Part shown: positions 1 through 64,000 of the stretch, in pieces | Layout: each line of letters opens with the position of its first letter | Position numbering within the stretch: the first letter of the stretch is position 1 | Position numbers and translations under genes: made by a program | The notes under the pieces: generated by a model | The model's database searches: none | The model's input: only the letters and a program-made list of their open reading frames with translations | What the model was told of the DNA's origin: nothing | NCBI RefSeq assembly: GCF_900109655.1 | Contig: NZ_FOAT01000005.1 | Span: 1 to 64,000 of the forward strand | Source of the DNA: Ruminococcus albus | GTDB taxonomy: Bacteria; Bacillota; Clostridia; Oscillospirales; Ruminococcaceae | DNA: 64,000 bases | Direction: 5' to 3'

Positions 1-19
1 TGTGATTTTAAAGTTCGCT

Positions 20-160
20 CTGCATTTTGGTTTCGTGCCTTGGTGATTGAGGGCTCTGCCCTCAAACTCCCGCAAGCCTTTCGCGAAAGGCTTGACCCAA
101 AGCTCTATTCACGGCAAAGTTTGTTTTTCGCACAGGTTTGCTGCCGCGACACCCCATCTT
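20..160. repeat. Intergenic REP-like repeat unit with two adjacent perfect palindromes (ttgagggctctgccctcaa and caagcctttcgcgaaaggcttg); related copies at 6556-6640, 21240-21530, 25560-25870 and 34440-34650
   Basis: The sequence strings recur in this window in both orientations; 25585-25640 is the reverse complement of 38-95. Confidence 0.7.
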
Positions 161-162
161 CA

Positions 163-636
163 CTAATGCCCCGCATGATACCTCTCCTTATCAGCACGCA
201 TCCTTTCATACGCGGTCTTCAACGCCAAGCGTATATCCTTGGCGGACTCAGCAAAGCATTCACCCGCCGCAAAGCTGATAACATCTGATTTTTCCAGCCT
301 TTCCTTGGCTTCAGCTATGCTCTTCATGTATCTGTCAAACTCTTCTTTTTTGAAACCCCAGAACACCGCAACAAATTCATCGCTGCCGAAACGGTAGTAC
401 TCACCTCTGCATTCGGTGGCTTCCTGTATCACCAAAGCCACTTTCCTGACCTGCACATCGCTCATCAGATGGCTGTGATAGTCGTGATATTTTTTCAGAT
501 CATTTATATCGGTATACAGTACGCCTATCGGTACGCCGAGAAACTTGCTTTCTCGTTCCGCCATGTCGGCAAACTCTTCAAATGCTGCCTTTTTATAATA
601 GCCTGTCTGTATGTCAATGTTATTATTTGCGGTCAT
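163..636 (-). CDS. Small GGDEF-domain protein with a degenerate active-site motif (RFGSDEF in place of GG[DE]EF)
   Basis: 157-aa ORF containing YRFGSDEF plus surrounding diguanylate-cyclase-like sequence; it lies directly downstream of the histidine kinase on the same strand. Confidence 0.55.
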   Translation of the reverse strand: MTANNNIDIQTGYYKKAAFEEFADMAERESKFLGVPIGVLYTDINDLKKYHDYHSHLMSDVQVRKVALVIQEATECRGEYYRFGSDEFVAVFWGFKKEEFDRYMKSIAEAKERLEKSDVISFAAGECFAESAKDIRLALKTAYERMRADKERYHAGH

Positions 637-672
637 GATATCACCTCGTTTATAGATTAGCAGGATAGATCA

Positions 673-1554
673 TCACTGCATAGTGATAGTCAGAATAAAC
701 TTGCCATTCGATAGCGCAGCTGATATAGTACCGTCCAGCATCTCGGTGAACTGCTTGGCTATTGCCAGACCCAGACCTGTGTTGCCCTTGGTGCGGGAGA
801 TATCCGTTGTGTAGAATTCATCGAAGATGTGCTCGGTGTCGATATCCTGAGAGATAATGGCATTTTCAAAGGTTATGCGCATATCGTCCCCATCGATCAC
901 TGTTATGGTCAGGTCGCCTGTGCCGTGTTTCAGGGCGTTGCCGATGAGGTTGTCGAATATCCTCAGCAGCATATTCCTGTTTGAGGATACCATGCGCTTG
1001 CGCTGATTGCAGTTGAATACTATCTGCCTGTCCCTGCCGCAATAGTCATCGTAGTAGTGTACGATAGCTTCTTCGAGAACGGCTACGATATCAACGTTTG
1101 ATCTTTCTGGACTTTTGCCGCGGGAGATTATCTTCCACAGCTCGAAGAATGAGTTTATCAGCTCCTGAAGCCTGATAAGACGGTTCTCGATTATGGCGAG
1201 CTCTCTGCTTTTTTCTTCCTCTGAAAGGTCTGAGTGCTGTATCAGGTCGATATATCCCATAGCCGAGGTCAGCGGTGTGCGCAGGTCGTGGGACACATTT
1301 GTTATCATCTGTTCAAGAGCGTGGTTTTTCTTTTTGTAGTCAGCCTTGGTCTCGCGTATATCTTTCAGCATGGAATTTATCTCCATGATAAGCTTATCCG
1401 CCATGCCGTTTTCGCCGTTGATAAGGCGGTTGGTGTCCTGACTTCTCAGCTCTGCCAGCTGTTTTGCTATGTTTGACAGCTCTTTCTTTTCAAGCAGAAA
1501 AAGCGCCGTCACGACAGCAAGGATCACCGATAAAATTACAACTGCCGCTGTCAT
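673..1554 (-). CDS. Sensor histidine kinase (one N-terminal TM, HisKA + HATPase_c)
   Basis: H-box VSHDLRTPLTS, N-box DNLIGNALKHG, G-box GLGLAIAKQ; N-terminal hydrophobic helix. Confidence 0.85.
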   Translation of the reverse strand: MTAAVVILSVILAVVTALFLLEKKELSNIAKQLAELRSQDTNRLINGENGMADKLIMEINSMLKDIRETKADYKKKNHALEQMITNVSHDLRTPLTSAMGYIDLIQHSDLSEEEKSRELAIIENRLIRLQELINSFFELWKIISRGKSPERSNVDIVAVLEEAIVHYYDDYCGRDRQIVFNCNQRKRMVSSNRNMLLRIFDNLIGNALKHGTGDLTITVIDGDDMRITFENAIISQDIDTEHIFDEFYTTDISRTKGNTGLGLAIAKQFTEMLDGTISAALSNGKFILTITMQ

Positions 1555-1762
1555 GACGGCACCCCCAATTCTATAATTGATCTTGTTAGCCCTTTAGAGC
1601 CCGATTTTTGTATCTGGCGCAGGAAAAGACTTCCTGACCTTGATCATACTCTGTTTATTTTGGGTCTGTAAAGGGAACGCTATAAAAATATAATCAGCAC
1701 CAAACGCCGCAGCTGAGAATTCCGCCGCGGCGTTCAGTAAAATTTCGGTTTACTATAAGATT

Positions 1763-2521
1763 TCAGACTTCTCTTTTTTTCCATATCAGATATCCCAGTA
1801 CGCAGGATATGACAGTGATAGCTGCGGATATGATATAGCAGTCGGTGCGGTAGCTTTGGGAACAGCCTAAAGCAAGTTTGCCTATCATGGTGCTGACCTC
1901 GAATTCTACCAGCTTTTCAGTGATCTTTTGTGCGCTCTCTATCTCACAGAATATGGATATGAAAAGTGAATACACCAGCGGTGTGATTATCACGATGGAG
2001 TTGAAAGCCGCGCCCTTTTTGAAAAAGAAAGCAAGGAAAACAAATGCCGATACTATCGCCACAAATACAGGGAACTGTCCGAAAAGGACTTTTGAGTATT
2101 CACCTAAGGTGGAACTGTACTTGCTGCCGTTGACAGCGCGGTTCACGAAATAGAACAGATAGTTCGCACCCAGGAAACAGCCCAGGGAATAAACTAGCGC
2201 GAACACTGTCTTAGCGAAATAGAACTTGCCCTTGCTGACGGCTGAGGTTATGGTGTTCTTGATGGTGTGCTCGGTGAATTCCGCGGTGATCGTGCCAAAT
2301 ACAGGCATTATAAGCAGGAAGTAGTACACAAGATTCATGGCTGCCTGCTTGATATCCATTTTCTGGGCACCGTTCAGGTCAAAATCTCCCCCAAGCATTA
2401 TGCCGCCGGGTTCGTGGTAGGCTATGGAAAGCATGGATACCAGGAAGGATACCAGCCAGAATATTATGAAGCCCTTTGTCTTGACTATGCGGTAAAGATC
2501 CGCTTTCATAAGATTAATCAT
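1763..2521 (-). CDS. ABC-2 type transporter permease
   Basis: 252-aa polytopic membrane protein; its start overlaps the stop of the upstream ATPase (2518-2521). Confidence 0.7.
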   Translation of the reverse strand: MINLMKADLYRIVKTKGFIIFWLVSFLVSMLSIAYHEPGGIMLGGDFDLNGAQKMDIKQAAMNLVYYFLLIMPVFGTITAEFTEHTIKNTITSAVSKGKFYFAKTVFALVYSLGCFLGANYLFYFVNRAVNGSKYSSTLGEYSKVLFGQFPVFVAIVSAFVFLAFFFKKGAAFNSIVIITPLVYSLFISIFCEIESAQKITEKLVEFEVSTMIGKLALGCSQSYRTDCYIISAAITVISCVLGYLIWKKREV

Positions 2522-3435
2522 GACTTCACCTCCCCCACCAGCTTTTTGAAATAATCCTCAAGCGAAACGCCAGATTCGTGTATCTTCATAACATCAACAT
2601 CGTTCTGCACCAGTGTTCTGTTGACGATATTGGGTCTTGCGTTTTCATCGTATATCCTTATCTCGTGGCTGTCTATCACCTTATAATCGGTGATGCCCAG
2701 CTGTCTTTCAAGGATAGTTGAGGCTTTTGCTGTATCGTCTGTGCCAAGTGCTATGCATCGGCTGCATTCAAGGTCAAGCTCGGATTTTGATACCTCTTTA
2801 AGTACCTTTCCGTTTTCTATGAACATGAATCTGTTAGCCACTGCATAAAGTTCCGAAAGGATATGGCTGGAGATTATCAGCGTCATCCCCCTTTCGCGGG
2901 AAAGCCTGCGGAAAGTCTCGCGCAGTTCGCTGATGCCTATGGGGTCAAGACCGTTGATAGGTTCATCCAGTATAACTATATCGGGGTTATCCAGTACCGC
3001 AAAGGCTATGCCCAGCCTCTGCTTCATACCAAGTGAGAAGGTCTTGAACTTTTTGTTCCTCGCGTCACTCAGCTTTACAAGTTCAAGCACCTCGTCTATC
3101 TGCTTGCGGTCTGCTATGCCTTTCTGATAGCAGTAGTAGCGCAGGTTCTGGTAAGCTGTCATATTCCCGAAAAAGGCGGGATTTTCAATAAGACAGCCTA
3201 TGCGGCGCTTTTCGTTCTCCGCCGCCATGCCTGTTTTTCCGAATAGGGAATACTCGCCGTTTGTGGGTTCTGTAAGTCCCGAAACCAGTTTCATCATTGT
3301 TGTCTTGCCCGCGCCGTTTCTGCCGATAAGGCCGTAGATATCTCCTTTAAATACGGTCATATCGGCATGATCAAGGGCGGTAGATCTTCCATAGCTTTTT
3401 GTAAGCTTCTTTGTCTGAAGTACGATCTCTCGCAT
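2518..3435 (-). CDS. ABC transporter ATP-binding protein
   Basis: Walker A GRNGAGKTT, signature LSLGMKQRL, Walker B IVILDEP. Confidence 0.9.
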   Translation of the reverse strand: MREIVLQTKKLTKSYGRSTALDHADMTVFKGDIYGLIGRNGAGKTTMMKLVSGLTEPTNGEYSLFGKTGMAAENEKRRIGCLIENPAFFGNMTAYQNLRYYCYQKGIADRKQIDEVLELVKLSDARNKKFKTFSLGMKQRLGIAFAVLDNPDIVILDEPINGLDPIGISELRETFRRLSRERGMTLIISSHILSELYAVANRFMFIENGKVLKEVSKSELDLECSRCIALGTDDTAKASTILERQLGITDYKVIDSHEIRIYDENARPNIVNRTLVQNDVDVMKIHESGVSLEDYFKKLVGEVKS

Positions 3436-3524
3436 TTTGCTGACCTCCGTTCTTTTGTTATCTTTATTATAACAGCAAGGTCTTAATAAACACTTAAATC
3501 AACCCTTAAAAAATCCTTAACCGA

Positions 3525-4196
3525 TCATTTTTTCATGCGGTAGCCTATGCCCCATACAGTTTCTATGTATTCCTCGTCACTGCACTCTTTCAGCTTTTTG
3601 CGGAGCTTGCTCATATGCACGTTCAGGGTATTGTCGTCGGCGGAATTTTCGTAATCCCAGACGGTATCGTAGATAAGGCTTTTGGTGCAGGTCCTGTTCT
3701 GGTTTTCCATGAATAGTTTCAGCAGTGCGAACTCATAGCGGGGCAGTTCAACAGGCTTGCCTGCCACCGTCACGGTGAAATCGGTAGCATTCAGCTCGAT
3801 ATCCTTGAATATAAGTATCTCCCCCGAGGAAGCCCCCGAATTCGCCCTTAGCCTTGCGCCGATACGTGCAAGGAGCTCATCGTTATTGAAGGGCTTTGTG
3901 ATATAGTCATCAGCCCCCAGAGAAAAAAGATCCACTTTTTTCTCAACATCGTGTATGGCGCTTGTGATTATAACAGGCACATTGTGCTTTTCTTTCAGAT
4001 CCCTGATAACTTCATCACCGCTGCGCCCCGGCAGCATCAGGTCTAATAGGATAAGATCCACGTCCTTGCTGTGGGCGAGAAGCCCCTCGGTGCCCGAATA
4101 GGCGCTTATGGTGCTGTATCCGTTCTGTCTCAGCAGTATGCGGAGCATATCATTTATCTCGGAATCGTCTTCTATAATAAGTATTGTTTTCTGCAT
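3525..4196 (-). CDS. OmpR-family response regulator
   Basis: Receiver domain (LLDLMLPGRSGDEV) and C-terminal winged helix (TVWGIGYRM). Confidence 0.9.
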   Translation of the reverse strand: MQKTILIIEDDSEINDMLRILLRQNGYSTISAYSGTEGLLAHSKDVDLILLDLMLPGRSGDEVIRDLKEKHNVPVIITSAIHDVEKKVDLFSLGADDYITKPFNNDELLARIGARLRANSGASSGEILIFKDIELNATDFTVTVAGKPVELPRYEFALLKLFMENQNRTCTKSLIYDTVWDYENSADDNTLNVHMSKLRKKLKECSDEEYIETVWGIGYRMKK

Positions 4197-4377
4197 AGTT
4201 TTCTCCTTCTGTTTCGGACTTTTATTATTATAACAAATTATTTCTTGAATGTAAAGAGATTGGGAAAGATTTTATCGGGTATACTATATATAAACATGAC
4301 CCTCCAAATGGTACAGAGAAACAAACTGACCGTACTATCAATGTGCGTAACGAGTCGAGCCTTCCGCCCGAGGACAA

Positions 4378-4405
4378 AAAAAGGCGGGTGCTGACCCGCC
4401 TTTTA
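4378..4405 (-). terminator. Rho-independent terminator downstream of the lipoprotein gene
   Basis: The minus-strand reading gives hairpin ggcgggtcagcacccgcc followed by ttttttt. Confidence 0.7.
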
Positions 4406-4406
4406 G

Positions 4407-4787
4407 TTATCTGAAAATATCGTCTGCCACATCTCTGCCTGTGTCGATGGTGTCATCTATGACATCGTTGCCGCCTTCGAGGATATCATCTATGCCCTCG
4501 CCGATACGGCTCATTACGTCACCCGAATCATCGCGGGAGATGTCATTGTCGCGGAGTGATGAGAGCTCCTCCTTTTTTGATGAGCTTTCGTCACGGAGTG
4601 AGGAAGTTTCGGTTTTGCTTGAAGTATCGGACTTTGAAGTAACAGCAGGACGTGTTGTGGTCACGGTGCTGCTTTCCTCATACTTGCCTGCCTTATACTC
4701 CGAATCGCTGCGCTCGCCTGCCGAGCAGGCTGTTATGGCTGCCGCCGCCGACAGCGCACAGATAGTCACTGCAAGATATCTCTTCAT
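4407..4787 (-). CDS. Ser/Thr/Asp-rich lipoprotein, hypothetical
   Basis: Signal peptide with lipobox AITAC; low-complexity S/T/D-rich mature part. Confidence 0.6.
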   Translation of the reverse strand: MKRYLAVTICALSAAAAITACSAGERSDSEYKAGKYEESSTVTTTRPAVTSKSDTSSKTETSSLRDESSSKKEELSSLRDNDISRDDSGDVMSRIGEGIDDILEGGNDVIDDTIDTGRDVADDIFR

Positions 4788-4956
4788 TGTTATCTTTCCT
4801 TTCTTTTATGGCATACTATTGTTAAACGGTGTTTCTCTGCCGTTCACTGTTTTTATTATTGACCATGCTAACGTGATTATACGGTGTCATGATAATATAC
4901 TAAATTTTACCGGTTGAAAGTTCATAAAAAAACTGACCGTAATTCATTTATTGGGT

Positions 4957-4985
4957 TGCAATAAAATCAGAAATATGCTATAATG
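4957..4985 (+). promoter_or_regulatory. Sigma-70-like promoter (TTGCAA-17-TATAAT) for the NSS transporter gene
   Basis: ttgcaa taaaatcagaaatatgc tataat, about 90 nt upstream of the ATG at 5078. Confidence 0.6.
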
Positions 4986-5077
4986 TCAAAAGGTAAATCT
5001 TATTTAAATTTTCGATATTTTCATGTCTGGACGGATAGGTGGCATGAGAGATATCAAGGAAACGGAAGTGTTAGAAA

Positions 5078-6484
5078 ATGGAAAAAACAAACTTGTCAAA
5101 GCGAAATTCATTTTCAAGCTCACTGGGATTCGTGCTTGCGGCGGCAGGTTCGGCGGTGGGACTTGGAAACATCTGGCGATTCCCATATCTTGCGGCTAAA
5201 AACGGCGGCGGTATATTCCTGGTGATATACCTGGTACTCGCCCTGACATTCGGCTTCACGCTGCTGGTCAGCGAAGTTGCCATGGGCAGAAAGACCAAGC
5301 AGGGATGTCTTACAGCTTACGGTGAACTTCACAAAAAGTCAAAGTGGATAGGCGTTTTTGCGGAGATAGTACCTTTTATGATACTCCCTTACTACTGCCT
5401 GATCGGCGGCTGGGTGCTGAAATATTTTACTGTATTCGCAACAGGCAACGGCACTGCTGCGGCGAATGACGAATATTTCGGCAGTTTCATAACCGCACCC
5501 GTTTCGCCTATTATATTCGACGTTATTTTCCTTGCGGCGACTGCTATTGTCATCGCACTGGGCGTAAACAAGGGTATCGAATCCATATCAAAGGTACTGA
5601 TGCCTCTGCTTCTGCTGGCGATAATCGGTATATCGATATTCTCGCTGACACTGAAAGGCAATGACGGCAGAACAGGTCTGGACGGCTTCAAGATATTCGT
5701 TGTGCCAAACCTCGACGGCATGGGCGCAAAGGATATATTCAACGTTGTGCTTGACGCTACGGGACAGCTGTTCTACTCCATAAGCGTTGCTATGGGTATC
5801 ATGGTAACATACGGTTCCTACTTCAAGGACGATGAGAACCTGATGAAGTCCGTAAACCGCATTGAGATATTCGACACGCTGGTAGCTTTCCTTGCGGGCG
5901 TTATGATAATCCCTGCGGTATACGCATTCCTCGGCACAGATGGCATGACAGCTGGTCCCGGACTTATGTTTATTGCACTGCCCAAGGTATTCGAAGCTAT
6001 GGGTCCTGCGGGCACATGGATAGGTGCTGCATTCTTTATAATGGTACTGTTTGCGGCGCTGACAAGCTCCATATCCATACTGGAAGCTGTTGTTTCGGGC
6101 TTTATGGACAAGTTCGGCTGGTCGCGTAAAAAGGCTGTTACTTTTGAAACAGCTGCTGCACTGGCGTTGGGCATACTTATTTGCCTGGGCTACAACAAGC
6201 TTTATTTCGAGGTAGACCTTCCCAACGGAAGCAAAAACGGTCAGATACTTGATATCTTCGACTACATCTCCAATAATATCCTGATGCCCGTTGTTGCTAT
6301 CAGCACCTGCATACTCATCGGCTGGATAGTAAAGCCCAAGACCATCATTGACGAGGCAACCAAGAACGGCGAGCGTTTCGGCAGAAAAGGTATGTATATC
6401 GTTATGGTGAAGTTCATCGAACCTGTACTGCTGTTTGTTCTGCTGTTAGGTTCGCTGGGCGTCTGGGACAAGTTACTGAAATAA
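5078..6484 (+). CDS. Sodium-dependent transporter, neurotransmitter:sodium symporter (NSS/SNF) family
   Basis: Hallmark GSAVGLGNIWRFPY motif; 468-aa protein with about 11-12 TM helices. Confidence 0.9.
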   Translation: MEKTNLSKRNSFSSSLGFVLAAAGSAVGLGNIWRFPYLAAKNGGGIFLVIYLVLALTFGFTLLVSEVAMGRKTKQGCLTAYGELHKKSKWIGVFAEIVPFMILPYYCLIGGWVLKYFTVFATGNGTAAANDEYFGSFITAPVSPIIFDVIFLAATAIVIALGVNKGIESISKVLMPLLLLAIIGISIFSLTLKGNDGRTGLDGFKIFVVPNLDGMGAKDIFNVVLDATGQLFYSISVAMGIMVTYGSYFKDDENLMKSVNRIEIFDTLVAFLAGVMIIPAVYAFLGTDGMTAGPGLMFIALPKVFEAMGPAGTWIGAAFFIMVLFAALTSSISILEAVVSGFMDKFGWSRKKAVTFETAAALALGILICLGYNKLYFEVDLPNGSKNGQILDIFDYISNNILMPVVAISTCILIGWIVKPKTIIDEATKNGERFGRKGMYIVMVKFIEPVLLFVLLLGSLGVWDKLLK

Positions 6485-6516
6485 ACGAAGTTTCGTGGTT
6501 ATATATTTTTTGGGGC

Positions 6517-6555
6517 ACCATCGGGTCTACTGATGGTGTCTCGATTTTTATAGAG
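6517..6555 (+). terminator. Terminator-like hairpin plus T-run after the NSS gene; a paralogous element sits at 21125-21165 after mscS
   Basis: caccatcgg-gtctact-gatggtg followed by tctcgattttt; a near-identical motif recurs at 21125. Confidence 0.5.
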
Positions 6556-6754
6556 AACTGAATTTCGCGGCATAGTTTGTTTTGTGCGCAGGTTTCCTGC
6601 CGCGGAATTTCACTCGTTGTGTAAATGCACAAAATCGACAACCCGCAATTATTTAGAATGTGGAATTTTGCACGATTGCTTGTTTACTCTTGACGATGGA
6701 GAGTATTTGTGGTATTATAAATATAACAATATTAACCTTTGGAGGTTACACGCT

Positions 6755-7573
6755 ATGTTCTTTGACGATTACCCTATCGTAGGCACTGAAACTCGGTTGC
6801 CTATCTACATAATAACCATCGGTCAGAATGAATATCAGTCCCACGTTAACAGACCCGAGGGCTTTCGCTACCCTCAGATAATCTACTGCACTAAGGGCAG
6901 CGGTATGCTGAATGTGAACGGTGCAAGCTACCGTATATCCCCGAATATGGGCTTTTTCCTGCCTGCTGATGTTCCACACGAATACTACACCACGGGTGAT
7001 CTATGGGATACCCGCTGGATAACCGCAGGGGGTTACGGCTATGACCGTATGCTGAAAGAATTCGGCATGACTGAGCCCAGGGTTTTCAGGCTGAGCGATA
7101 TAAATGTTCTGGAAGAGGGCTTTATGAAGATGCATGAGGCGCTCCGCAGTGATACAATATTTGGTAATTATCGCGCTTCGGGACTTCTTTACAATTTCCT
7201 GATAGATTTTTACAGGGTTGTATCGGGCGAGTACGAGGGCAGTGAGCCTTCGGGACCGCTGGTAAAGGCTATCGAGTACATAAACCGCAATTATCCAGAT
7301 AAGATAACACTGGAACAGCTGTGTGATGTTTCCGGGGTCAGCAAACAGCATCTTTGCAGACTTTTCAGGAAGTCACTTGACTGCCGACCCACAGAATACG
7401 TGGCAAAGCGCCGTATCCGCGAGGCTAAACAGCTTCTGGCGAACACGGAGAAGCCTATCGAACAGATAGCTGTGGAGACCGGTTTCTGCACCCCCGGATA
7501 CCTGTGCGAGCTTTTCAAGAGGTATGAGGAGATAACTCCCGGTGAGTACCGCAAGGAATTTACCAGGGATTAG
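6755..7573 (+). CDS. AraC-family transcriptional regulator (cupin sensor plus C-terminal HTH)
   Basis: HTH region ...GVSKQHLCRLFRK...IAVETGFCTPGYLCELFKRY; the likely start is the ATG at 6755 after RBS tggaggtt, so the longer ORF starting at 6584 is probably an artefact running through the repeat. Confidence 0.85.
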   Translation: MFFDDYPIVGTETRLPIYIITIGQNEYQSHVNRPEGFRYPQIIYCTKGSGMLNVNGASYRISPNMGFFLPADVPHEYYTTGDLWDTRWITAGGYGYDRMLKEFGMTEPRVFRLSDINVLEEGFMKMHEALRSDTIFGNYRASGLLYNFLIDFYRVVSGEYEGSEPSGPLVKAIEYINRNYPDKITLEQLCDVSGVSKQHLCRLFRKSLDCRPTEYVAKRRIREAKQLLANTEKPIEQIAVETGFCTPGYLCELFKRYEEITPGEYRKEFTRD

Positions 7574-7582
7574 TGTCGGCTT

Positions 7583-8065
7583 ATGAAAGTATCTTTTGAC
7601 CTTGATGATACGCTGTTCGTATCTGAGAAGAATTTTAAAGTAGAACCTGCGCTGAAATTTCCGCTTAATCATATATACAAGGAAAGGCTTCGGGCGGGGA
7701 CGATTGAACTTATGAAGTATATCCGCAGTGCAGGTATAGAGCTTTGGATATACACCACGTCCTTTAGGTCGGAAAGGTATATCCGCGGTATGTTCCGCAG
7801 TTACGGGATACAGCTTGATGAAGTGGTGAACGGCAAGCGTCATGCTGAGGAGGTACAGAAGGGACATTCTGAGGGTATGCCCTCGAAATATCCCAGCAAG
7901 TACCGCATTGACCTGCATATCGACGATGATATCTCGGTAGCGCAGAACGGTCGTACTTACGGTTTCAAGGTGTTCACCGTGGGTGCCCAGGACGATGATT
8001 GGGCGAACAAGATAATAGCTGAGATAGAGAAGATAAGGGCGAGGAAGAATGAGGAAAAGCGGTAA
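7583..8065 (+). CDS. HAD-like hydrolase-fold protein (DxDxT motif)
   Basis: N-terminal FDLDDTLF motif; 160 aa. Confidence 0.5.
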   Translation: MKVSFDLDDTLFVSEKNFKVEPALKFPLNHIYKERLRAGTIELMKYIRSAGIELWIYTTSFRSERYIRGMFRSYGIQLDEVVNGKRHAEEVQKGHSEGMPSKYPSKYRIDLHIDDDISVAQNGRTYGFKVFTVGAQDDDWANKIIAEIEKIRARKNEEKR

Positions 8066-8100
8066 GTTCGCTTTTCGTGGAAATATGAGAGAAAAAAATA

Positions 8101-8138
8101 ACGGCGGAAGATTTGGTTCTTCCGCCGTTTTTTTTGTT
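8101..8138. terminator. Bidirectional rho-independent terminator between convergent genes
   Basis: acggcggaag-atttggtt-cttccgccgt followed by tttttttt, with an A-run on the other side. Confidence 0.8.
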
Positions 8139-8139
8139 A

Positions 8140-8997
8140 TCAGAATTTTCCGCTTCGTCCGCTGAAGGAGTGTCCGCCTGACGAACCGTGTGAAACGTGT
8201 CCGTGGCTGCCGCCGCTGCTTCCGCTGCTGCTCTCGATGCGCGTTTTTGTAACGTTTTTGTACAGGAAGTTATCGCGCTGAACAGTCAGCTTGAAACTGT
8301 TCTTGCGGATATAGTCATCTGCGCCGTGCTGCATGGATACGCTGGTTAGCTGGGATTTTATGGACTCAGAAACGATAAGACCGATGACCGCACCGCCTAT
8401 CAGAGCGCCTAATATCCAGCCCGGATGGAGCTTGCCCTTTGCCCTGTGAGTTGCGCTGTAAGGCGTGCCTTTCTCCCATTCCTTGATGAAATCTTCACTG
8501 ATATCGGCGTACTTATCGAAGGCATCGTAGTAATCTCCGTCATGAAGATCGCCGATCATCTGATCAACAAGGAAACCTGTGCCGTAATCGTTGAATATCT
8601 CTTCGCCTTTGCCTGTGCACTGAATGGAATAATCTCTCGTATCCATGGCGAGCATGAACACGAATCCGTCCTTTCCATCACCCATGCCGAAGCCGTTGTA
8701 TGCAAAATAATCCCGTGCAAACTGATCGGGGGCTCTTCCGCCAAGGGAGTTGACGGTCACGAGGACTACATCGATGTTATGCTCTTCGCTTATACTATCA
8801 AGCCTTGAAAGAAGCTTATCTTCTGCGAAACCCGGGAGGATATCAGCATCATCCACCACGCGGGGCTTTAATCTTTCGGGAGCATACAAGTTTTGTGATG
8901 CGTATTCTTCGGGGATCAGAGCTAAGGCAGGTATTGCGCTTATTATCATTACTGCTGCTGCCGCAAGGACTGCAAATATCTTTTTCATGATGCGCAC
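8140..8997 (-). CDS. TPM-domain (TLP18.3/Psb32/MOLO-1, YgcG-like) protein with signal peptide, C-terminal TM and Gly/Ser-rich tail
   Basis: Signal peptide; TPM-like core (DDADIL...VVLVTV...GDGKDGFVFMLAMDTRDYSIQCTGKG); TM GWILGALIGGAVIGLIV; GS-rich end. Confidence 0.65.
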   Translation of the reverse strand: MRIMKKIFAVLAAAAVMIISAIPALALIPEEYASQNLYAPERLKPRVVDDADILPGFAEDKLLSRLDSISEEHNIDVVLVTVNSLGGRAPDQFARDYFAYNGFGMGDGKDGFVFMLAMDTRDYSIQCTGKGEEIFNDYGTGFLVDQMIGDLHDGDYYDAFDKYADISEDFIKEWEKGTPYSATHRAKGKLHPGWILGALIGGAVIGLIVSESIKSQLTSVSMQHGADDYIRKNSFKLTVQRDNFLYKNVTKTRIESSSGSSGGSHGHVSHGSSGGHSFSGRSGKF

Positions 8998-9000
8998 CCC

Positions 9001-10077
9001 CTATCTGAAGAACAAATAGCCTACGCCGAATATGGCTATGGCTGAGACTATTGCTGTTAACCAGAATGTGCGCCAGAATGCCTTGGGATCGCAGGGCAGG
9101 TTGCCTACGAATTTGCCTGTCTGACCATTCATGCCAAAGAGGAATGTCTGACCGTTCCAGCTGGTGGTAAGCACCCAAACGGGGTAGAGCGCGTACTTTG
9201 CCTTTGCCTGTTTAAGGCGGAGATTATCGCCCTCCTTGGTTACGCTGGTATAGCCTGATACAGTCTTTCTGAATGCGTCATCAACGCTTTCCTTGGCGCG
9301 TACTGTGGCGCGTTCTGTTGAATCATCGGCGCTTACATCGTACTTATCTGCCAGATAGCCTGCCAGATAAGCGGTCTGGAAAGGAACTGCGTCCTTGAAA
9401 TCGAAAGGACCTACGGACTCCATCAGGTCATCGGGCATTTTAGTGGAACCGTCAACGGGGATATTATCAAAAGACATGGTACCCTCGCGGTATACTGAAT
9501 AGTAGCTGGTCTCGGTGATGCGGTAGTTCCCCGAGGTATGGGAATGGGTGCGGGTACATTTATAGCGCACGCCGCCGTCAGCATCGGCATCAAAAAGCCA
9601 GCAGGGGACGTATAAGCCCTTTACCTCGTCCAGATGGTTCTGGTCCTTGAAGACCTTGGGCAGGAACTTTTTGCCCACAAGGTGCTTTTTAAAACTTTCC
9701 ACTGCGGCATTCTTATCCAGCTTGAAGGGTATGACATAATCGGGTTTAAGGTTGCCGCGGAACTGACCTGTCATGACAACGGGGTTATCGCAGTAGGGGC
9801 ATTTTGTAGCGCCAAGGGTCTCGTCACCGATTATCTCACCGCCGCAGGACTGACAGGTATAGACACGCATATTATCGGTCTCGCCCTCCTGCCATTCGGA
9901 AGCTTCGGGATTCCAGTCTAACTCGTCGTTGCCGTCTGTGCTGAGGTCTTCGTCGTATGCCAGCAGGGTATCCATATCGAACTCTGTCTCGCAGTAGGGG
10001 CATTTCATCTTCTGCAACTGAGAGTTGAACTCGATGGCACCTGCACAGCACGGGCATTTATATTCTTGTACTGCCAT
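9001..10077 (-). CDS. Zn-ribbon-rich protein with C-terminal TM anchor, hypothetical
   Basis: Three CxxC...CxxC pairs in the N-terminal 100 aa (CPCC...CPYC; CQSC...CPYC); C-terminal hydrophobic helix; 4-bp overlap with the TPM gene start. Confidence 0.6.
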   Translation of the reverse strand: MAVQEYKCPCCAGAIEFNSQLQKMKCPYCETEFDMDTLLAYDEDLSTDGNDELDWNPEASEWQEGETDNMRVYTCQSCGGEIIGDETLGATKCPYCDNPVVMTGQFRGNLKPDYVIPFKLDKNAAVESFKKHLVGKKFLPKVFKDQNHLDEVKGLYVPCWLFDADADGGVRYKCTRTHSHTSGNYRITETSYYSVYREGTMSFDNIPVDGSTKMPDDLMESVGPFDFKDAVPFQTAYLAGYLADKYDVSADDSTERATVRAKESVDDAFRKTVSGYTSVTKEGDNLRLKQAKAKYALYPVWVLTTSWNGQTFLFGMNGQTGKFVGNLPCDPKAFWRTFWLTAIVSAIAIFGVGYLFFR

Positions 10078-10137
10078 TAGTGTTTCTCCTAATCATTATT
10101 ATCAGACAAATGCAGAGAGCTGCCTTTGCCATACAAA

Positions 10138-10170
10138 ACGATTGCAGAGATGCCTGCACCTCTGCAATCG
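10138..10170 (-). terminator. Hairpin (11-bp perfect stem) with a short U-run between the SPFH and Zn-ribbon genes; possible attenuator
   Basis: cgattgcagag-atgcctgcacc-tctgcaatcg; on the minus strand it is followed by ttttgtat. Confidence 0.4.
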
Positions 10171-10196
10171 TGTATTATTCGGTTAAAATGCGCTTA

Positions 10197-11552
10197 TCAG
10201 TTGGTAGCGTCGTTATCATCGAATACGTCGCCGCACTCGGGGCAGAACTTGGGAGGATTGGAAGGATCCGCAGGAGTCCAGCCACACTTGTCGCACTTGT
10301 ATACCTTAGCGCCTGCGGGCTTGGGTGAGCCGCAGTTCTGGCAGAATTTGCCCTGATTTACTGTACCGCAGGAGCAGGTCCAGCCGTTTTCTGCTGCGGG
10401 TGCGGGCTTGGGTGAACCACAGTTCTGGCAGAATTTGCTTGTATTTGTTGTACCGCATGAGCAAGTCCAGCTATCGCCAGCGGGAGCTGCCGCCTGCTGC
10501 TGTGCTGCCTGCTGCTGACCCATAGCGAAGAGCTGCTGAGCATTCATGCCGCCTGCCTGCTGAGCCATATTAACACCCATAAAGCCAGTCATAGCGCCAG
10601 CTGCATTGCTGCCTGCCGCACGCATAGCGTCGCCCTGAGCTGCAACAAGTCCGCCTGCTGCCATGGTGGGATCAGCGTACATACTCATACGTCTGCCTTC
10701 CATGAAAAGCTTCTGGCTTTCCTGCTGAGCCTGCTTGATCATTTCCTGATCTTCCTTGGGCAGGTTGAGAGCCTTGATAGCAACTTCAACAACTTCGATA
10801 CCCATATTCTTGCCCCAAGTATCAGCAAGAGCGGTATTTACTGCGTTCTTCAGCTCGGTCTTCTTGCCGGGGATCTGGTTGGGTCTGATCTCCATATCCG
10901 AAAGGGTGGAGAATGCGGGAGTCAGCGCGTCGATGAATTCAGCCTTCATTCTGGGCGCGATGGTCTCTCTCTTATATTCAACAGCCTGATTGCCGCAGAT
11001 ATTTGTGTAGAACAGCAGCGGGTCAACGATCTGGAATGTGTACATACCGCTGCACTTGATGGAAACGTCCACATCAAGGCCGATCTTGGAGTCAACAACT
11101 CTGAAAGGTACTACCTCGGGGGTGCCGAAGAGGTTGTTGGAGATCTGCTTTGTATTGAAATAGTATACTCTCTGGTCTTTTCCGGGATCTCCGCCGTAGC
11201 CTATACGCTGACCGATCTGCTTGAATGTCTCCTTGATCTTGGTACCAAGCTTGCCGTCAGCAAACAGTGAAGGTGTACCCAGTTCAAAGGTATATCTGCC
11301 GGGGCGGTTGCAGACTTCGATGATAGCACCGTCTTCAACGATTATCATTGTCTGTCCGTCAGCAACTGCTACACCTGAACCTGCGCTGATGATATTATCA
11401 TTGCCCTTGGTGTTCTGACCTCTGCCTGTAACTACCTTCTGTCCCTTTACCATCAGCACTTCATCGGGAAGTGCCTCGCAGTAAAAATATTCCTTCCACT
11501 GATCTGCCATTGTACCGGCTGCTGCGCCGATGGCTGCCATAATAAGTCCCAT
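10197..11552 (-). CDS. SPFH (stomatin/prohibitin/band-7) domain protein with C-terminal Zn-ribbon repeats (COG4260-like)
   Basis: SPFH-like core followed by an Ala/Gln-rich linker and three Zn-ribbon units (WTCSCGTTNTSKFCQNCG twice, then KCDKCGW...FCPECG). Confidence 0.7.
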   Translation of the reverse strand: MGLIMAAIGAAAGTMADQWKEYFYCEALPDEVLMVKGQKVVTGRGQNTKGNDNIISAGSGVAVADGQTMIIVEDGAIIEVCNRPGRYTFELGTPSLFADGKLGTKIKETFKQIGQRIGYGGDPGKDQRVYYFNTKQISNNLFGTPEVVPFRVVDSKIGLDVDVSIKCSGMYTFQIVDPLLFYTNICGNQAVEYKRETIAPRMKAEFIDALTPAFSTLSDMEIRPNQIPGKKTELKNAVNTALADTWGKNMGIEVVEVAIKALNLPKEDQEMIKQAQQESQKLFMEGRRMSMYADPTMAAGGLVAAQGDAMRAAGSNAAGAMTGFMGVNMAQQAGGMNAQQLFAMGQQQAAQQQAAAPAGDSWTCSCGTTNTSKFCQNCGSPKPAPAAENGWTCSCGTVNQGKFCQNCGSPKPAGAKVYKCDKCGWTPADPSNPPKFCPECGDVFDDNDATN

Positions 11553-11615
11553 AGTAAGACCCTCCTTAAAAAATTGAAAAATAAATTCTATATGATACCA
11601 GTTGTCACGGTATAT

Positions 11616-11945
11616 TTATCTGTGCATATTAATAGTCTTGTAGCCTTTCTGCGAATAGGGGTTCTTGTTCTCCTTAGGTTTTTCGGGGGCATCGGGCTGT
11701 CTGCCTACCCAGTGCAGGAACAGCGTCATCACTAATATGATGAACAGCCAGCCGCCAAGAGCGACCCAGAAATACCACATCGGGAGACCGACCATATAAT
11801 GCAGTACCAGCAGTACCGCACTTACTACTCCGCCCCAGTGGTTCATCAGAAGATTGAACAGAAACGATCTCAAAAAGCGCAACGCTACTTTCACGGTCAT
11901 CCCTCCGTTCATAAAATATACATCAACAGTTGAAAAGCTACACAA
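11616..11945 (-). CDS. Small membrane protein (2 TM), hypothetical
   Basis: 109-aa ORF with two hydrophobic helices; co-oriented between the kinase and SPFH genes. Confidence 0.4.
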   Translation of the reverse strand: MCSFSTVDVYFMNGGMTVKVALRFLRSFLFNLLMNHWGGVVSAVLLVLHYMVGLPMWYFWVALGGWLFIILVMTLFLHWVGRQPDAPEKPKENKNPYSQKGYKTINMHR

Positions 11946-12045
11946 CTTTCTACAATATTATAACATATTTTTTTACTGATTGCAATACCTTTATCTGATT
12001 TTTTTTGGATATATTGACGATTTCTTAATACATCATGAGCAAAAA

Positions 12046-14394
12046 TCAGGGTTCAAGAATGACTTTATTACCGTTTCCGTCAACTACAACAATGTTTTTA
12101 AGACTGCCTCTGCCGAAGCTTCCGGTGGTACGGCAGCTGACTTTTACGGTTCTTTCGCCGTAGGGCGTAAGTATGATATCCGTGGAATCAATGAGGTTGC
12201 CCCTTGCGTTTTCGGAGCCGTTATAATAAATGTATAAATCAGGCCAGAGGAAATCGGAGCCGGAGTTGTATATGTTCAGCTCAACGGTCAGCTTGTTGCC
12301 GTCTATCTCGGCAGATTCCACCGTTACTTCAAGCTCGTCCATATATCCCACATCGTACCAGCCGCTTACCACGCCGTCCCCCAGCATGGGGTCGGTGGAA
12401 GACAGGTAGTAGGAATTTACGTAGCCGTAGGTATTATTATATAAGGTATAGTACCATGCTGAGCTGCCTGTGTACCATATCTGTATTGGGGTGCAGTCGG
12501 GTATGGAAGCCAGAAGCTTGGAACTGGAGGATTTTTCCTCGCGTAGTGCCAGGGTACCGCCGTCGGTATCCACATACATGGTGCCCTTGGAAGTATAGTT
12601 CAGGGCGGTGCCCTCGGTGGCACCGCAGACAGAGCAGGTCTTTGGTTTGGTGAGAGTGGCTTCTTTCCAGGTATGACCCTTTGCCTTGCCCCTTGTTTCA
12701 CCGCAGTTTTCGCAGGTCTCGGGTTCGGTACAGGTAGCGGCTTTCCACTTATGACCGATAGCCTTGCCCTCGGTCTTTTTGCATCTCTCGCAAGTCTTGG
12801 GAGAGGTGCAGGTGGCTTCTTTCCACTTGTGTCCCAGGGCTTCCTGACCTATTAGCCCGCAGACTTCGCAGTACTGGGGCATTTCGCAGTCAGCTTCCTT
12901 CCATGTATGACCCAGAGCTTCACCCTCGGTCTTGCCGCATACAGAGCAGGTCTTTGGGTGAGTGCAGTCAGGCTGCATCCAGGTATGTTCAAGCTTGTCG
13001 CCCTCTTCCAGTCCGCAGACTTTACAGCGTCTGGGGTGGGTGCAGGTAGCTTCCTCAAAATCGTGGTCTGCCAGTTCACCGCGGGTCTTTCCGCAGCGGG
13101 TGCAGGTCTCGGGCTTGGTGCAGGTGGCTGCCTGCCAGTGGTGTATACATATCGTTTTAGTAAAGAAAAGTCCGCCTACGCCAAGTAAAAAGCATATGGT
13201 CAGACCGATGATGAGTGCCGCCCTTTTGGTAGCCTTTGACAGATGCGCAGGCTCTTTCTCCTTTGGCGGGAGCTTTGCGGGAGACTGTTTTTGGCGGCGC
13301 TCGGGTCTTGCGGGGGCGGGGCGGACTATCAGCTCTTCCTCCTCGGAATCTCCCGGACGTATAAAAATGCTGTCGGTCAGTTCAAGGTCGTCCCGCGTGT
13401 CGGGTTCTTCCTCTTTAACAGGGGTAGTTTCGGGGGACTTTGTATCTTCCGTATTATCCGTATTTTCTGTGGTATAGTAGCAGCCTTCCAGTGCCGCAAG
13501 AAATCTCTCGGCATCGGGGATACGGTCTGCGGGGTCGAAAGCACAGCAATCCATCACCAGCTGTTTCAGCTTTTCACTGCCGTTTTTCGGCTTGCCGAAG
13601 TTTTTGCCGCTCAGTCTTGAAAAGATAGCCGCGTCGATGGCGTTGCGGTTATCTCCCTCATTTACCAGCGGCAGACGGTCTTCATTAAGCAGATAATACA
13701 GGGTTATACCAAGAGAATAGATATCCGCGGAAGCGCCGTAATGCTGTTCATTGGGGGTGCGGGCGTTCCAGACCTCGGGTGCCATGAAGGGCTGAGTTCC
13801 CACAAAGGTTGCGAAACTTCCTGCCCTTGTCTGCTTGGCTATGCCGAAATCGCCCAGGTAGAATTCGCCTTTATCGTCAACGTAGATATTATCGGGTTTG
13901 ATATCGCGGTGGAGCATATTTATCTCCTGCATGGAGCGGAGAGCTTCACCTATCTGTGAAGCAAGCTTTGCCACTTGACGTGGGGACATGACTCCCCTGC
14001 TGTTTATGTACTCGGTGAGGGTGGTATAATATTCCATCTGAATGAGCACATCAAAGCCGATAACATCGCCGTCATCGCCGATGATATCGCGGTAGGTATG
14101 GTTTATGCAGTGTACCAGATGTGGCTTATCCCCAAGGCGGTACATATTCTTTATCTCTTCTGCCACCTGCTGTTTGCGCTCAGCCATTTCCTGCTCACGG
14201 CTCTCGCGGGTGGTGGAGACGCTTCTGTCCAGGATAATGGGAAGTACCTTGACCGCGCAGTATCTCACCTGTCCGTAAAGCTCCTGACGGAATTTATATA
14301 CCTTGCCCGAACCACCGCTGCCAAGGTAGGAATCCTTATACCAGTTTTCCCACAGCGGTTCGTAGGCTGAAAGTCTCTCACCTATATCTTTCAT
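12046..14394 (-). CDS. Eukaryotic-like Ser/Thr protein kinase with TM, about 8 tandem Cys-rich extracellular repeats, SH3b-like domain and C-terminal beta domain
   Basis: Kinase motifs HRDIKPDNIYV, DFG, APE; single TM (AALIIGLTICFLLGVGGLFF); repeats of the form GH.WKEATCT.P.TC..CG.TEG.A. Confidence 0.85.
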   Translation of the reverse strand: MKDIGERLSAYEPLWENWYKDSYLGSGGSGKVYKFRQELYGQVRYCAVKVLPIILDRSVSTTRESREQEMAERKQQVAEEIKNMYRLGDKPHLVHCINHTYRDIIGDDGDVIGFDVLIQMEYYTTLTEYINSRGVMSPRQVAKLASQIGEALRSMQEINMLHRDIKPDNIYVDDKGEFYLGDFGIAKQTRAGSFATFVGTQPFMAPEVWNARTPNEQHYGASADIYSLGITLYYLLNEDRLPLVNEGDNRNAIDAAIFSRLSGKNFGKPKNGSEKLKQLVMDCCAFDPADRIPDAERFLAALEGCYYTTENTDNTEDTKSPETTPVKEEEPDTRDDLELTDSIFIRPGDSEEEELIVRPAPARPERRQKQSPAKLPPKEKEPAHLSKATKRAALIIGLTICFLLGVGGLFFTKTICIHHWQAATCTKPETCTRCGKTRGELADHDFEEATCTHPRRCKVCGLEEGDKLEHTWMQPDCTHPKTCSVCGKTEGEALGHTWKEADCEMPQYCEVCGLIGQEALGHKWKEATCTSPKTCERCKKTEGKAIGHKWKAATCTEPETCENCGETRGKAKGHTWKEATLTKPKTCSVCGATEGTALNYTSKGTMYVDTDGGTLALREEKSSSSKLLASIPDCTPIQIWYTGSSAWYYTLYNNTYGYVNSYYLSSTDPMLGDGVVSGWYDVGYMDELEVTVESAEIDGNKLTVELNIYNSGSDFLWPDLYIYYNGSENARGNLIDSTDIILTPYGERTVKVSCRTTGSFGRGSLKNIVVVDGNGNKVILEP
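12600..13150 (-). repeat. Tandem in-frame repeats of about 72 bp encoding the Cys-rich units of the kinase ectodomain
   Basis: Eight consecutive 24-aa units, each with three conserved Cys and a conserved His/Trp. Confidence 0.7.
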
Positions 14395-14825
14395 ATGCTC
14401 ACCCCCTTACTCGATATTTGAAATTATGCTTATCCCGATGACACATCATTCTATAAAACCTTTTGATAGGCAATAGCAATAGTTGGCGGTATTCTTCCCC
14501 CGCCTGCGGCGGGGGAAGAATACATCTCAAATAATTATTCATTATTATCCGGCGTATGAAGTGGTGTGCTAAAGAGATAGCCATATTTGACATTCGTCAT
14601 AGATCATCTTTTTCACCCACATTATATCATAAACTCACATTATTTTCAAGGCTAATAATCAACCTTTCATTTTACTTTCACCCGTTTTGCACATATCGCA
14701 ACTTATACTTGCGGCGGTGCGCGTTTCGGGGGACAAATCTTTCAATTCGGTAACTGCGGTAAGGGAAATTGTAATTGTTTTGAACTCTTTTGTTAAGCTT
14801 ATATATCGTAATCATATATATTATC

Positions 14826-14863
14826 ATATTGACTTTTTTAAAATATTGTATAATATCAAATAA
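14826..14863 (+). promoter_or_regulatory. Putative promoter (TTGACT ... TATAAT) upstream of the LRR pseudogene
   Basis: ttgacttttttaaaatattgtataat. Confidence 0.4.
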
Positions 14864-14894
14864 AATAATCTGTATTATACAGAGAAAGAGGAGT

Positions 14895-16197
14895 ATGAAA
14901 ATGAACAAGAAAATACTATCAATGGTTCTGGCACTTAGTTTAACACTGGGCTAAGCTGCCACGCTCACGCAGGGTGTGTTCACCGATAATGCCTTCGTAA
15001 CTGCTTCAGCTGATGAATCGTATGGACTGTTCGACTATTATGTAAGCAAAGAGTATGGATATGCAATGGTGACAGGATATAGAGGCACAGCCGAAAATGT
15101 CACGATACCCGATAAACTTGGCGGCTATGCTGTACAGTTCATCGGAGAAAAGGCGTTCTACAAAAATGAGAATATTGTCACAGTTAAAATTCCAAGCACT
15201 GTAACTACCATAAAGTATGGTACATTTGCATACTGCAAAAATCTGAAAAAGCTTGACAATCTCAAGAACTGCAGCCGTCTGTGCTTTATCGAAGGGTCCG
15301 CATTCTATGAGTGCGGCAATCTTCAGATGAAGAAAAGTGATTTCCCTTCATCCCTTTATAAAATAGATAGTTTTGCTTTTTACAACTGCCAGAAGCTTGA
15401 AGGCATTGATCTGAGCAACGCCCAGACCATTCAAGGCTCTGCTTTTGATGGCTGTGAATCGCTGTCTTCTATTGAAGCTCCCAAGACAACGGATTACGGT
15501 GCATCAGTTTTCAAAGACTGTAAAAATCTGCAAAACATAACTCTTTCAAAGGATATAAAAACTTTGACAAACAGAATGTTTCAGGGTTGCAGCATGCTTA
15601 AATTTCTATCCCGAATTCAGTAACATCCATTGGCAACTATTGTTTTGAAAACTGTGAAAGCTTCTCACCTATCATAGTCCCTGCGGGTGTTACATACATA
15701 GGAGATTATGCTCTCGGTTGTAAGTATTACAAAACAAGTCAAACTACGAGATATCATTTTACAGTTGATGCTATTTACTGCTATGATATAAACAAGGCAG
15801 TTACTGAGGAATATGTCAAACTGGGCGGAAAGTATCAACTCTTACCTGTTATAGTTATCGACTGCAACCACACCTATGAAGATCATATTTCAAAGAAGGC
15901 GACCTGCACCGAGAAAGGCGAAGTAACACATACCTGTTCAAAGTGCCTTGATAAATATACCACTGAGATACCTGTCCTTGGTCACGACTGGGGTGCATGG
16001 ACAGTAGTCACACCCGCGACCAAAGAGAAAAACGGAACTGAAAAACACACCTGCAGCAGATGCAGCAAGGAGGAAACAAGGTCTGTGGCTTATGCAGGTA
16101 ATGAATATCTGCTTGGTGACGGCAAGATAAACAATACTGACGTCACAAAGGCGGCGGCTCATGTAAAGGGCAAGAATCTTTTGACAAGCAAAAAATA
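14895..16197 (+). pseudogene. Disrupted BspA-type LRR surface protein with C-terminal Cys-rich repeats and a single dockerin-like Ca-binding segment (in-frame TAA in the signal peptide; frameshift near 15600-15625)
   Basis: MKMNKKILSMVLALSLTLG then TAA at 14952-14954, then the same frame continues with LRR units; the frame changes near 15620 and the reading continues to ...[25 protein letters not shown] (dockerin-like loop). Confidence 0.6.
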
Positions 16198-16436
16198 ATT
16201 TCTGTTGAAAAGACAATGAAAGGAGCTTATGCAGAGTGCATAGGCTCCTTTTTAATATTCGGACACAAAGAATTTAATATTATCAACAGTTAAACGAACA
16301 AAATTCTGAAATTTTAGTAAATATTCCTCAATTGGTTATTGCAATTTTGTAAGTAATGTGCTATAATATCCGTAACAGGGACAGAACTTCCCTTACTTGC
16401 TGACGCTAAGCAAGATATACATGGTCACACAAAAAA

Positions 16437-16470
16437 AGCGCTGTCGTTTTCGACAGCGCTTTTGCTTTAT
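16437..16470. terminator. Bidirectional rho-independent terminator (serves oadB on the minus strand)
   Basis: aaaaaaa-gcgctgtcg-ttttcg-cgacagcgc-ttttgc. Confidence 0.8.
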
Positions 16471-16471
16471 C

Positions 16472-17713
16472 TTATTTAACTATCGCAAGCAGTACGCCCG
16501 CAGCAACTGCGGAACCGATAACACCTGCAACGTTAGGACCCATAGCATGCATCAGCAGATAGTTGGTAGGAACTTCTTCCTGACCTACCTTCTGAGAGAT
16601 ACGTGCTGCCATAGGAACGGCGGAAACGCCGGCAGAACCGATCAGAGGATTGATCTTGCCCTTTGTGAGGACATACATCAGCTTACCGAGCAGAAGTCCG
16701 CAAGCGGTACCCAGTGAGAATGCTACTACGCCCAGCAGCATTACCTTGCCGAAGTCAAGGGATATTACCTTATCAGCCTGAGTTGTTGCACCAACGGTAA
16801 CACCCAGGAATATGGTGATAATGTTCATCAGTTCATTCTGTGCGGTCTTTACAAGACGGTCGCAGCAGCCGCTTTCTTTCAGCAGGTTACCGAACATCAG
16901 CATACCTACCAGAGGAGCAGCGGAGGGGATCATCAGAGCGATGATAAGTGTAACCAGTACGGGGAAGATCAGCTTCTCAAGTCTGGAAACAGGTCTCAGC
17001 TGACCCATAACTACTGAACGCTCTTTCTTGGTGGTGAGAGCCCTCATTATAGGAGGCTGAATAATAGGAACCAGCGCCATATAGGTGTAAGCTGCCAGTG
17101 CTATGGTACCAACGGAGCAAGCACTGTGCTTGGTGAGCAGCTGTGAAGATACGTAAATAGATGTAGGACCGTCAGCACCGCCGATGATAGCGATGGATGC
17201 GCAGTCAGCAGCACTCATGTTGAGTACGGCAGCACCTACGAAGGTGAAGAAGATACCGCCCTGTGCAGCAGCACCGAGGAGGAAGCTTCTGGGGGAAGCG
17301 ATCAGCGGACCGAAGTCGGTCATGGCGCCGATGCCGAGGAATATCAGCGGAGGATAGATCTGGAGCTTAACACCCATGTAGAGTATATCCAATAGTCCGC
17401 CGTGTTCAAGTATTCGTTGATAGTCGATGTAGTGGTCATTCACCGTGCCTGCATCTTCTTCAAACTTTTCATAGTATTCCCAAAACTCGGGGTGATACAT
17501 ATCTGCGTTAGGCAGGTTTGTCAGCAGCATACCGAAGGAAATCGGCAGCAGCAGCAGGGGCTCAAAGCCGCGTCCCACAGCGAGATACATGAACACGAAA
17601 GATATAAGTATCATTATGATGTTCTTCCAGCCGCCGTCAGCGAAAAATCCTGCAAAGCCCGATTCCTGTGCCAGCTGAGTCAGAGTGTTCCAAAACGATT
17701 GAATTATAGCCAT
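16472..17713 (-). CDS. oadB: Na+-translocating decarboxylase beta subunit (OadB/GcdB/MmdB family)
   Basis: 413-aa polytopic membrane protein with the family-typical N-terminus MAIIQSFWNTLTQL...GFEPLLLLPISFGMLLTNLP. Confidence 0.8.
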   Translation of the reverse strand: MAIIQSFWNTLTQLAQESGFAGFFADGGWKNIIMILISFVFMYLAVGRGFEPLLLLPISFGMLLTNLPNADMYHPEFWEYYEKFEEDAGTVNDHYIDYQRILEHGGLLDILYMGVKLQIYPPLIFLGIGAMTDFGPLIASPRSFLLGAAAQGGIFFTFVGAAVLNMSAADCASIAIIGGADGPTSIYVSSQLLTKHSACSVGTIALAAYTYMALVPIIQPPIMRALTTKKERSVVMGQLRPVSRLEKLIFPVLVTLIIALMIPSAAPLVGMLMFGNLLKESGCCDRLVKTAQNELMNIITIFLGVTVGATTQADKVISLDFGKVMLLGVVAFSLGTACGLLLGKLMYVLTKGKINPLIGSAGVSAVPMAARISQKVGQEEVPTNYLLMHAMGPNVAGVIGSAVAAGVLLAIVK

Positions 17714-17740
17714 TTTATCAGATCACGTTCCTTTCCAAAG

Positions 17741-18208
17741 CTAAAACGGGCGGGTATTATCCATTATGCCCGCGGCAGACCATGCCGATCTTCTCGGCTT
17801 TGCAGCCTTAACGCCCTTGAGCACGGGCTTTTTGCCGCTGCCCGCATACATTGCGGAAAGGGCACCCATGATGGCTGCAACCACCTCTTCCTCGATACCG
17901 TCCTCAACTGCGGGTGCAGGTGCGGTGGCGGGAGCAGGTGCTGCCTTTACCTCGGTTTCAGCTGCCTTTGCTTTAGCTGCTGCCTCGGCTTCAGCCTTAG
18001 CCTTTGCCTTAGCTTCCGCGCTCTTGTTGATACCCTCGAATATCTTGCCGTAAAGGGACACGAGAACGATCAGGATTATCAGACCGATGAAAACCACGGA
18101 AATACCCGTGATTACTACCGAAACGATAGTTTCCGCACTGAGGTCTGTCCTGTCGGGCGGGATATTGCTGGAAAGCAACTGAGCAAACATGAATCGTAAA
18201 TCACTCAT
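17741..18208 (-). CDS. oadG: Na+-pump decarboxylase gamma subunit (OadG-like)
   Basis: One TM, an Ala/Lys/Glu/Pro-rich linker, and a C-terminal VVAAIMGAL-type motif typical of OadG. Confidence 0.65.
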   Translation of the reverse strand: MSDLRFMFAQLLSSNIPPDRTDLSAETIVSVVITGISVVFIGLIILIVLVSLYGKIFEGINKSAEAKAKAKAEAEAAAKAKAAETEVKAAPAPATAPAPAVEDGIEEEVVAAIMGALSAMYAGSGKKPVLKGVKAAKPRRSAWSAAGIMDNTRPF

Positions 18209-18559
18209 ATAAGAACTCCTCCAAGAATTTATTCAACATACGTATCAATTATACACCACCTGACAGAAAAATACAAGACCTTTTTGGCAAATTTTTATTT
18301 TTTTTAATAATTTTTTCTTACCACGGTAAAACGTCGGTTTGCAGGGGTGAAATTGATGTTCTCGGAGCGGTTTTATGGCGTATCTGCGTTGTGTGCTGTT
18401 CAATCATTGATATATCGGTGTTTTCGGGGCTCGAGTATCTGTTAAACACGAAAAACGCCCTGAGATCTAACGTATTCAGGTGGCGCTTTATGCAAAAGAT
18501 CAGCCCCGAAGCGTTCTCGGAAAGGCTTCGGGGCATTGTGTTTATTTCAATTTGTTCAT

Positions 18560-18859
18560 TTATTGTTCTTCTTTTTTCTTTTTACGATTGCCATAGCTTT
18601 TTACACCTGACACGATGACACTGCTAAACAGAGATGCAGCTATGGCGTAACCGATATTATTTCCGCTGTATTCCTTATGCCTTATGAGAACTTCAATGAT
18701 ATACTTGATGATGGGGAAAATTACTACAAGATAGAGCGTCCACCATAAAAAGTAGGGTACAAACAGTTTGAACCAGTTGGTCTCGGTTTGAAGTTTTTCG
18801 TAATAGTCACGCATTGTATTCATCTCTTTCGTTATGTTTGGAATTCCGGTCTTATCCAA
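18560..18859 (-). CDS. Small membrane protein, hypothetical
   Basis: 99 aa with two hydrophobic helices and a K-rich tail. Confidence 0.35.
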   Translation of the reverse strand: MDKTGIPNITKEMNTMRDYYEKLQTETNWFKLFVPYFLWWTLYLVVIFPIIKYIIEVLIRHKEYSGNNIGYAIAASLFSSVIVSGVKSYGNRKKKKEEQ

Positions 18860-19055
18860 AATATACCAAAGTATACATGGGCTGTCAACAGATATACCAC
18901 GGTATACGAAATTATACGACCGTATACGTTGGTATGATCTCGTAAGTTTTTTCCGCCAATGCTGTCCGATATTACTGCTGAAATGAAAAAGGCACTCGCG
19001 GAAGTGCCTTTTTATTATAAATAATTAATTTTTTTCTCTTTCAATGTCCTTAGGT

Positions 19056-19922
19056 TTATAGCCATAATTTATCTATATATATTTTCGTTCCCTTCAAAGT
19101 ACTTGTGTCAAACTGGAAAATATAGAAGTATTTGGGAATTATCCCATACAAATTCTCCTCATCTCCGTCAATATCAGTGTAAAAATTATCTGTTTGCTCT
19201 ATATAAGCGTCATTATCTAACACGGTAAAGCCAACTTCCTTTATTTCTTCCAATCCCATATCGATAATGCAAGATTTCGCAGTATCATAATCCATTGCAT
19301 ATACTCCGGTAGGATAATAACAAAGACCTTCAGCATCATCTTTAATTGATACACTTGAAACAATGGCATCCTTGATCTGTACTCTCTCATTTTCTTCAGC
19401 ATGGACTTTTCCATAACTTACTTCCAAAGTAATTCTTGTATCAGTTAATGACGGAACAAAAGAATTCTTCTGTTCTTCCGGAGTCAAATATTCATCAAGA
19501 TGTATTTCGGACATATCATACTTATCACCGTATTTTTCGACAAAATCCGCAACTGTGATATAGCCGCCGTTTCTGAATACAGTATCACCTATCTGGATAT
19601 AGCCCGATCTGAATGAAGCATTTTTGATCTCCTCGGTCGCTTCATACTTTATCTCTTCAACAACGGGTTCTGCTTCGGATTCTGCTGCGGCTGCTGCTGA
19701 CTCTGCCGCTTCCTGCTTTTCCTTTTCAAGTTCCTCGGCGGTGTCCTTTTCAAGCTTATCAAGAGCCGCATCAAGGTCTTCTTCCTTAATATCGTCTGCG
19801 GAAGCACTTTTTGATGTTTCATTTACCGCCTTATCGGTATCACTGTCACCGCAGGCTGTCATTGCGGCTGCGCAAAAGCAAAGCGCGAAGACTAACGCTG
19901 TTATTCTTGTTAATTTTCTCAT
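19056..19922 (-). CDS. Lipoprotein, hypothetical (acidic Ala/Glu-rich linker plus C-terminal domain)
   Basis: Signal peptide with lipobox AMTAC. Confidence 0.55.
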   Translation of the reverse strand: MRKLTRITALVFALCFCAAAMTACGDSDTDKAVNETSKSASADDIKEEDLDAALDKLEKDTAEELEKEKQEAAESAAAAAESEAEPVVEEIKYEATEEIKNASFRSGYIQIGDTVFRNGGYITVADFVEKYGDKYDMSEIHLDEYLTPEEQKNSFVPSLTDTRITLEVSYGKVHAEENERVQIKDAIVSSVSIKDDAEGLCYYPTGVYAMDYDTAKSCIIDMGLEEIKEVGFTVLDNDAYIEQTDNFYTDIDGDEENLYGIIPKYFYIFQFDTSTLKGTKIYIDKLWL

Positions 19923-20296
19923 ATATACTAATGTCCTCCTAATAAATTAAATCATTTAATTATAACTGTTGAATGTGTCAGAAATATGTGTGTTATGTGA
20001 TAGCGACTTGAAATGGAAATCATTTGCCTGCGTATGCGGTGGCATACGACGGTACGTATTGGGATATCATGGCATGGGTTCGTATAATGTTAGAAATTGT
20101 TTGCGGGGCGGGTCTGCATTTGGCGGGATATGTGGTGTTAGTCCTTACGTCGGAGGGGCGGTCACTTTACGGAAAAAGGCATATGAGAGATTTTTGTTTC
20201 TCGGTATCTTTACTTTTGCATTTACATATGGTATAATAAACTTGTATATGAAAGTCAGCAAAGGCTGATTTTGGTGAGTTTTACGGGGTGAGTATA

Positions 20297-21097
20297 ATGT
20301 TAGACAGATTTCTTATAAGGCTGGAGGATATGCTGCCTAATCTGCTGGCGGCGGGTATAATCCTTGTGGGCGGATACATCGCCCAGGTGATAACCCTGCG
20401 GCTCATGGGCAAGGGACTGAAGCTCAAACACGTTGATGCTACGGTACACAAGTTCCTGATGTCAATGGTCAAGGTGATAATAACTGTCATCGTTGTGGTG
20501 AGTGCGCTTTCGGCTTTGAAAGTGCCTATGTCCTCGATACTGGCGGCTATCGGCACGGCGGGAATCGCCATCGGTCTTGCTTTGCAGGACAGCCTTTCAA
20601 ACGTGGCGGGCGGGTTCATAATACTCTTCGCGAAGCCTTTCCGCTGTGGTGATTACATCAAGATAGGCGATGACGAGGGCACGGTGGACATGATATCGAT
20701 ACTGTACACCAAGCTGAACACCATCGAAAACAAGGCGGTATACATCCCCAACAGCATAGCTTCAAAAAGCTCGGTAACGAACTGCACTGCTGAAAAGAAC
20801 CGCTGTCTTGAGCTGAAATTCCCCATATCCTACTCCGAAGATCACAAGAAGGTCATGGAGCTGGTTCGGGGTGTGCTTCAGGCTGATGACAGGGTGCTTT
20901 CGGTGCCTGCGAAGCCGTTGGTAGTGATCGGGGAGCATGGTACTCATGCGATAATAATCCTGACGCGTTCATGGGTGAAGACGGAGAATTACTGGCAGGT
21001 ACGCTGGGATATCCTGCAGAAGATAAAGGAAGCTTTTGACGAGAACGGGATCATCATTCCTTTTGAACAGCTGGATATTCATATGAGGGATAAGTAA
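20297..21097 (+). CDS. mscS: Small-conductance mechanosensitive channel (MscS family)
   Basis: Three TM helices followed by the conserved MscS core ...GIAIGLALQDSLSNVAGGFIILFAKPFRCGDYIKIGD.EGTV; the likely start is the ATG at 20297 (MLDRF). Confidence 0.85.
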   Translation: MLDRFLIRLEDMLPNLLAAGIILVGGYIAQVITLRLMGKGLKLKHVDATVHKFLMSMVKVIITVIVVVSALSALKVPMSSILAAIGTAGIAIGLALQDSLSNVAGGFIILFAKPFRCGDYIKIGDDEGTVDMISILYTKLNTIENKAVYIPNSIASKSSVTNCTAEKNRCLELKFPISYSEDHKKVMELVRGVLQADDRVLSVPAKPLVVIGEHGTHAIIILTRSWVKTENYWQVRWDILQKIKEAFDENGIIIPFEQLDIHMRDK

Positions 21098-21119
21098 GGA
21101 TATTCTTTTGTGGTAATAA

Positions 21120-21530
21120 TAGGCAGGGGCATCATCGGGGTGGCTGATGGTGCTCTTTTTGTATAGTATGGTTTTGTTAGGGTTTATCGTAGATTTTTGG
21201 GGTTGTTGGGATAGTCTGGTGTTAGTTGTGTACGATAGAATGTGAGTTTTCGCCGTTGATTTCGGGCGCGGCAATATTTTTACGCACATAGTTTGAGCGT
21301 GGACAAAAGATTTGTCCACGCTCTGAAATTTTTTTATTGCCGCGCCTTATTTGGACGTTAGTTTGTTTTGCTATTTACTGCTTTATTGCCACGTCACTTT
21401 GGTGCCTTGACCGAGAGGCGCTGCCTCTAACAGTCAGCTTTGCTGACTGTGTGCTCTCCGCAAGCCTTTCGCGAAAGGCTTGAGCCAAAGCTCTCTTCAC
21501 TGGCATTCTATCCTAAACCCTGCAACGTTT
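21120..21530. repeat. Mosaic of intergenic REP-like repeats (terminator-like hairpin, gagcgtggacaaa...tttgtccacgctc palindrome, tattgccgcgcc motif, caagcctttcgcgaaaggcttg palindrome)
   Basis: Direct sequence identity with 6517-6640, 25560-25870, 20-160 and 34440-34650. Confidence 0.7.
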
Positions 21531-21641
21531 CCACCACGCACTATAATTATGAATTATGAATTATGAATTGACCCAGGGCTTTACAATCGCAGGAAAATAT
21601 GTTATAATATCCTTTATGAATCAATTCCGAAACGGAGGATA

Positions 21642-22907
21642 ATGATGCATTTGAAAGCAAATAAACTCGCTGCAATGCTGTGCGTTGCTTTGATGACGGC
21701 TTCTGCCGGCTGCGCAAGTATGGGCATAAGAGATACAGAGGGTCTTGATAACGGCAAGGAACCACCTGTCGGTATAAAAGACCAAGGCTTGAATATTAAG
21801 AATAAAGCCGATGACGAGATAACCACCGATGAGGAGCAGGCTGAAAAGCTTCCTATCCCCGAAGATCAGCCATCCAATGTGGTATCCCTGCTCTGCGCAG
21901 GCGATAATCTTGTTCATGATAATATCTATAACGAGGCTTGGCATAAGGGCAATGACGATCATTATGATTTCACCTACGCTTACCAGAATGTGGAGCGTTA
22001 CCTTGAAGGCACCGACCTTGCGATACTAAATCAGGAAACTCTCGTGACTGATGATTACGGCCCCCAGAGCTACCCCCTCTTTGCCACACCTACCGCAAAC
22101 GGCGACCATATGGTGGATATCGGCTTCAATGTCATATCCATGAGCAATAACCATGTGCTGGATATGGGCGGAAACGGTCTAATAAGCAGTCTTGACTACT
22201 GGGACAGCAAGGGCGTTGTACACTACGGCGCTTACCGCGATGAAGCCGACAGCGAAAATATCCGCATCAAGGAGATAAACGGCATAACCTTTGCATTCCT
22301 GGGATATATGGAGCATACCAACGGTTACTATATTGAAGAGGGCGAGCCCGGCAGAGTGGTATACCTCTCCGATGAGGATATCGTTGAGCGTCAGGTGAGG
22401 GCGGCAAACGAACTCGCTGATGTGGTGGTAGTAAGCTGTCATTTCGGCAACGAGATAGAGAACGAGCTGAATGTGGTTCAGGAGACTATGGCGCCAAAGC
22501 TGGTGGAATGGGGTGCAGACCTCATTATCGGTACTCAGGCGCATACCATAAGCACCTGCAATTATATAGATAAGCCCGACGGCGGACAGGCTTTCTGCTA
22601 CTATGGTCTGGGAAATTTCATCTCTACCATGTACGACCTCCGCGCACCTGTGGGAATCATAGGCAAGCTGAATGTGGTGAAAGACCCCGAAACAGGGAAT
22701 ATCAGCTTTGAAAACGTCAAGGCGATACCCATAATCTCTCACTTTGAAGCCGACAGCTACGATGGCGACTGGTACAACTGCGCCGAGTATCCCTACAAGG
22801 ACTATACCGACGAAATGTTCGAGAGAAACTATATCGAAGGCTTCAACAGACAGTGCGTCGAGGACTGCCTCAGCTATATCCCCGATGAATTTCTTAGCAT
22901 AGAATAA
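21642..22907 (+). CDS. CapA/PGA_cap-family metallophosphatase-fold lipoprotein (poly-gamma-glutamate capsule synthesis-like)
   Basis: Lipoprotein signal (TASAGC); CapA-like core LLCAGDNLVHDNIY...ISMSNNHVLDMG...VVVSCHFGNE. Confidence 0.7.
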   Translation: MMHLKANKLAAMLCVALMTASAGCASMGIRDTEGLDNGKEPPVGIKDQGLNIKNKADDEITTDEEQAEKLPIPEDQPSNVVSLLCAGDNLVHDNIYNEAWHKGNDDHYDFTYAYQNVERYLEGTDLAILNQETLVTDDYGPQSYPLFATPTANGDHMVDIGFNVISMSNNHVLDMGGNGLISSLDYWDSKGVVHYGAYRDEADSENIRIKEINGITFAFLGYMEHTNGYYIEEGEPGRVVYLSDEDIVERQVRAANELADVVVVSCHFGNEIENELNVVQETMAPKLVEWGADLIIGTQAHTISTCNYIDKPDGGQAFCYYGLGNFISTMYDLRAPVGIIGKLNVVKDPETGNISFENVKAIPIISHFEADSYDGDWYNCAEYPYKDYTDEMFERNYIEGFNRQCVEDCLSYIPDEFLSIE

Positions 22908-22911
22908 TTAT

Positions 22912-22948
22912 TGCGCCCATGTTTATACATGGGCGATATTTTTTTGCA
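22912..22948 (+). terminator. Rho-independent terminator after the capA-like gene
   Basis: gcgcccatgt-ttatac-atgggcg followed by atatttttttgc. Confidence 0.75.
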
Positions 22949-23157
22949 GTTTCAGGAAATGATATGAACTTAAAATCAATTCACCGAAAATTCAGTGCAA
23001 AAACCGCAATAATGGGTTAATAATATTACACAATGCAGTAAATTGTTATTGCATTACTTTGCAGAATGTATTAAAATATATCTAAAGCACTTCGGCGAAT
23101 GTTTTTGCTGAAAGTTTCATTTTTTGATATCATAGCAAAATTAGGAGGTAACAGCCA

Positions 23158-25503
23158 ATGAAATTTGCTGACGGTTTCTGGCTCAATCAGAGGGGCTACG
23201 AAGTTAACTACATGGTGCAGACTTATGATGTGGTGGAAGTCGAGAATGGCTTCATGGTAGTGGCTACACCATTTTCGGGCAGAGAGAGATACAAGCTGCT
23301 GGGCAGTGCAAATCTGGAGATCACATATACATCTGAATTTGAAAATGTTATCAGGGTGAACATCACTCACCACAAGGGATATAAGGATAACGGACCCCAT
23401 TTCGCACTGAACAAGGGCAGCTATAAGCCCGTTGTTACGATAAATGAGCATGAAGCTGTGCTGGTATCCGGAGATACCAAGATAGTAGTATCCCGTGATA
23501 ACTGGAACGTTTCATATTTTTACAAAGATAAAAAACTCACAAGCGGCGGCTGGAGAAGTACAGGCGTTATCAAGGAGAGCGCGTTCAAGCAGCAGGCTAG
23601 AATGGCTGTTCAGGCTGACGACACTTTCTGGAGCTATCCTGCCGACCCTCATAAGACCTATATCAGGGAACAGCTTGATACCACTGTGGGCGAGTACTTC
23701 TACGGTTTCGGCGAGAAGTTTACCACTTTCACAAAAAATGGTCAGAATGTTGAGATATGGAATGCCGACGGCGGCACCTGCTCCGACCAGAGCTACAAGA
23801 GCGTTCCTTTCTACGTTTCTTCACGCGGATACGGCATTTTCGTGAACTCTACCGACAAAGTCAGCTTTGAGGTATGTTCCGATACCGTATCAAAGGTCAG
23901 CTTCACCCTGCCCGGCGAGAATATGGAGTATTTCGTATTTGGCGGCGAGAACCTGACAGAAGTTATGAAGGGCTACACCGACCTTACAGGCAAGCCCGCA
24001 CTTCCCCCTGCTTTCACATTCGGTCTGTGGCTGACTTCCTCATTCACCACCAGCTACGACGAAGCCACCATAACAGGCTTTATCGACGGCATGGCTGAAA
24101 GGGATATACCTCTCCAGGTCTTCCACTTTGACTGCTTCTGGATGAAAGGTCTGGAATGGTGCAATTTTGAATGGGATACCGAACAGTTCCCCGACCCCGA
24201 GGGTCTGCTGAAAAGACTTCACGAGACCAAGGGTCTGAAGACCTGCGTATGGATAAATCCCTATGTTGGTCAGCGTTCACGCCTCTTCGATGAGGGCATG
24301 GAGCACGGCTATTTCATCAAAAACACAGATGGCTCGGTGTTCCAGTGCGATGAATGGCAGCCCGGTATGGCGATAGTTGACTTCACCAACCCCGATGCCT
24401 GCAAGTGGTACGCAGGATATCTGCGCAAACTCTGCGAAATGGGTGTTGATACCTTCAAGACCGACTTCGGCGAGAGGATACCCACCAGAGATGTGGTATA
24501 CTTCAACGGCGCAGATCCCATAAAGATGCACAACTTCTATACCTACCTCTATAACGAGTGCGTTTTCAACGTGCTGAAAGAGTACTACGGCGAGAACAAG
24601 GCTTGCCTGTTCGCAAGGTCCGCAACAGCGGGCGGACAGAAATTCCCTGTACACTGGGGCGGTGACTGCTCGGGCAACTACAACTCAATGGCTGAGGTCG
24701 TTAGAGGCTGTCTGAGCCTTTGTATCTCGGGATTCGGCTATACCTCCCACGATATGGCAGGCTTTGAAGCTACTGCTACCCCCGATATATATAAGAGATG
24801 GGCGGCATTCGGTCTGTTCTCAACCCATTCGAGACTTCACGGAAACCAGTCCTACCGCGTGCCGTGGCTGTTTGATGAGGAAAGCTGCGATGTTCTGCGC
24901 TTCTTCACCAAGAAAAAAGGCGAGCTGATGCCTTACATATGGTCACAGGCTATAAAGACCCATGAGGTCGGCGTCACCATGATGAGAGCCATGGTAATTG
25001 ATTTTGCCGATGACCCCGCTTGTCTTACCCTTGACAGACAGTATATGCTGGGCGATAATATCCTTGTTGCGCCTATACTCAACGAAGAGGGCATAGCACA
25101 GTACTACGTGCCCGAGGGCAGATGGACGGATATCATCACAGGCAAGGTCTTCGAGGGCGGCAGATGGTACACCCATAAGTGCAGCTATTTCGAGATCCCT
25201 GCCCTTGCAAAGCCTAACAGTATAATCCCCTACGGCAGCTTCAAGAAGGATTTTGAGTACAATTATTTGGACGACACCAACTTTACAATATACGAGCTTG
25301 AAGATGGTAAATCTGCTGTATGCCCTGTTTACGATACCGAAGCTAATAAAGTATTCGAGCTGAAAGCCACAAGAAACGGCAATAAGATAGAGTGCGAATA
25401 TACCAATACCGATGTAAGCTTCAAGATCAGCGTAGCAAACACCGATAAGTTCGTGGAAGTTGATCCAAAGGCAAATGGCTGCAAGGTTGTAATTGATCTG
25501 TGA
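23158..25503 (+). CDS. Glycoside hydrolase family 31 enzyme, YicI-like alpha-xylosidase/alpha-glucosidase
   Basis: 781 aa; the N-terminus MKFADGFWLNQRGYEV resembles E. coli YicI; GH31 catalytic region (WINPY..., KTDFGE, HWGGDC). Confidence 0.85.
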   Translation: MKFADGFWLNQRGYEVNYMVQTYDVVEVENGFMVVATPFSGRERYKLLGSANLEITYTSEFENVIRVNITHHKGYKDNGPHFALNKGSYKPVVTINEHEAVLVSGDTKIVVSRDNWNVSYFYKDKKLTSGGWRSTGVIKESAFKQQARMAVQADDTFWSYPADPHKTYIREQLDTTVGEYFYGFGEKFTTFTKNGQNVEIWNADGGTCSDQSYKSVPFYVSSRGYGIFVNSTDKVSFEVCSDTVSKVSFTLPGENMEYFVFGGENLTEVMKGYTDLTGKPALPPAFTFGLWLTSSFTTSYDEATITGFIDGMAERDIPLQVFHFDCFWMKGLEWCNFEWDTEQFPDPEGLLKRLHETKGLKTCVWINPYVGQRSRLFDEGMEHGYFIKNTDGSVFQCDEWQPGMAIVDFTNPDACKWYAGYLRKLCEMGVDTFKTDFGERIPTRDVVYFNGADPIKMHNFYTYLYNECVFNVLKEYYGENKACLFARSATAGGQKFPVHWGGDCSGNYNSMAEVVRGCLSLCISGFGYTSHDMAGFEATATPDIYKRWAAFGLFSTHSRLHGNQSYRVPWLFDEESCDVLRFFTKKKGELMPYIWSQAIKTHEVGVTMMRAMVIDFADDPACLTLDRQYMLGDNILVAPILNEEGIAQYYVPEGRWTDIITGKVFEGGRWYTHKCSYFEIPALAKPNSIIPYGSFKKDFEYNYLDDTNFTIYELEDGKSAVCPVYDTEANKVFELKATRNGNKIECEYTNTDVSFKISVANTDKFVEVDPKANGCKVVIDL

Positions 25504-25740
25504 TGTAGCAAAAGCTAACTGATTCCGCGGCAGCAAATCTGCGCACCAGACAAACTATGCCGCGAAACAAGCTTTTGATCAAGCTTTTCACGAAAAGCTT
25601 GCGGGAGTTTGAGGGCAGAGCCCTCAATCACCAAGGCGCAAAATCGGCGCGGCAACCGTGCCGTCAATAAAACAGCAATCTACCCGCCATGTCAAAAAGG
25701 TGCGGCACGCGGTCGACGCAGTCACCGCTACAAAAATATG

Positions 25741-25780
25741 AGCGTGGACAAATCAAACAGTCCACGCTCTTTCTTTCTGC
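25741..25780 (+). terminator. Hairpin plus T-rich tail downstream of the GH31 gene; part of the REP-like family
   Basis: gagcgtggac-aaatcaaaca-gtccacgctc followed by tttctttct. Confidence 0.55.
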
Positions 25781-25912
25781 GTAAATATATTGCCGCGCCC
25801 GCTGTCAAACAGCGAAGCGTCTTTGACAGCTCGCCCCGAGGAACGAGGGGCGAGCTGATACCGCAGTACGTAGGGCAAAAGTGACGCAGTATTGAACAGT
25901 ACCTTACGAATA

Positions 25913-26662
25913 CTATTTCGCAAGGTTCTGCCTGAGTTCGTCTTTCAGTCCGCGCATGATGATATCTCTTGCCCGGAGAGCGCCATCTTTGGACAGGGGC
26001 GGGGTGTCGCCAAGGGGATAGTCCAAGCCAAGTTCCTCGTACTTGTGCCTGCCCAGAGTATGATAGGGCAGGACATCAAGGGCTTTGAGGGTCTTTATGC
26101 GGGCGAGAAAGTGTCCCAGCTTATAAAGGCTTTCTTCATCGTCGGTAATGTCGGGGACTACAACGTGCCTTATCCACACGGGTATGCCATTATCGCTGAG
26201 ATACTCCGCAAAAGCGAGTATGCCCTTATTATCGTGACCTGTAAGCTTTTTATGCTTCTCGGGGTCGATGTGCTTTATATCCAGCATGACAAGGTCGGTG
26301 GACTTGATAAGTCGGTCAAATGCGGCGGTATCCTTTGGGTTAAAAGTTATGCCGCTGGTATCAAGGCAGGTGTTTATGCCTTTGGACTTCGCCTTTTCAA
26401 AAAGCTCCGTCAGAAAAACGATCTGTAGACAGGGCTCGCCCCCTGTGCAGGTTATGCCGCCGTTATGCATGAATTCCTTTACCGCATCATACTCGGTGAG
26501 GATATCCTCTGCTGTGACTTCCCTGCCGCCGTCCGACCGCCATGTATCGGGATTGTGACAGTAAAGGCACCTCATGGGGCAGCCCTGAAAGAACACCACG
26601 AACCTTGTTCCGGGGCCGTCAACAGCGCTGAAACTTTCTACCGAATGGATACGTCCCGTCAT
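25913..26662 (-). CDS. pflA: Pyruvate formate-lyase activating enzyme (radical SAM)
   Basis: GCPMRCLYCHNPDTW radical-SAM cluster motif; 249 aa; the N-terminus (HSVESFSAVDGPGTRFVVFFQGC) is typical of PflA. Confidence 0.9.
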   Translation of the reverse strand: MTGRIHSVESFSAVDGPGTRFVVFFQGCPMRCLYCHNPDTWRSDGGREVTAEDILTEYDAVKEFMHNGGITCTGGEPCLQIVFLTELFEKAKSKGINTCLDTSGITFNPKDTAAFDRLIKSTDLVMLDIKHIDPEKHKKLTGHDNKGILAFAEYLSDNGIPVWIRHVVVPDITDDEESLYKLGHFLARIKTLKALDVLPYHTLGRHKYEELGLDYPLGDTPPLSKDGALRARDIIMRGLKDELRQNLAK

Positions 26663-26727
26663 TAAAACATCTCCTTAACCTGTAAATGACATCAGAAGTT
26701 CCCCAAACAGCGATCTCAATGTCATTA

Positions 26728-27708
26728 CTATAAAATACCCAAAAGCCTGAGCAGAACAATCACACCGCCGCCAAGCATCAGTATGCCGAATCCCATTAGT
26801 GCCCATGTTGATGGGTCGCTGCCGCGGAAGAAATCTCTGGGGTCATTAGGGTTCACCATGATATCGGTGCCCTCGCCCTCATAGAACTGCTGGGGGCTGG
26901 TATAAACATCATCATATGCAGTATAGGCTCTTCCGCCTGCGATATACTGCCATATGGGAGCGTACATCATACGATGGTGCTTGCCCGAACTTCTCTTCTC
27001 GCGGTTGCCTATGCACACCGCCCTTGTTTTCTCGGTACAACGGCGGAGTTTCATGTGCCTTGAAATAGGCGGTGCGGCGGTGAGGAAAAGTCCCGCAAGT
27101 GTGAGGGTCGCACCTGCCGCATAGTCGGTGAGAGAGGGTGTGAAGAGGGTGACAAGTCCCGCAAGACCGAAAAGTCCGCTGCCGACTGCGCCCATCATAG
27201 CTTTGAATTTACGCTCGGGCTTATAGTCCTCCATCTCTTTGCGGGTCATCAGGCAGGTACCCATGATGCCGAAGCCCAGAGACATAGCCGCCAGTGAGCC
27301 CGAAAATCTTCCTATGGTGAGAAGACCTATTATTCCCGCAAACATCGGGGCGAAGCATTTCAGGCTGAACTGCTTGTCGGGAACGTGTTCGGGGAGCAGG
27401 GTGTTTGGATTCTGACCAAGCTGAGTGGGCTGCCCCTGTGGGACTGACCTGTTCATCTGCATGGACTGACCGAACTGATTTGGCTGACCATACTGTGCAG
27501 GCTGTCCGTTCTGCACGGGCATCATCTGACCGTTCTGAACTGTATCAATATTCACAAGCTCTGGGTTCTGCTGTCTTGTGGGCTGATAATACTGTTCTCT
27601 GTTTGATTGCATTATGCATTCTCCTTTTTGTATTGTCTCCTTGATATTTCTTTCTATTGGGTTTTCCCATATTGATTTTACCATATTTTTCGGGAAAAGT
27701 AAAGTCAT
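26728..27708 (-). CDS. Membrane protein with Gln/Pro-rich N-terminus, four or more TM helices and a C-terminal DUF3592-like domain (tentative)
   Basis: Low-complexity Q-rich N-terminus; hydrophobic helices; a C-terminal about 90-aa soluble domain. Confidence 0.4.
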   Translation of the reverse strand: MTLLFPKNMVKSIWENPIERNIKETIQKGECIMQSNREQYYQPTRQQNPELVNIDTVQNGQMMPVQNGQPAQYGQPNQFGQSMQMNRSVPQGQPTQLGQNPNTLLPEHVPDKQFSLKCFAPMFAGIIGLLTIGRFSGSLAAMSLGFGIMGTCLMTRKEMEDYKPERKFKAMMGAVGSGLFGLAGLVTLFTPSLTDYAAGATLTLAGLFLTAAPPISRHMKLRRCTEKTRAVCIGNREKRSSGKHHRMMYAPIWQYIAGGRAYTAYDDVYTSPQQFYEGEGTDIMVNPNDPRDFFRGSDPSTWALMGFGILMLGGGVIVLLRLLGIL

Positions 27709-27718
27709 GAAATCTATA

Positions 27719-27970
27719 TCATTCGGTATCTATCCACTTTTCTATCTCTTTAACTACCGCACTCATTTTAGTGTCAAGTGCGCATGAAAGTTTATACAGC
27801 GTTTCCAGCGTAGGCTTGCGCTCCCCTCTTTCAATGGCGCTCAGGTGTGTTCTGCCGATTCCCGCCAGTCCGCTCATGACCTCCTGCGAGATGCCCTTTT
27901 TACGCCTGAATTCGGCTATTACCTCTCCCACGATTTTAGGGTCAAGCTCACCGTTGTACATATCCATCAC
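27719..27970 (-). CDS. XRE-family helix-turn-helix transcriptional regulator
   Basis: ISQEVMSGLAGIGRTHLSAIERGERKPTLETLYKLSCAL. Confidence 0.85.
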   Translation of the reverse strand: MMDMYNGELDPKIVGEVIAEFRRKKGISQEVMSGLAGIGRTHLSAIERGERKPTLETLYKLSCALDTKMSAVVKEIEKWIDTE

Positions 27971-28099
27971 CTCATAGGATATTGTACATTGATTTTGACA
28001 GATTTATGAATACATATGTTGACATTTGAACACTTATGTGTTATAATATTTTTAGAATACAAATGTATTCGTATTAATTTTACAGAAGGGGTGTTTTTT

Positions 28100-28339
28100 A
28101 TGTATGAAAATGCAGGCGAAAAATTGAAATTTCTGGCAAAGATCATCTTCGCGTTAACTATTATCGTTGGCGTTATTAGCGGATATCTTTTAGTTAAATC
28201 AATAATACTCGGTCTAATAATAGGCGTATTCATTGGCGGTATCTTCGGCTGGTTAAATTCAATACTGTTATATGCTTTTGGTGAATTATGCACAAATGTC
28301 AAGAGTATCAAGGAAACCATTACAGACGAAGATGACTAA
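28100..28339 (+). CDS. Small membrane protein (2 TM), divergent from the XRE regulator
   Basis: MYENAGEKLKF... followed by two hydrophobic helices; RBS agaagggg upstream. Confidence 0.4.
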   Translation: MYENAGEKLKFLAKIIFALTIIVGVISGYLLVKSIILGLIIGVFIGGIFGWLNSILLYAFGELCTNVKSIKETITDEDD

Positions 28340-28393
28340 AGACGCTTCAGCATAAAAGCCCTGCCACACAAGTGACAGGGCTTTATCATTAAA

Positions 28394-28645
28394 TTACAAA
28401 CTCTCGTGGAAAGTTCTGGAGATAACGTCGTCCTGCTGTTCCTTTGTCAGCTTAACGAAGTTTACTGCATATCCCGATACCCTTATTGTCAGCTGAGGGT
28501 ATTTCTCGGGGTGTGCCTGTGCGTCGAGAAGCATCTCACGGTTCAGCACGTTAACATTCAGATGATGTCCGCCCTTTTCGGCATAGCCGTCCAGCAGACC
28601 TATAAGGTTATCCACCTGTGCATCGGTAGGTTCATAATTTGCCAT
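28394..28645 (-). CDS. Stand-alone glycyl-radical domain protein (GrcA/YfiD-like; equals the C-terminal Gly-radical domain of PflB)
   Basis: [55 protein letters not shown], which is the PflB/GrcA glycyl-radical fingerprint RVSGY; own RBS aaggacgg. Confidence 0.85.
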
Positions 28646-28693
28646 AACTATCCGTCCTTTCTTATACTAAACGATAGCTCGGGGACTGCGGTA

Positions 28694-28939
28694 TCACAGT
28701 TCCTCGTCGTCCTCATCGGGCGCTTTTTCGTTGGGCTGACAGCACGCTCCCGTGCCGCAGTCGTTAGTTCTGAAGGTCTGAACGGTCATTTCGGCATCGT
28801 CCTGACCCTCGCGCTTGGCTTTCAGCAGTGCTTCGGCATCGATATTTATATGACCTTCGCCGCCTGCCATAAGCCTGTCTATCATTTCGACAAGTTCGTT
28901 TACCTTGCCGTCATCATCGTTTGATGCTTTAATTGCCAT
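28694..28939 (-). CDS. 81-aa acidic hypothetical protein inserted between the pflB core and the glycyl-radical ORF (CGTGACC motif)
   Basis: A strong GGAGG RBS 8 nt upstream of an ATG that overlaps the pflB-core stop; no recognisable family; a faint N-terminal resemblance to the GrcA N-terminus (IKASNDD versus ITKAANDD). Confidence 0.5.
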
Positions 28940-31049
28940 TATTAAGTTCCTCCGAAATGCTTGCGATATCTATATCGCCTACGAACATCTCATCGTCCTT
29001 GCCCAGTGCACCGGGGATAATGGAGAAGGTATTGGAGATACCGTCCTGTGCGTGTCTGAAAGGAAGCTTTGCAACAGAGGACAGTGATGAAGCAGCACCG
29101 TGAGTATCTCTGCCGTGCATGGGGTTTGCACCGGGTGCCAGAGGCACGCCGATCTTTCTGCCATCGGGGGTGGAACCTGTCTTTTTGCCGTATACCACGT
29201 TGGAAGTGATAGTCAGTATAGACATAGTAGGCACGCCGTCACGGTAGGTGTGGTGCTTTCTGATCTTGTTCATGAAGCGCTTAACGATATCAACTGCCAG
29301 CTTATCAACTCTGTCATCGTTATTGCCGTACTTGGGGAAATCACCCTCAACAACATAATCAACAACAACGTTTCTGGCAACGTCTATAACATTACCGTTC
29401 TTATCCTTTATCTGGATATCCTTGCGAACAGGTTTTACCTTAGCGTACTTGATAGCGGAGAGTGAATCCGCAACAACGGAAAGGCCTGCGATACCTGTTG
29501 CGAAGTATCTCTTGACATCTCTGTCGTGGAGAGCCATCTGGAGTCTTTCGTAGCTGTACTTATCGTGCATGAAGTGGATAACGTTCAGGGTATTTACATA
29601 CAGACCTGCCAGCCATTCCATCATATCATCATACTTCTCCATAACGTCGTCGAAGTCGAGATACTCGCCGTCAACAGGACGGTACTTAGGACCTACCTGT
29701 ACGCCCAGACGCTCGTCAACGCCGCCGTTTATAGCGTAGAGCAGGCACTTAGCCAGGTTTGCTCTTGCGCCGAAGAACTGCATCTCCTTGCCCACAACCA
29801 TTGAGGATACACAGCAGGCAACAGCGTAGTCGTCGCCATGAGTTGCTCTCATGAGGTCGTCGTTCTCGTACTGTATAGCAGAGGTGCGAATGGACATTCT
29901 TGCGCAGAACTTCTTGAAGTTCGTGGGCAGCTTAACGCTCCACAGAACGGTCATATTAGGTTCTGGTGCAGGGCCCAGATTGTTAAGTGTATTGAGGTAT
30001 CTGAAAGATGTCTTTGTTACCATGGGCACACCGTCGATGGAAACGCCGCCGATAGACTCTGTTACCCATGTGGGGTCGCCTGAGAACAGGGAGTTGTACT
30101 CGGGAGTTCTTGCGAACTTGACCAGTCTCAGCTTCATGATGAAGTGGTCTACCAGTTCCTGAGCCTGTTCCTCGGTCAGAACGCCGTTTTCGATATCTCT
30201 CTGGATATAGATATCGATGAATGTGGAAGTTCTTCCAAGTGACATTGCTGCACCGTTCTGCTCCTTGACAGCTGCAAGGTAGCCGAAGTACAGCCACTGT
30301 ATAGCTTCCTGAGCGTTCTTTGCGGGTCTGGAGATATCGCAACCGTAGATCTCACCCAGCTTTTTCAGTTCGCCCAGAGCTCTGATCTGCTCAGCAAGCT
30401 CTTCACGGAGTCTGATATTCTTGGAAGTCATTCTGACAAGAGAATTGTCCAGCTGATCCTTCTTATCCATTATAAGGTAATCAACGCCGTACAGTGCAAC
30501 ACGTCTGTAGTCACCGATGATACGGCCTCTGCCATAAGCGTCGGGCAGACCTGTCAGTATAGCTGCGTGTCTTGCGAGCTTCATCTCGGGGGTATAAGCA
30601 TCAAATACGCCCTGGTTATGGGTCTTTCTGTACTCGGTGAATATCTTCACTATCTCGGGATCCACCTCATAGCCATACTGCTTGCACGCAGCCTGAGCCA
30701 TTCTCAGTCCGCCGAAGGGCTGAAGAGAACGCTTGAAGGGCTTATCTGTCTGGAAGCCGACTATCTTTTCAAGATCCTTATCGAGATAGCCTGCTTCATG
30801 GCTTGTGATGGTAGATACTATCTTTGTATCCATATCCAGCACGCCGCCTGCTTCTCTTTCCTGTCTTGAAAGCTCAGTCACCTGTTCCCAAAGCTTTTTG
30901 GTAGCCTCGGTAGGACCTGCAAGAAAGCTCTCGTCACCGTCATAGGGTGTGAAATTCTTCTGGATAAAGTCTCTCAGATTGACAGAGGTGCTGGACCATC
31001 TGCCGGGGTTGAAACCTTTCCACTCCTCATCGAACCAATTTCTTTCCAT
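28929..31049 (-). CDS. pflB: Pyruvate formate-lyase catalytic core lacking its glycyl-radical C-terminal domain
   Basis: Collinear with E. coli PflB from the N-terminus ([41 protein letters not shown], active-site CCVSSM) up to ALGKDDE, after which 19 unrelated residues and a stop follow. Confidence 0.9.
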
Positions 31050-31654
31050 CTGTACATCTCTCCCTAACTATGCGGCACAACACCAAAAAGCTCCCGTCCT
31101 TTTACGAAAGCTTCAATATCCTTCATGCCGCGTCAATTGTTCAGACGATCTGCCCCGTACCCTCGGGACACTGACACAATATATAGATCATCGTTTGATT
31201 TAAGGATATCACATTTAGTAGTATATGTCAAGGTCAAATCAGAAATATTACGCAAGCTTAACAGTTTTTTCATATGTTACCAAAAGCCCTGAAAAGCTTG
31301 ATTTTTGGCATTTTTTATACATAGGTCATTCCGTGAGGTATATGTCCGCAACAAATTAGTGTACTGAATTTTGTACAGAAAGCCGCTGAATGTTAATTTT
31401 TTAACGACCTATATATACGATTTCACGCACTAAAGTGTACTTTTTTGGTCTATTTGCCAAACGACTTTTTGCAGTATTTTTCCGACTTTATTTCTGATTT
31501 ATACTGTTTTCCTTGTTTTGCACGAGCTCTCATATTAAGGCATTTATGGTCTGTAATTAGTTAAACAGCGTATTAGAATGAAAAATTATTAACAATCTTT
31601 CAGGATATCACTGACAGTATGCCCGCGGAAATTAAAAAAATTCAGTATGAAAAA

Positions 31655-31690
31655 CAAAAACGGAGGGCAGCCCGAGCTGTCCTCCGAATA
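31655..31690 (-). terminator. Rho-independent terminator downstream of tyrA
   Basis: Minus strand: ggaggacagc-tcgg-gctgccctcc followed by gtttttgttttt. Confidence 0.75.
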
Positions 31691-31693
31691 AAA

Positions 31694-32533
31694 TTACTGC
31701 TGATTGTTTGAAAGTTCTTTGAGTTCCCTGCCGGCTTTGAGAAGCTCACGCAGGTCGTCGGCATCGTCGGCTTTGATAGCGTCGCGGTACTCGGTCAGAC
31801 GCTCGATGATGCAGTTGAGCTCGTCAATCAAGGGCTGCTTGTTCATCAGGAAAAGCTCTGTCCACATATTCTCGTTCAGCTTTGCCACACGGGTGAGGTC
31901 TTTGAATGAACCCGCGGAAAATCCTGCCTGTTTCAGCAGGCTGGGGCTTTTAACGTAGGCACTGGACACAACATGGGCAAGCTGTGAGGTGAAGGCGATG
32001 ATACGGTCATGCTCCTCGGTGGTGGAAGTTACGACCTTGGCAAAGCCTATCTCGTAGGCAAGCTGAGATATCTCTCTTACAGCCTTTGCGGCAGTATCGT
32101 CCGAGGGGGTCATTATGAAGCTGGCACGCTCGAAGAGGTTATCCACTGAGTACGCAAAGCCCGAAAATTCGCGGCCTGCCATGGGGTGACAGCCTATGAA
32201 GACAACACCTTCCTCTTTCAGGGGAGCTTCCACAGCTTCGACTATCGCAGACTTAACGCCGCAGGAATCGGTAACTATGCCGCCCTTTTTGAAATTCGAC
32301 TTATTATCCAGGATAAATTTTATGGTCTGGGCGGGGTGGAGACATACGATGACAACATCGCAGGTATGCAGGGTATCGGGAGTAAGTTCCCCGTCAATAG
32401 CCTCCTGAGCCACCGCTCCCGCTATGGCGGCGCGGTCGATATCCAGCGCAAAACAGCTGTGTTCGGTGTTCTTCTTTATAGCTTTGGCAAGAGAGCCTCC
32501 TATCAGTCCAAGACCGACTATGCCTATCTTCAT
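31694..32533 (-). CDS. tyrA: Prephenate dehydrogenase
   Basis: N-terminal NAD-binding MKIGIVGLGLIGGSLA; 279 aa, TyrA-like. Confidence 0.85.
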   Translation of the reverse strand: MKIGIVGLGLIGGSLAKAIKKNTEHSCFALDIDRAAIAGAVAQEAIDGELTPDTLHTCDVVIVCLHPAQTIKFILDNKSNFKKGGIVTDSCGVKSAIVEAVEAPLKEEGVVFIGCHPMAGREFSGFAYSVDNLFERASFIMTPSDDTAAKAVREISQLAYEIGFAKVVTSTTEEHDRIIAFTSQLAHVVSSAYVKSPSLLKQAGFSAGSFKDLTRVAKLNENMWTELFLMNKQPLIDELNCIIERLTEYRDAIKADDADDLRELLKAGRELKELSNNQQ

Positions 32534-32702
32534 ATAAAAACGTCCTTTCGCATTTTATTGCTTTTATGTAATAAAGTATAACACTATTTATTTGAGTTGT
32601 CAAGTACATGTTAAGTTGCTTAATTCTTAAATGATTTCTTTAGATGTTTTAACGAATCGATATTTTCAGTAGTATTTTTTAAAAAAATATCTATGAAACT
32701 AT

Positions 32703-32731
32703 TGACAAATCGCACCTGTTGTAGTATAATA
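32703..32731 (+). promoter_or_regulatory. Consensus sigma-70 promoter TTGACA-17-TATAAT
   Basis: ttgaca aatcgcacctgttgtag tataat upstream of the hydrolase gene. Confidence 0.65.
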
Positions 32732-32778
32732 TTGTATGTGAGGAAAAATTAATTTTCTTGCGAATTATGAAGGTTTAG

Positions 32779-33384
32779 GTGATTTGGCGAAGAAGCAGCT
32801 TTTGGGCTGCTTTTTTCGTTTTTAAACGCTTTTTCGCGAATGTGCATACAGGAGGGGTCAGTTTGAAGATACTTAATATACATGGGTTTCGAGGGAGTGC
32901 TGAAAATGCGGCATTCGGTGCGCTGACGGGGCTTGGACATGAGGTCGTTTCGCCAGGGTTTGATTATGATGCAGTTTCGGCTGACATTGTCATCGAGAAA
33001 CTTCGCGAGATAATACGTGATGAAGCTCCTCAGTATATTGTAGGAACAAGCTACGGAGGATTTTTCGCGGCTTTGCTTTCTGCGGAGACAGGTATCCCCG
33101 CAGTGCTGGTGAATCCCTGTCTGATGCCTTTTTATCATCTTCCTCTGCTGGGGTATGAGGGTGATATCGGGGCTATGATCTCACTTTTCGGCGGTCTTGC
33201 AAAGGCTGACCGCGGTATCGTCAAGTGCGTAATCGGCGGAAGCGATGAGTTGATAGATACACATTCCCTGGAAACGCGGTTTTACGGTGCTGAGAATATC
33301 ACTGTTATACCTGAGGGGCTTCATTCTGGGGCTACTCTTCCGCTGGGGGAGTTTTTTGGTGAAGTTATAAATAACTTCGGATAA
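32779..33384 (+). CDS. Alpha/beta-hydrolase, YqiA/UPF0227-like esterase
   Basis: LKILNIHGFRGS... and the nucleophile-elbow-like VGTSYGGFFA; the true start is probably the TTG near 32863 after RBS aggagggg. Confidence 0.55.
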   Translation: MIWRRSSFWAAFFVFKRFFANVHTGGVSLKILNIHGFRGSAENAAFGALTGLGHEVVSPGFDYDAVSADIVIEKLREIIRDEAPQYIVGTSYGGFFAALLSAETGIPAVLVNPCLMPFYHLPLLGYEGDIGAMISLFGGLAKADRGIVKCVIGGSDELIDTHSLETRFYGAENITVIPEGLHSGATLPLGEFFGEVINNFG

Positions 33385-33403
33385 TAAAAATCAGGAGAAA
33401 ATT

Positions 33404-34273
33404 ATGGAATTGGTTTTGCGAATTATTCTGGCAGGTGCCATCGGATTTTTGGTATCTCTGGGATGTGTGAAGATCTTTTATAGATATAGATCCGGTAGAA
33501 CTATAAAAGCTGTTCCCGATGAGAAACGGATAGATATCCTCAGAAGATTCAGGGATTACGAAGAGGATAATATCAGCAGAAAACATTATCCCGAATTCGT
33601 GCTTGGTCGTCCTGCGCCAAAGATCTTGCAAAAATATAATTATCCCGCTTACTGCAAAACAGATTCCGAAAACGAAGATTCTATCGTTTTTTCAATGCTG
33701 GACTTTGTTTGCGATAATTTCAGGCACTATAGCCATGCTGTAACGGGCGGTGGTAGTCTTGAGAGTGTTATAAAAAGCTGTGAAAAGCATGAACAGAAGA
33801 CTAATTGCAGAGGTTTATCGATCATACTATCCGAATTGCTGCGCATGAACGGCATAAAGGCAAGGCATATCACCTGCAAGCCATATGAGGAACCCTTTAA
33901 TGATTGTCATGTTGTTGTGGACTGCTTGCTGCCGTCGGGTTCAAGAATAATGCTTGACCCCACATATCGGCTATATTTTACTGACGATAACGGTGATTAT
34001 GTATCTTTGCGGCAGCTACGTGAGGATGTCATTGCGGGGCGCACTCTTCATGCAAACAAAAATGCTTCATACAGCGGCGATGCATTTGATTACGATTTTT
34101 ATTTAGAATATATGTCAAAAAATCTACTTCGGTTTAATGCAAATTACCGATCGGATAACACGGATTCTATTTCCACACAAATCGAATTGATACCAAAGGG
34201 ATACAGCACAGACGGATATTCAAAGGCTGTGCAGTATACTACCTCACTGGAATATTTTTGGGATATGGGGTAA
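33404..34273 (+). CDS. Transglutaminase-like (Cys-His-Asp) superfamily protein with N-terminal TM
   Basis: NCRGLSIILSELLRMNGIKARHI...DCHVVVDCLL...MLDPT, with Cys/His/Asp in the order expected for the TGase core. Confidence 0.55.
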   Translation: MELVLRIILAGAIGFLVSLGCVKIFYRYRSGRTIKAVPDEKRIDILRRFRDYEEDNISRKHYPEFVLGRPAPKILQKYNYPAYCKTDSENEDSIVFSMLDFVCDNFRHYSHAVTGGGSLESVIKSCEKHEQKTNCRGLSIILSELLRMNGIKARHITCKPYEEPFNDCHVVVDCLLPSGSRIMLDPTYRLYFTDDNGDYVSLRQLREDVIAGRTLHANKNASYSGDAFDYDFYLEYMSKNLLRFNANYRSDNTDSISTQIELIPKGYSTDGYSKAVQYTTSLEYFWDMG

Positions 34274-34439
34274 GGTCTGATTTTTCTATTGAACAACAAA
34301 GGCACTTTTGTCGCGGGTGACAGAAGTGCCTTTTGTTATTATTTATCGGGGTTGTCGAATATTTGCTGTGGGCGATAGTTTGCGAGTTGTCGCCCCTCGT
34401 ACCTCGGGTAAAGAATTTAATAAGCAACCACCATTAATT

Positions 34440-34650
34440 TCGTGCGACGGCAATATTTCGCACGGAGTTTTATGCGGTGGCATACGGTCGCACACGCTCG
34501 GAATATTTGGTATTGCCGCGCCTTTTTGACAGGACGGGGAGTTTGTTGTTTTATTGACAGCACGGTTGCCACACTAATTTTGTGCCTTGAGTTGAGGGCT
34601 CTGCCCTCAAACTCCCGCAAGCCTGCTATCGCGAGGCATATGCCGACGCA
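34440..34650. repeat. Intergenic REP-like repeat copy (tattgccgcgcc ... ttgagggctctgccctcaaactcccgcaagcc)
   Basis: Identity to 40-100 and 25585-25640. Confidence 0.7.
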
Positions 34651-34702
34651 GTCGCATAAACCGCGCACTTTGACTCTTTGGCAGTTCCCACTGGATTGCT
34701 TT

Positions 34703-35404
34703 TTATTCCTTATCACTGTTATCCATCTCCAGCGGTATCTCCAGACCAACTGTACCCGGGGTATGGGATGGAAATACGCAGGTGACGTACTCCCAGCCGC
34801 CGTGGTTGGCTAGTTTTTGGGTCAGGTTACGTATATCGCTGATGCGCACACCTGTTTCGGGGACTATCTCTATCAGGAGTTCGCAGGAATCTTCCAGAAA
34901 TTCTGTGGCGGCTGTTTCTACGGCTATCCCCTGTTCAGCGAAGAATTCTTCCACCGTCTGTGCGCAGTAGGTTTCGGGCGGAATATCCGACATATCATCG
35001 GTTTTGCGTGAAGCATCCTTGATACCCCGCTTTCTCAGCATTGTTTCGAGTTTGTCCCTGTCCCAGAGTTCAACGTTGTTGACCTCGGCAAGCTTTCGGG
35101 CGGCGGCGGTGAAATAGCTGTTGGTCATGACAGCGCCCACCTCACAGCCGTAGTAGGCAAGTCCGCCTATTACTTCCTGTACCGCGGAATTATTAAGCTT
35201 TTTATCGTAGCGCTTGCACTGCACCGCATATCGGCGGTGCTTTTTCACGGCGATGATATCAACGCCGAAATCCCCCGAGCCTTTGGTGACTTCGATATCC
35301 TTGAAACCGTTGGCTTTCAGGATATTGGCGCAGGCATATTCAAACTCATGACCATCCATAAGATCAAGCTTTTTCAGGGTGAGTCTGCCGAAGTGGCGGA
35401 TCAA
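34703..35404 (-). CDS. Mrr_cat-type restriction endonuclease-like domain protein; an upstream in-frame region encodes two TM-like helices but has no canonical start
   Basis: MDGHEFEYACANILKANGFKDIEVTKGSGDFGVDIIAVK...YAVQCKRY (Mrr N-terminal catalytic fold); the annotated start is a TTG; the in-frame upstream 150 nt encode IFIILAGLLAGSALA...YIPFLPFLSIPLFLGI before a TGA. Confidence 0.6.
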   Translation of the reverse strand: MIRHFGRLTLKKLDLMDGHEFEYACANILKANGFKDIEVTKGSGDFGVDIIAVKKHRRYAVQCKRYDKKLNNSAVQEVIGGLAYYGCEVGAVMTNSYFTAAARKLAEVNNVELWDRDKLETMLRKRGIKDASRKTDDMSDIPPETYCAQTVEEFFAEQGIAVETAATEFLEDSCELLIEIVPETGVRISDIRNLTQKLANHGGWEYVTCVFPSHTPGTVGLEIPLEMDNSDKE

Positions 35405-35656
35405 TGATATCCCGAGAAACAGGGGTATGCTCAGGAATGGCAGAAATGGGATATAGCCGTAAAATTCCGGACGGTCGCCGCCTGTGCAGAAAAATTCGGC
35501 GAGCCTATATGAAGCAAGAGCAGAACCTGCAAGAAGTCCCGCAAGTATAATGAATATCCGCTTGATATGCTGTCACCGACCTTTCGGGGAAATTTCATTG
35601 GCACCGCCATTAACGAAGTGAGGGCGCTGACCCGCAGGAAAGCGCCCGTTATGGTA

Positions 35657-36202
35657 TTATTTAAAGAACAGCGGAAGTTTTTCGAGGAAGAAGATATCCG
35701 TTCTGTCGGCTGCATCGCCCTCGGCGAGGACTGCACCTGCGCCCACGATCTTTCCGCCTGCTGCGTTTACAAGCTCCTCAACAGCTGTGAGGGATTCGCC
35801 TGTGCTGATAACATCATCGAGGATAAGTACACGCTTGCCTTTCAGCCTTGCTACGTCCTCCTGAGAGAGGTAGAGGGTCTGGACTGCGGCGGTGGTTATG
35901 GACTTTACCTGCACCGATATAGGGTCGGTCATATAGAGCTTTACGGACTTGCGGGCTACGACATAATTCTTGCCCGACTGTCTTGCTGCCTCGTATGCCA
36001 GGGGTATGCCCTTGGATTCGGCTGTGATTATAACATCGAATTCGGGGGCTTTTTTAAGCAGCTCCGTGGTTGCCGCAACTGTCATCTCAACGTCAGAGAA
36101 CATTATAAATGCGGCGATATCAAGCTTTTCGCTTGCTGAACATATGGGCAGCTCTCTTGTAAGTCCTGCCACCTTCAATGTGTATGTTTCCATTTTAAAC
36201 AC
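35657..36202 (-). CDS. Purine phosphoribosyltransferase (type I PRTase, xpt/apt-like)
   Basis: PRPP-binding motif VLILDDVISTGESL; 181 aa; lies in a nucleobase salvage cluster. Confidence 0.6.
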   Translation of the reverse strand: MFKMETYTLKVAGLTRELPICSASEKLDIAAFIMFSDVEMTVAATTELLKKAPEFDVIITAESKGIPLAYEAARQSGKNYVVARKSVKLYMTDPISVQVKSITTAAVQTLYLSQEDVARLKGKRVLILDDVISTGESLTAVEELVNAAGGKIVGAGAVLAEGDAADRTDIFFLEKLPLFFK

Positions 36203-36218
36203 TCCTTAATACTATGCT

Positions 36219-36623
36219 TTATTTGGATGAGAAGTCCTCTATGGGGTAGTCCTCGGATATCTTATACACCGCGAACCATGAATTTTTCTCGGTACAGCTT
36301 ATTGCGAAATCGTAATCATCGCCGTCTGTTTTGCCGTAATGATCCACGCCGTCAAGGCTGTACATCCTGCGGTAGCCTTTTTTATCGAAGTATTCTTCGT
36401 AGGTATCCTTGCTGCTGCCGATGAATTCGACCATGCCATCCTCGGCGTGACCATCGGGTGTGAAGCCCTTGCTGATCTTCAAAAACACAAGTGTGGTCTT
36501 GGGAAGTTCAGCCATACCGTAGCCGCATTCTACCAGAGCCCTGAGGATACTGCCCTCAACGAACAGCACAGCCATTAGTATCACAGCAAAGAATACTCCC
36601 GCTAATTTTTTATTATCCATCAT
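36219..36623 (-). CDS. Hypothetical protein with N-terminal TM/signal anchor
   Basis: 134 aa; one hydrophobic N-terminal helix. Confidence 0.35.
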   Translation of the reverse strand: MMDNKKLAGVFFAVILMAVLFVEGSILRALVECGYGMAELPKTTLVFLKISKGFTPDGHAEDGMVEFIGSSKDTYEEYFDKKGYRRMYSLDGVDHYGKTDGDDYDFAISCTEKNSWFAVYKISEDYPIEDFSSK

Positions 36624-36655
36624 TTTCCCTTTCAGATATTCCGTGTTTTAAACTA

Positions 36656-38128
36656 TCAGAGGAATATATACTTCAGTACGAACAGCACTGTCAGCACATA
36701 CATAATGGGGTTGATCTTCTTGGCTTTGCCGCAGAAGAGGTTGATAACAACGTAGGACATAACGCCCACAGCTATACCCTCAGCAATGCTGTAGAACAGG
36801 GGCATAGCAAGTATGCACAGATATGCGGGAACAGCCTCGGTATAGTTGTCAGGATCGAACTTGATATCGGTTATGGAGCTGAACATCAGGAAGCCCACTA
36901 CTATCAGTGCGGGTGCTGTTGCGAATGAAGGTATCGCTATGAATATAGGTGCGAAAAGCATGGAAGCCATGAACAGCAAAGCAGTTGTAACTGCGGTGAG
37001 ACCTGTTCTTCCGCCTGCGCCGACACCTGCGGCGGATTCAACGAAAGTTGTTGTGGTGGAAGTACCCAGAACTGCGCCGCCTGTTGTTGCGATAGCGTCA
37101 GCCATGAGTGCGGGACGTATCGCGGGGAGTTTGCCGTCCTTATCCAGCATATCAGCCTTTGAAGCCACGCCTATCAGGGTTCCCAGAGTATCGAAGAGGT
37201 CAACAAACAGGAATGAGAATACAACTACTATAAAGTTGAATATGCCTACACTGCTCATATCAACGTCGAAGCAGCCGCCGAAAGTCTTGCTGAGAGCGGT
37301 GAAATCCGTCATGGAGAAGCTTGGCAGCAGTGAGAACCAGCTCTCGTTGTCGGGTACATAAAGTCCAACGCCCTGACATATCATACCAAGTATCCATGTG
37401 CCGAATATGCCTATGAGTATGGAACCGCGGACTTTTCTGATATAAAGCACAGCCATCAGTACAGTGCCGATAACTGCCAGCAGGGCGCATATACCGCGGG
37501 TGTGGAAGTCTTCTCTGAAATCCACCAGTTCAACAAGGGTAGCTCCGCCGACTGTCAGATTGGCATTCTGGAGACCGATAAATGCAATGAAAAGACCTAT
37601 ACCAACGGATACCGCCTTTTTCAGCGAGAGGGGTATGCAGTTGAATATGGCTTCCCTGACCTTTGTCACGGAAAGTATTATGAATATAACGCCTTCGATG
37701 AATACAGCCAGCAGTGCTACCTGCCAGGGATATCCCATGGCGCCGCACACGGTGTATGCCATGAATGCGTTAAGTCCCATGCCTGCGGAAAGTGCAAAAG
37801 GAAGATTCGCCATAAGCCCCATACACATAGTACCGAGGAAAGACGCAAGGCAGGTCGCAAGGAGAACAGCAGTGCTGTCCATGCCTGCGGCGGAAAGTAT
37901 ACTGGGGTTGACCGCAAGTATATAAGCCATTGTCATGAAAGTGGTTATACCTGCCATTACCTCGGTGCGGACATCGGTGCCGTGAGCTTTCAGCTTGAAG
38001 AATTTGCCGAGGGTACCTGTTTCGGTAATGGTCTGCACTTCCTTATTGCCCATATGTTCAGAGGGGTGAGTTATGTGGTTCCTCTGCTTTTTTTTGCTTC
38101 TGCTTCCCATATCACTTGCCCTCCTCAA
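36656..38128 (-). CDS. NCS2-family nucleobase permease (AzgA/PbuG-like guanine/hypoxanthine permease)
   Basis: ...TEVMAGITTFMTMAYILAVNPSIL... typical of COG2252; the start may be the internal Met (MGNKEVQ). Confidence 0.75.
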   Translation of the reverse strand: MRRASDMGSRSKKKQRNHITHPSEHMGNKEVQTITETGTLGKFFKLKAHGTDVRTEVMAGITTFMTMAYILAVNPSILSAAGMDSTAVLLATCLASFLGTMCMGLMANLPFALSAGMGLNAFMAYTVCGAMGYPWQVALLAVFIEGVIFIILSVTKVREAIFNCIPLSLKKAVSVGIGLFIAFIGLQNANLTVGGATLVELVDFREDFHTRGICALLAVIGTVLMAVLYIRKVRGSILIGIFGTWILGMICQGVGLYVPDNESWFSLLPSFSMTDFTALSKTFGGCFDVDMSSVGIFNFIVVVFSFLFVDLFDTLGTLIGVASKADMLDKDGKLPAIRPALMADAIATTGGAVLGTSTTTTFVESAAGVGAGGRTGLTAVTTALLFMASMLFAPIFIAIPSFATAPALIVVGFLMFSSITDIKFDPDNYTEAVPAYLCILAMPLFYSIAEGIAVGVMSYVVINLFCGKAKKINPIMYVLTVLFVLKYIFL

Positions 38129-38666
38129 ATTCAGCTATACACGGCAGATTTCTGTAATACTCGCCGTAATCCAGACCGTATCCGATAACGAAATAATCGG
38201 GTATGGTAAACAGTGCGTAGTCCGAACTGAGTTCTACAAGACGTCTGTCGGGCTTATCAAGCAGTGTTACTATCTTCAGCGAAAGGGGATTTTTGCTTTC
38301 AAGGTATTCCTTGACCTTGCTGAGAGTTCTTCCCGTATCGATAATATCCTCGACTATCACAACATTATACTTGCTTATATCCTGTGCGAGGTCAAGGGTT
38401 ATCTCAACATTACCTGAGCTTTCGGTGCTTTCAAAATAGCTTTTTGCCGCCATGAAGCCTATCTCGTGGGGGATGGTTATAGCACGGCTGAGGTCGGCAA
38501 GGAATATAAATGCACCTTTAAGGATAGTCACAAGAAGCAGGGGCTTGTCCTTGTACTCAAGGCTGAGTATCTCGCCTGCTTTGGTCACGGCGTCCCTTAT
38601 CTCTTCCTCGGATATCACAACACGTTTGATATGCTTGTGGAATTCGGGCATATTTGTCATCTGCAT
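38112..38666 (-). CDS. hpt: Hypoxanthine-guanine phosphoribosyltransferase
   Basis: LKGAFIFLADLSRAI..., VVIVEDIIDTGRTL. Confidence 0.85.
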   Translation of the reverse strand: MQMTNMPEFHKHIKRVVISEEEIRDAVTKAGEILSLEYKDKPLLLVTILKGAFIFLADLSRAITIPHEIGFMAAKSYFESTESSGNVEITLDLAQDISKYNVVIVEDIIDTGRTLSKVKEYLESKNPLSLKIVTLLDKPDRRLVELSSDYALFTIPDYFVIGYGLDYGEYYRNLPCIAEFEEGK

Positions 38667-38688
38667 CTGCGGTCTCTCCTTTCGTTAT

Positions 38689-39318
38689 TTACTTGGTTCC
38701 GAATATTCTGTCACCCGCGTCGCCGAGACCGGGTACGATATATGCGTTCTCGTTGAGCTTTTCATCAAGGCTGCCCACGTAGATATCGATATCGGGGTGA
38801 GCCTTTTTCAGCGCTTCAAGACCCTCGGGCGCAGCAATAACGCACATGAATTTGATATTGGTGCAGCCCCTCTGCTTGATGAAATCAACTGCCGTTATGG
38901 CAGAACCGCCTGTGGCAAGCATGGGGTCGGGGAGGATAACAAGTCTCTCGTCGATATTCTCGGGGAGCTTGCAGAAATACTCATGGGGCTCATGGGTAAC
39001 TTCATCCCTGTAAAGACCGATATGACCTACCTTTGCGGATGGCACCAGTGCGAGTATGCCGTTCACCATGCCCAGACCTGCACGGAGTATCGGCACAACT
39101 GCCAGCTTCTTGCCTGAAAGCATAGGCACATCAGCCGTAGTTATAGGTGTTTTTACGCTCACCAGCTCGGTGGGCAGATCACGGAGAGCCTCATAGCCCA
39201 TAAGCATGGCTATCTCCTCGACGAGTATTCTGAAATCCCTTGTACCTGTGTTTTCATCACGCAGCAGAGATATCTTGTGCTTGATAAGTGGATGGTCGAT
39301 GATAGTTACTTTTCCCAT
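38689..39318 (-). CDS. upp: Uracil phosphoribosyltransferase
   Basis: N-terminus [21 protein letters not shown] and C-terminal [17 protein letters not shown]. Confidence 0.9.
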
Positions 39319-39428
39319 TTTGAAAACCTCGCTTTTATATTATTTTAATTGTTTACTGAGTAACGAAAGGTGACTTTATCCCGCTTTTAGAACGTTCATA
39401 GCAGTTTAGCAGTTATCACGCGGATTTA

Positions 39429-40802
39429 TCATTCGTCTTCGCTCTTACTATTGTCCGCTTTTCGGGACAACATGACATTTGTAATTATGCCGAGGATAAG
39501 AGCGGCAGCTATCTCGGTAAGAGTTACCTTGCCGAAGCTTATGCTGAGTCCGCCGATGCCTGCAATAAATATCACGGAAGCTGTGAACAGGTTGCGGTTG
39601 TCATCAAGATCGACTTCTTTCAGCATTTTAAGTCCCGAAACTGCAATGAAACCGTAAAGTGCCACGCAAACGCCGCCCATCACGCAGGCGGGTATCGAAT
39701 CTACAAAAGCCACAAAGGGCGTTACAAACGAGAAGAGTATGCAGCCAATAGCAGCCGCGATTATGGTAACTGTGGAGGCGTTGCCTGTTATGGCTACACA
39801 GCCCACGCTCTCGCCGTAGGTGGTATTGGGACAGCCGCCGAAAAATGCGCCTGCCATAGACCCTACACCGTCACCGAGAAGTGTTCGAGCAAGACCGGGT
39901 TCTTTGAGAAGATCTCTGCCGATAACGGAGGAGAGGTTCTTGTGGTCGGCAACGTGCTCGGCAAAAACCACCAGCGCCACGGGGACATAAGCCACAAGGA
40001 TAGTCAGTATATAACTGCCTGTCAGGTCGCCGAAGCCCTTGAAGCCTTCAAGGAAAACAAGGTCGGGGAGCTTGAAGAAGCTTTCTGCGGTAACATTGCC
40101 GTCGGGGAACATTACCTTTGAGAACACCGAAAGATCAAGGATCTTCAGTGCTTCGATATCAGCGGCATTGCCTATCAGGGTGAATATCAAGGACACTGCA
40201 TAGCCCGCAAGTATTCCCATAACAAATGGCACAAGGCGGAGCATCTTTTTGCCGTAGGTGGAGCACAGCATAGTCACCGCAAGGGTCACAAGACCGCATA
40301 TCAGCGCGATATACTTAGCGGCGGGAACATCTGTGACATCGCTTTTCTGAAGATCTCCGATGGCATTTCCCGCAAGGGACAGACCGATTATTGCAACGGT
40401 GGGTCCAATGACCACAGGGGGCATCAGTTTGCCCAGCCAGTCAACGCCTACAACGCCTATAAGCGTGGCTATCACCACATAGACAAGTCCTGCAGCAACA
40501 GCACCTATGATTATGCCAAGCATACCCAACTGTGCTGTGGCAGCGCCTGCAAATGCTGCGGACATGGAACCTATGAAAGCAAAGGAAGAACCCAGAAATA
40601 CAGGGCTTTTCTTCTTGGTGAACGCCAGATACACCAGCGTACCCACACCAGCACCGAACATTGCGGCAGCGGGAGTCAGTCCGTTGCCGATTATCACGGG
40701 GACAGCAATCGTTGCCGCCAGTATCGCCAGCATCTGCTGTAGGGCAAAAACGATTATCTGCCCTGTTTTCGGCTTCGATTCAACATCATAGATCAACTTC
40801 AT
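39429..40802 (-). CDS. uraA: NCS2-family uracil/xanthine permease
   Basis: 457-aa polytopic permease of the xanthine/uracil type; adjacent to upp. Confidence 0.7.
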   Translation of the reverse strand: MKLIYDVESKPKTGQIIVFALQQMLAILAATIAVPVIIGNGLTPAAAMFGAGVGTLVYLAFTKKKSPVFLGSSFAFIGSMSAAFAGAATAQLGMLGIIIGAVAAGLVYVVIATLIGVVGVDWLGKLMPPVVIGPTVAIIGLSLAGNAIGDLQKSDVTDVPAAKYIALICGLVTLAVTMLCSTYGKKMLRLVPFVMGILAGYAVSLIFTLIGNAADIEALKILDLSVFSKVMFPDGNVTAESFFKLPDLVFLEGFKGFGDLTGSYILTILVAYVPVALVVFAEHVADHKNLSSVIGRDLLKEPGLARTLLGDGVGSMAGAFFGGCPNTTYGESVGCVAITGNASTVTIIAAAIGCILFSFVTPFVAFVDSIPACVMGGVCVALYGFIAVSGLKMLKEVDLDDNRNLFTASVIFIAGIGGLSISFGKVTLTEIAAALILGIITNVMLSRKADNSKSEDE

Positions 40803-40934
40803 TTTAGCTTTACAACGCCTTTCATCTAATTATCACATTCATAGATTTATTTTAGCATATTTCGGTAAGAATGTCAATAATAATAAAATATTTCAACTTG
40901 TTTTAGTATACTATTAATATTTAAAAATATAAAA

Positions 40935-40965
40935 AACGCATACTTTACAAAAGTATGCGTCGGTA
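40935..40965 (-). terminator. Strong rho-independent terminator (11-bp perfect stem) after the lipid operon
   Basis: Minus strand: acgcatacttt-tgta-aagtatgcgt followed by tttttatattttt. Confidence 0.8.
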
Positions 40966-41047
40966 TTTGTATAGATTTTCCTTGCCGTTTTTTGCGATCT
41001 CAAAGCTGTAATTTTTTCTTGGCTTGAAACAAGACCTGTACTACTGG

Positions 41048-41674
41048 TCATTTTTGCTTTGTGATAAGACGTTTTGTCAGTGGAATAAGAAGTTTCGCCA
41101 TGCCGCGCAGATATCGCTTTATACAGAATTTCTGCATATATTCATCATGCCTGTCACAGGGACGTTTGCTGATCTTGCCCTGAAAATATTGATATTTCAT
41201 GAGGAGTTCATCTATGTCCTTGATGGAGTATCTCCAGTATGGCTTGGCAAGGCTGACTGCCCTGCTTTTTTCGATCACCTGTGCGGTGAAACTCATGCAG
41301 TTTTCAGCCCCAGCTATCCTGAATCCGCCGATAATGGGCATGGTCGCCATTGAGTACACATTGAAGAGATATCCCCCGCTCTCACGTTCTTTTATAAAGG
41401 TAAGTATATCGGCATAAGCATCGTCTTCAACGGGCAGGCGGAAGACTTTCACACCGTAGTCACAGTGTTCGCCGAATGCGTAATAATCACGGTACTCATG
41501 GGTGAAGCCCGCTTCAAAGGGATAATAATGGTATCTTCTGGAAAAGCTGATATAGTCCGTCAGGGACTTATCAAGGCATACCGCTATATGCGTGTAGGGA
41601 TAATGTGTAAACTTCCGCGCTATGCTACCCAGACCCGTATGCGCCTTTATCAGCACAATGTAGATATATCTCAT
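41048..41674 (-). CDS. Permuted papain-like amidase (YaeF/YiiX, C92-like) family protein, tentative
   Basis: His-containing segment ...SIARKFTHYPYTHIAVCL precedes the Cys-containing ...GAENCMSFTAQVI, the order seen in the permuted NlpC/P60 fold. Confidence 0.4.
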   Translation of the reverse strand: MRYIYIVLIKAHTGLGSIARKFTHYPYTHIAVCLDKSLTDYISFSRRYHYYPFEAGFTHEYRDYYAFGEHCDYGVKVFRLPVEDDAYADILTFIKERESGGYLFNVYSMATMPIIGGFRIAGAENCMSFTAQVIEKSRAVSLAKPYWRYSIKDIDELLMKYQYFQGKISKRPCDRHDEYMQKFCIKRYLRGMAKLLIPLTKRLITKQK

Positions 41675-42342
41675 CTCTGACTGGCCTCCAGCCGCTTGAA
41701 CAGGGCTATTATCATGCGTATCATTTCATAGTACATGGGTATCATGGCGATGACTGCTATGATATCCACAACCGTCACACCGTGGCCGAAAACTGTGAAT
41801 ACCTCGTTTCCCTTGAATATCATGGCGCATATCGCTATCACGGTATAGCTGATATGGGCTTCGATAGGGCCTAAGCGCGGAAACTGGAATTCGTTGAAAT
41901 AGATGATATAGTTCATCATGGTAACATTCATGATGCCGTAAAGGGGTGCCGCCAGCGCCATTGGCAGAAGATGTGCCGCAGGAGTCAGACCAATGGATAT
42001 CAGCAGAAATGTTGAAAAAAGTATATCCACCATGAGATCGTAATACGCCCCCGCTTTTGAGGACAACCCCCTTGATCTGGCTATAAATCCGTCAAGGTCG
42101 TCCGCCACCAGATGCAGGGCAAGACCCGCTATCGTACCCAGCCAGAACCATGATGAAATATTTGTCAGAAGCGTCATCAAAATGGAGAATATCCCACCTG
42201 CGGCGCTTAATGTGGTCATTTGGTTTGGTGTCATGGACTTTGGTATATGGGGTCCCACGCGCTTATATAAAAACTGCTGAAATCCCGTTTCCAGCTTGCT
42301 TGGTATCATTTTTTTCACGGGATTCTTATATACTTCTCCCAT
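41671..42342 (-). CDS. CDP-alcohol phosphatidyltransferase family protein
   Basis: DDLDGFIARSRG...AGAYYDLMVD (the D-G-x2-A-R...D-x3-D motif); multi-TM. Confidence 0.8.
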   Translation of the reverse strand: MGEVYKNPVKKMIPSKLETGFQQFLYKRVGPHIPKSMTPNQMTTLSAAGGIFSILMTLLTNISSWFWLGTIAGLALHLVADDLDGFIARSRGLSSKAGAYYDLMVDILFSTFLLISIGLTPAAHLLPMALAAPLYGIMNVTMMNYIIYFNEFQFPRLGPIEAHISYTVIAICAMIFKGNEVFTVFGHGVTVVDIIAVIAMIPMYYEMIRMIIALFKRLEASQR

Positions 42343-42343
42343 G

Positions 42344-43684
42344 CTATCCTCCGAACCTGAACATATTTTTAACTATCGAACCTATAAAGAATTTATAGTC
42401 GATAAAATCGTATATCCCCTGCCGCCATGCCCGCAGGAACAGTCTGCCGATGAGGATATGATAGTGCATATAGTACCGTCTTACACTCATATGGGAGGGC
42501 TTTGCTACTACATGGAGATAGTCCCAGTGGGAGGGGTCACGGGTGATAAGGCGGCTTCGGTATTCTTCAAACAGTTCGCTGTTCATCTCGGGGGTGAATA
42601 TGGATATAGCCGCGTGTTTGAGTTTGTGCTTTCTCACCCATTTTGAGATATCCCTGAAATCCCGCGCCTTGAAATCCAGATCGACTATGAACATACCCAT
42701 GGCGTTTATACCCAGATCGTTGAGTATCTCCACCGCCGCAGAATTGGCATATAGGTCGGACTTTTTGTTATAGCGGTACAGATGCTTGTCGTCCGCCGCT
42801 TCAAGTCCTACCAGCACATAGTAGAAACCTATCTCTTTAAGGCGTTCCATAAGGTCGCGGTGCTTGGATATGAAATCCGCTCTGCCGTAGCAGACATACT
42901 TTTTGTGTATGCCCCTTTCCTTTACAAGGCGGATAAATTCTTCAAGGCGCTTTTCGCCAAAGAGGAAATCGTCATCGATGAAATATATATTATCACATTC
43001 TATGGAAGCTATCTCGTCCACCACATCTGCGATATCCCTTGCGGAGTAAGTGCCGCAGTTCAGCCTGTTGCGGTAGCAGAATTTGCACTTGTAGGGACAG
43101 CAGTAGGCAGTCCTCACATGGGCGCAGGGCTGTAATTCAAGGTAGCGGTAGCGGGGGTGAGCATAGAAATAGCTTCTATCGGGACGTGGCAGACGTTTGA
43201 TATCAAAGGGAGTAGCCTCATTCTCCACCCAGCGGTTTCCGCGATTCATGCAAAGCCCGTTTACTTCGGCAAGGGCTTTGTTTTCAAGCACGTTGACTAT
43301 ACCGAATATATCGAAACTCCTGAAAACGAAGTCGATGTAGCTTTCATAGAAACGCTTGTAGTTATGCTGTGCGTGAAGTCCGCCGACCATGGTGATACAG
43401 CCTATATCCTTTGCGGCGCGACAGTATTCTTTCATGAAGTTCTCCTGCCTTGTTCTTCCGCAGACGTATACCGCAAAGGGAGAAACTTCCGCAAGACGCT
43501 TTACAAAGGGCTGTTCCTCCACCTGACCGTCCCATATATATGGCTCATAGCCCGCGTCTTTCAGAACGGTGCAGATATATTCAAGTTCAAGGGGTTCGTT
43601 ATCGATTATCCCCGCGAAATTATATTTAGTCCTGGATATCTCCGGGTGGACCAGCAGTACTTTTCTGTTATCCATAGCTATCAC
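42344..43684 (-). CDS. B12-binding-domain radical SAM protein
   Basis: N-terminal cobalamin-binding Rossmann-like region followed by the CCPYKCKFC (Cx3Cx2C) radical-SAM cluster motif. Confidence 0.75.
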   Translation of the reverse strand: MIAMDNRKVLLVHPEISRTKYNFAGIIDNEPLELEYICTVLKDAGYEPYIWDGQVEEQPFVKRLAEVSPFAVYVCGRTRQENFMKEYCRAAKDIGCITMVGGLHAQHNYKRFYESYIDFVFRSFDIFGIVNVLENKALAEVNGLCMNRGNRWVENEATPFDIKRLPRPDRSYFYAHPRYRYLELQPCAHVRTAYCCPYKCKFCYRNRLNCGTYSARDIADVVDEIASIECDNIYFIDDDFLFGEKRLEEFIRLVKERGIHKKYVCYGRADFISKHRDLMERLKEIGFYYVLVGLEAADDKHLYRYNKKSDLYANSAAVEILNDLGINAMGMFIVDLDFKARDFRDISKWVRKHKLKHAAISIFTPEMNSELFEEYRSRLITRDPSHWDYLHVVAKPSHMSVRRYYMHYHILIGRLFLRAWRQGIYDFIDYKFFIGSIVKNMFRFGG

Positions 43685-45336
43685 TCCTCAGCTTTCAGCG
43701 CAAGATAATCCACCTTGCCCACAAGTGTTCTGGGCAGACTTTCTTTGAATCTTATATCTCTCGGCAGTGCGTAGACTGCTATATCCTTTTTCAGCATTTC
43801 GGTGAGTTCATCACGGAGGATATCCTCGTTTACTCCCTCTTTGGGAACTACATACGCCCTGACTTTTTCGCCCATTATCTGGTCTTCAACACCTACAACG
43901 GCGCACATCACCACATCACGGTGAGAGTTTATGACCTCTTCGATATTCTGGGGATAGATATTGTATCCCCCCGAAACTATCATGCGCTTCAGCCTTTGCC
44001 TGAAGTACACATAGCCATCTTTGTCCATATAACCAAGGTCACCTGTGTGGAGCCAGATATTGCCGTCTTCATGCATACGCAGGGTATTGGCAGTCTCCTC
44101 GGGGGCTTTGTAATAGCCTTTCATCACCGTGGTGCCGCGGAGAATTATCTCGCCTGTTTCACCCGCAGGAAGTTCGTTTTCCTCGGTATCAACTATCTTG
44201 AAATAGGTATCGGCATAGGGCAGACCCACGCTTTCTAGCTTATCGGAAGATGCAGGCAGAAGACAGCAGCCTGTTACGCACTCGGTAAGACCGTAGCCCT
44301 CTCTTACGCGGGCTCTGCTTCCGTGAGAAGCAAGCAGGTCGTTGAGCTTTTTCTTTGAGCTTGGTGACAGAGAATCTCCGCCTGAAATAACGGTTTTCAG
44401 GAAGCTCATGTCCTTGCCGTCGAAGTCCTTGTTCATCAGCATAGCTTCGTATACGGCGGGAACTCCCGAGATGATATTGGGCTTGTATTTGAAAAGCAGT
44501 TCGTGGAATTCAGCCGCAGAGAATTTCGGCAGTATTATCGCTGTGCCCCCCAGTATCAGAATAGTATGTATGCACACACCCAGTCCGAAACCGTGGAAGA
44601 CAGGCATCACCGAGAGCATTTTCTCGCCTGCGTAAAGGTTGCCGCAGCCGTCGATGCTTTGAGCGGCAAGGGCATTGAAATTCAGGTTGGTGAGCATTAT
44701 GCCCTTTGGAATACCCGTTGTTCCGCCGCTGTAAAGGATAGCCGCGGTGTCATCGGGGGCAGAATCTACATTGATATTCTGTCTGATATTCTTTGCCCCT
44801 TCAATGAAATCCGACCAGCTGTCAAAGCCTGTATACTCGGGTAGCTTGCCTTTCATCTTCGCGAAGTATCCCGCCTGTATCACAGGGGGCATATAGGTGC
44901 TGACACTGACAGCCACAGCCTTTTCGGGGCAGACCCTCATGCAGACCTTTCTCATTTTATCCGAAACGGAATCAAGGAAGAAAACATATTTGCTCTCGGT
45001 GAGTTCCATATAGCGGATTATCTCGTTTTCAGCTGAGAGTGGGTGTATCATGTTAGCCACCGCACCCACTTTGTTTATGGCGTAAAACAGGAAGACCGCC
45101 TGAGGAATATTCGGCAGGCATACGGATACGCTGTCGCCTTTTTTGACACCCGCCGCCGCAAGTGCGCGGGCTGTTCTGCCTATCTCACCAATAAGACGGC
45201 GGAAAGTCAGCTTGTTGCCGAAATAGTTCAGTGCGGTGTATCCTGGGTATTTCTTCGCTGTCATGACAAGATATCTATACAGCGAGCAATCGGGGTATTC
45301 AAGATGTCTTTTCATTTCTGCTGCTCCATTCTTCAA
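43681..45336 (-). CDS. AMP-dependent synthetase/ligase (fatty-acyl-CoA/AMP ligase-like)
   Basis: AMP-binding motif ILYSGGTTGIPKG, plus EGYGLTE and the hinge GDLGYMD. Confidence 0.85.
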   Translation of the reverse strand: MKNGAAEMKRHLEYPDCSLYRYLVMTAKKYPGYTALNYFGNKLTFRRLIGEIGRTARALAAAGVKKGDSVSVCLPNIPQAVFLFYAINKVGAVANMIHPLSAENEIIRYMELTESKYVFFLDSVSDKMRKVCMRVCPEKAVAVSVSTYMPPVIQAGYFAKMKGKLPEYTGFDSWSDFIEGAKNIRQNINVDSAPDDTAAILYSGGTTGIPKGIMLTNLNFNALAAQSIDGCGNLYAGEKMLSVMPVFHGFGLGVCIHTILILGGTAIILPKFSAAEFHELLFKYKPNIISGVPAVYEAMLMNKDFDGKDMSFLKTVISGGDSLSPSSKKKLNDLLASHGSRARVREGYGLTECVTGCCLLPASSDKLESVGLPYADTYFKIVDTEENELPAGETGEIILRGTTVMKGYYKAPEETANTLRMHEDGNIWLHTGDLGYMDKDGYVYFRQRLKRMIVSGGYNIYPQNIEEVINSHRDVVMCAVVGVEDQIMGEKVRAYVVPKEGVNEDILRDELTEMLKKDIAVYALPRDIRFKESLPRTLVGKVDYLALKAEE

Positions 45337-45949
45337 ATGAGGTTATTTTTTTGGACTGCAATTCTTCTTTCGGCATCACCTTTTTTAGCAGTGCGGCGAT
45401 GCTGTTATATAGTTTTCTGTTGGTCATTTCCGCATCGCCTACGGCTTTGAAAGGCTTACCGAAAATGATAGTCAGCCCGCCGAAAGGCTTGTACCTGCCA
45501 ACTATCGCATAGGGCACAAGAGATGCCCCCGTATCCTCAGACATAACTGCCGCGCCGTATTTGAAAGGCAGCAGCAGTTCATCGGTATAATTGCGCTTCG
45601 CCTCGGGGGAAACATTAACAAGTTCACCATCATGAAGGGCTTCTTTAGCGGCTTTAAGGGCTTCGGGATTATGCTTTGCGTGGAGATCTACGGGGATAGT
45701 GCCCGAGCTCCTGAAAAGCCAGCCGAAAGGTCCATCATGCAGGTCTTTTTTAGCAAGGGTGCGCACCGTCCTGCGGGTGCTGATATCCACAAGGATAGGG
45801 TCAAGAGCGTGCTTGTGATTGCCAGCAATGACCGCCGCGCCCTCTTTCGGTATATTCACCCTGCCTATTATCTTAGGCTGAAACAGGACATAAAACAGCG
45901 GCGCGAACACCATCCGCATTACTTTATATACCACGACTCTCTTATCCAC
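45299..45949 (-). CDS. Lysophospholipid/1-acyl-glycerol-3-phosphate acyltransferase (PlsC family)
   Basis: HX4D motif IAGNHKHALDP. Confidence 0.75.
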   Translation of the reverse strand: MDKRVVVYKVMRMVFAPLFYVLFQPKIIGRVNIPKEGAAVIAGNHKHALDPILVDISTRRTVRTLAKKDLHDGPFGWLFRSSGTIPVDLHAKHNPEALKAAKEALHDGELVNVSPEAKRNYTDELLLPFKYGAAVMSEDTGASLVPYAIVGRYKPFGGLTIIFGKPFKAVGDAEMTNRKLYNSIAALLKKVMPKEELQSKKITSFEEWSSRNEKTS

Positions 45950-46106
45950 CGTGAATGACCTCCGAACCGAAATAATTTATTCATAAATATTATAGTATGA
46001 TTCAGGGGGAATGTCAATAGAAATTGCAAATGTCCGCAATAATTATCATCAAAAAACCGACAGGACACAAGCCCTGCCGGTTTCGAATGTTTGTTTTGGT
46101 TGATGA

Positions 46107-46937
46107 TTATTTGTTGTTTAGAGTTCCGGTTGTTTTATAGAAATAAGTGTAAATACTGAAAGACCTGTCTTCGAGATTTCTTGTATCCCACTTACCGTTG
46201 ACTTTAGCTACAATGACAACCTTGTTTGTAGTGGCCGGTCTCAAGTTCTTGGGTGTGGTGTAACTTGTTACATTAGCAGGTATACTCTGTGTCTGAATTC
46301 TCCACTTGCCTGCCAGATATACTGCTACGCCGTACTGTTCTGCACCTTCTACGGCTGTCCAGTTCAAACGTATCTGACGATAAACAGAATTAGTTTGTGT
46401 CGCATTCAACACAGGATATTCAGTTTTGTCCTTAGCATCAATTACCTTAATATTGATACCATTTGCAAGTGCATATTTCTCAGCCTTAGAACCATTATAG
46501 CATTTTATTACAAGAGATGGATTACGATATACAAAAGAACTGCTACCTATATCTGTCAAATTTGCAGATAATTTAACCTCAACAAGATTCGAGCAATGTG
46601 CGAAAACTTCCCGATCCATTGTAGTTATACTATCAGGCATAGAGACACTTACAATACTCGTATTATAATGAAACGCAGCATAGCCAATACTTGTTACAGC
46701 CACACCATCTACCTCGGCTGGTATCTCAACTTTTGTATTTTTACCTTCATAGCTTCTTATCTCAGCAGTACCATCTTCAAGCAAAGTGTACTTAAAGTCG
46801 CCGTATGTGAGTACTTCCTTTTCAGCTGCACTAGCTGAGATAACTGCGTTGCTGTTTACTACTGTGTTGGGCAGAGCTGCGCCACCAAATGCGAATGTCA
46901 GTGCCAGCAGACCTGCTACGATCTTTTTGTTGTTCAT
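46107..46937 (-). CDS. Secreted BspA-type LRR protein, paralog A of the array (signal peptide, LRR, C-terminal Fn3-like domain)
   Basis: MNNKKIVAGLLALTFAFGGAALPNTVVN signal; LRR units; C-terminal ...YGVAVYLAGKWRIQTQ...KVNGKWDT. Confidence 0.8.
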   Translation of the reverse strand: MNNKKIVAGLLALTFAFGGAALPNTVVNSNAVISASAAEKEVLTYGDFKYTLLEDGTAEIRSYEGKNTKVEIPAEVDGVAVTSIGYAAFHYNTSIVSVSMPDSITTMDREVFAHCSNLVEVKLSANLTDIGSSSFVYRNPSLVIKCYNGSKAEKYALANGINIKVIDAKDKTEYPVLNATQTNSVYRQIRLNWTAVEGAEQYGVAVYLAGKWRIQTQSIPANVTSYTTPKNLRPATTNKVVIVAKVNGKWDTRNLEDRSFSIYTYFYKTTGTLNNK

Positions 46938-47099
46938 TTTATGAACCTCCTAATAAAAAAATTTATTTAAACGACATGAACCCGACTCGAATAATCTCTT
47001 ATCCCGACTTTAACGATCACTTATCCCAAATATGGGTGCAGTACTTTGGTTGCACTGACCATGTTTGTATAAGTTCATTAATCATGTCGTTCAATGTTA

Positions 47100-47128
47100 A
47101 TTATATTACTTTTTAAATTATTTGTCAA
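47100..47128 (-). promoter_or_regulatory. Consensus promoter TTGACA-17-TATAAT for paralog A
   Basis: Minus-strand reading: TTGACA aataatttaaaaagtaa TATAAT. Confidence 0.7.
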
Positions 47129-47522
47129 CAGTGTTTTTGAACATTAACTATCATTAATGATAAACTCTATCCTGTAGATATCAGTAATTTCGCATTAGCT
47201 GTTGAACTTTGTGAATATGGCTGTATCTCGCTTACTGATATCATTTCGCTGCTGTTTACTGCTTTATCCAGCTATGCTTTACTTCTAGTGCGGATCAAAC
47301 ACTGGCAGTCATGATATGGTTTTAATATTCATTATTTGTTATTTTCAAGTTTAAATTAATCTATAATTATTTTAACATATTTGTTATTAAAAGTCAATGG
47401 ATCCCCCCATGTATCATTCACAATAGCCGATTGATATTTTGATATACCCCATCAGCTTTATGAATGTCGGGAAGATCCATTCGACATTAAGTATTAATTA
47501 TTATGTTTTATAAGTATCAGCA

Positions 47523-48815
47523 TTACTTAACAGTAACAGTAAATGCTCTGCCGCTGATATTGCTGGTATCCCATTCGCCGTCGATCTTAGCGCATATAAC
47601 CATGTTGTACTTAGATTTAGCTTTCAGCTTGGGCGAAGTGAATGTAGTGTTCTCTGCCTCAGTGTAAGCCTGTACCTTCCACTTGCCGGCCAGTCTTACT
47701 GCAATACCGTACTTCTCAGCACCATCAACAGCTGACCACTTTATGCGGAATTGGTGGAACTCCTCGTTGTAGTCGATCTTTGTTACTTCGGGGTAATAGT
47801 TTACAAATCTGTACATCAAGCCGTTTTCTTCTGCATAACCCTGTGCATAGGATCTCTTATAGCAGTAGATAGTAAGGTTTCTTAAAGGTTCGATCTCATT
47901 TTCGATCCTGTTTCTGTAAGCGAAAGCCATCTCGCCTATTTCAGTAACGTTATCGGTAATATACAGATTCTTAAGCTTTGTGCAGCCGAAGAAAGCGCCC
48001 TCTCCTATTGTCTGTAACCTATCAGGCAGATATAAAGTCTCAAGACTTGTGCAATTAACAAATACCTCGTTGCCGATACTTTCCAGCGAATCAGGCAATA
48101 TCACAGTATTAAGGTTCTTACAACCCTCAAAAGTGCATGCTTCGATCGTAGTAACGCCATCAGGTATTGTTATACTTTTCAGGCTCTTGCAATCTTTGAA
48201 TGCAGAATCACCGATCATCTCGACGCTCTTGGGCAGATCTATGGTTTCCAGATTATTGCAGCCCTCAAAAGCAGAGAATTCAATAGAACGTACATTACCG
48301 CCAAACTCTACATCAACTAAACTTTCGCAGTTCAAAAATGTCCTGTAATCGATGTTTGTGACTTTTTCGGGTATATAGATGCACTTCAGGGATTTGCATC
48401 CGCTGAAAGCAGCTCTGCCGATCTTTTTAACAGTCATAGGAAGGTATATATTTTCAAACTTGCTGTTTGAAAATGCATTATCTGCGATATTGGTAACACC
48501 GTCTGGTATGCTTACTGATCCGGCATTAACATCTGAAAAAGCACCCTCACCAATACTTGATACCGTATAGCCATCGATCTCATCGGGTATATAGATCTCC
48601 ACGTCAGGACCATAGCAATCAGCGATGTAATCTGTTATCTCAACTGTATTGTTTTCAAGATAAATATACTCAAAATTATCGAATACATATACCTCGTATC
48701 CGCCTGCGCTAGCTGAGATCACTCCGTTGTTGTTTCCTTTTGTGTTGGGCAGAGCTGCACCGCCGAATACAAATGACAGCGCCAGCAGACCTGCTACGAT
48801 TTTCTTGTTGTTCAT
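47523..48815 (-). CDS. Secreted BspA-type LRR protein, paralog B
   Basis: Same signal peptide; about 10 BspA-like 23-aa LRR units (IPD.VT.IG..AF..C..L..I.LP); same C-terminal domain. Confidence 0.8.
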   Translation of the reverse strand: MNNKKIVAGLLALSFVFGGAALPNTKGNNNGVISASAGGYEVYVFDNFEYIYLENNTVEITDYIADCYGPDVEIYIPDEIDGYTVSSIGEGAFSDVNAGSVSIPDGVTNIADNAFSNSKFENIYLPMTVKKIGRAAFSGCKSLKCIYIPEKVTNIDYRTFLNCESLVDVEFGGNVRSIEFSAFEGCNNLETIDLPKSVEMIGDSAFKDCKSLKSITIPDGVTTIEACTFEGCKNLNTVILPDSLESIGNEVFVNCTSLETLYLPDRLQTIGEGAFFGCTKLKNLYITDNVTEIGEMAFAYRNRIENEIEPLRNLTIYCYKRSYAQGYAEENGLMYRFVNYYPEVTKIDYNEEFHQFRIKWSAVDGAEKYGIAVRLAGKWKVQAYTEAENTTFTSPKLKAKSKYNMVICAKIDGEWDTSNISGRAFTVTVK

Positions 48816-48949
48816 CTTTTTGTCCTCCTAAATTTGTTATATAATTAACAAGCGACATCTCACCTTCACACAGCCCGAATGAAGGTACTGTTGCTTTTTC
48901 GGCACTGACCAACTCGGGTTAATACGAAAGATCATGTCGCTTGATAGTT

Positions 48950-48978
48950 ATTATATACCTTTTTTGGTATTCTGTCAA
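48950..48978 (-). promoter_or_regulatory. Consensus promoter TTGACA-17-TATAAT for paralog B
   Basis: Minus-strand reading: TTGACA gaataccaaaaaaggta TATAAT. Confidence 0.7.
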
Positions 48979-49101
48979 TAGTCAGTTTTTACATTATATG
49001 ACAGTAAGGGTAATCGCTCTGTTGTTGAGAGCGGAAGTATCCCACTTGCCGTTATATCGCACTTTAGATTTACTAAAATGCCGTATTTACATTCCTGTAT
49101 A

Positions 49102-50490
49102 TCACTTAACGGTAACAGTTACAGCGTCAAAGAGAGCATCCCTTACATTCCACTCACCGTTCACCCTAGCAGCAACTGCGACCTTATAGGTCTTCCCGGG
49201 TGTAAGGTTCTTGGGAGATGTGAAAACAGTAACATCGGCAGGGATAGAACAAGTCCAAACTCGCCACTTTCCTGAAAGATATACAGCGATGCCGTACTTT
49301 TCAGCATTATCATAAGGCTTCCATCTTAAACGTATCTGGTGATACTCTTCGCTGAGTTCAGCTTTGATGACCATCCTCTTCGGAGGGGGACAATTAGGGA
49401 GTTTTTCATCGATCAGCTTATAATTCAAGCCCTTTTCTTTTGCATATTTTTCAGCGTATGAACCGCTGTAGCAATTGATAGTCACGTTCTTTAATGGCTT
49501 ATAGCTATCATCGTGTGTATCATATTCTGAAAATGCATCCTCACCTATTTCGGTTACACTTGCGGGAATTGTAATGCTTTTAAGGTTATGGCATTCCAAA
49601 AATGCAGCTCCTCCTATGGTTTTTACACTATCAGGTATTACTACATTTTCCAAGCTTTCGCAGCTTTCAAATGCCGCATCATCGATAGATTCAACACTAT
49701 CCGGTATAACAATGCTCTCAAGGCTTTCGCAAAGCATAAAAGCTCCAATATCTATCTGCTTTAATCCTTCCGGTAATGTTATACTTTTAAGGTTTGTACA
49801 GGATAAAAAAGCAAATTCACCAATATATTCCACACTATCGGGTATATCAATGGTTTCAAGATTATCCAACCCTACAAAAGCATATTCTACAATTGACTTC
49901 GTACCATCAGGTATAACAATGCTCTTAATTTTACTACAGCCCGAAAAAACATTATGCATATATTTAAGATTTTTAGATAATGTTACATTTTCAAGGCTTA
50001 CACAATCGTAAAATGCATGATCTTTGATTTCCGTAACACTATCGGGTATATCAATGCTATTTAATAATTCACATCCAAAAAATGCATTACTACCTATACA
50101 CTTCAAATTTTTAGATAATGTAATGCTTTCAAGGTATCTACAATATGCAAATGCCCCTTCTTTGATTTCCGTAACACTATCAGGTATAACAACACTTTTA
50201 ACATACACAAAATAATTGCAATCAAAAGCATCTTCACCAATGCTTGTTACAACTGCGCCATTTATCTCGCCCGGTATCTTAACCTCGTCAGCTGAAAAAT
50301 GACCCTCTACTATCTCAGCAGTACCATCTTCACGCAGAATATACTTATAATCACCGTATGTAAGTACCTCTGCATCCTCTTCACTTGCCGAAGCTACCAC
50401 GCTGTTGTTAACTACTGTGTTTGGCAGAGCTGTGCCACCGAATACAAATGACAGTGCCAGCAGACCTGCTACGATCTTTTTGTTGTTCAT
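49102..50490 (-). CDS. Secreted BspA-type LRR protein, paralog C
   Basis: Same signal peptide, LRR units, same C-terminal domain. Confidence 0.8.
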   Translation of the reverse strand: MNNKKIVAGLLALSFVFGGTALPNTVVNNSVVASASEEDAEVLTYGDYKYILREDGTAEIVEGHFSADEVKIPGEINGAVVTSIGEDAFDCNYFVYVKSVVIPDSVTEIKEGAFAYCRYLESITLSKNLKCIGSNAFFGCELLNSIDIPDSVTEIKDHAFYDCVSLENVTLSKNLKYMHNVFSGCSKIKSIVIPDGTKSIVEYAFVGLDNLETIDIPDSVEYIGEFAFLSCTNLKSITLPEGLKQIDIGAFMLCESLESIVIPDSVESIDDAAFESCESLENVVIPDSVKTIGGAAFLECHNLKSITIPASVTEIGEDAFSEYDTHDDSYKPLKNVTINCYSGSYAEKYAKEKGLNYKLIDEKLPNCPPPKRMVIKAELSEEYHQIRLRWKPYDNAEKYGIAVYLSGKWRVWTCSIPADVTVFTSPKNLTPGKTYKVAVAARVNGEWNVRDALFDAVTVTVK

Positions 50491-50657
50491 TTTTGTGTCC
50501 TCCTAATATTCAATATTTATTAAACGACATGAACCCGACTTTAATGATCACTTATCCTGACTGTGGGTACAGTGCTTTTTCGGCACTTACCGTGTCGGGA
50601 TAAGTATGAATAGTCACGTCGCTTATTGCAAATTATTGATCAACAGTATATTTGATA

Positions 50658-53108
50658 TTACCTTACAGTAAGTGTAAACGCTCTGTTGTTGATAGCAGAA
50701 GTATCCCACTTGCCGTTTACCTTAGCACAGATAACAACCTGATAACTCTGACCTGAGATCAGCTTGGGTGATGTGTAGTCAGTTGTACCGCCATCGATAT
50801 AAGCCTGTACCTTCCACTTGCCAGCAAGCTTTACGGCTATACCGTACTGCTGTGCACCTTCTACTGCTGTCCAGTTCAGACGGAACTGACGGTATTTTGA
50901 ACTGTATTCTTCCTTTATCAGCTCGGGATATTTTGTTTTGCTGTCACCGGCATCGATCACATTGAAGTTGTTGCCGTTTTTCAGAGCATACTTATGTGCA
51001 GCTGAATCCTTGCAGCAATTAATTACCAGATCTTTTAATGGCTTGTAAGAATCATCTTCACTTTCATCGGTATAATACGATTCCGAAAAAGCATCGTCAC
51101 CTATTTTGGTAACACTTGCGGGAATTGAAATGCTTTTAATAGCAAAGCAGTTTCCAAAGGCATATGCCCCTATTTCTTCCGTTCCTTCAGGCAAAGTTAT
51201 ACTTTCAAGTTCCTGACAGTTTGCAAAAGCGGAAGCCCCTATTTTCTTCAAGCCTTTCGGTAATTCGATGCTTTTGAGGCTACAAAAACAAAATGCCCCT
51301 AAACCGATACTTTCAACACTATCAGGTATAACTACATTCTCAAGACTAGAAGCAATAAAAGTATAATCACATATCTGCTTCAAGCCTTTCGGTAAAGTTA
51401 TACTTTTAAGACTGTTACAATCCTCAAATGCCCATTCACCTATATATTCAACACTATCGGGAATAACAATGCTCTCCAAACTATTGCACATATTAAAAGC
51501 TCCCGCCCCAATTGTCTTCACACCATCAGGGATAACAATGCTCTTAATTTCTCCACAAAATGAAAAAGCATTTTCACCAATGCTAGTTACAGCCACGCCA
51601 TTGATCTCAGCGGGCACCTCGATCTCTGTTTCAGAACTGTTGTAATATGTTATCTCAGCAGTACCGTCTTCAAGCAGCTTGTACTCATAATCGCCGTATG
51701 TGTTTTTATAGCGAACGTAGGTGTTCTTGCCGTCGTTTTCTATCTCAGCATATGTGCGGTGACCACTTACATCAGTATATGGTTCATTAACGTTTGCCCA
51801 GCCTAAATCATTAGAAAGTCTGGCTTCAAAATTTATACTCTTGAAATTCTCGCCGAGTGCAAAGGTGGTCAGATTATAACAACCCTTAAACATCTCTTCC
51901 ATATTTGTAACATTGCTTGTGTCGAATCTGCTCATATCGAGTGAGGTCAGTGCCATACAATCACTGAACATATGGTGCATATATATAACGCTGCTTGTAT
52001 CAAATCCACTTACATCAAGTTCGGTAAGGTTTTCACACTTATTGAACATATAGATAAGATTTGTAACTTTGCTTGTATCAAATCGGCTTACATCAAGTTT
52101 GGTCAGTTTTTTACACCTATTGAACATAAGACCCATATATTTTACCTTGCTTGTATCGAATCCGCTTACGTCAAGTTCGGTCAGGTTTTCACACAAGCTG
52201 AACATAAACGAAAGATCTGTAGCCTTGCTTGTATCAAATCCGCTTACATCAAGTTGGGTCAGAGATTTACAAGAACTGAACATACCACTCATATCCACAG
52301 CATTGCTTGTATCGAATCCGCTTACATCAAGTTTGGTAAGTTTGTAACACCCACTGAACATATCGTTCAGTTTTGTTGCTTTTCTTGTATCAAATCTGCT
52401 TACATCAAGTTCGGTCAGAGATCTGCAAGAATTGAACATACCGCACATATATTCAGCGCTGCTTGTATCAAATCCGCTTACATCAAGTTTTGTCAGAGCG
52501 AAACAATCCCAGAACATTTGGTGGATATCTGTAACCTTGCTTGTATCAAATTTGCTTACATCAAGTTCGGTCAGTTTTTCACAACCATAGAACATATTAT
52601 TCATATCTGTAACATTGCTTGTATCAAACCTGCTTACATCAACTTTGGTCAGTTCATAACAACAATAGAACATCTTGTTCATATCTGTGACATTGCTTGT
52701 ATCGAATCCGCTTAGATCAACTTCGGTCAGAGATCTGCAATAACTGAACATATCGCTCATATTTGTAACATTGCTGGTATCTGCCTTTGAAAGATCAATA
52801 GAAGTACACCGGAAATTATGAAACAGTGACTTGCAATTTTCCGGTAAAACAGTTCCCTCTTCGGCTATAATGGTTCGTACGTAAGGTGCTTTTGATCCGC
52901 TGAATCTATATAATTTTTTACCATCTACCTTGCCCCTGAGCGTAAGCACACCTGTTTCCGCCTCATAAGAATAACAATCTCCCTCAAGGTCAGCAGCCTG
53001 CGCTGTTATTACCGATACTACGCTGTTTACTACTGTGTTGGGCAGAGCTGTGCCGCCAAATACGAATGTCAGAGCCAGCAGACCTGCTACGATCTTTTTG
53101 TTGTTCAT
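50658..53108 (-). CDS. Secreted surface protein, paralog D, with about 14 DUF285-type 26-aa repeats plus LRR units and the C-terminal Fn3-like domain
   Basis: Repeats of the type DVS.FDTS.VT.M..MF..C..LT.L; same signal peptide and C-terminus. Confidence 0.8.
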   Translation of the reverse strand: MNNKKIVAGLLALTFVFGGTALPNTVVNSVVSVITAQAADLEGDCYSYEAETGVLTLRGKVDGKKLYRFSGSKAPYVRTIIAEEGTVLPENCKSLFHNFRCTSIDLSKADTSNVTNMSDMFSYCRSLTEVDLSGFDTSNVTDMNKMFYCCYELTKVDVSRFDTSNVTDMNNMFYGCEKLTELDVSKFDTSKVTDIHQMFWDCFALTKLDVSGFDTSSAEYMCGMFNSCRSLTELDVSRFDTRKATKLNDMFSGCYKLTKLDVSGFDTSNAVDMSGMFSSCKSLTQLDVSGFDTSKATDLSFMFSLCENLTELDVSGFDTSKVKYMGLMFNRCKKLTKLDVSRFDTSKVTNLIYMFNKCENLTELDVSGFDTSSVIYMHHMFSDCMALTSLDMSRFDTSNVTNMEEMFKGCYNLTTFALGENFKSINFEARLSNDLGWANVNEPYTDVSGHRTYAEIENDGKNTYVRYKNTYGDYEYKLLEDGTAEITYYNSSETEIEVPAEINGVAVTSIGENAFSFCGEIKSIVIPDGVKTIGAGAFNMCNSLESIVIPDSVEYIGEWAFEDCNSLKSITLPKGLKQICDYTFIASSLENVVIPDSVESIGLGAFCFCSLKSIELPKGLKKIGASAFANCQELESITLPEGTEEIGAYAFGNCFAIKSISIPASVTKIGDDAFSESYYTDESEDDSYKPLKDLVINCCKDSAAHKYALKNGNNFNVIDAGDSKTKYPELIKEEYSSKYRQFRLNWTAVEGAQQYGIAVKLAGKWKVQAYIDGGTTDYTSPKLISGQSYQVVICAKVNGKWDTSAINNRAFTLTVR

Positions 53109-53235
53109 TTTTGTGTCCTCCTAAATTTGTTATATAATTAACAAACGACATCTCACTTTCGCCCATTCCGACCGAATGCGCTGTTTTTGCGGCACTGATC
53201 GGATCAAACGCGAAAGATCATGTCGTTTGATAGTA

Positions 53236-53264
53236 ATTATATATCTTTTTTTACTTTGTGTCAA
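53236..53264 (-). promoter_or_regulatory. Consensus promoter TTGACA-17-TATAAT for paralog D
   Basis: Minus-strand reading: TTGACA caaagtaaaaaaagata TATAAT, then 7 nt, then AAACGACAUGA as the predicted transcript 5' end. Confidence 0.7.
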
Positions 53265-53390
53265 TTGACAGTTTTAACATTTTATGACAATATCTGTAAA
53301 TACTCTGCTGTTGATATATGACTATTCCCATTGGCCGCTATATCACACGTGAGATTTACTGAAATGCCGTATTTACGTTACTGTATATCA

Positions 53391-54413
53391 CTACTTAACG
53401 GTAACGGTTACAGCATTCTTGATCGGGTCAGTAGTATTCCACTTACCGTTCACCCTAGCAGCAACTGCGACCTTATAGGTCCTGCCTGGTGTAAGATTCT
53501 TTGGTGTAGTGAATGTTGTGGTCGTAGCCGGGATAGAACTGGTCCACACTCTCCACTTTCCCGAAAGATATACAGCGATGCCGTACTTTTCAGCACCACC
53601 AATAGGATCCCAGCTGAAACGTATCTGATGATACTCCGCACTGCATTCAGCTCTTAACATATTAGTAGGGGGACAATTAGGGAGTTTTTCATCGATCAGC
53701 TTATAATTCAAGCTGTTTGCTTTTGCATATTTCTCGGCAGCTGAGTTTGCGTAGCAATTGATAATCACGTTCTTTAATGGCTTATAGCTATCATCGTGTG
53801 TATCATATTCTGAAAATGCCTCTTCACCTATCTCGGTAACACTAGCGGGAATAGTAACATTATTAAGATCTGTACAGTATCCGAAAGCAGCTTCACCTAT
53901 ATACTTCAGGTTTTGGGGCAGAACAATGTTTTTGAGGTTCGTGCAGCTGTTGAATGTTCCCACCTCAATGCGTTCCACACCATCAGGTATGACCACATTG
54001 TCAAGTGCAACACACTCCGCAAAATTGGTCTCACCTATAGACTTCAGATTTTTTGAAAATTTGATACTTTTAAGATTAAAGCAGCTGGTAAATGCATATC
54101 CCTTGATAGTAGTTACGCTATCAGGCATAATGACGCCGGTGATATCGAAATTGCCTTCAAATGCTGACTCACCAATACTAGTTACTGCCACGCCGTCTAT
54201 CTTATCGGGTATCGTGACCTCTGTATCTTCGCCCCTGTATCTTGCGATCTCAGCTGTACCGTCTTCCAGAAGCCTGTACTCATAGTCATCAAATGCAATT
54301 GTTTCTGCACTTGCTGAAATAACCGTGCTGTTGTTTGCTGCACCGGGCAGGAATGTACCACCGAATACGAATGTCAGCGCCAGCAGACCTGCTACCATCT
54401 TTTTGTTGTTCAT
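53391..54413 (-). CDS. Secreted BspA-type LRR protein, paralog E
   Basis: Same signal peptide (MNNKKMVAGLLALTFVFGG), LRR units, same C-terminal domain. Confidence 0.8.
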   Translation of the reverse strand: MNNKKMVAGLLALTFVFGGTFLPGAANNSTVISASAETIAFDDYEYRLLEDGTAEIARYRGEDTEVTIPDKIDGVAVTSIGESAFEGNFDITGVIMPDSVTTIKGYAFTSCFNLKSIKFSKNLKSIGETNFAECVALDNVVIPDGVERIEVGTFNSCTNLKNIVLPQNLKYIGEAAFGYCTDLNNVTIPASVTEIGEEAFSEYDTHDDSYKPLKNVIINCYANSAAEKYAKANSLNYKLIDEKLPNCPPTNMLRAECSAEYHQIRFSWDPIGGAEKYGIAVYLSGKWRVWTSSIPATTTTFTTPKNLTPGRTYKVAVAARVNGKWNTTDPIKNAVTVTVK

Positions 54414-54550
54414 TTCATTACCTCCGTATCATTTTAATAGATATAACAAACGACATAAAATATCCGCTTGTTCCGAACGCAGGTGATATGCTTTTCCGGC
54501 ACGAACCGCAGCATCGGGATAAGTGTGAAATAATATGTCGTTTGATAATT

Positions 54551-54579
54551 ATTATATATCTTTTTTAACGATATGTCAA
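54551..54579 (-). promoter_or_regulatory. Consensus promoter TTGACA-17-TATAAT for paralog E
   Basis: Minus-strand reading: TTGACA tatcgttaaaaaagata TATAAT. Confidence 0.7.
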
Positions 54580-54594
54580 CAGGCTGTTACAATA

Positions 54595-56166
54595 TTACTT
54601 TACAGTAACTGTGATAGCGTTCTTGATAGCGTTTGACGTATCCCAAGTGCCGTCTACCTTGGCCGCGATAGCTACCTTGTAGGACTTGCCCGGAGTAAGA
54701 TTTTTAGGTGTGGTATAACTTACAGTTGAAGCGGGGATCTTCTGGGTCTGGATCCTCCACTTGCCTGCAAGATATACAGCTATGCCGTACTGCTGTGCGT
54801 TCTCCACCTTGTCCCATGAAAATCTTATCTGGTGATATTCTTCGCTGTAATCGACCTTGATGTTTGTGGGATATGTGGGTTTAGCTGCATCCAACAGCTC
54901 AAATGTCAGTTTGTTTGTTACTGCATATTTATGCGCTGCTGAGTTAGTGTAGCAATATACAGTAACTTTACTTGCAGGACTAGCTGTCTGAGTAAGAGAA
55001 TTAGAATCGGTGATTATATTATCCCCTATTTCAGCAACACTTGCGGGTATAGTTATGGTTTCAAGACCGCTGCAACCTGCAAAAGCACCTGTTTCGATAC
55101 TCGCAACGCCATCAGGTATAACAACAGTTTTAATAAGCAAACAATTGTCAAAAGCATTTTGGCTGATAGTTTTCAGACCTTTCGGCAATGAGATGCCGGC
55201 AAGTTTGCCGCAGTCCTCAAAAGCACTTGCGCCGATAGTTTCAAGCTTTGTGGGGAATGTAACGCTCTCAAGAGCTTCACATTCTGCAAATGCTTTATCA
55301 TTGATAATTTCTACGCCATATGGAAGAGCGATACTTTTGAGCTTTTTACACTTTTCAAAAGTACTTTCTTCAACAGACGTTATGTATTTGGATAAAGTGA
55401 TGCTTTCAAGTGCGTAGCAGTTAGAAAATGCATATTTACCAATAGCTGTAACGGTGTTGGGTACAGTTACCTTATTGAGACTTTCACAGAAAGCAAAAGC
55501 AGATTTTCCTATAGACTCCAGGTTTTTGGATAACGTTACACTTTCAAGCTCTGAACAGTATACGAAAGCAGAATCTCCGATAGATGTAACAGTGTCGGGT
55601 ACCACGATCTCTTTCAGCAAACTGCATCTGACAAATGTTGAATCCTTTATAGATTCTAATTTATTTGATAAAGTTACGCTTTCAAGTGTAGAACAATCCA
55701 TGAAAACTGCAGTGCCCATGGAAACTACGCTATCGGGTATAACAATATTTGTCAGAGCTTTGCATCCGCCAAACACTACACTGCCAATTGAAGTAACACT
55801 GCCGGGTATCACAACATCTGTCAGAGAAGAACACTGATTAAACGCTGCATCACCAATGGAAACCACACCTTCAGGTATTACAATGCTTTCGATTTTAGAA
55901 AAACCGCTGAAAGCGCCGGATCTTATTTTGGTAACACTTAATTCATCTAACTCGCTTGGGATCTCGACATCAGCATCAGAACCGGCGTACCTTACGATCT
56001 CCGCAGTACCATCTGAAAGCGTATTATAAATATAATCACCGGATTTAATTGAAGCTGCACTTGCTGTAACAGCAGAGATGCTATTTACTGCGCTGATCGG
56101 AACGAGTGCACCGCCGAAAACAAGTGTCAGTGCCAACAGACCAGAAATGATCTTCTTATTATTCAT
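54595..56166 (-). CDS. Secreted BspA-type LRR protein, paralog F (about 14 LRR units)
   Basis: Signal MNNKKIISGLLALTLVFGG; LRR units; C-terminal Fn3-like domain. Confidence 0.8.
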   Translation of the reverse strand: MNNKKIISGLLALTLVFGGALVPISAVNSISAVTASAASIKSGDYIYNTLSDGTAEIVRYAGSDADVEIPSELDELSVTKIRSGAFSGFSKIESIVIPEGVVSIGDAAFNQCSSLTDVVIPGSVTSIGSVVFGGCKALTNIVIPDSVVSMGTAVFMDCSTLESVTLSNKLESIKDSTFVRCSLLKEIVVPDTVTSIGDSAFVYCSELESVTLSKNLESIGKSAFAFCESLNKVTVPNTVTAIGKYAFSNCYALESITLSKYITSVEESTFEKCKKLKSIALPYGVEIINDKAFAECEALESVTFPTKLETIGASAFEDCGKLAGISLPKGLKTISQNAFDNCLLIKTVVIPDGVASIETGAFAGCSGLETITIPASVAEIGDNIITDSNSLTQTASPASKVTVYCYTNSAAHKYAVTNKLTFELLDAAKPTYPTNIKVDYSEEYHQIRFSWDKVENAQQYGIAVYLAGKWRIQTQKIPASTVSYTTPKNLTPGKSYKVAIAAKVDGTWDTSNAIKNAITVTVK

Positions 56167-56240
56167 CTTTTAACCCCCTGTTATTTTGACCATTTATTTA
56201 ACCCGTACACCGGCAGGACATCTCCTGCCGTTTGATGTAT

Positions 56241-56269
56241 ATTATACAACAGTTTTTAGTTTTTGTCAA
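56241..56269 (-). promoter_or_regulatory. Consensus promoter TTGACA-17-TATAAT for paralog F; the leader begins with a different 5' hairpin (GGCAGGAGAUGUCCUGCC)
   Basis: Minus-strand reading: TTGACA aaaactaaaaactgttg TATAAT. Confidence 0.7.
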
Positions 56270-56381
56270 CATATTATATCAATATCATCAAAATTGTCAA
56301 AAACAGCGCCCGATTAACTCAGGCGCTGTTAGCATCATGTCAGATTTAAATCCTACAGTGATGACTGATACTTTACTGATA

Positions 56382-58319
56382 TTACTTTACAGTAACATTC
56401 ACAGCATTCTTGATAGCGTCTGAGGTATACCATTTGCCGTCAACTTTTGCTGCGATCGCTACCTTGTAGGTCTTGCCGGGAGTAAGGTGCTTAGGAGTTG
56501 TGTAGGTTGTGTCAGTGATATCCTGTGTCTGGACTCTCCATTTGCCTGCGAGATATACTGCGATACCGTATCTGTCAGCGTTTTCTATCTTATTCCATGT
56601 AAATCTTATCTGATGGAACTTTTCGCTGTATTCGGTCTTGATGCTTGTGGGTGCGTTTTTAAAATAACGAATGTAGGTGTTTATGCCATTGTTTTCGATA
56701 ACTACAAATAATCCGTTATCACTTGGAATAATGGTTGAGGGTGAATCAGCATTTACCCAACCGTCGCCTTCAGGAAGCCCGGCGCCAATATTTATGTATT
56801 TGAAATTCTCTCCAAGAGTAATTTTTTTCAGATTATTACAGTGATCGAACATACTATACATCTCTGAGTATATTCCATCCACCTTTATTAACTTGCTTGT
56901 GTCAAAGCTGCTAAGATCAAGCGAGGTCAGATTTTTACAATCACAGAACATACTATGCATATCTGTAACTTTGCTTGTATCAAAGTTGCTGATATCAAGT
57001 GAGGTCAGATTTACACAATTTTCGAACATTTCACTCATATCTGTTACACTGCTTGTATCAAAGACACTCAAATCGAGTGAGGTAAGTTCACAGCCACGGA
57101 ACATTCCCTTCATATCTGTCACGTTACTTGTATCAAAACTGCTAAGATCAAGAGAGGTCAAACCTGAAAAATCGCCGAACATGTGACCCATATCTGTGAC
57201 CTTGCTTGTATCAAAGCAACTAAGATCAAGAGAGGTCAAATGACAACCTAAGAACAATCCATACATTTTTGTGACATTGCTGGTGTCAAATCCACTCAGA
57301 TCAATAGATGTCAGATTATCACAAAGAGCGAATAAAAGTGAAATATTTGTAACTTTACTGGTATCAAAGCCACTAATATCAAGAGAGGTCAGTTTTTCAC
57401 AACAACGGAACATTCCAGTCATATCTGTAACGTTACCGGTATCAAAGCCACTGACATCAAGTCCAGTCAGATTTTCGCAGCCATCGAACAAATAACTCAT
57501 ATCTGTAACATTGCTTGTATCAAAGCCACTAACATCAAGTGCAGTCAGATTTTTACAATATTGGAACATACCACCAATATCTGTAACTTTGCTTGTATCA
57601 AAGCCGCTGACATCAAGTGCAGTCAGATTATCACAGTTATCGAACATTCCGCTCATACCTGTAACTTTGCTTGTATCAAAACCGCTAACATCAAGTGCAG
57701 TCAGATTATCACAGTTAGCGAACATTCCGCTCATACCTGTAACTTTGCTTGTATCAAAACCGCTAACATCAAGTGCAGTCAGATTATCACAGTTAGCGAA
57801 CATTCCGCTCATACCTGTAACTTTGCTTGTATCAAAACCGCTAACATCAAGTGCAGTCAGATTATCACAGTTAGCGAACATTCCACTCATATCTGTAACA
57901 TTGCTTGTATCAAAGCCACTAACATCAAGTGAGGTCAGTTCTCTACAAAAGAAGAACATTCCACTCATATTTGTAACATTGCTTGTATCAGCCTTTGAAA
58001 GATCGATACTCGTACACGAATAATATTCACTAAATAGTTTGCTACAGTCTTCAGGCAAAACTGTTCCTTCTTCGGCTATAATGGATTTTAGCATAGGTCT
58101 ATAATTAGCACTGAATTCCTTTAATGCATCAGCGTCGATCTGTCCCCTGAGTGTAAGCACACGTGTACCCAGATCAAATGAATAACAGTCCGCCTCCATA
58201 GTAACAGTTTGCCCTGTTATGACCGTTTCTGCGCTGCTTACCACTGTGTTTGGCAGAGCTGTGCCGCCGAATACTAATGTCAGCGCCATCAGACCTGCTA
58301 CGATTTTTTTGTTGTTCAT
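56382..58319 (-). CDS. Secreted surface protein, paralog G, with about 14 DUF285-type 26-aa repeats and the C-terminal Fn3-like domain
   Basis: Same signal peptide; repeats DVSGFDTSKVTGMSGMFANCDNLTAL; same C-terminus. Confidence 0.8.
   Translation of the reverse strand: MNNKKIVAGLMALTLVFGGTALPNTVVSSAETVITGQTVTMEADCYSFDLGTRVLTLRGQIDADALKEFSANYRPMLKSIIAEEGTVLPEDCSKLFSEYYSCTSIDLSKADTSNVTNMSGMFFFCRELTSLDVSGFDTSNVTDMSGMFANCDNLTALDVSGFDTSKVTGMSGMFANCDNLTALDVSGFDTSKVTGMSGMFANCDNLTALDVSGFDTSKVTGMSGMFDNCDNLTALDVSGFDTSKVTDIGGMFQYCKNLTALDVSGFDTSNVTDMSYLFDGCENLTGLDVSGFDTGNVTDMTGMFRCCEKLTSLDISGFDTSKVTNISLLFALCDNLTSIDLSGFDTSNVTKMYGLFLGCHLTSLDLSCFDTSKVTDMGHMFGDFSGLTSLDLSSFDTSNVTDMKGMFRGCELTSLDLSVFDTSSVTDMSEMFENCVNLTSLDISNFDTSKVTDMHSMFCDCKNLTSLDLSSFDTSKLIKVDGIYSEMYSMFDHCNNLKKITLGENFKYINIGAGLPEGDGWVNADSPSTIIPSDNGLFVVIENNGINTYIRYFKNAPTSIKTEYSEKFHQIRFTWNKIENADRYGIAVYLAGKWRVQTQDITDTTYTTPKHLTPGKTYKVAIAAKVDGKWYTSDAIKNAVNVTVK
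57574..57886 (-). repeat. Perfect 78-bp in-frame tandem repeats (three identical copies plus diverged flanking copies) within paralog G
   Basis: The identical 78-nt unit recurs at 57652, 57730 and 57808; each encodes the 26-aa unit DVSGFDTSKVTGMSGMFANCDNLTAL. Confidence 0.85.
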
Positions 58320-58479
58320 AATTATGAACCCTCCTATATAAAAAACAATTTAACGACATGGACCCGACTAAAAAATTTTTATCCCGACAATAAAAATTAC
58401 TTATCCCTGCCACTTGTGCTGTGCTTGGCTACACTGACAAGATCGGGATAAATATAATAGCACATGTCGTCTATGGTTA

Positions 58480-58508
58480 ATTATATTATATTTTTAACTG
58501 TTTGTCAA
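58480..58508 (-). promoter_or_regulatory. Consensus promoter TTGACA-17-TATAAT for paralog G
   Basis: Minus-strand reading: TTGACA aacagttaaaaatataa TATAAT. Confidence 0.7.
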
Positions 58509-58593
58509 TAGGTGTTCTGCAAAATAAAGAATTATTCTTTTTAGATATTTTTTGCGCGCTACCGTCAATTGCATTTATAGGTGATATATGCTC

Positions 58594-58623
58594 TTGACAT
58601 ATAAAAAAATATATTGTATAATA
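58594..58623 (+). promoter_or_regulatory. Promoter TTGACA-17-TATAAT for the LysR gene
   Basis: ttgaca tataaaaaaatatattg tataat. Confidence 0.6.
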
Positions 58624-58665
58624 TACATGACAATATGTACTTTTCGATATAACGGAGGGATAACA

Positions 58666-59598
58666 ATGAATTTGACGCATCTTCGGTACATTGTGGAAGT
58701 CGAGCGGCTGGGATCGATAACCAAGGCTGCGGCGGCGCTTTATATGGGTCAGCCCAACCTTTCAAAGGCTATAAAAGAAATGGAACACGAAGTCGGGATA
58801 CCGATATTCAAGAGGTCGGCAAAGGGCGTAGTGCCCACGGACAAGGGCAAGGAGTTTTTGCAGTACGCTAAAGCCATACTCGTTCAGCTTGACAAGATGG
58901 AAAATCTTTACAAGGACAATGTCAGCAACAGGGTGAGCTTTTCTCTGCTTCTGCCACGTGCAAGTTACATCACTCACGCTTTCACCTGTTTTCTGAACAG
59001 GGTATCTGACAGGCAGGCGATGGACATCAAGATAAAGGAAACCAACTCGATGGAGGCTATAAACTCGGTGGTGGAGTGCGAATACGATATGGGCATAATC
59101 CGCTATCCCATCGCATACGAGAGCTTTTTTCTGCCGCTGCTTGAAGAGAAAAATCTCACGATACACAACAGCTGGGAATACGACTATGTGCTGATAATGA
59201 GTGCGGACAGCCCTCTTGCGCAGGAGACTGAGATAACCGAGGAGACCCTTGAAAAGTACATCGAGATACTTCACGGCGACAATACCGTGCCGAATATATC
59301 GGCGGTATATCAGAAGAAAAATGCAGACCTCAATCCTCACAGGCGGCATATATATGTTTACGAAAGGGGCAGTCAGTTTGATATACTGTCGGATTGTCCC
59401 GAATCGTATATGTGGGTATCGCCCATGCCCCGGGAGATACTCGACCGCTGCAAGCTGGTTCAGCGCAGCACGCCGAATATCCGCAAGACCAACAAGGACG
59501 TGCTGATATATCAGTCCAGCTATCGTCTGAGCGCGACGGACAATATGTTTGTGGACGAGCTGGAGAAAGTTCGCAGAGAGATAAGTGTATCGGAATGA
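58666..59598 (+). CDS. LysR-family transcriptional regulator
   Basis: N-terminal HTH LTHLRYIVEVERLGSITKAAAALYMGQPNLSKAIKEMEHEVG; start at the ATG following RBS aacggaggg. Confidence 0.85.
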   Translation: MNLTHLRYIVEVERLGSITKAAAALYMGQPNLSKAIKEMEHEVGIPIFKRSAKGVVPTDKGKEFLQYAKAILVQLDKMENLYKDNVSNRVSFSLLLPRASYITHAFTCFLNRVSDRQAMDIKIKETNSMEAINSVVECEYDMGIIRYPIAYESFFLPLLEEKNLTIHNSWEYDYVLIMSADSPLAQETEITEETLEKYIEILHGDNTVPNISAVYQKKNADLNPHRRHIYVYERGSQFDILSDCPESYMWVSPMPREILDRCKLVQRSTPNIRKTNKDVLIYQSSYRLSATDNMFVDELEKVRREISVSE

Positions 59599-59747
59599 TC
59601 TTGGCTTGATGATATATTCGCGATATTATTTATACTATTATAATAGTATAGTTTGCTGATAGCATAATCTAACGGGAACTGCTAAGGAAACAAAGTACGC
59701 GCTTTGCTTCCTTGGCAGTTCCCGTTATATTGCTTTTCGCAAAAAAA

Positions 59748-59777
59748 TATACCCGTCATCACTGACGGGTATATCCG
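59748..59777 (-). terminator. Rho-independent terminator for gdhA
   Basis: Minus strand: tatacccgtca-gtga-tgacgggtata followed by tttttttgc. Confidence 0.8.
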
Positions 59778-59811
59778 ATATATAAGGACTATATAGTTTA
59801 AATGGCTAGTA

Positions 59812-61161
59812 TTATACCACGCCCTGAGCCTTCATAGCCTCTGCTACCTTCAGGAAGCCTGCGATGTTTGCACCTGCTACAAGGTCATCGCCCAGACCGT
59901 ACTCGTGTGCTGCCTCGATGGAAGCAGAGAAGATGTTCTTCATGATCTGATGCAGCTTAGCATCAACTTCCTCGGAAGTCCAGTTGTATCTCATGGAGTT
60001 CTGGCTCATCTCGAGGCCGGAAACTGCAACACCGCCTGCGTTAACTGCCTTGGAAGGAGCTACGATAGCGCCGTTCTCTCTCAGGTAGGTAACTGCCTCA
60101 GCTGTTGTAGGCATATTGGAAACCTCAACATAGTACTTAACGCCGTTTGCGATGATGTTCTTAGCATCCTCGATAGCAACCTCGTTCTGAGTTGCGCAAG
60201 GCATTACGATGTCGACCTTCTGCTCCCAAGGCTTCTTGCCTGCGAAGAAAGGTACACCGAACTTGTCAGCGTAATCCTGAACTCTGTTTCTGCAGGAAGC
60301 TCTCATCTCAAGCAGGTAATCAACCTTCTCGCCTGTGATGCCGTCCTTATCGTAGATGTAACCGTCAGGACCGGAGATAGTAACTACCTTACCGCCCAGC
60401 TCGTTTACCTTCTTGATAGTACCCCAAGCAACGTTACCGAAACCGGATACTGCAAAGGTCTTGCCTTCGATGCTGTCGCCGAAGTGCTTCAGGAGCTCTA
60501 CTGCATAGTAAACTGCGCCGTAGCCTGTAGCCTCGGGTCTGATCAGAGATCCGCCGTACTGCATACCCTTACCTGTCAGAACGCCTACGAATTCGTTTCT
60601 GATTCTCTTGTACTGACCGAAGAGGTAGCCGATCTCTCTGCCGCCTACACCGATATCACCAGCGGGAACGTCGGTATCTGCGCCGATGTGCTTGCAGAGC
60701 TCAGTCATGAAGCTCTGGCAGAATCTCATAACTTCAGCGTCAGACTTGCCCTGAGGGTCAAAGTCGGAACCGCCCTTGCCGCCGCCCATAGGAAGGCTGG
60801 TCAGGCTGTTCTTGAAGATCTGCTCGAAGCCCAGGAACTTGATAACGGAAGCACATACTGTGGGGTGGAATCTCAGACCGCCCTTGTAAGGTCCGATAGC
60901 GGAGTTGAACTGGATACGGAAACCTCTGTTTACCTGTACCTTGCCGTTGTCATCAACCCAGGGAACACGGAACATTACCTGTCTCTCAGGCTCAACTATT
61001 CTGTCGAAAACGCCTGCATCGATAAGATCCTGTCTCTTGTCAGCAACAGGAACAAGGCTCTCAAGAACCTCATATACTGCCTGGTGGAATTCCTTCTCAC
61101 CGGGGTTTCTCTTCTCGACCTGCTCGTATACCTTCTGGAGGTACTCATTCTTCAATGCCAT
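59812..61161 (-). CDS. gdhA: NADP-specific glutamate dehydrogenase
   Basis: GGGKGGSDFDPQGKSD; Rossmann motif GFGNVAWG; the likely start is MALKNEYLQ (second Met). Confidence 0.9.
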   Translation of the reverse strand: MALKNEYLQKVYEQVEKRNPGEKEFHQAVYEVLESLVPVADKRQDLIDAGVFDRIVEPERQVMFRVPWVDDNGKVQVNRGFRIQFNSAIGPYKGGLRFHPTVCASVIKFLGFEQIFKNSLTSLPMGGGKGGSDFDPQGKSDAEVMRFCQSFMTELCKHIGADTDVPAGDIGVGGREIGYLFGQYKRIRNEFVGVLTGKGMQYGGSLIRPEATGYGAVYYAVELLKHFGDSIEGKTFAVSGFGNVAWGTIKKVNELGGKVVTISGPDGYIYDKDGITGEKVDYLLEMRASCRNRVQDYADKFGVPFFAGKKPWEQKVDIVMPCATQNEVAIEDAKNIIANGVKYYVEVSNMPTTAEAVTYLRENGAIVAPSKAVNAGGVAVSGLEMSQNSMRYNWTSEEVDAKLHQIMKNIFSASIEAAHEYGLGDDLVAGANIAGFLKVAEAMKAQGVV

Positions 61162-62022
61162 TGTAAAAACTCCCATCTTAAATAAATAAAAATTACCGTC
61201 AGAGTCCGACTACGGCGTACACTTGTACGCTCCGGACTCACACTGCCCTATTATTATAGCACACTCTTTTAGGTTTTGCAAGTCTAGAAACGCAAAATTT
61301 CAGATTACCTGTGAATTTTAGTACATTCGGAATAATTATCGCAAAATAGCTCTTTATATTTATGCAAATAGTCGGAATAGTTCTGTAGTTTTGAGATTGT
61401 AATTATACTCGATATCTGTGATTCGTATTATCAAAAAGCCTATTTTACGTACATTTGTATAAAAATGAATTTCAACTTATCTATTCTTGCAAAATTAGAA
61501 TAATACCGACATCGGGATATGTCAGCGACGACAATATATGATGATATTTGACAGAGAATATCTGTAATATGGGTCATAGTGGAAAAATTTTCCCGTATAA
61601 GTACGAAAATATATCCCGATATCTTTACATTTTGCATTTTATATGGTATAATATCGGTGACGGGGCTATATTTGCTCCGAATCCGAAACGGACGCGGCGG
61701 TGTGTTCTGTTACTGCGGCAGCACGGAGTTATTTATACCGACTGACATATATCCGGCTTAACCTATGCCATAGCCAGAGCATAAGTCGGGCATTATATGT
61801 GATACATAACAGCGGCGGTCATAGGCAGAATATCTGCGTGATATGACTCCAAAAGTATCACATTATCCAAAGCGGATACTTTCCCTTTCGCACAGGTGCG
61901 CATATACCTTATATGTGCGTTGAGGGACAGACGCGGGAATGTCTGAACGGTAGGGAGATTCTGTGTGAGCCTGCGATGTACGGTACACTGCCTTTCCGTA
62001 ACACACCGAAAGGACAAGACAG

Positions 62023-63867
62023 ATGAAAATTTATCTTATCGACTTTGAAAATGTGAAGTCAAAGGGTCTGACAGGCATCGACAGCCTGACCGAGTATGAC
62101 CGCGTCATCATTTTTTACAGCGAGAACGCGGACACCATCAATTTTGAGATGCACCAGAAGGTGCTGATATCCAAAGCCGAGGTCGAGTATTTCAAGGTAC
62201 ACGTGGGCGGCAAGAATGCACTGGATTTCCAGCTTTCAACACTGCTGGGATATCTTGTGAGCAAGAACTATTACAGCCATATCTTCGTTATCAGCAACGA
62301 CAAGAGCTTTGATTTCCTGCATGATTTCTGGCACGGCAAGTACATAGCCGCTCCCGACTGCATCGTATACCGCACCAAGACAATTGCGCAGGCTATCAAC
62401 TATGCAGGCGGCAAAAAGCAGCCTATCCCAGACGATGACGATGATACGGATACAACTGTATTTGCAAGCACTGAGGCAGTTTCGGAAAGCGAGCAGGATA
62501 AGGAAACTCCCGCCGCCGAAGCAGAGCCTGTGAAGAAAGTTCCCGAAGTAAAGGAAACTGCGCCGGTCAAGGAAACAGCTCCTGCAAAGCCTGAACCCGC
62601 AAAAGTTCAGACCGAGAAGAAAGAACAGCCTTCCGCAAAGAGCGAGACTTCGGAAAAGGCTGTTGTGATGAGCGCCGACCTCACCGAGAAACGTGCCGCT
62701 AAGCCAGCGCCCAAGCAGGAACCCAAAAAGGATAAAGCTCCCAAGCAGGCGAAGAATAATGCTCCCGCCAAGGAAGAGGAATTCACCATCAGCGCCGAGG
62801 AGCTGAATGCTCTGGAAGCTTCATTCAGCGCTTATTCCATCATTGATGTCAAGAAAGCCGAAAAGGCTGAAAAGCCAGCAGAGAAGAAAGCCGAGCCCAC
62901 TCCCGCGGCAAAGCCTGCCGAGGTGAAAGCAGAGGTCAAGGAAGAACCTGCAAAGGTCGAAGCTCCCAAGACTGAAACTCCAAAGGAAGCACCCAAAGCT
63001 GAACCTGCAAAGGAAGCTCCTAAGAGCGAAAAGCCAGCAGACAAGCAGAAAGTTCAGACTAAGGGATTTTTCGCGACACTGAAAGAGATCATGAAAAAGA
63101 CCGAGTGCAAGGCTGAGATGATCAACCACGTATCTCAGCTGCTGATAAATTCCGATACCAAGGAAGAATTCCACAACTTGCTTGCCAAGGATTACAAGCA
63201 GGATGCCACCGAGCTTTACAAGCTACTGCGCCCTAAATATCTCCGTCTGAAAGAGATGTACGCAGCAGAGCACCCCGAGTATGTCAGCCCTGATACAGTG
63301 ACTGTTCAGCCCGCAGAGGAAGCTCCCAAGGCAGAAGCAAAAGCCGAGGTCAAGGAAACTGCTAAGGCTGAAAAGGCAGAGAAAAAAGAAGTTCCTGCTG
63401 AAGTACCTGCAAAAGCAGAGGAAGAAGTCAAGACTGTCGCTGAGACTGTGACCGAAAATGCTGAGGAAGTTGCGGAGAAAGCTCCTGCCGCTGAGGAAAA
63501 GCCCGCAAAGAAGAAGACCAGAACTTCAAAGGCAAAGAAATCCGATGAGGGCAAGACCACAAAGTCCGAAAAGACCGAAAAGTCTGCGAAGACTGCTAAA
63601 ACTTCAAAGACACGCACAAGCAAGAAATCTGCAAAGGCTGCCGAAAAAGCCCCCGCAGAAAGCGTATCGGAAGACAGGCTCGAACAGCTTCTGGACGGCA
63701 AATGTTCAACCGATGAAGTCGAGCTGATACGTCAGCTTTTCAGGGAAGTTCCCTCAAGACAGCAGCTTTATATCCGCATGATAAAGCTCTTCGGCAAAAA
63801 GAACGGCTGTGTATATTACAGCGCCATAAAAGAGGAATACAGCGCTATCAGCGAAGCGATAAAATGA
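62023..63867 (+). CDS. NYN/LabA-like (PIN-fold) domain protein with a roughly 350-aa Lys/Ala/Glu/Pro-rich histone-H1-like region and two short C-terminal helical repeats
   Basis: N-terminus MKIYLIDFENV...VIIFYSEN...FVISNDKSFDFL resembles the NYN fold; the long low-complexity region is (KAEVKE / APKAEPAKEAPK)n. Confidence 0.45.
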   Translation: MKIYLIDFENVKSKGLTGIDSLTEYDRVIIFYSENADTINFEMHQKVLISKAEVEYFKVHVGGKNALDFQLSTLLGYLVSKNYYSHIFVISNDKSFDFLHDFWHGKYIAAPDCIVYRTKTIAQAINYAGGKKQPIPDDDDDTDTTVFASTEAVSESEQDKETPAAEAEPVKKVPEVKETAPVKETAPAKPEPAKVQTEKKEQPSAKSETSEKAVVMSADLTEKRAAKPAPKQEPKKDKAPKQAKNNAPAKEEEFTISAEELNALEASFSAYSIIDVKKAEKAEKPAEKKAEPTPAAKPAEVKAEVKEEPAKVEAPKTETPKEAPKAEPAKEAPKSEKPADKQKVQTKGFFATLKEIMKKTECKAEMINHVSQLLINSDTKEEFHNLLAKDYKQDATELYKLLRPKYLRLKEMYAAEHPEYVSPDTVTVQPAEEAPKAEAKAEVKETAKAEKAEKKEVPAEVPAKAEEEVKTVAETVTENAEEVAEKAPAAEEKPAKKKTRTSKAKKSDEGKTTKSEKTEKSAKTAKTSKTRTSKKSAKAAEKAPAESVSEDRLEQLLDGKCSTDEVELIRQLFREVPSRQQLYIRMIKLFGKKNGCVYYSAIKEEYSAISEAIK

Positions 63868-64000
63868 TGAAATGACAATATCCCCTGTCTGCGGACGGGG
63901 GATAATTCTTGAATGGAGGATATATGTATATCACCGAAGAACATAACCCTCGCTTGCCTTTTCTGCGGGACAAGACCTCGAAGCTGACAACTTCGCCCGG

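What the first reader, a model, noticed from the sequence alone, without database searches (positions are those of the whole stretch)
46970..58478. Conserved 5'-terminal leader stem (AAACGACAUGA ... about 85 nt ... UCAUGUCGUUU) in six of the seven paralog mRNAs
Seven nucleotides downstream of each consensus -10, the predicted transcript starts with AAACGACAUGA. This pairs with CAUGUCGUU about 30 nt upstream of the AGGAGG RBS (46970-47101, 48850-48946, 50523-50628, 53140-53234, 54448-54548, 58350-58478), so the stem encloses the whole 5' UTR, with nested inner stems. Paralog F instead starts with a different 5' hairpin (GGCAGGAGAUGUCCUGCC). In paralog C the stem arms are conserved but about 12 nt including the -10 box appear to be deleted, which may make it silent or weakly expressed. 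A 5'-terminal stem of this kind could stabilise the mRNA (as in ompA), act as an RNase III or riboregulator target, or at the DNA level serve as inverted-repeat half sites for a common regulator.
Basis: seen in the sequence. Interest (0 to 1): 0.65.

Follow-up and report, generated by a model that had tools for sequence, protein, structure and literature searches.

The report
Transposon-derived hairpin in paralog leaders
The conserved stem at the start of six Ruminococcus albus surface-protein mRNAs is real, but its two arms are the terminal inverted repeats of a small mobile DNA element (a MITE) that landed in an ancestral 5' leader and was copied along with the gene, so it is a new example of a known phenomenon, not a new kind of RNA regulator.

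Summary
Six of seven tandem minus-strand paralogs (secreted LRR/DUF285 proteins whose C-terminal domain I assign to CBM37 from the literature) carry AA(A/G)CGACAU...AUGUCG(U/C)UU enclosing a 90-130 nt nested hairpin. It starts 0-4 nt after the predicted start site of perfect TTGACA-17-TATAAT promoters. Paralog F carries a truncated version of the same stem.

The pairing is conserved in two other R. albus strains: 92% of cells are paired against 33-44% in slid controls, nine pairs show double changes, and G·U exceeds A·C by 26 to 9 on the sense strand.

The arms are the inverted ends of a roughly 95-99 nt palindromic element family with ends TAGTAAACGACAT. At least 19 free copies occur in rumen and gut DNA with unrelated flanks, in both orientations, in 5' and 3' UTRs. 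They are flanked by TA (18/19 left, 15/19 right). One copy interrupts a phage DUF739 gene, and removing 99 nt plus one TA restores it. A model built only from the leaders finds these copies end to end.

Best reading: an IS630/Tc1-like MITE fixed in an ancestral leader and spread by tandem gene duplication. It probably still forms a 5'-terminal mRNA hairpin, plausibly a stabiliser or RNase III target, but this is untested. No Rfam family matches and no parent transposase was found.

The parts
46966..47095 (-). Leader element of paralog A. Outer stem (P1) arms lie at about 47083-47093 (5' arm) and 46969-46979 (3' arm). Nested stems P2 and P3, plus two extra GUCGGGAU repeats in the 3' half.
   Evidence: CM hit of 93.8 bits. 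MFE -40.7, z -4.4. Core span 46972-47089.
48847..48945 (-). Leader element of paralog B. P1 is AAGCGACAU/AUGUCGCUU, with a compensated G-C pair.
   Evidence: CM hit of 87.6 bits. MFE z -4.2. Core span. Pair table.
50519..50627 (-). Leader element of paralog C. P1 has two G·U pairs. There is no -10 box upstream, because about 12-17 nt are deleted.
   Evidence: CM hit of 112.3 bits. Alignment gap. No promoter called.
53140..53231 (-). Leader element of paralog D, a compact rod-like hairpin.
   Evidence: CM hit of 73.4 bits. MFE -41.7, z -5.9.
54445..54546 (-). Leader element of paralog E. Of the window's leaders this type is the closest to free copy L148. Its P2 carries A·C mismatches on the sense strand.
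   Evidence: CM hit of 84.7 bits. Alignment with L148, in which the AR67 E-type leader scores highest. The antisense strand folds better.
58348..58475 (-). Leader element of paralog G, with extra GUCGGGAU repeats.
   Evidence: CM hit of 90 bits. MFE z -4.0. Core span.
56211..56234 (-). Paralog F truncated element: CAAACGGCAGGAGAUGUCCUGCCG, the base of P1 with the interior lost.
   Evidence: Sequence. The ortholog in L001 reads AAACGACAGGAGAUGUCCUGUCG, a compensated change. Hairpin listed.
47100..47128 (-). Promoter of A (TTGACA-17-TATAAT, 12/12).
48950..48978 (-). Promoter of B (12/12).
53236..53264 (-). Promoter of D (12/12).
54551..54579 (-). Promoter of E (12/12).
56241..56269 (-). Promoter of F (12/12). 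A second perfect promoter lies at 56273-56300.
58480..58508 (-). Promoter of G (12/12).
46107..58319 (-). Seven tandem paralog genes: A 46107-46937, B 47523-48815, C 49102-50490, D 50658-53108, E 53391-54413, F 54595-56166, G 56382-58319. They encode secreted BspA-type LRR / DUF285 proteins with a shared signal peptide (MNNKKIVAGLLAL) and a shared C-terminal domain of about 92 aa that I take to be CBM37.
   Evidence: ORFs. Pfam PF13306/PF03382. The C-terminal domain is expanded in R. albus genomes. CBM37-LRR proteins are described in PMC4300822; the CBM37 assignment here is inferred, not scored against a CBM37 profile.

Best explanation
[quoted passage not shown] Free copies are about 95-99 nt long, end in TAGTAAACGACAT...ATGTCGTTTACTA, fold as a rod-like hairpin, and insert at T-TA-A sites with duplication of TA. 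That is the signature of IS630/Tc1-mariner-type transposition.

One copy inserted between the -10 box and the ribosome-binding site of the ancestor of this LRR surface-protein gene (C-terminal domain inferred to be CBM37). It then spread within the cluster by tandem gene duplication, not by transposition. The outer 4 nt of the repeat and the TA flanks have decayed, so the copies are probably immobile.

Because the promoter fires 0-4 nt upstream of the left repeat, each mRNA begins with a long hairpin that leaves the Shine-Dalgarno sequence free. The stems are kept by compensatory and G·U changes, and two independent internal deletions still leave a 5' hairpin. I therefore infer that the RNA hairpin is now under selection. 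The most likely role is as a 5'-end protector against 5'-dependent decay (RNase J/RNase Y), giving stable, highly expressed messages from consensus promoters. Where a gene is read through from upstream (C, and L001 12977), it may act as a processing or stability determinant.

Shown: the structure, its conservation, homology to the mobile family, and the mobility signatures of that family. Inferred: the transcription start, the identity of the transposase family, and any effect on mRNA stability (about 0.4 on its own).
For: 1. Homology to a mobile family. A covariance model built only from the six window leaders matches free copies end to end. L148 and L230 score 43 bits (E about 1e-6), and L004, L130, L147, L162, L174 and others score 30-38 bits. 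L148 aligns colinearly with the E-type leaders, including ACTTATCCCGAC and CTGCGGTC.
2. Mobility of that family. 19 non-redundant copies have unrelated flanks. TA lies on the left in 18/19 and on the right in 15/19, with T at -3 and A at +3. The element sequence of L004 is repeated exactly at a different site in L174. Copies lie 3' of a GH5 gene (L004), in inverted orientation in the 5' UTR of another GH5 gene (L073), and 3' of amtB-glnK (L015). In phage contig L084 the element splits a DUF739 gene. Deleting 99 nt plus one TA gives a protein that matches PF05339 colinearly (positions 3-68 of 69, 93.2 bits), against 85.8 bits for the alternative excision.
3. RNA-level constraint in the leaders. 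92.2% of cells are paired against 33-44% when partners are slid. Nine pairs changed on both sides (1 of 500 shuffles reaches this), and the covariation score is reached by 0 of 500. G·U exceeds A·C by 35 to 10 in 12 leaders and by 26 to 9 in 11 representatives, or 16 to 6 counted by columns. Stems are 68-90% identical pairwise, against 38-57% for junctions and loops.
4. Truncated derivatives keep a hairpin at the 5' end: F with a compensated change between strains, and the L007 paralog with AACGACAUGGUCGUU.
5. With the start site taken as the 7th nt after the -10 box, 0-4 nt are unpaired before the stem, and the Shine-Dalgarno sequence has an unpaired probability of 0.53-0.86.
6. Bacterial MITEs with TA duplication, long RNA hairpins, and effects through RNase III or on mRNA stability are established (Correia/NEMIS, RUP/IS630-Spn1, ERIC; PMC2229807).
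Against: - No autonomous element with these inverted repeats was found in the DNA held, so the IS630 assignment rests on the TA duplication alone.
- The window leaders do not retain clean TA flanks or the outer TAGT of the repeat, so their insertion is inferred from homology, not seen directly. No empty site for the leader was found.
- The strand test is not phylogenetically corrected. Transcription-coupled C-to-T bias could add G·U pairs. The alignment was fitted to the model. Whole-leader sense versus antisense MFE differs only weakly (mean -36.1 vs -31.6, Wilcoxon p = 0.12), and E-type leaders fold better antisense.
- Gene conversion among paralogs could help keep the arms alike.
- The start site, mRNA half-life and any RNase cleavage are untested.
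Confidence: 0.78

Rival explanations
1. Neutral relic. The hairpin is only a decaying MITE carried along by recent gene duplication and homogenised by gene conversion, with no role in expression.
For: The MITE origin is shown. E-type leaders accumulate A·C mismatches and fold better antisense. The interior is lost in F and in the L007 paralog. The promoter, ribosome-binding site and signal-peptide DNA of the paralogs are also very alike, as expected under gene conversion.
Against: There is an excess of double (compensatory) changes and of paired cells over shuffles and slid controls. G·U exceeds A·C about 3 to 1. Stems are more conserved than loops and junctions. Spacers next to the 3' arm differ between leader types, so conversion tracts alone do not explain the conservation of the arms. 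Both truncated forms still form a hairpin at the 5' end.
Confidence: 0.3
2. Correia-like processing element. The long imperfect duplex is cleaved by RNase III (or another endonuclease). This sets the level of each paralog mRNA and separates read-through transcripts, rather than simply protecting the 5' end.
For: The rod-like duplexes are about 30-45 bp long. Leaders without their own promoter lie inside probable polycistronic RNA (C; L001 12977). There is precedent in Neisseria NEMIS/Correia elements and in ERIC (PMC2229807).
Against: No cleavage data exist. The duplexes are interrupted by many bulges. F and the L007 paralog keep only 6-8 bp, too short for canonical RNase III, yet still sit at the 5' end.
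Confidence: 0.2
3. Dedicated cis-regulatory RNA (a riboswitch or a protein-binding leader) specific to this gene family and unrelated to mobile DNA.
For: The nested structure is conserved with covariation. Repeated GUCGGGAU motifs in A, C and G could pair alternatively with CUUAUCCCGAC.
Against: Homologous copies occur at unrelated genes, in both orientations, in 3' UTRs and inside a phage gene. No Rfam family matches, even at E up to 10. No conserved unpaired ligand-pocket-like core is present, and loops and junctions are the least conserved parts. No terminator is present and the Shine-Dalgarno sequence is not sequestered.
Confidence: 0.06
4. DNA-level operator. The two arms are half-sites for a common transcription factor, for example the divergently encoded LysR-type regulator at 58588-59598.
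For: A LysR-family gene lies next to the cluster. The left arm in B and D reads ATCAAACGACATGAT, which fits the LysR ATC-N9-GAT/T-N11-A pattern (the LysR pattern is from my own knowledge).
Against: The arms are 68-106 bp apart with variable spacing and lie downstream of the start site. The LysR-like dyad is absent from A, C, E and G. The G·U/A·C asymmetry is a single-strand property. The same arms occur at unrelated loci in other genomes and in a phage.
Confidence: 0.05

Closest known systems
RUP (repeat unit of pneumococcus), a 107-bp MITE of Streptococcus pneumoniae attributed to IS630-Spn1
   Same: A Firmicute host, a size of about 100 bp, short terminal inverted repeats, insertion at TA with TA at both ends, mostly intergenic location, and a transcript that folds into a long stem-loop (PMC2229807).
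   Different: The sequence is unrelated as far as I can tell. For RUP a parent IS with matching repeats is known, and none was found here. RUP has about 100 copies per genome, whereas this family looks low-copy (2 in about 250 kb of R. albus 8 loci). RUP is not known as a conserved leader of a paralog family.
Correia / NEMIS elements of Neisseria
   Same: MITEs with TA duplication that are co-transcribed with neighbouring genes and form long hairpins. Those hairpins are reported to act on mRNA through RNase III, and the elements sit close to promoters (PMC2229807).
   Different: A different phylum and a different sequence. Correia repeats are 24-26 bp, and some carry IHF sites and promoter elements. 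Here the promoter lies outside the element and no cleavage is shown.
5'-terminal stabiliser stem-loops (E. coli ompA leader; B. subtilis aprE and ermC leaders)
   Same: A hairpin predicted to begin within 0-4 nt of the 5' end, with a free ribosome-binding site downstream. This is the geometry known to block 5'-end-dependent decay (established knowledge, not tested here).
   Different: Those are short single hairpins with no transposon ancestry. Here the start site and half-life are unmeasured, and the hairpin is 90-130 nt long.
ERIC/IRU repeats of enterobacteria
   Same: Palindromic intergenic repeats, co-transcribed with flanking genes, that alter the stability of flanking mRNA segments (PMC2229807).
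   Different: A different sequence, a different host, and 7-bp repeats. The reported effects are mainly on upstream transcripts.

Membership tests
Bacterial MITE (non-autonomous element with terminal inverted repeats) | Small size (under about 300 bp) with no coding capacity | tested here: met
   Free copies are 95-99 nt and leaders are 92-130 nt. They are hairpin-forming with no ORF.
Bacterial MITE (non-autonomous element with terminal inverted repeats) | Terminal inverted repeats shared by family members | tested here: met
   The 13-nt repeat TAGTAAACGACAT / ATGTCGTTTACTA is present in free copies. Its inner 9-11 nt are kept in all window leaders.
Bacterial MITE (non-autonomous element with terminal inverted repeats) | Multiple copies at unrelated sites, in either orientation | tested here: met
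   19 non-redundant copies have different flanks. L004 and L073 are in opposite orientation relative to GH5 genes. The same element sequence sits at two different sites (L004/L176 versus L174).
Bacterial MITE (non-autonomous element with terminal inverted repeats) | Target-site duplication; filled versus empty site | tested here: met
   TA flanks are present in 18/19 (left) and 15/19 (right) free copies. Virtual excision of 99 nt plus TA restores a colinear DUF739 ORF in L084. For the window leaders themselves this is inconclusive: the flanks have decayed and no empty site was found.
IS630/Tc1-mariner-derived MITE (like RUP) | 2-bp TA duplication at an NTAN-type target | tested here: met
   The target is approximately T-TA-A.
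IS630/Tc1-mariner-derived MITE (like RUP) | Repeats matching those of a resident IS630-family element that encodes a DDE transposase | tested here: inconclusive
   No repeat pair 0.4-3 kb apart that encloses a transposase ORF was found in about 2 Mb of fetched loci. Whole genomes could not be scanned.
Rfam cis-regulatory RNA / riboswitch families | Score at or above the gathering threshold of any covariance model | tested here: not met
   The window gave no hit at the gathering threshold, and no relevant hit at E up to 10 over 46800-58700. Free copies give only sub-threshold matches to eukaryotic miRNA-precursor hairpins.
5'-terminal mRNA stabiliser stem-loop | Hairpin within about 0-4 nt of the true 5' end | tested here: inconclusive
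   Met for a start site assumed at the 7th nt after the perfect -10 boxes. The start site is not mapped.
5'-terminal mRNA stabiliser stem-loop | Longer mRNA half-life that depends on the stem | not testable with these tools
   This needs decay measurements with stem mutants.
LysR-type operator | A T-N11-A / ATC-N9-GAT dyad conserved at all regulated promoters, upstream of or overlapping -35 | tested here: not met
   The dyad is present only in B and D, and there it lies downstream of the -10 box.
Intrinsic terminator / attenuator | A G+C-rich stem immediately followed by a U run | tested here: not met
   No terminator-like site was called at any leader on the sense strand.

The most novel reading that the evidence does not exclude
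The MITE hairpin has been domesticated as a shared post-transcriptional control element for the whole LRR surface-protein cluster (C-terminal domain inferred to be CBM37). The invariant CGAC/GUCG core of the closing stem, unchanged in all 20 leaders from three strains while the rest covaries, would be recognised sequence-specifically by a factor such as an RNase, an RNA-binding regulator or a transposase-derived protein. That factor would co-ordinate the expression, processing or phase of the paralogs. The duplicated GUCGGGAU units in A, C and G would offer alternative pairings.
Probability: 0.15. Interest if true: 0.6.

Novelty: new member of a known kind. Interest (0 to 1): 0.35.

Why it matters
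It reassigns what looked like a private riboregulator to a class that is already understood. A transposon's inverted repeats can become the conserved 5' end of a whole family of highly promoted surface-protein mRNAs in a major rumen fibre degrader.

It also defines a MITE family that appears undescribed. The family is found in Ruminococcus and one phage contig, has ends TAGTAAACGACAT, and duplicates TA at insertion. It could be used as a host-phage linkage marker and as a strain-typing polymorphism.

If the hairpin does stabilise the messages, it is a compact, portable cassette (consensus promoter, 5' hairpin, strong ribosome-binding site) for expression in Clostridia. It would also be a clean natural case for studying how a MITE is co-opted.

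Tried and rejected
- **Rfam.** The whole window at the gathering threshold, and 46800-58700 at E up to 10, gave nothing relevant. Free copies gave only weak matches to miRNA precursors.
- **Viral scan** for AAACGACAT-N60-90-ATGTCGTTT. It returned 43 hits, about the chance level by my own rough estimate. Only L084 folds as a rod-like hairpin and is a real copy.
- **Metagenome scan.** Most rows belong to an unrelated-looking AT-rich repeat of 103 or 85 nt with the same 10-nt ends, in contigs with (TG)n microsatellites and no transposase ORF, probably eukaryotic. A second family carries GATG|TAAACGACAT...|CATC. Neither was used as evidence.
- **Search for a parent IS.** I looked for repeat pairs 0.4-3 kb apart and at the lone half-copy at L020 17162. 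No transposase was found.
- **Sense versus antisense MFE as a strand test.** The trend is not significant (p = 0.12), so it was replaced by G·U versus A·C counts.
- **LysR box in the left arm.** It fits only B and D.
- **Terminator or attenuator reading.** No U tract follows the stem.
- **An 11-nt repeat model.** Under this model, excision from L084 either shifts the frame or adds two residues and scores lower. The 13-nt repeat plus TA was kept.
- **The C-terminal domain as a guide to more leaders.** Across 76 loci (1.2 Mb), leaders occur only in the orthologous cluster.

Full report
**Context.** The window comes from a Ruminococcus albus strain. Paralog E is identical to NCBI protein SEK73709.1, and the cluster is syntenic with R. 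albus AR67 locus L001. Positions 46107-58319 on the minus strand hold seven tandem genes for secreted proteins. They share a signal peptide (MNNKKIVAGLLAL...), contain BspA-type LRR (PF13306) and/or DUF285 (PF03382) repeats, and end in a common C-terminal domain of about 92 aa. That domain is greatly expanded in R. albus genomes, with 237 tblastn-confirmed sites. I take it to be the CBM37 module, because many R. albus 7 CBM37 proteins without a catalytic domain carry LRRs (PMC4300822). I did not score it against a CBM37 profile. A LysR-family gene (58588-59598) is transcribed divergently from paralog G.

**Observation.** The core CGACRT...ATGTCG occurs at A, B, C, D, E and G only. That gives 7+4 strand-matches against 0.28+0.12 expected from shuffles. 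Each leader folds into a nested hairpin closed by this stem, with MFE z-scores of -3.3 to -5.9. Perfect 12/12 TTGACA-17-TATAAT promoters end 6-8 nt before the left arm of A, B, D, E, F and G, and C has none.

Paralog F is not a different hairpin. It is the base of the same stem (AAACG...CG) with the interior missing. In AR67 it reads AAACGACAGGA...UCCUGUCG, so the two strains differ by a compensated pair. A further paralog elsewhere in AR67 (L007 8723) has AACGACAUGGUCGUU, another internal deletion that leaves a mini-hairpin.

**Conservation of the structure.** A covariance model built from the six leaders finds nothing else in the window. In 1.2 Mb of R. albus-group loci chosen by the C-terminal domain, it finds only the orthologous cluster of AR67 (seven copies) and one weak hit in R. 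albus 8. A third strain (L240) has eight copies.
- On 12 leaders, 92.2% of pair cells are standard pairs, against 33-44% when partners are slid.
- Nine pairs changed on both sides (1 of 500 shuffles reaches this), and the covariation score exceeds all 500 shuffles.
- On the sense strand, G·U pairs outnumber A·C mismatches by 35 to 10.
- In 11 non-redundant representatives the count is 26 to 9, or 16 to 6 by columns.
- Stems are 68-90% identical pairwise, while junctions and loops are 38-57%.

These results favour pairing in the sense RNA. The caveats are shared ancestry, an alignment fitted to the model, possible transcription-coupled mutation bias, a non-significant whole-leader sense versus antisense energy difference (p = 0.12), and E-type leaders that fold better antisense.

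**What the arms are.** The weak hit in R. albus 8 (L004 5110-5207) lies downstream of a GH5 cellulase gene, before its terminator. A second copy (L073 5055-5149) lies in the 5' UTR of another GH5 gene in the opposite orientation. Both have longer repeats, TAGTAAACGACAT/ATGTCGTTTACTA, and a different, fully self-complementary interior. AR67 has a variant downstream of amtB-glnK in which both arms changed together, to TAGTTAACAACAT.

A scan of viral contigs gave one real copy, L084 1706-1804, inside the Cro-like DUF739 gene of a prophage-type immunity region. Deleting 99 nt plus one TA restores an ORF that matches PF05339 colinearly (positions 3-68 of 69, 93.2 bits). The alternative excision adds two residues and scores 85.8 bits.

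A metagenome scan added about 18 rod-like copies from rumen and gut samples. Across 19 non-redundant copies the flanks are unrelated except for TA, which is present on the left in 18/19 and on the right in 15/19, within a T-TA-A preference. The element sequence of L004 recurs exactly at a different site in L174. Neighbouring genes are diverse, including metabolic genes, phage and methylase genes, and serine recombinases.

The leader-derived model matches these copies over its full length, best at L148 and L230 (43 bits, E about 1e-6). L148 aligns colinearly with the E-type leaders, interior included. The leader is therefore a member or derivative of a MITE family. Its 2-bp TA duplication is the signature of IS630/Tc1-mariner-type transposition, as for RUP in pneumococcus and Correia elements in Neisseria (PMC2229807). 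No parent transposase was found in the DNA available.

**How it most likely works.** This part is inferred. One insertion between the -10 box and the ribosome-binding site of the ancestral gene was copied with each tandem duplication. All copies sit in the same place and orientation relative to the promoter and ribosome-binding site. The outer repeat bases and the TA flanks have decayed, so the copies are probably immobile. The cluster is dynamic in other ways too: gene number differs between strains, and fragments of the shared C-terminal coding end lie in intergenic DNA.

If the start site is taken as the 7th nt after the -10 box, 0-4 nt precede the stem, and the Shine-Dalgarno sequence stays mostly unpaired. 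This is the geometry of known 5'-terminal stabilisers, such as ompA in E. coli and aprE and ermC in B. subtilis (established knowledge). Together with consensus promoters and strong ribosome-binding sites, it suggests a high-expression cassette.

Leaders without their own promoter keep the stem. These are C, whose -10 deletion is shared by two AR67 leaders, and L001 12977, which has no promoter at all. No terminator separates C from D. In read-through transcripts the hairpin would therefore be internal and could act as a processing site or stability barrier, as reported for Correia and ERIC. I put the MITE origin at about 0.8-0.85 and any specific function at about 0.4. A neutral relic remains a serious rival.

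**Rejected readings.**
- Riboswitch or dedicated leader RNA: there is no Rfam match, loops are the least conserved parts, the Shine-Dalgarno sequence is not sequestered, and free copies occur in unrelated contexts.
- Operator half-sites: the spacing is variable at 68-106 bp, the arms lie downstream of the start site, a LysR-like dyad is present in only two of six, and the strand asymmetry argues against it.
- Terminator or attenuator: no U tract follows the stem.

**Novelty.** MITEs in bacterial UTRs that form long RNA hairpins are well known, and large surveys list MITEs shared between Ruminococcus and its viruses (PMC11602168). I found no description of this family or of its role as the conserved leader of this R. 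albus gene cluster. I file it as a new member of a known kind, of moderate interest.

Noticed in passing
window 45989-58622: Nine perfect 12/12 TTGACA-16/17-TATAAT promoters lie in 12.8 kb: two before F, one each before A, B, D, E and G, one before the acyltransferase gene (46017-45989), and one for the LysR gene (58594-58622, inside the longest ORF call, so the real LysR start is probably the downstream Met). The total number of promoter-like sites is no higher than in shuffles, but the number of perfect ones is striking.
   Followed up: partly
window 48990-49060 (-) and 53265-53390 (-): The intergenic DNA upstream of the B and D promoters contains remnants of the shared C-terminal coding end (...YNGKWDTSALNNRAITLTVI*, and a more decayed copy). 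These are scars of deleted or recombined paralogs.
   Followed up: partly
window 46938-47522: The unusually long A-B spacer (585 nt) holds a hairpin, AAUGUCGaauggaucuucCCGACAUU (47463-47488), just after the B stop codon. It uses the same hexamers as the leader stem but in the reverse order. A further promoter-like site with a TG extension lies at 47397-47369, followed by about 250 nt with no ORF.
   Followed up: no
window 46979-47008, 50532-50539, 58381-58388 (minus-strand leaders A, C, G): The 3' halves of leaders A, C and G carry one or two extra copies of GUCGGGAU(AAG). This duplicates the 3' arm of the inner stem, so CUUAUCCCGAC has two or three possible partners. B, D and E and the free copies lack these repeats.
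   Followed up: partly
L120-L239 (for example L131, L189, L193, L198): Most metagenome hits belong to an AT-rich repeat of 103 or 85 nt with the same 10-nt ends (TAAACGACAT). It often appears as several copies of TTAAACGACATAAT within about 200 bp, in contigs with (TG)n microsatellites and no long ORFs, probably eukaryotic. A third family has GATG|TAAACGACAT...ATGTCGTTTA|CATC (L133, L159, L177, L182, L192, L205). Whether the shared ends reflect a common transposase superfamily is unknown.
   Followed up: partly
L167 4758-4849 and L230 504-595: Two different subtypes of the element lie immediately upstream of near-identical large serine recombinase genes (MAKQTIYNAGIYVRLSQEDMRAGESLS...).
   Followed up: no
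L218 4224-4320 and 6184-6281: Two copies of the element, about 90% identical, flank a two-gene segment. One copy sits directly upstream of a ribosome-binding site, another 5'-UTR insertion.
   Followed up: no
L020 17160-17205 (R. albus 8): A solitary half-copy (CAGTAAACGACATAAATTTCAGAAC) sits inside a short inverted repeat (CGGCAGATG...CATCTGCCG), with no right-hand partner.
   Followed up: partly
window 14976-15623 (+): Another BspA-type LRR ORF lies outside the cluster. The leader model finds no element near it.
   Followed up: partly
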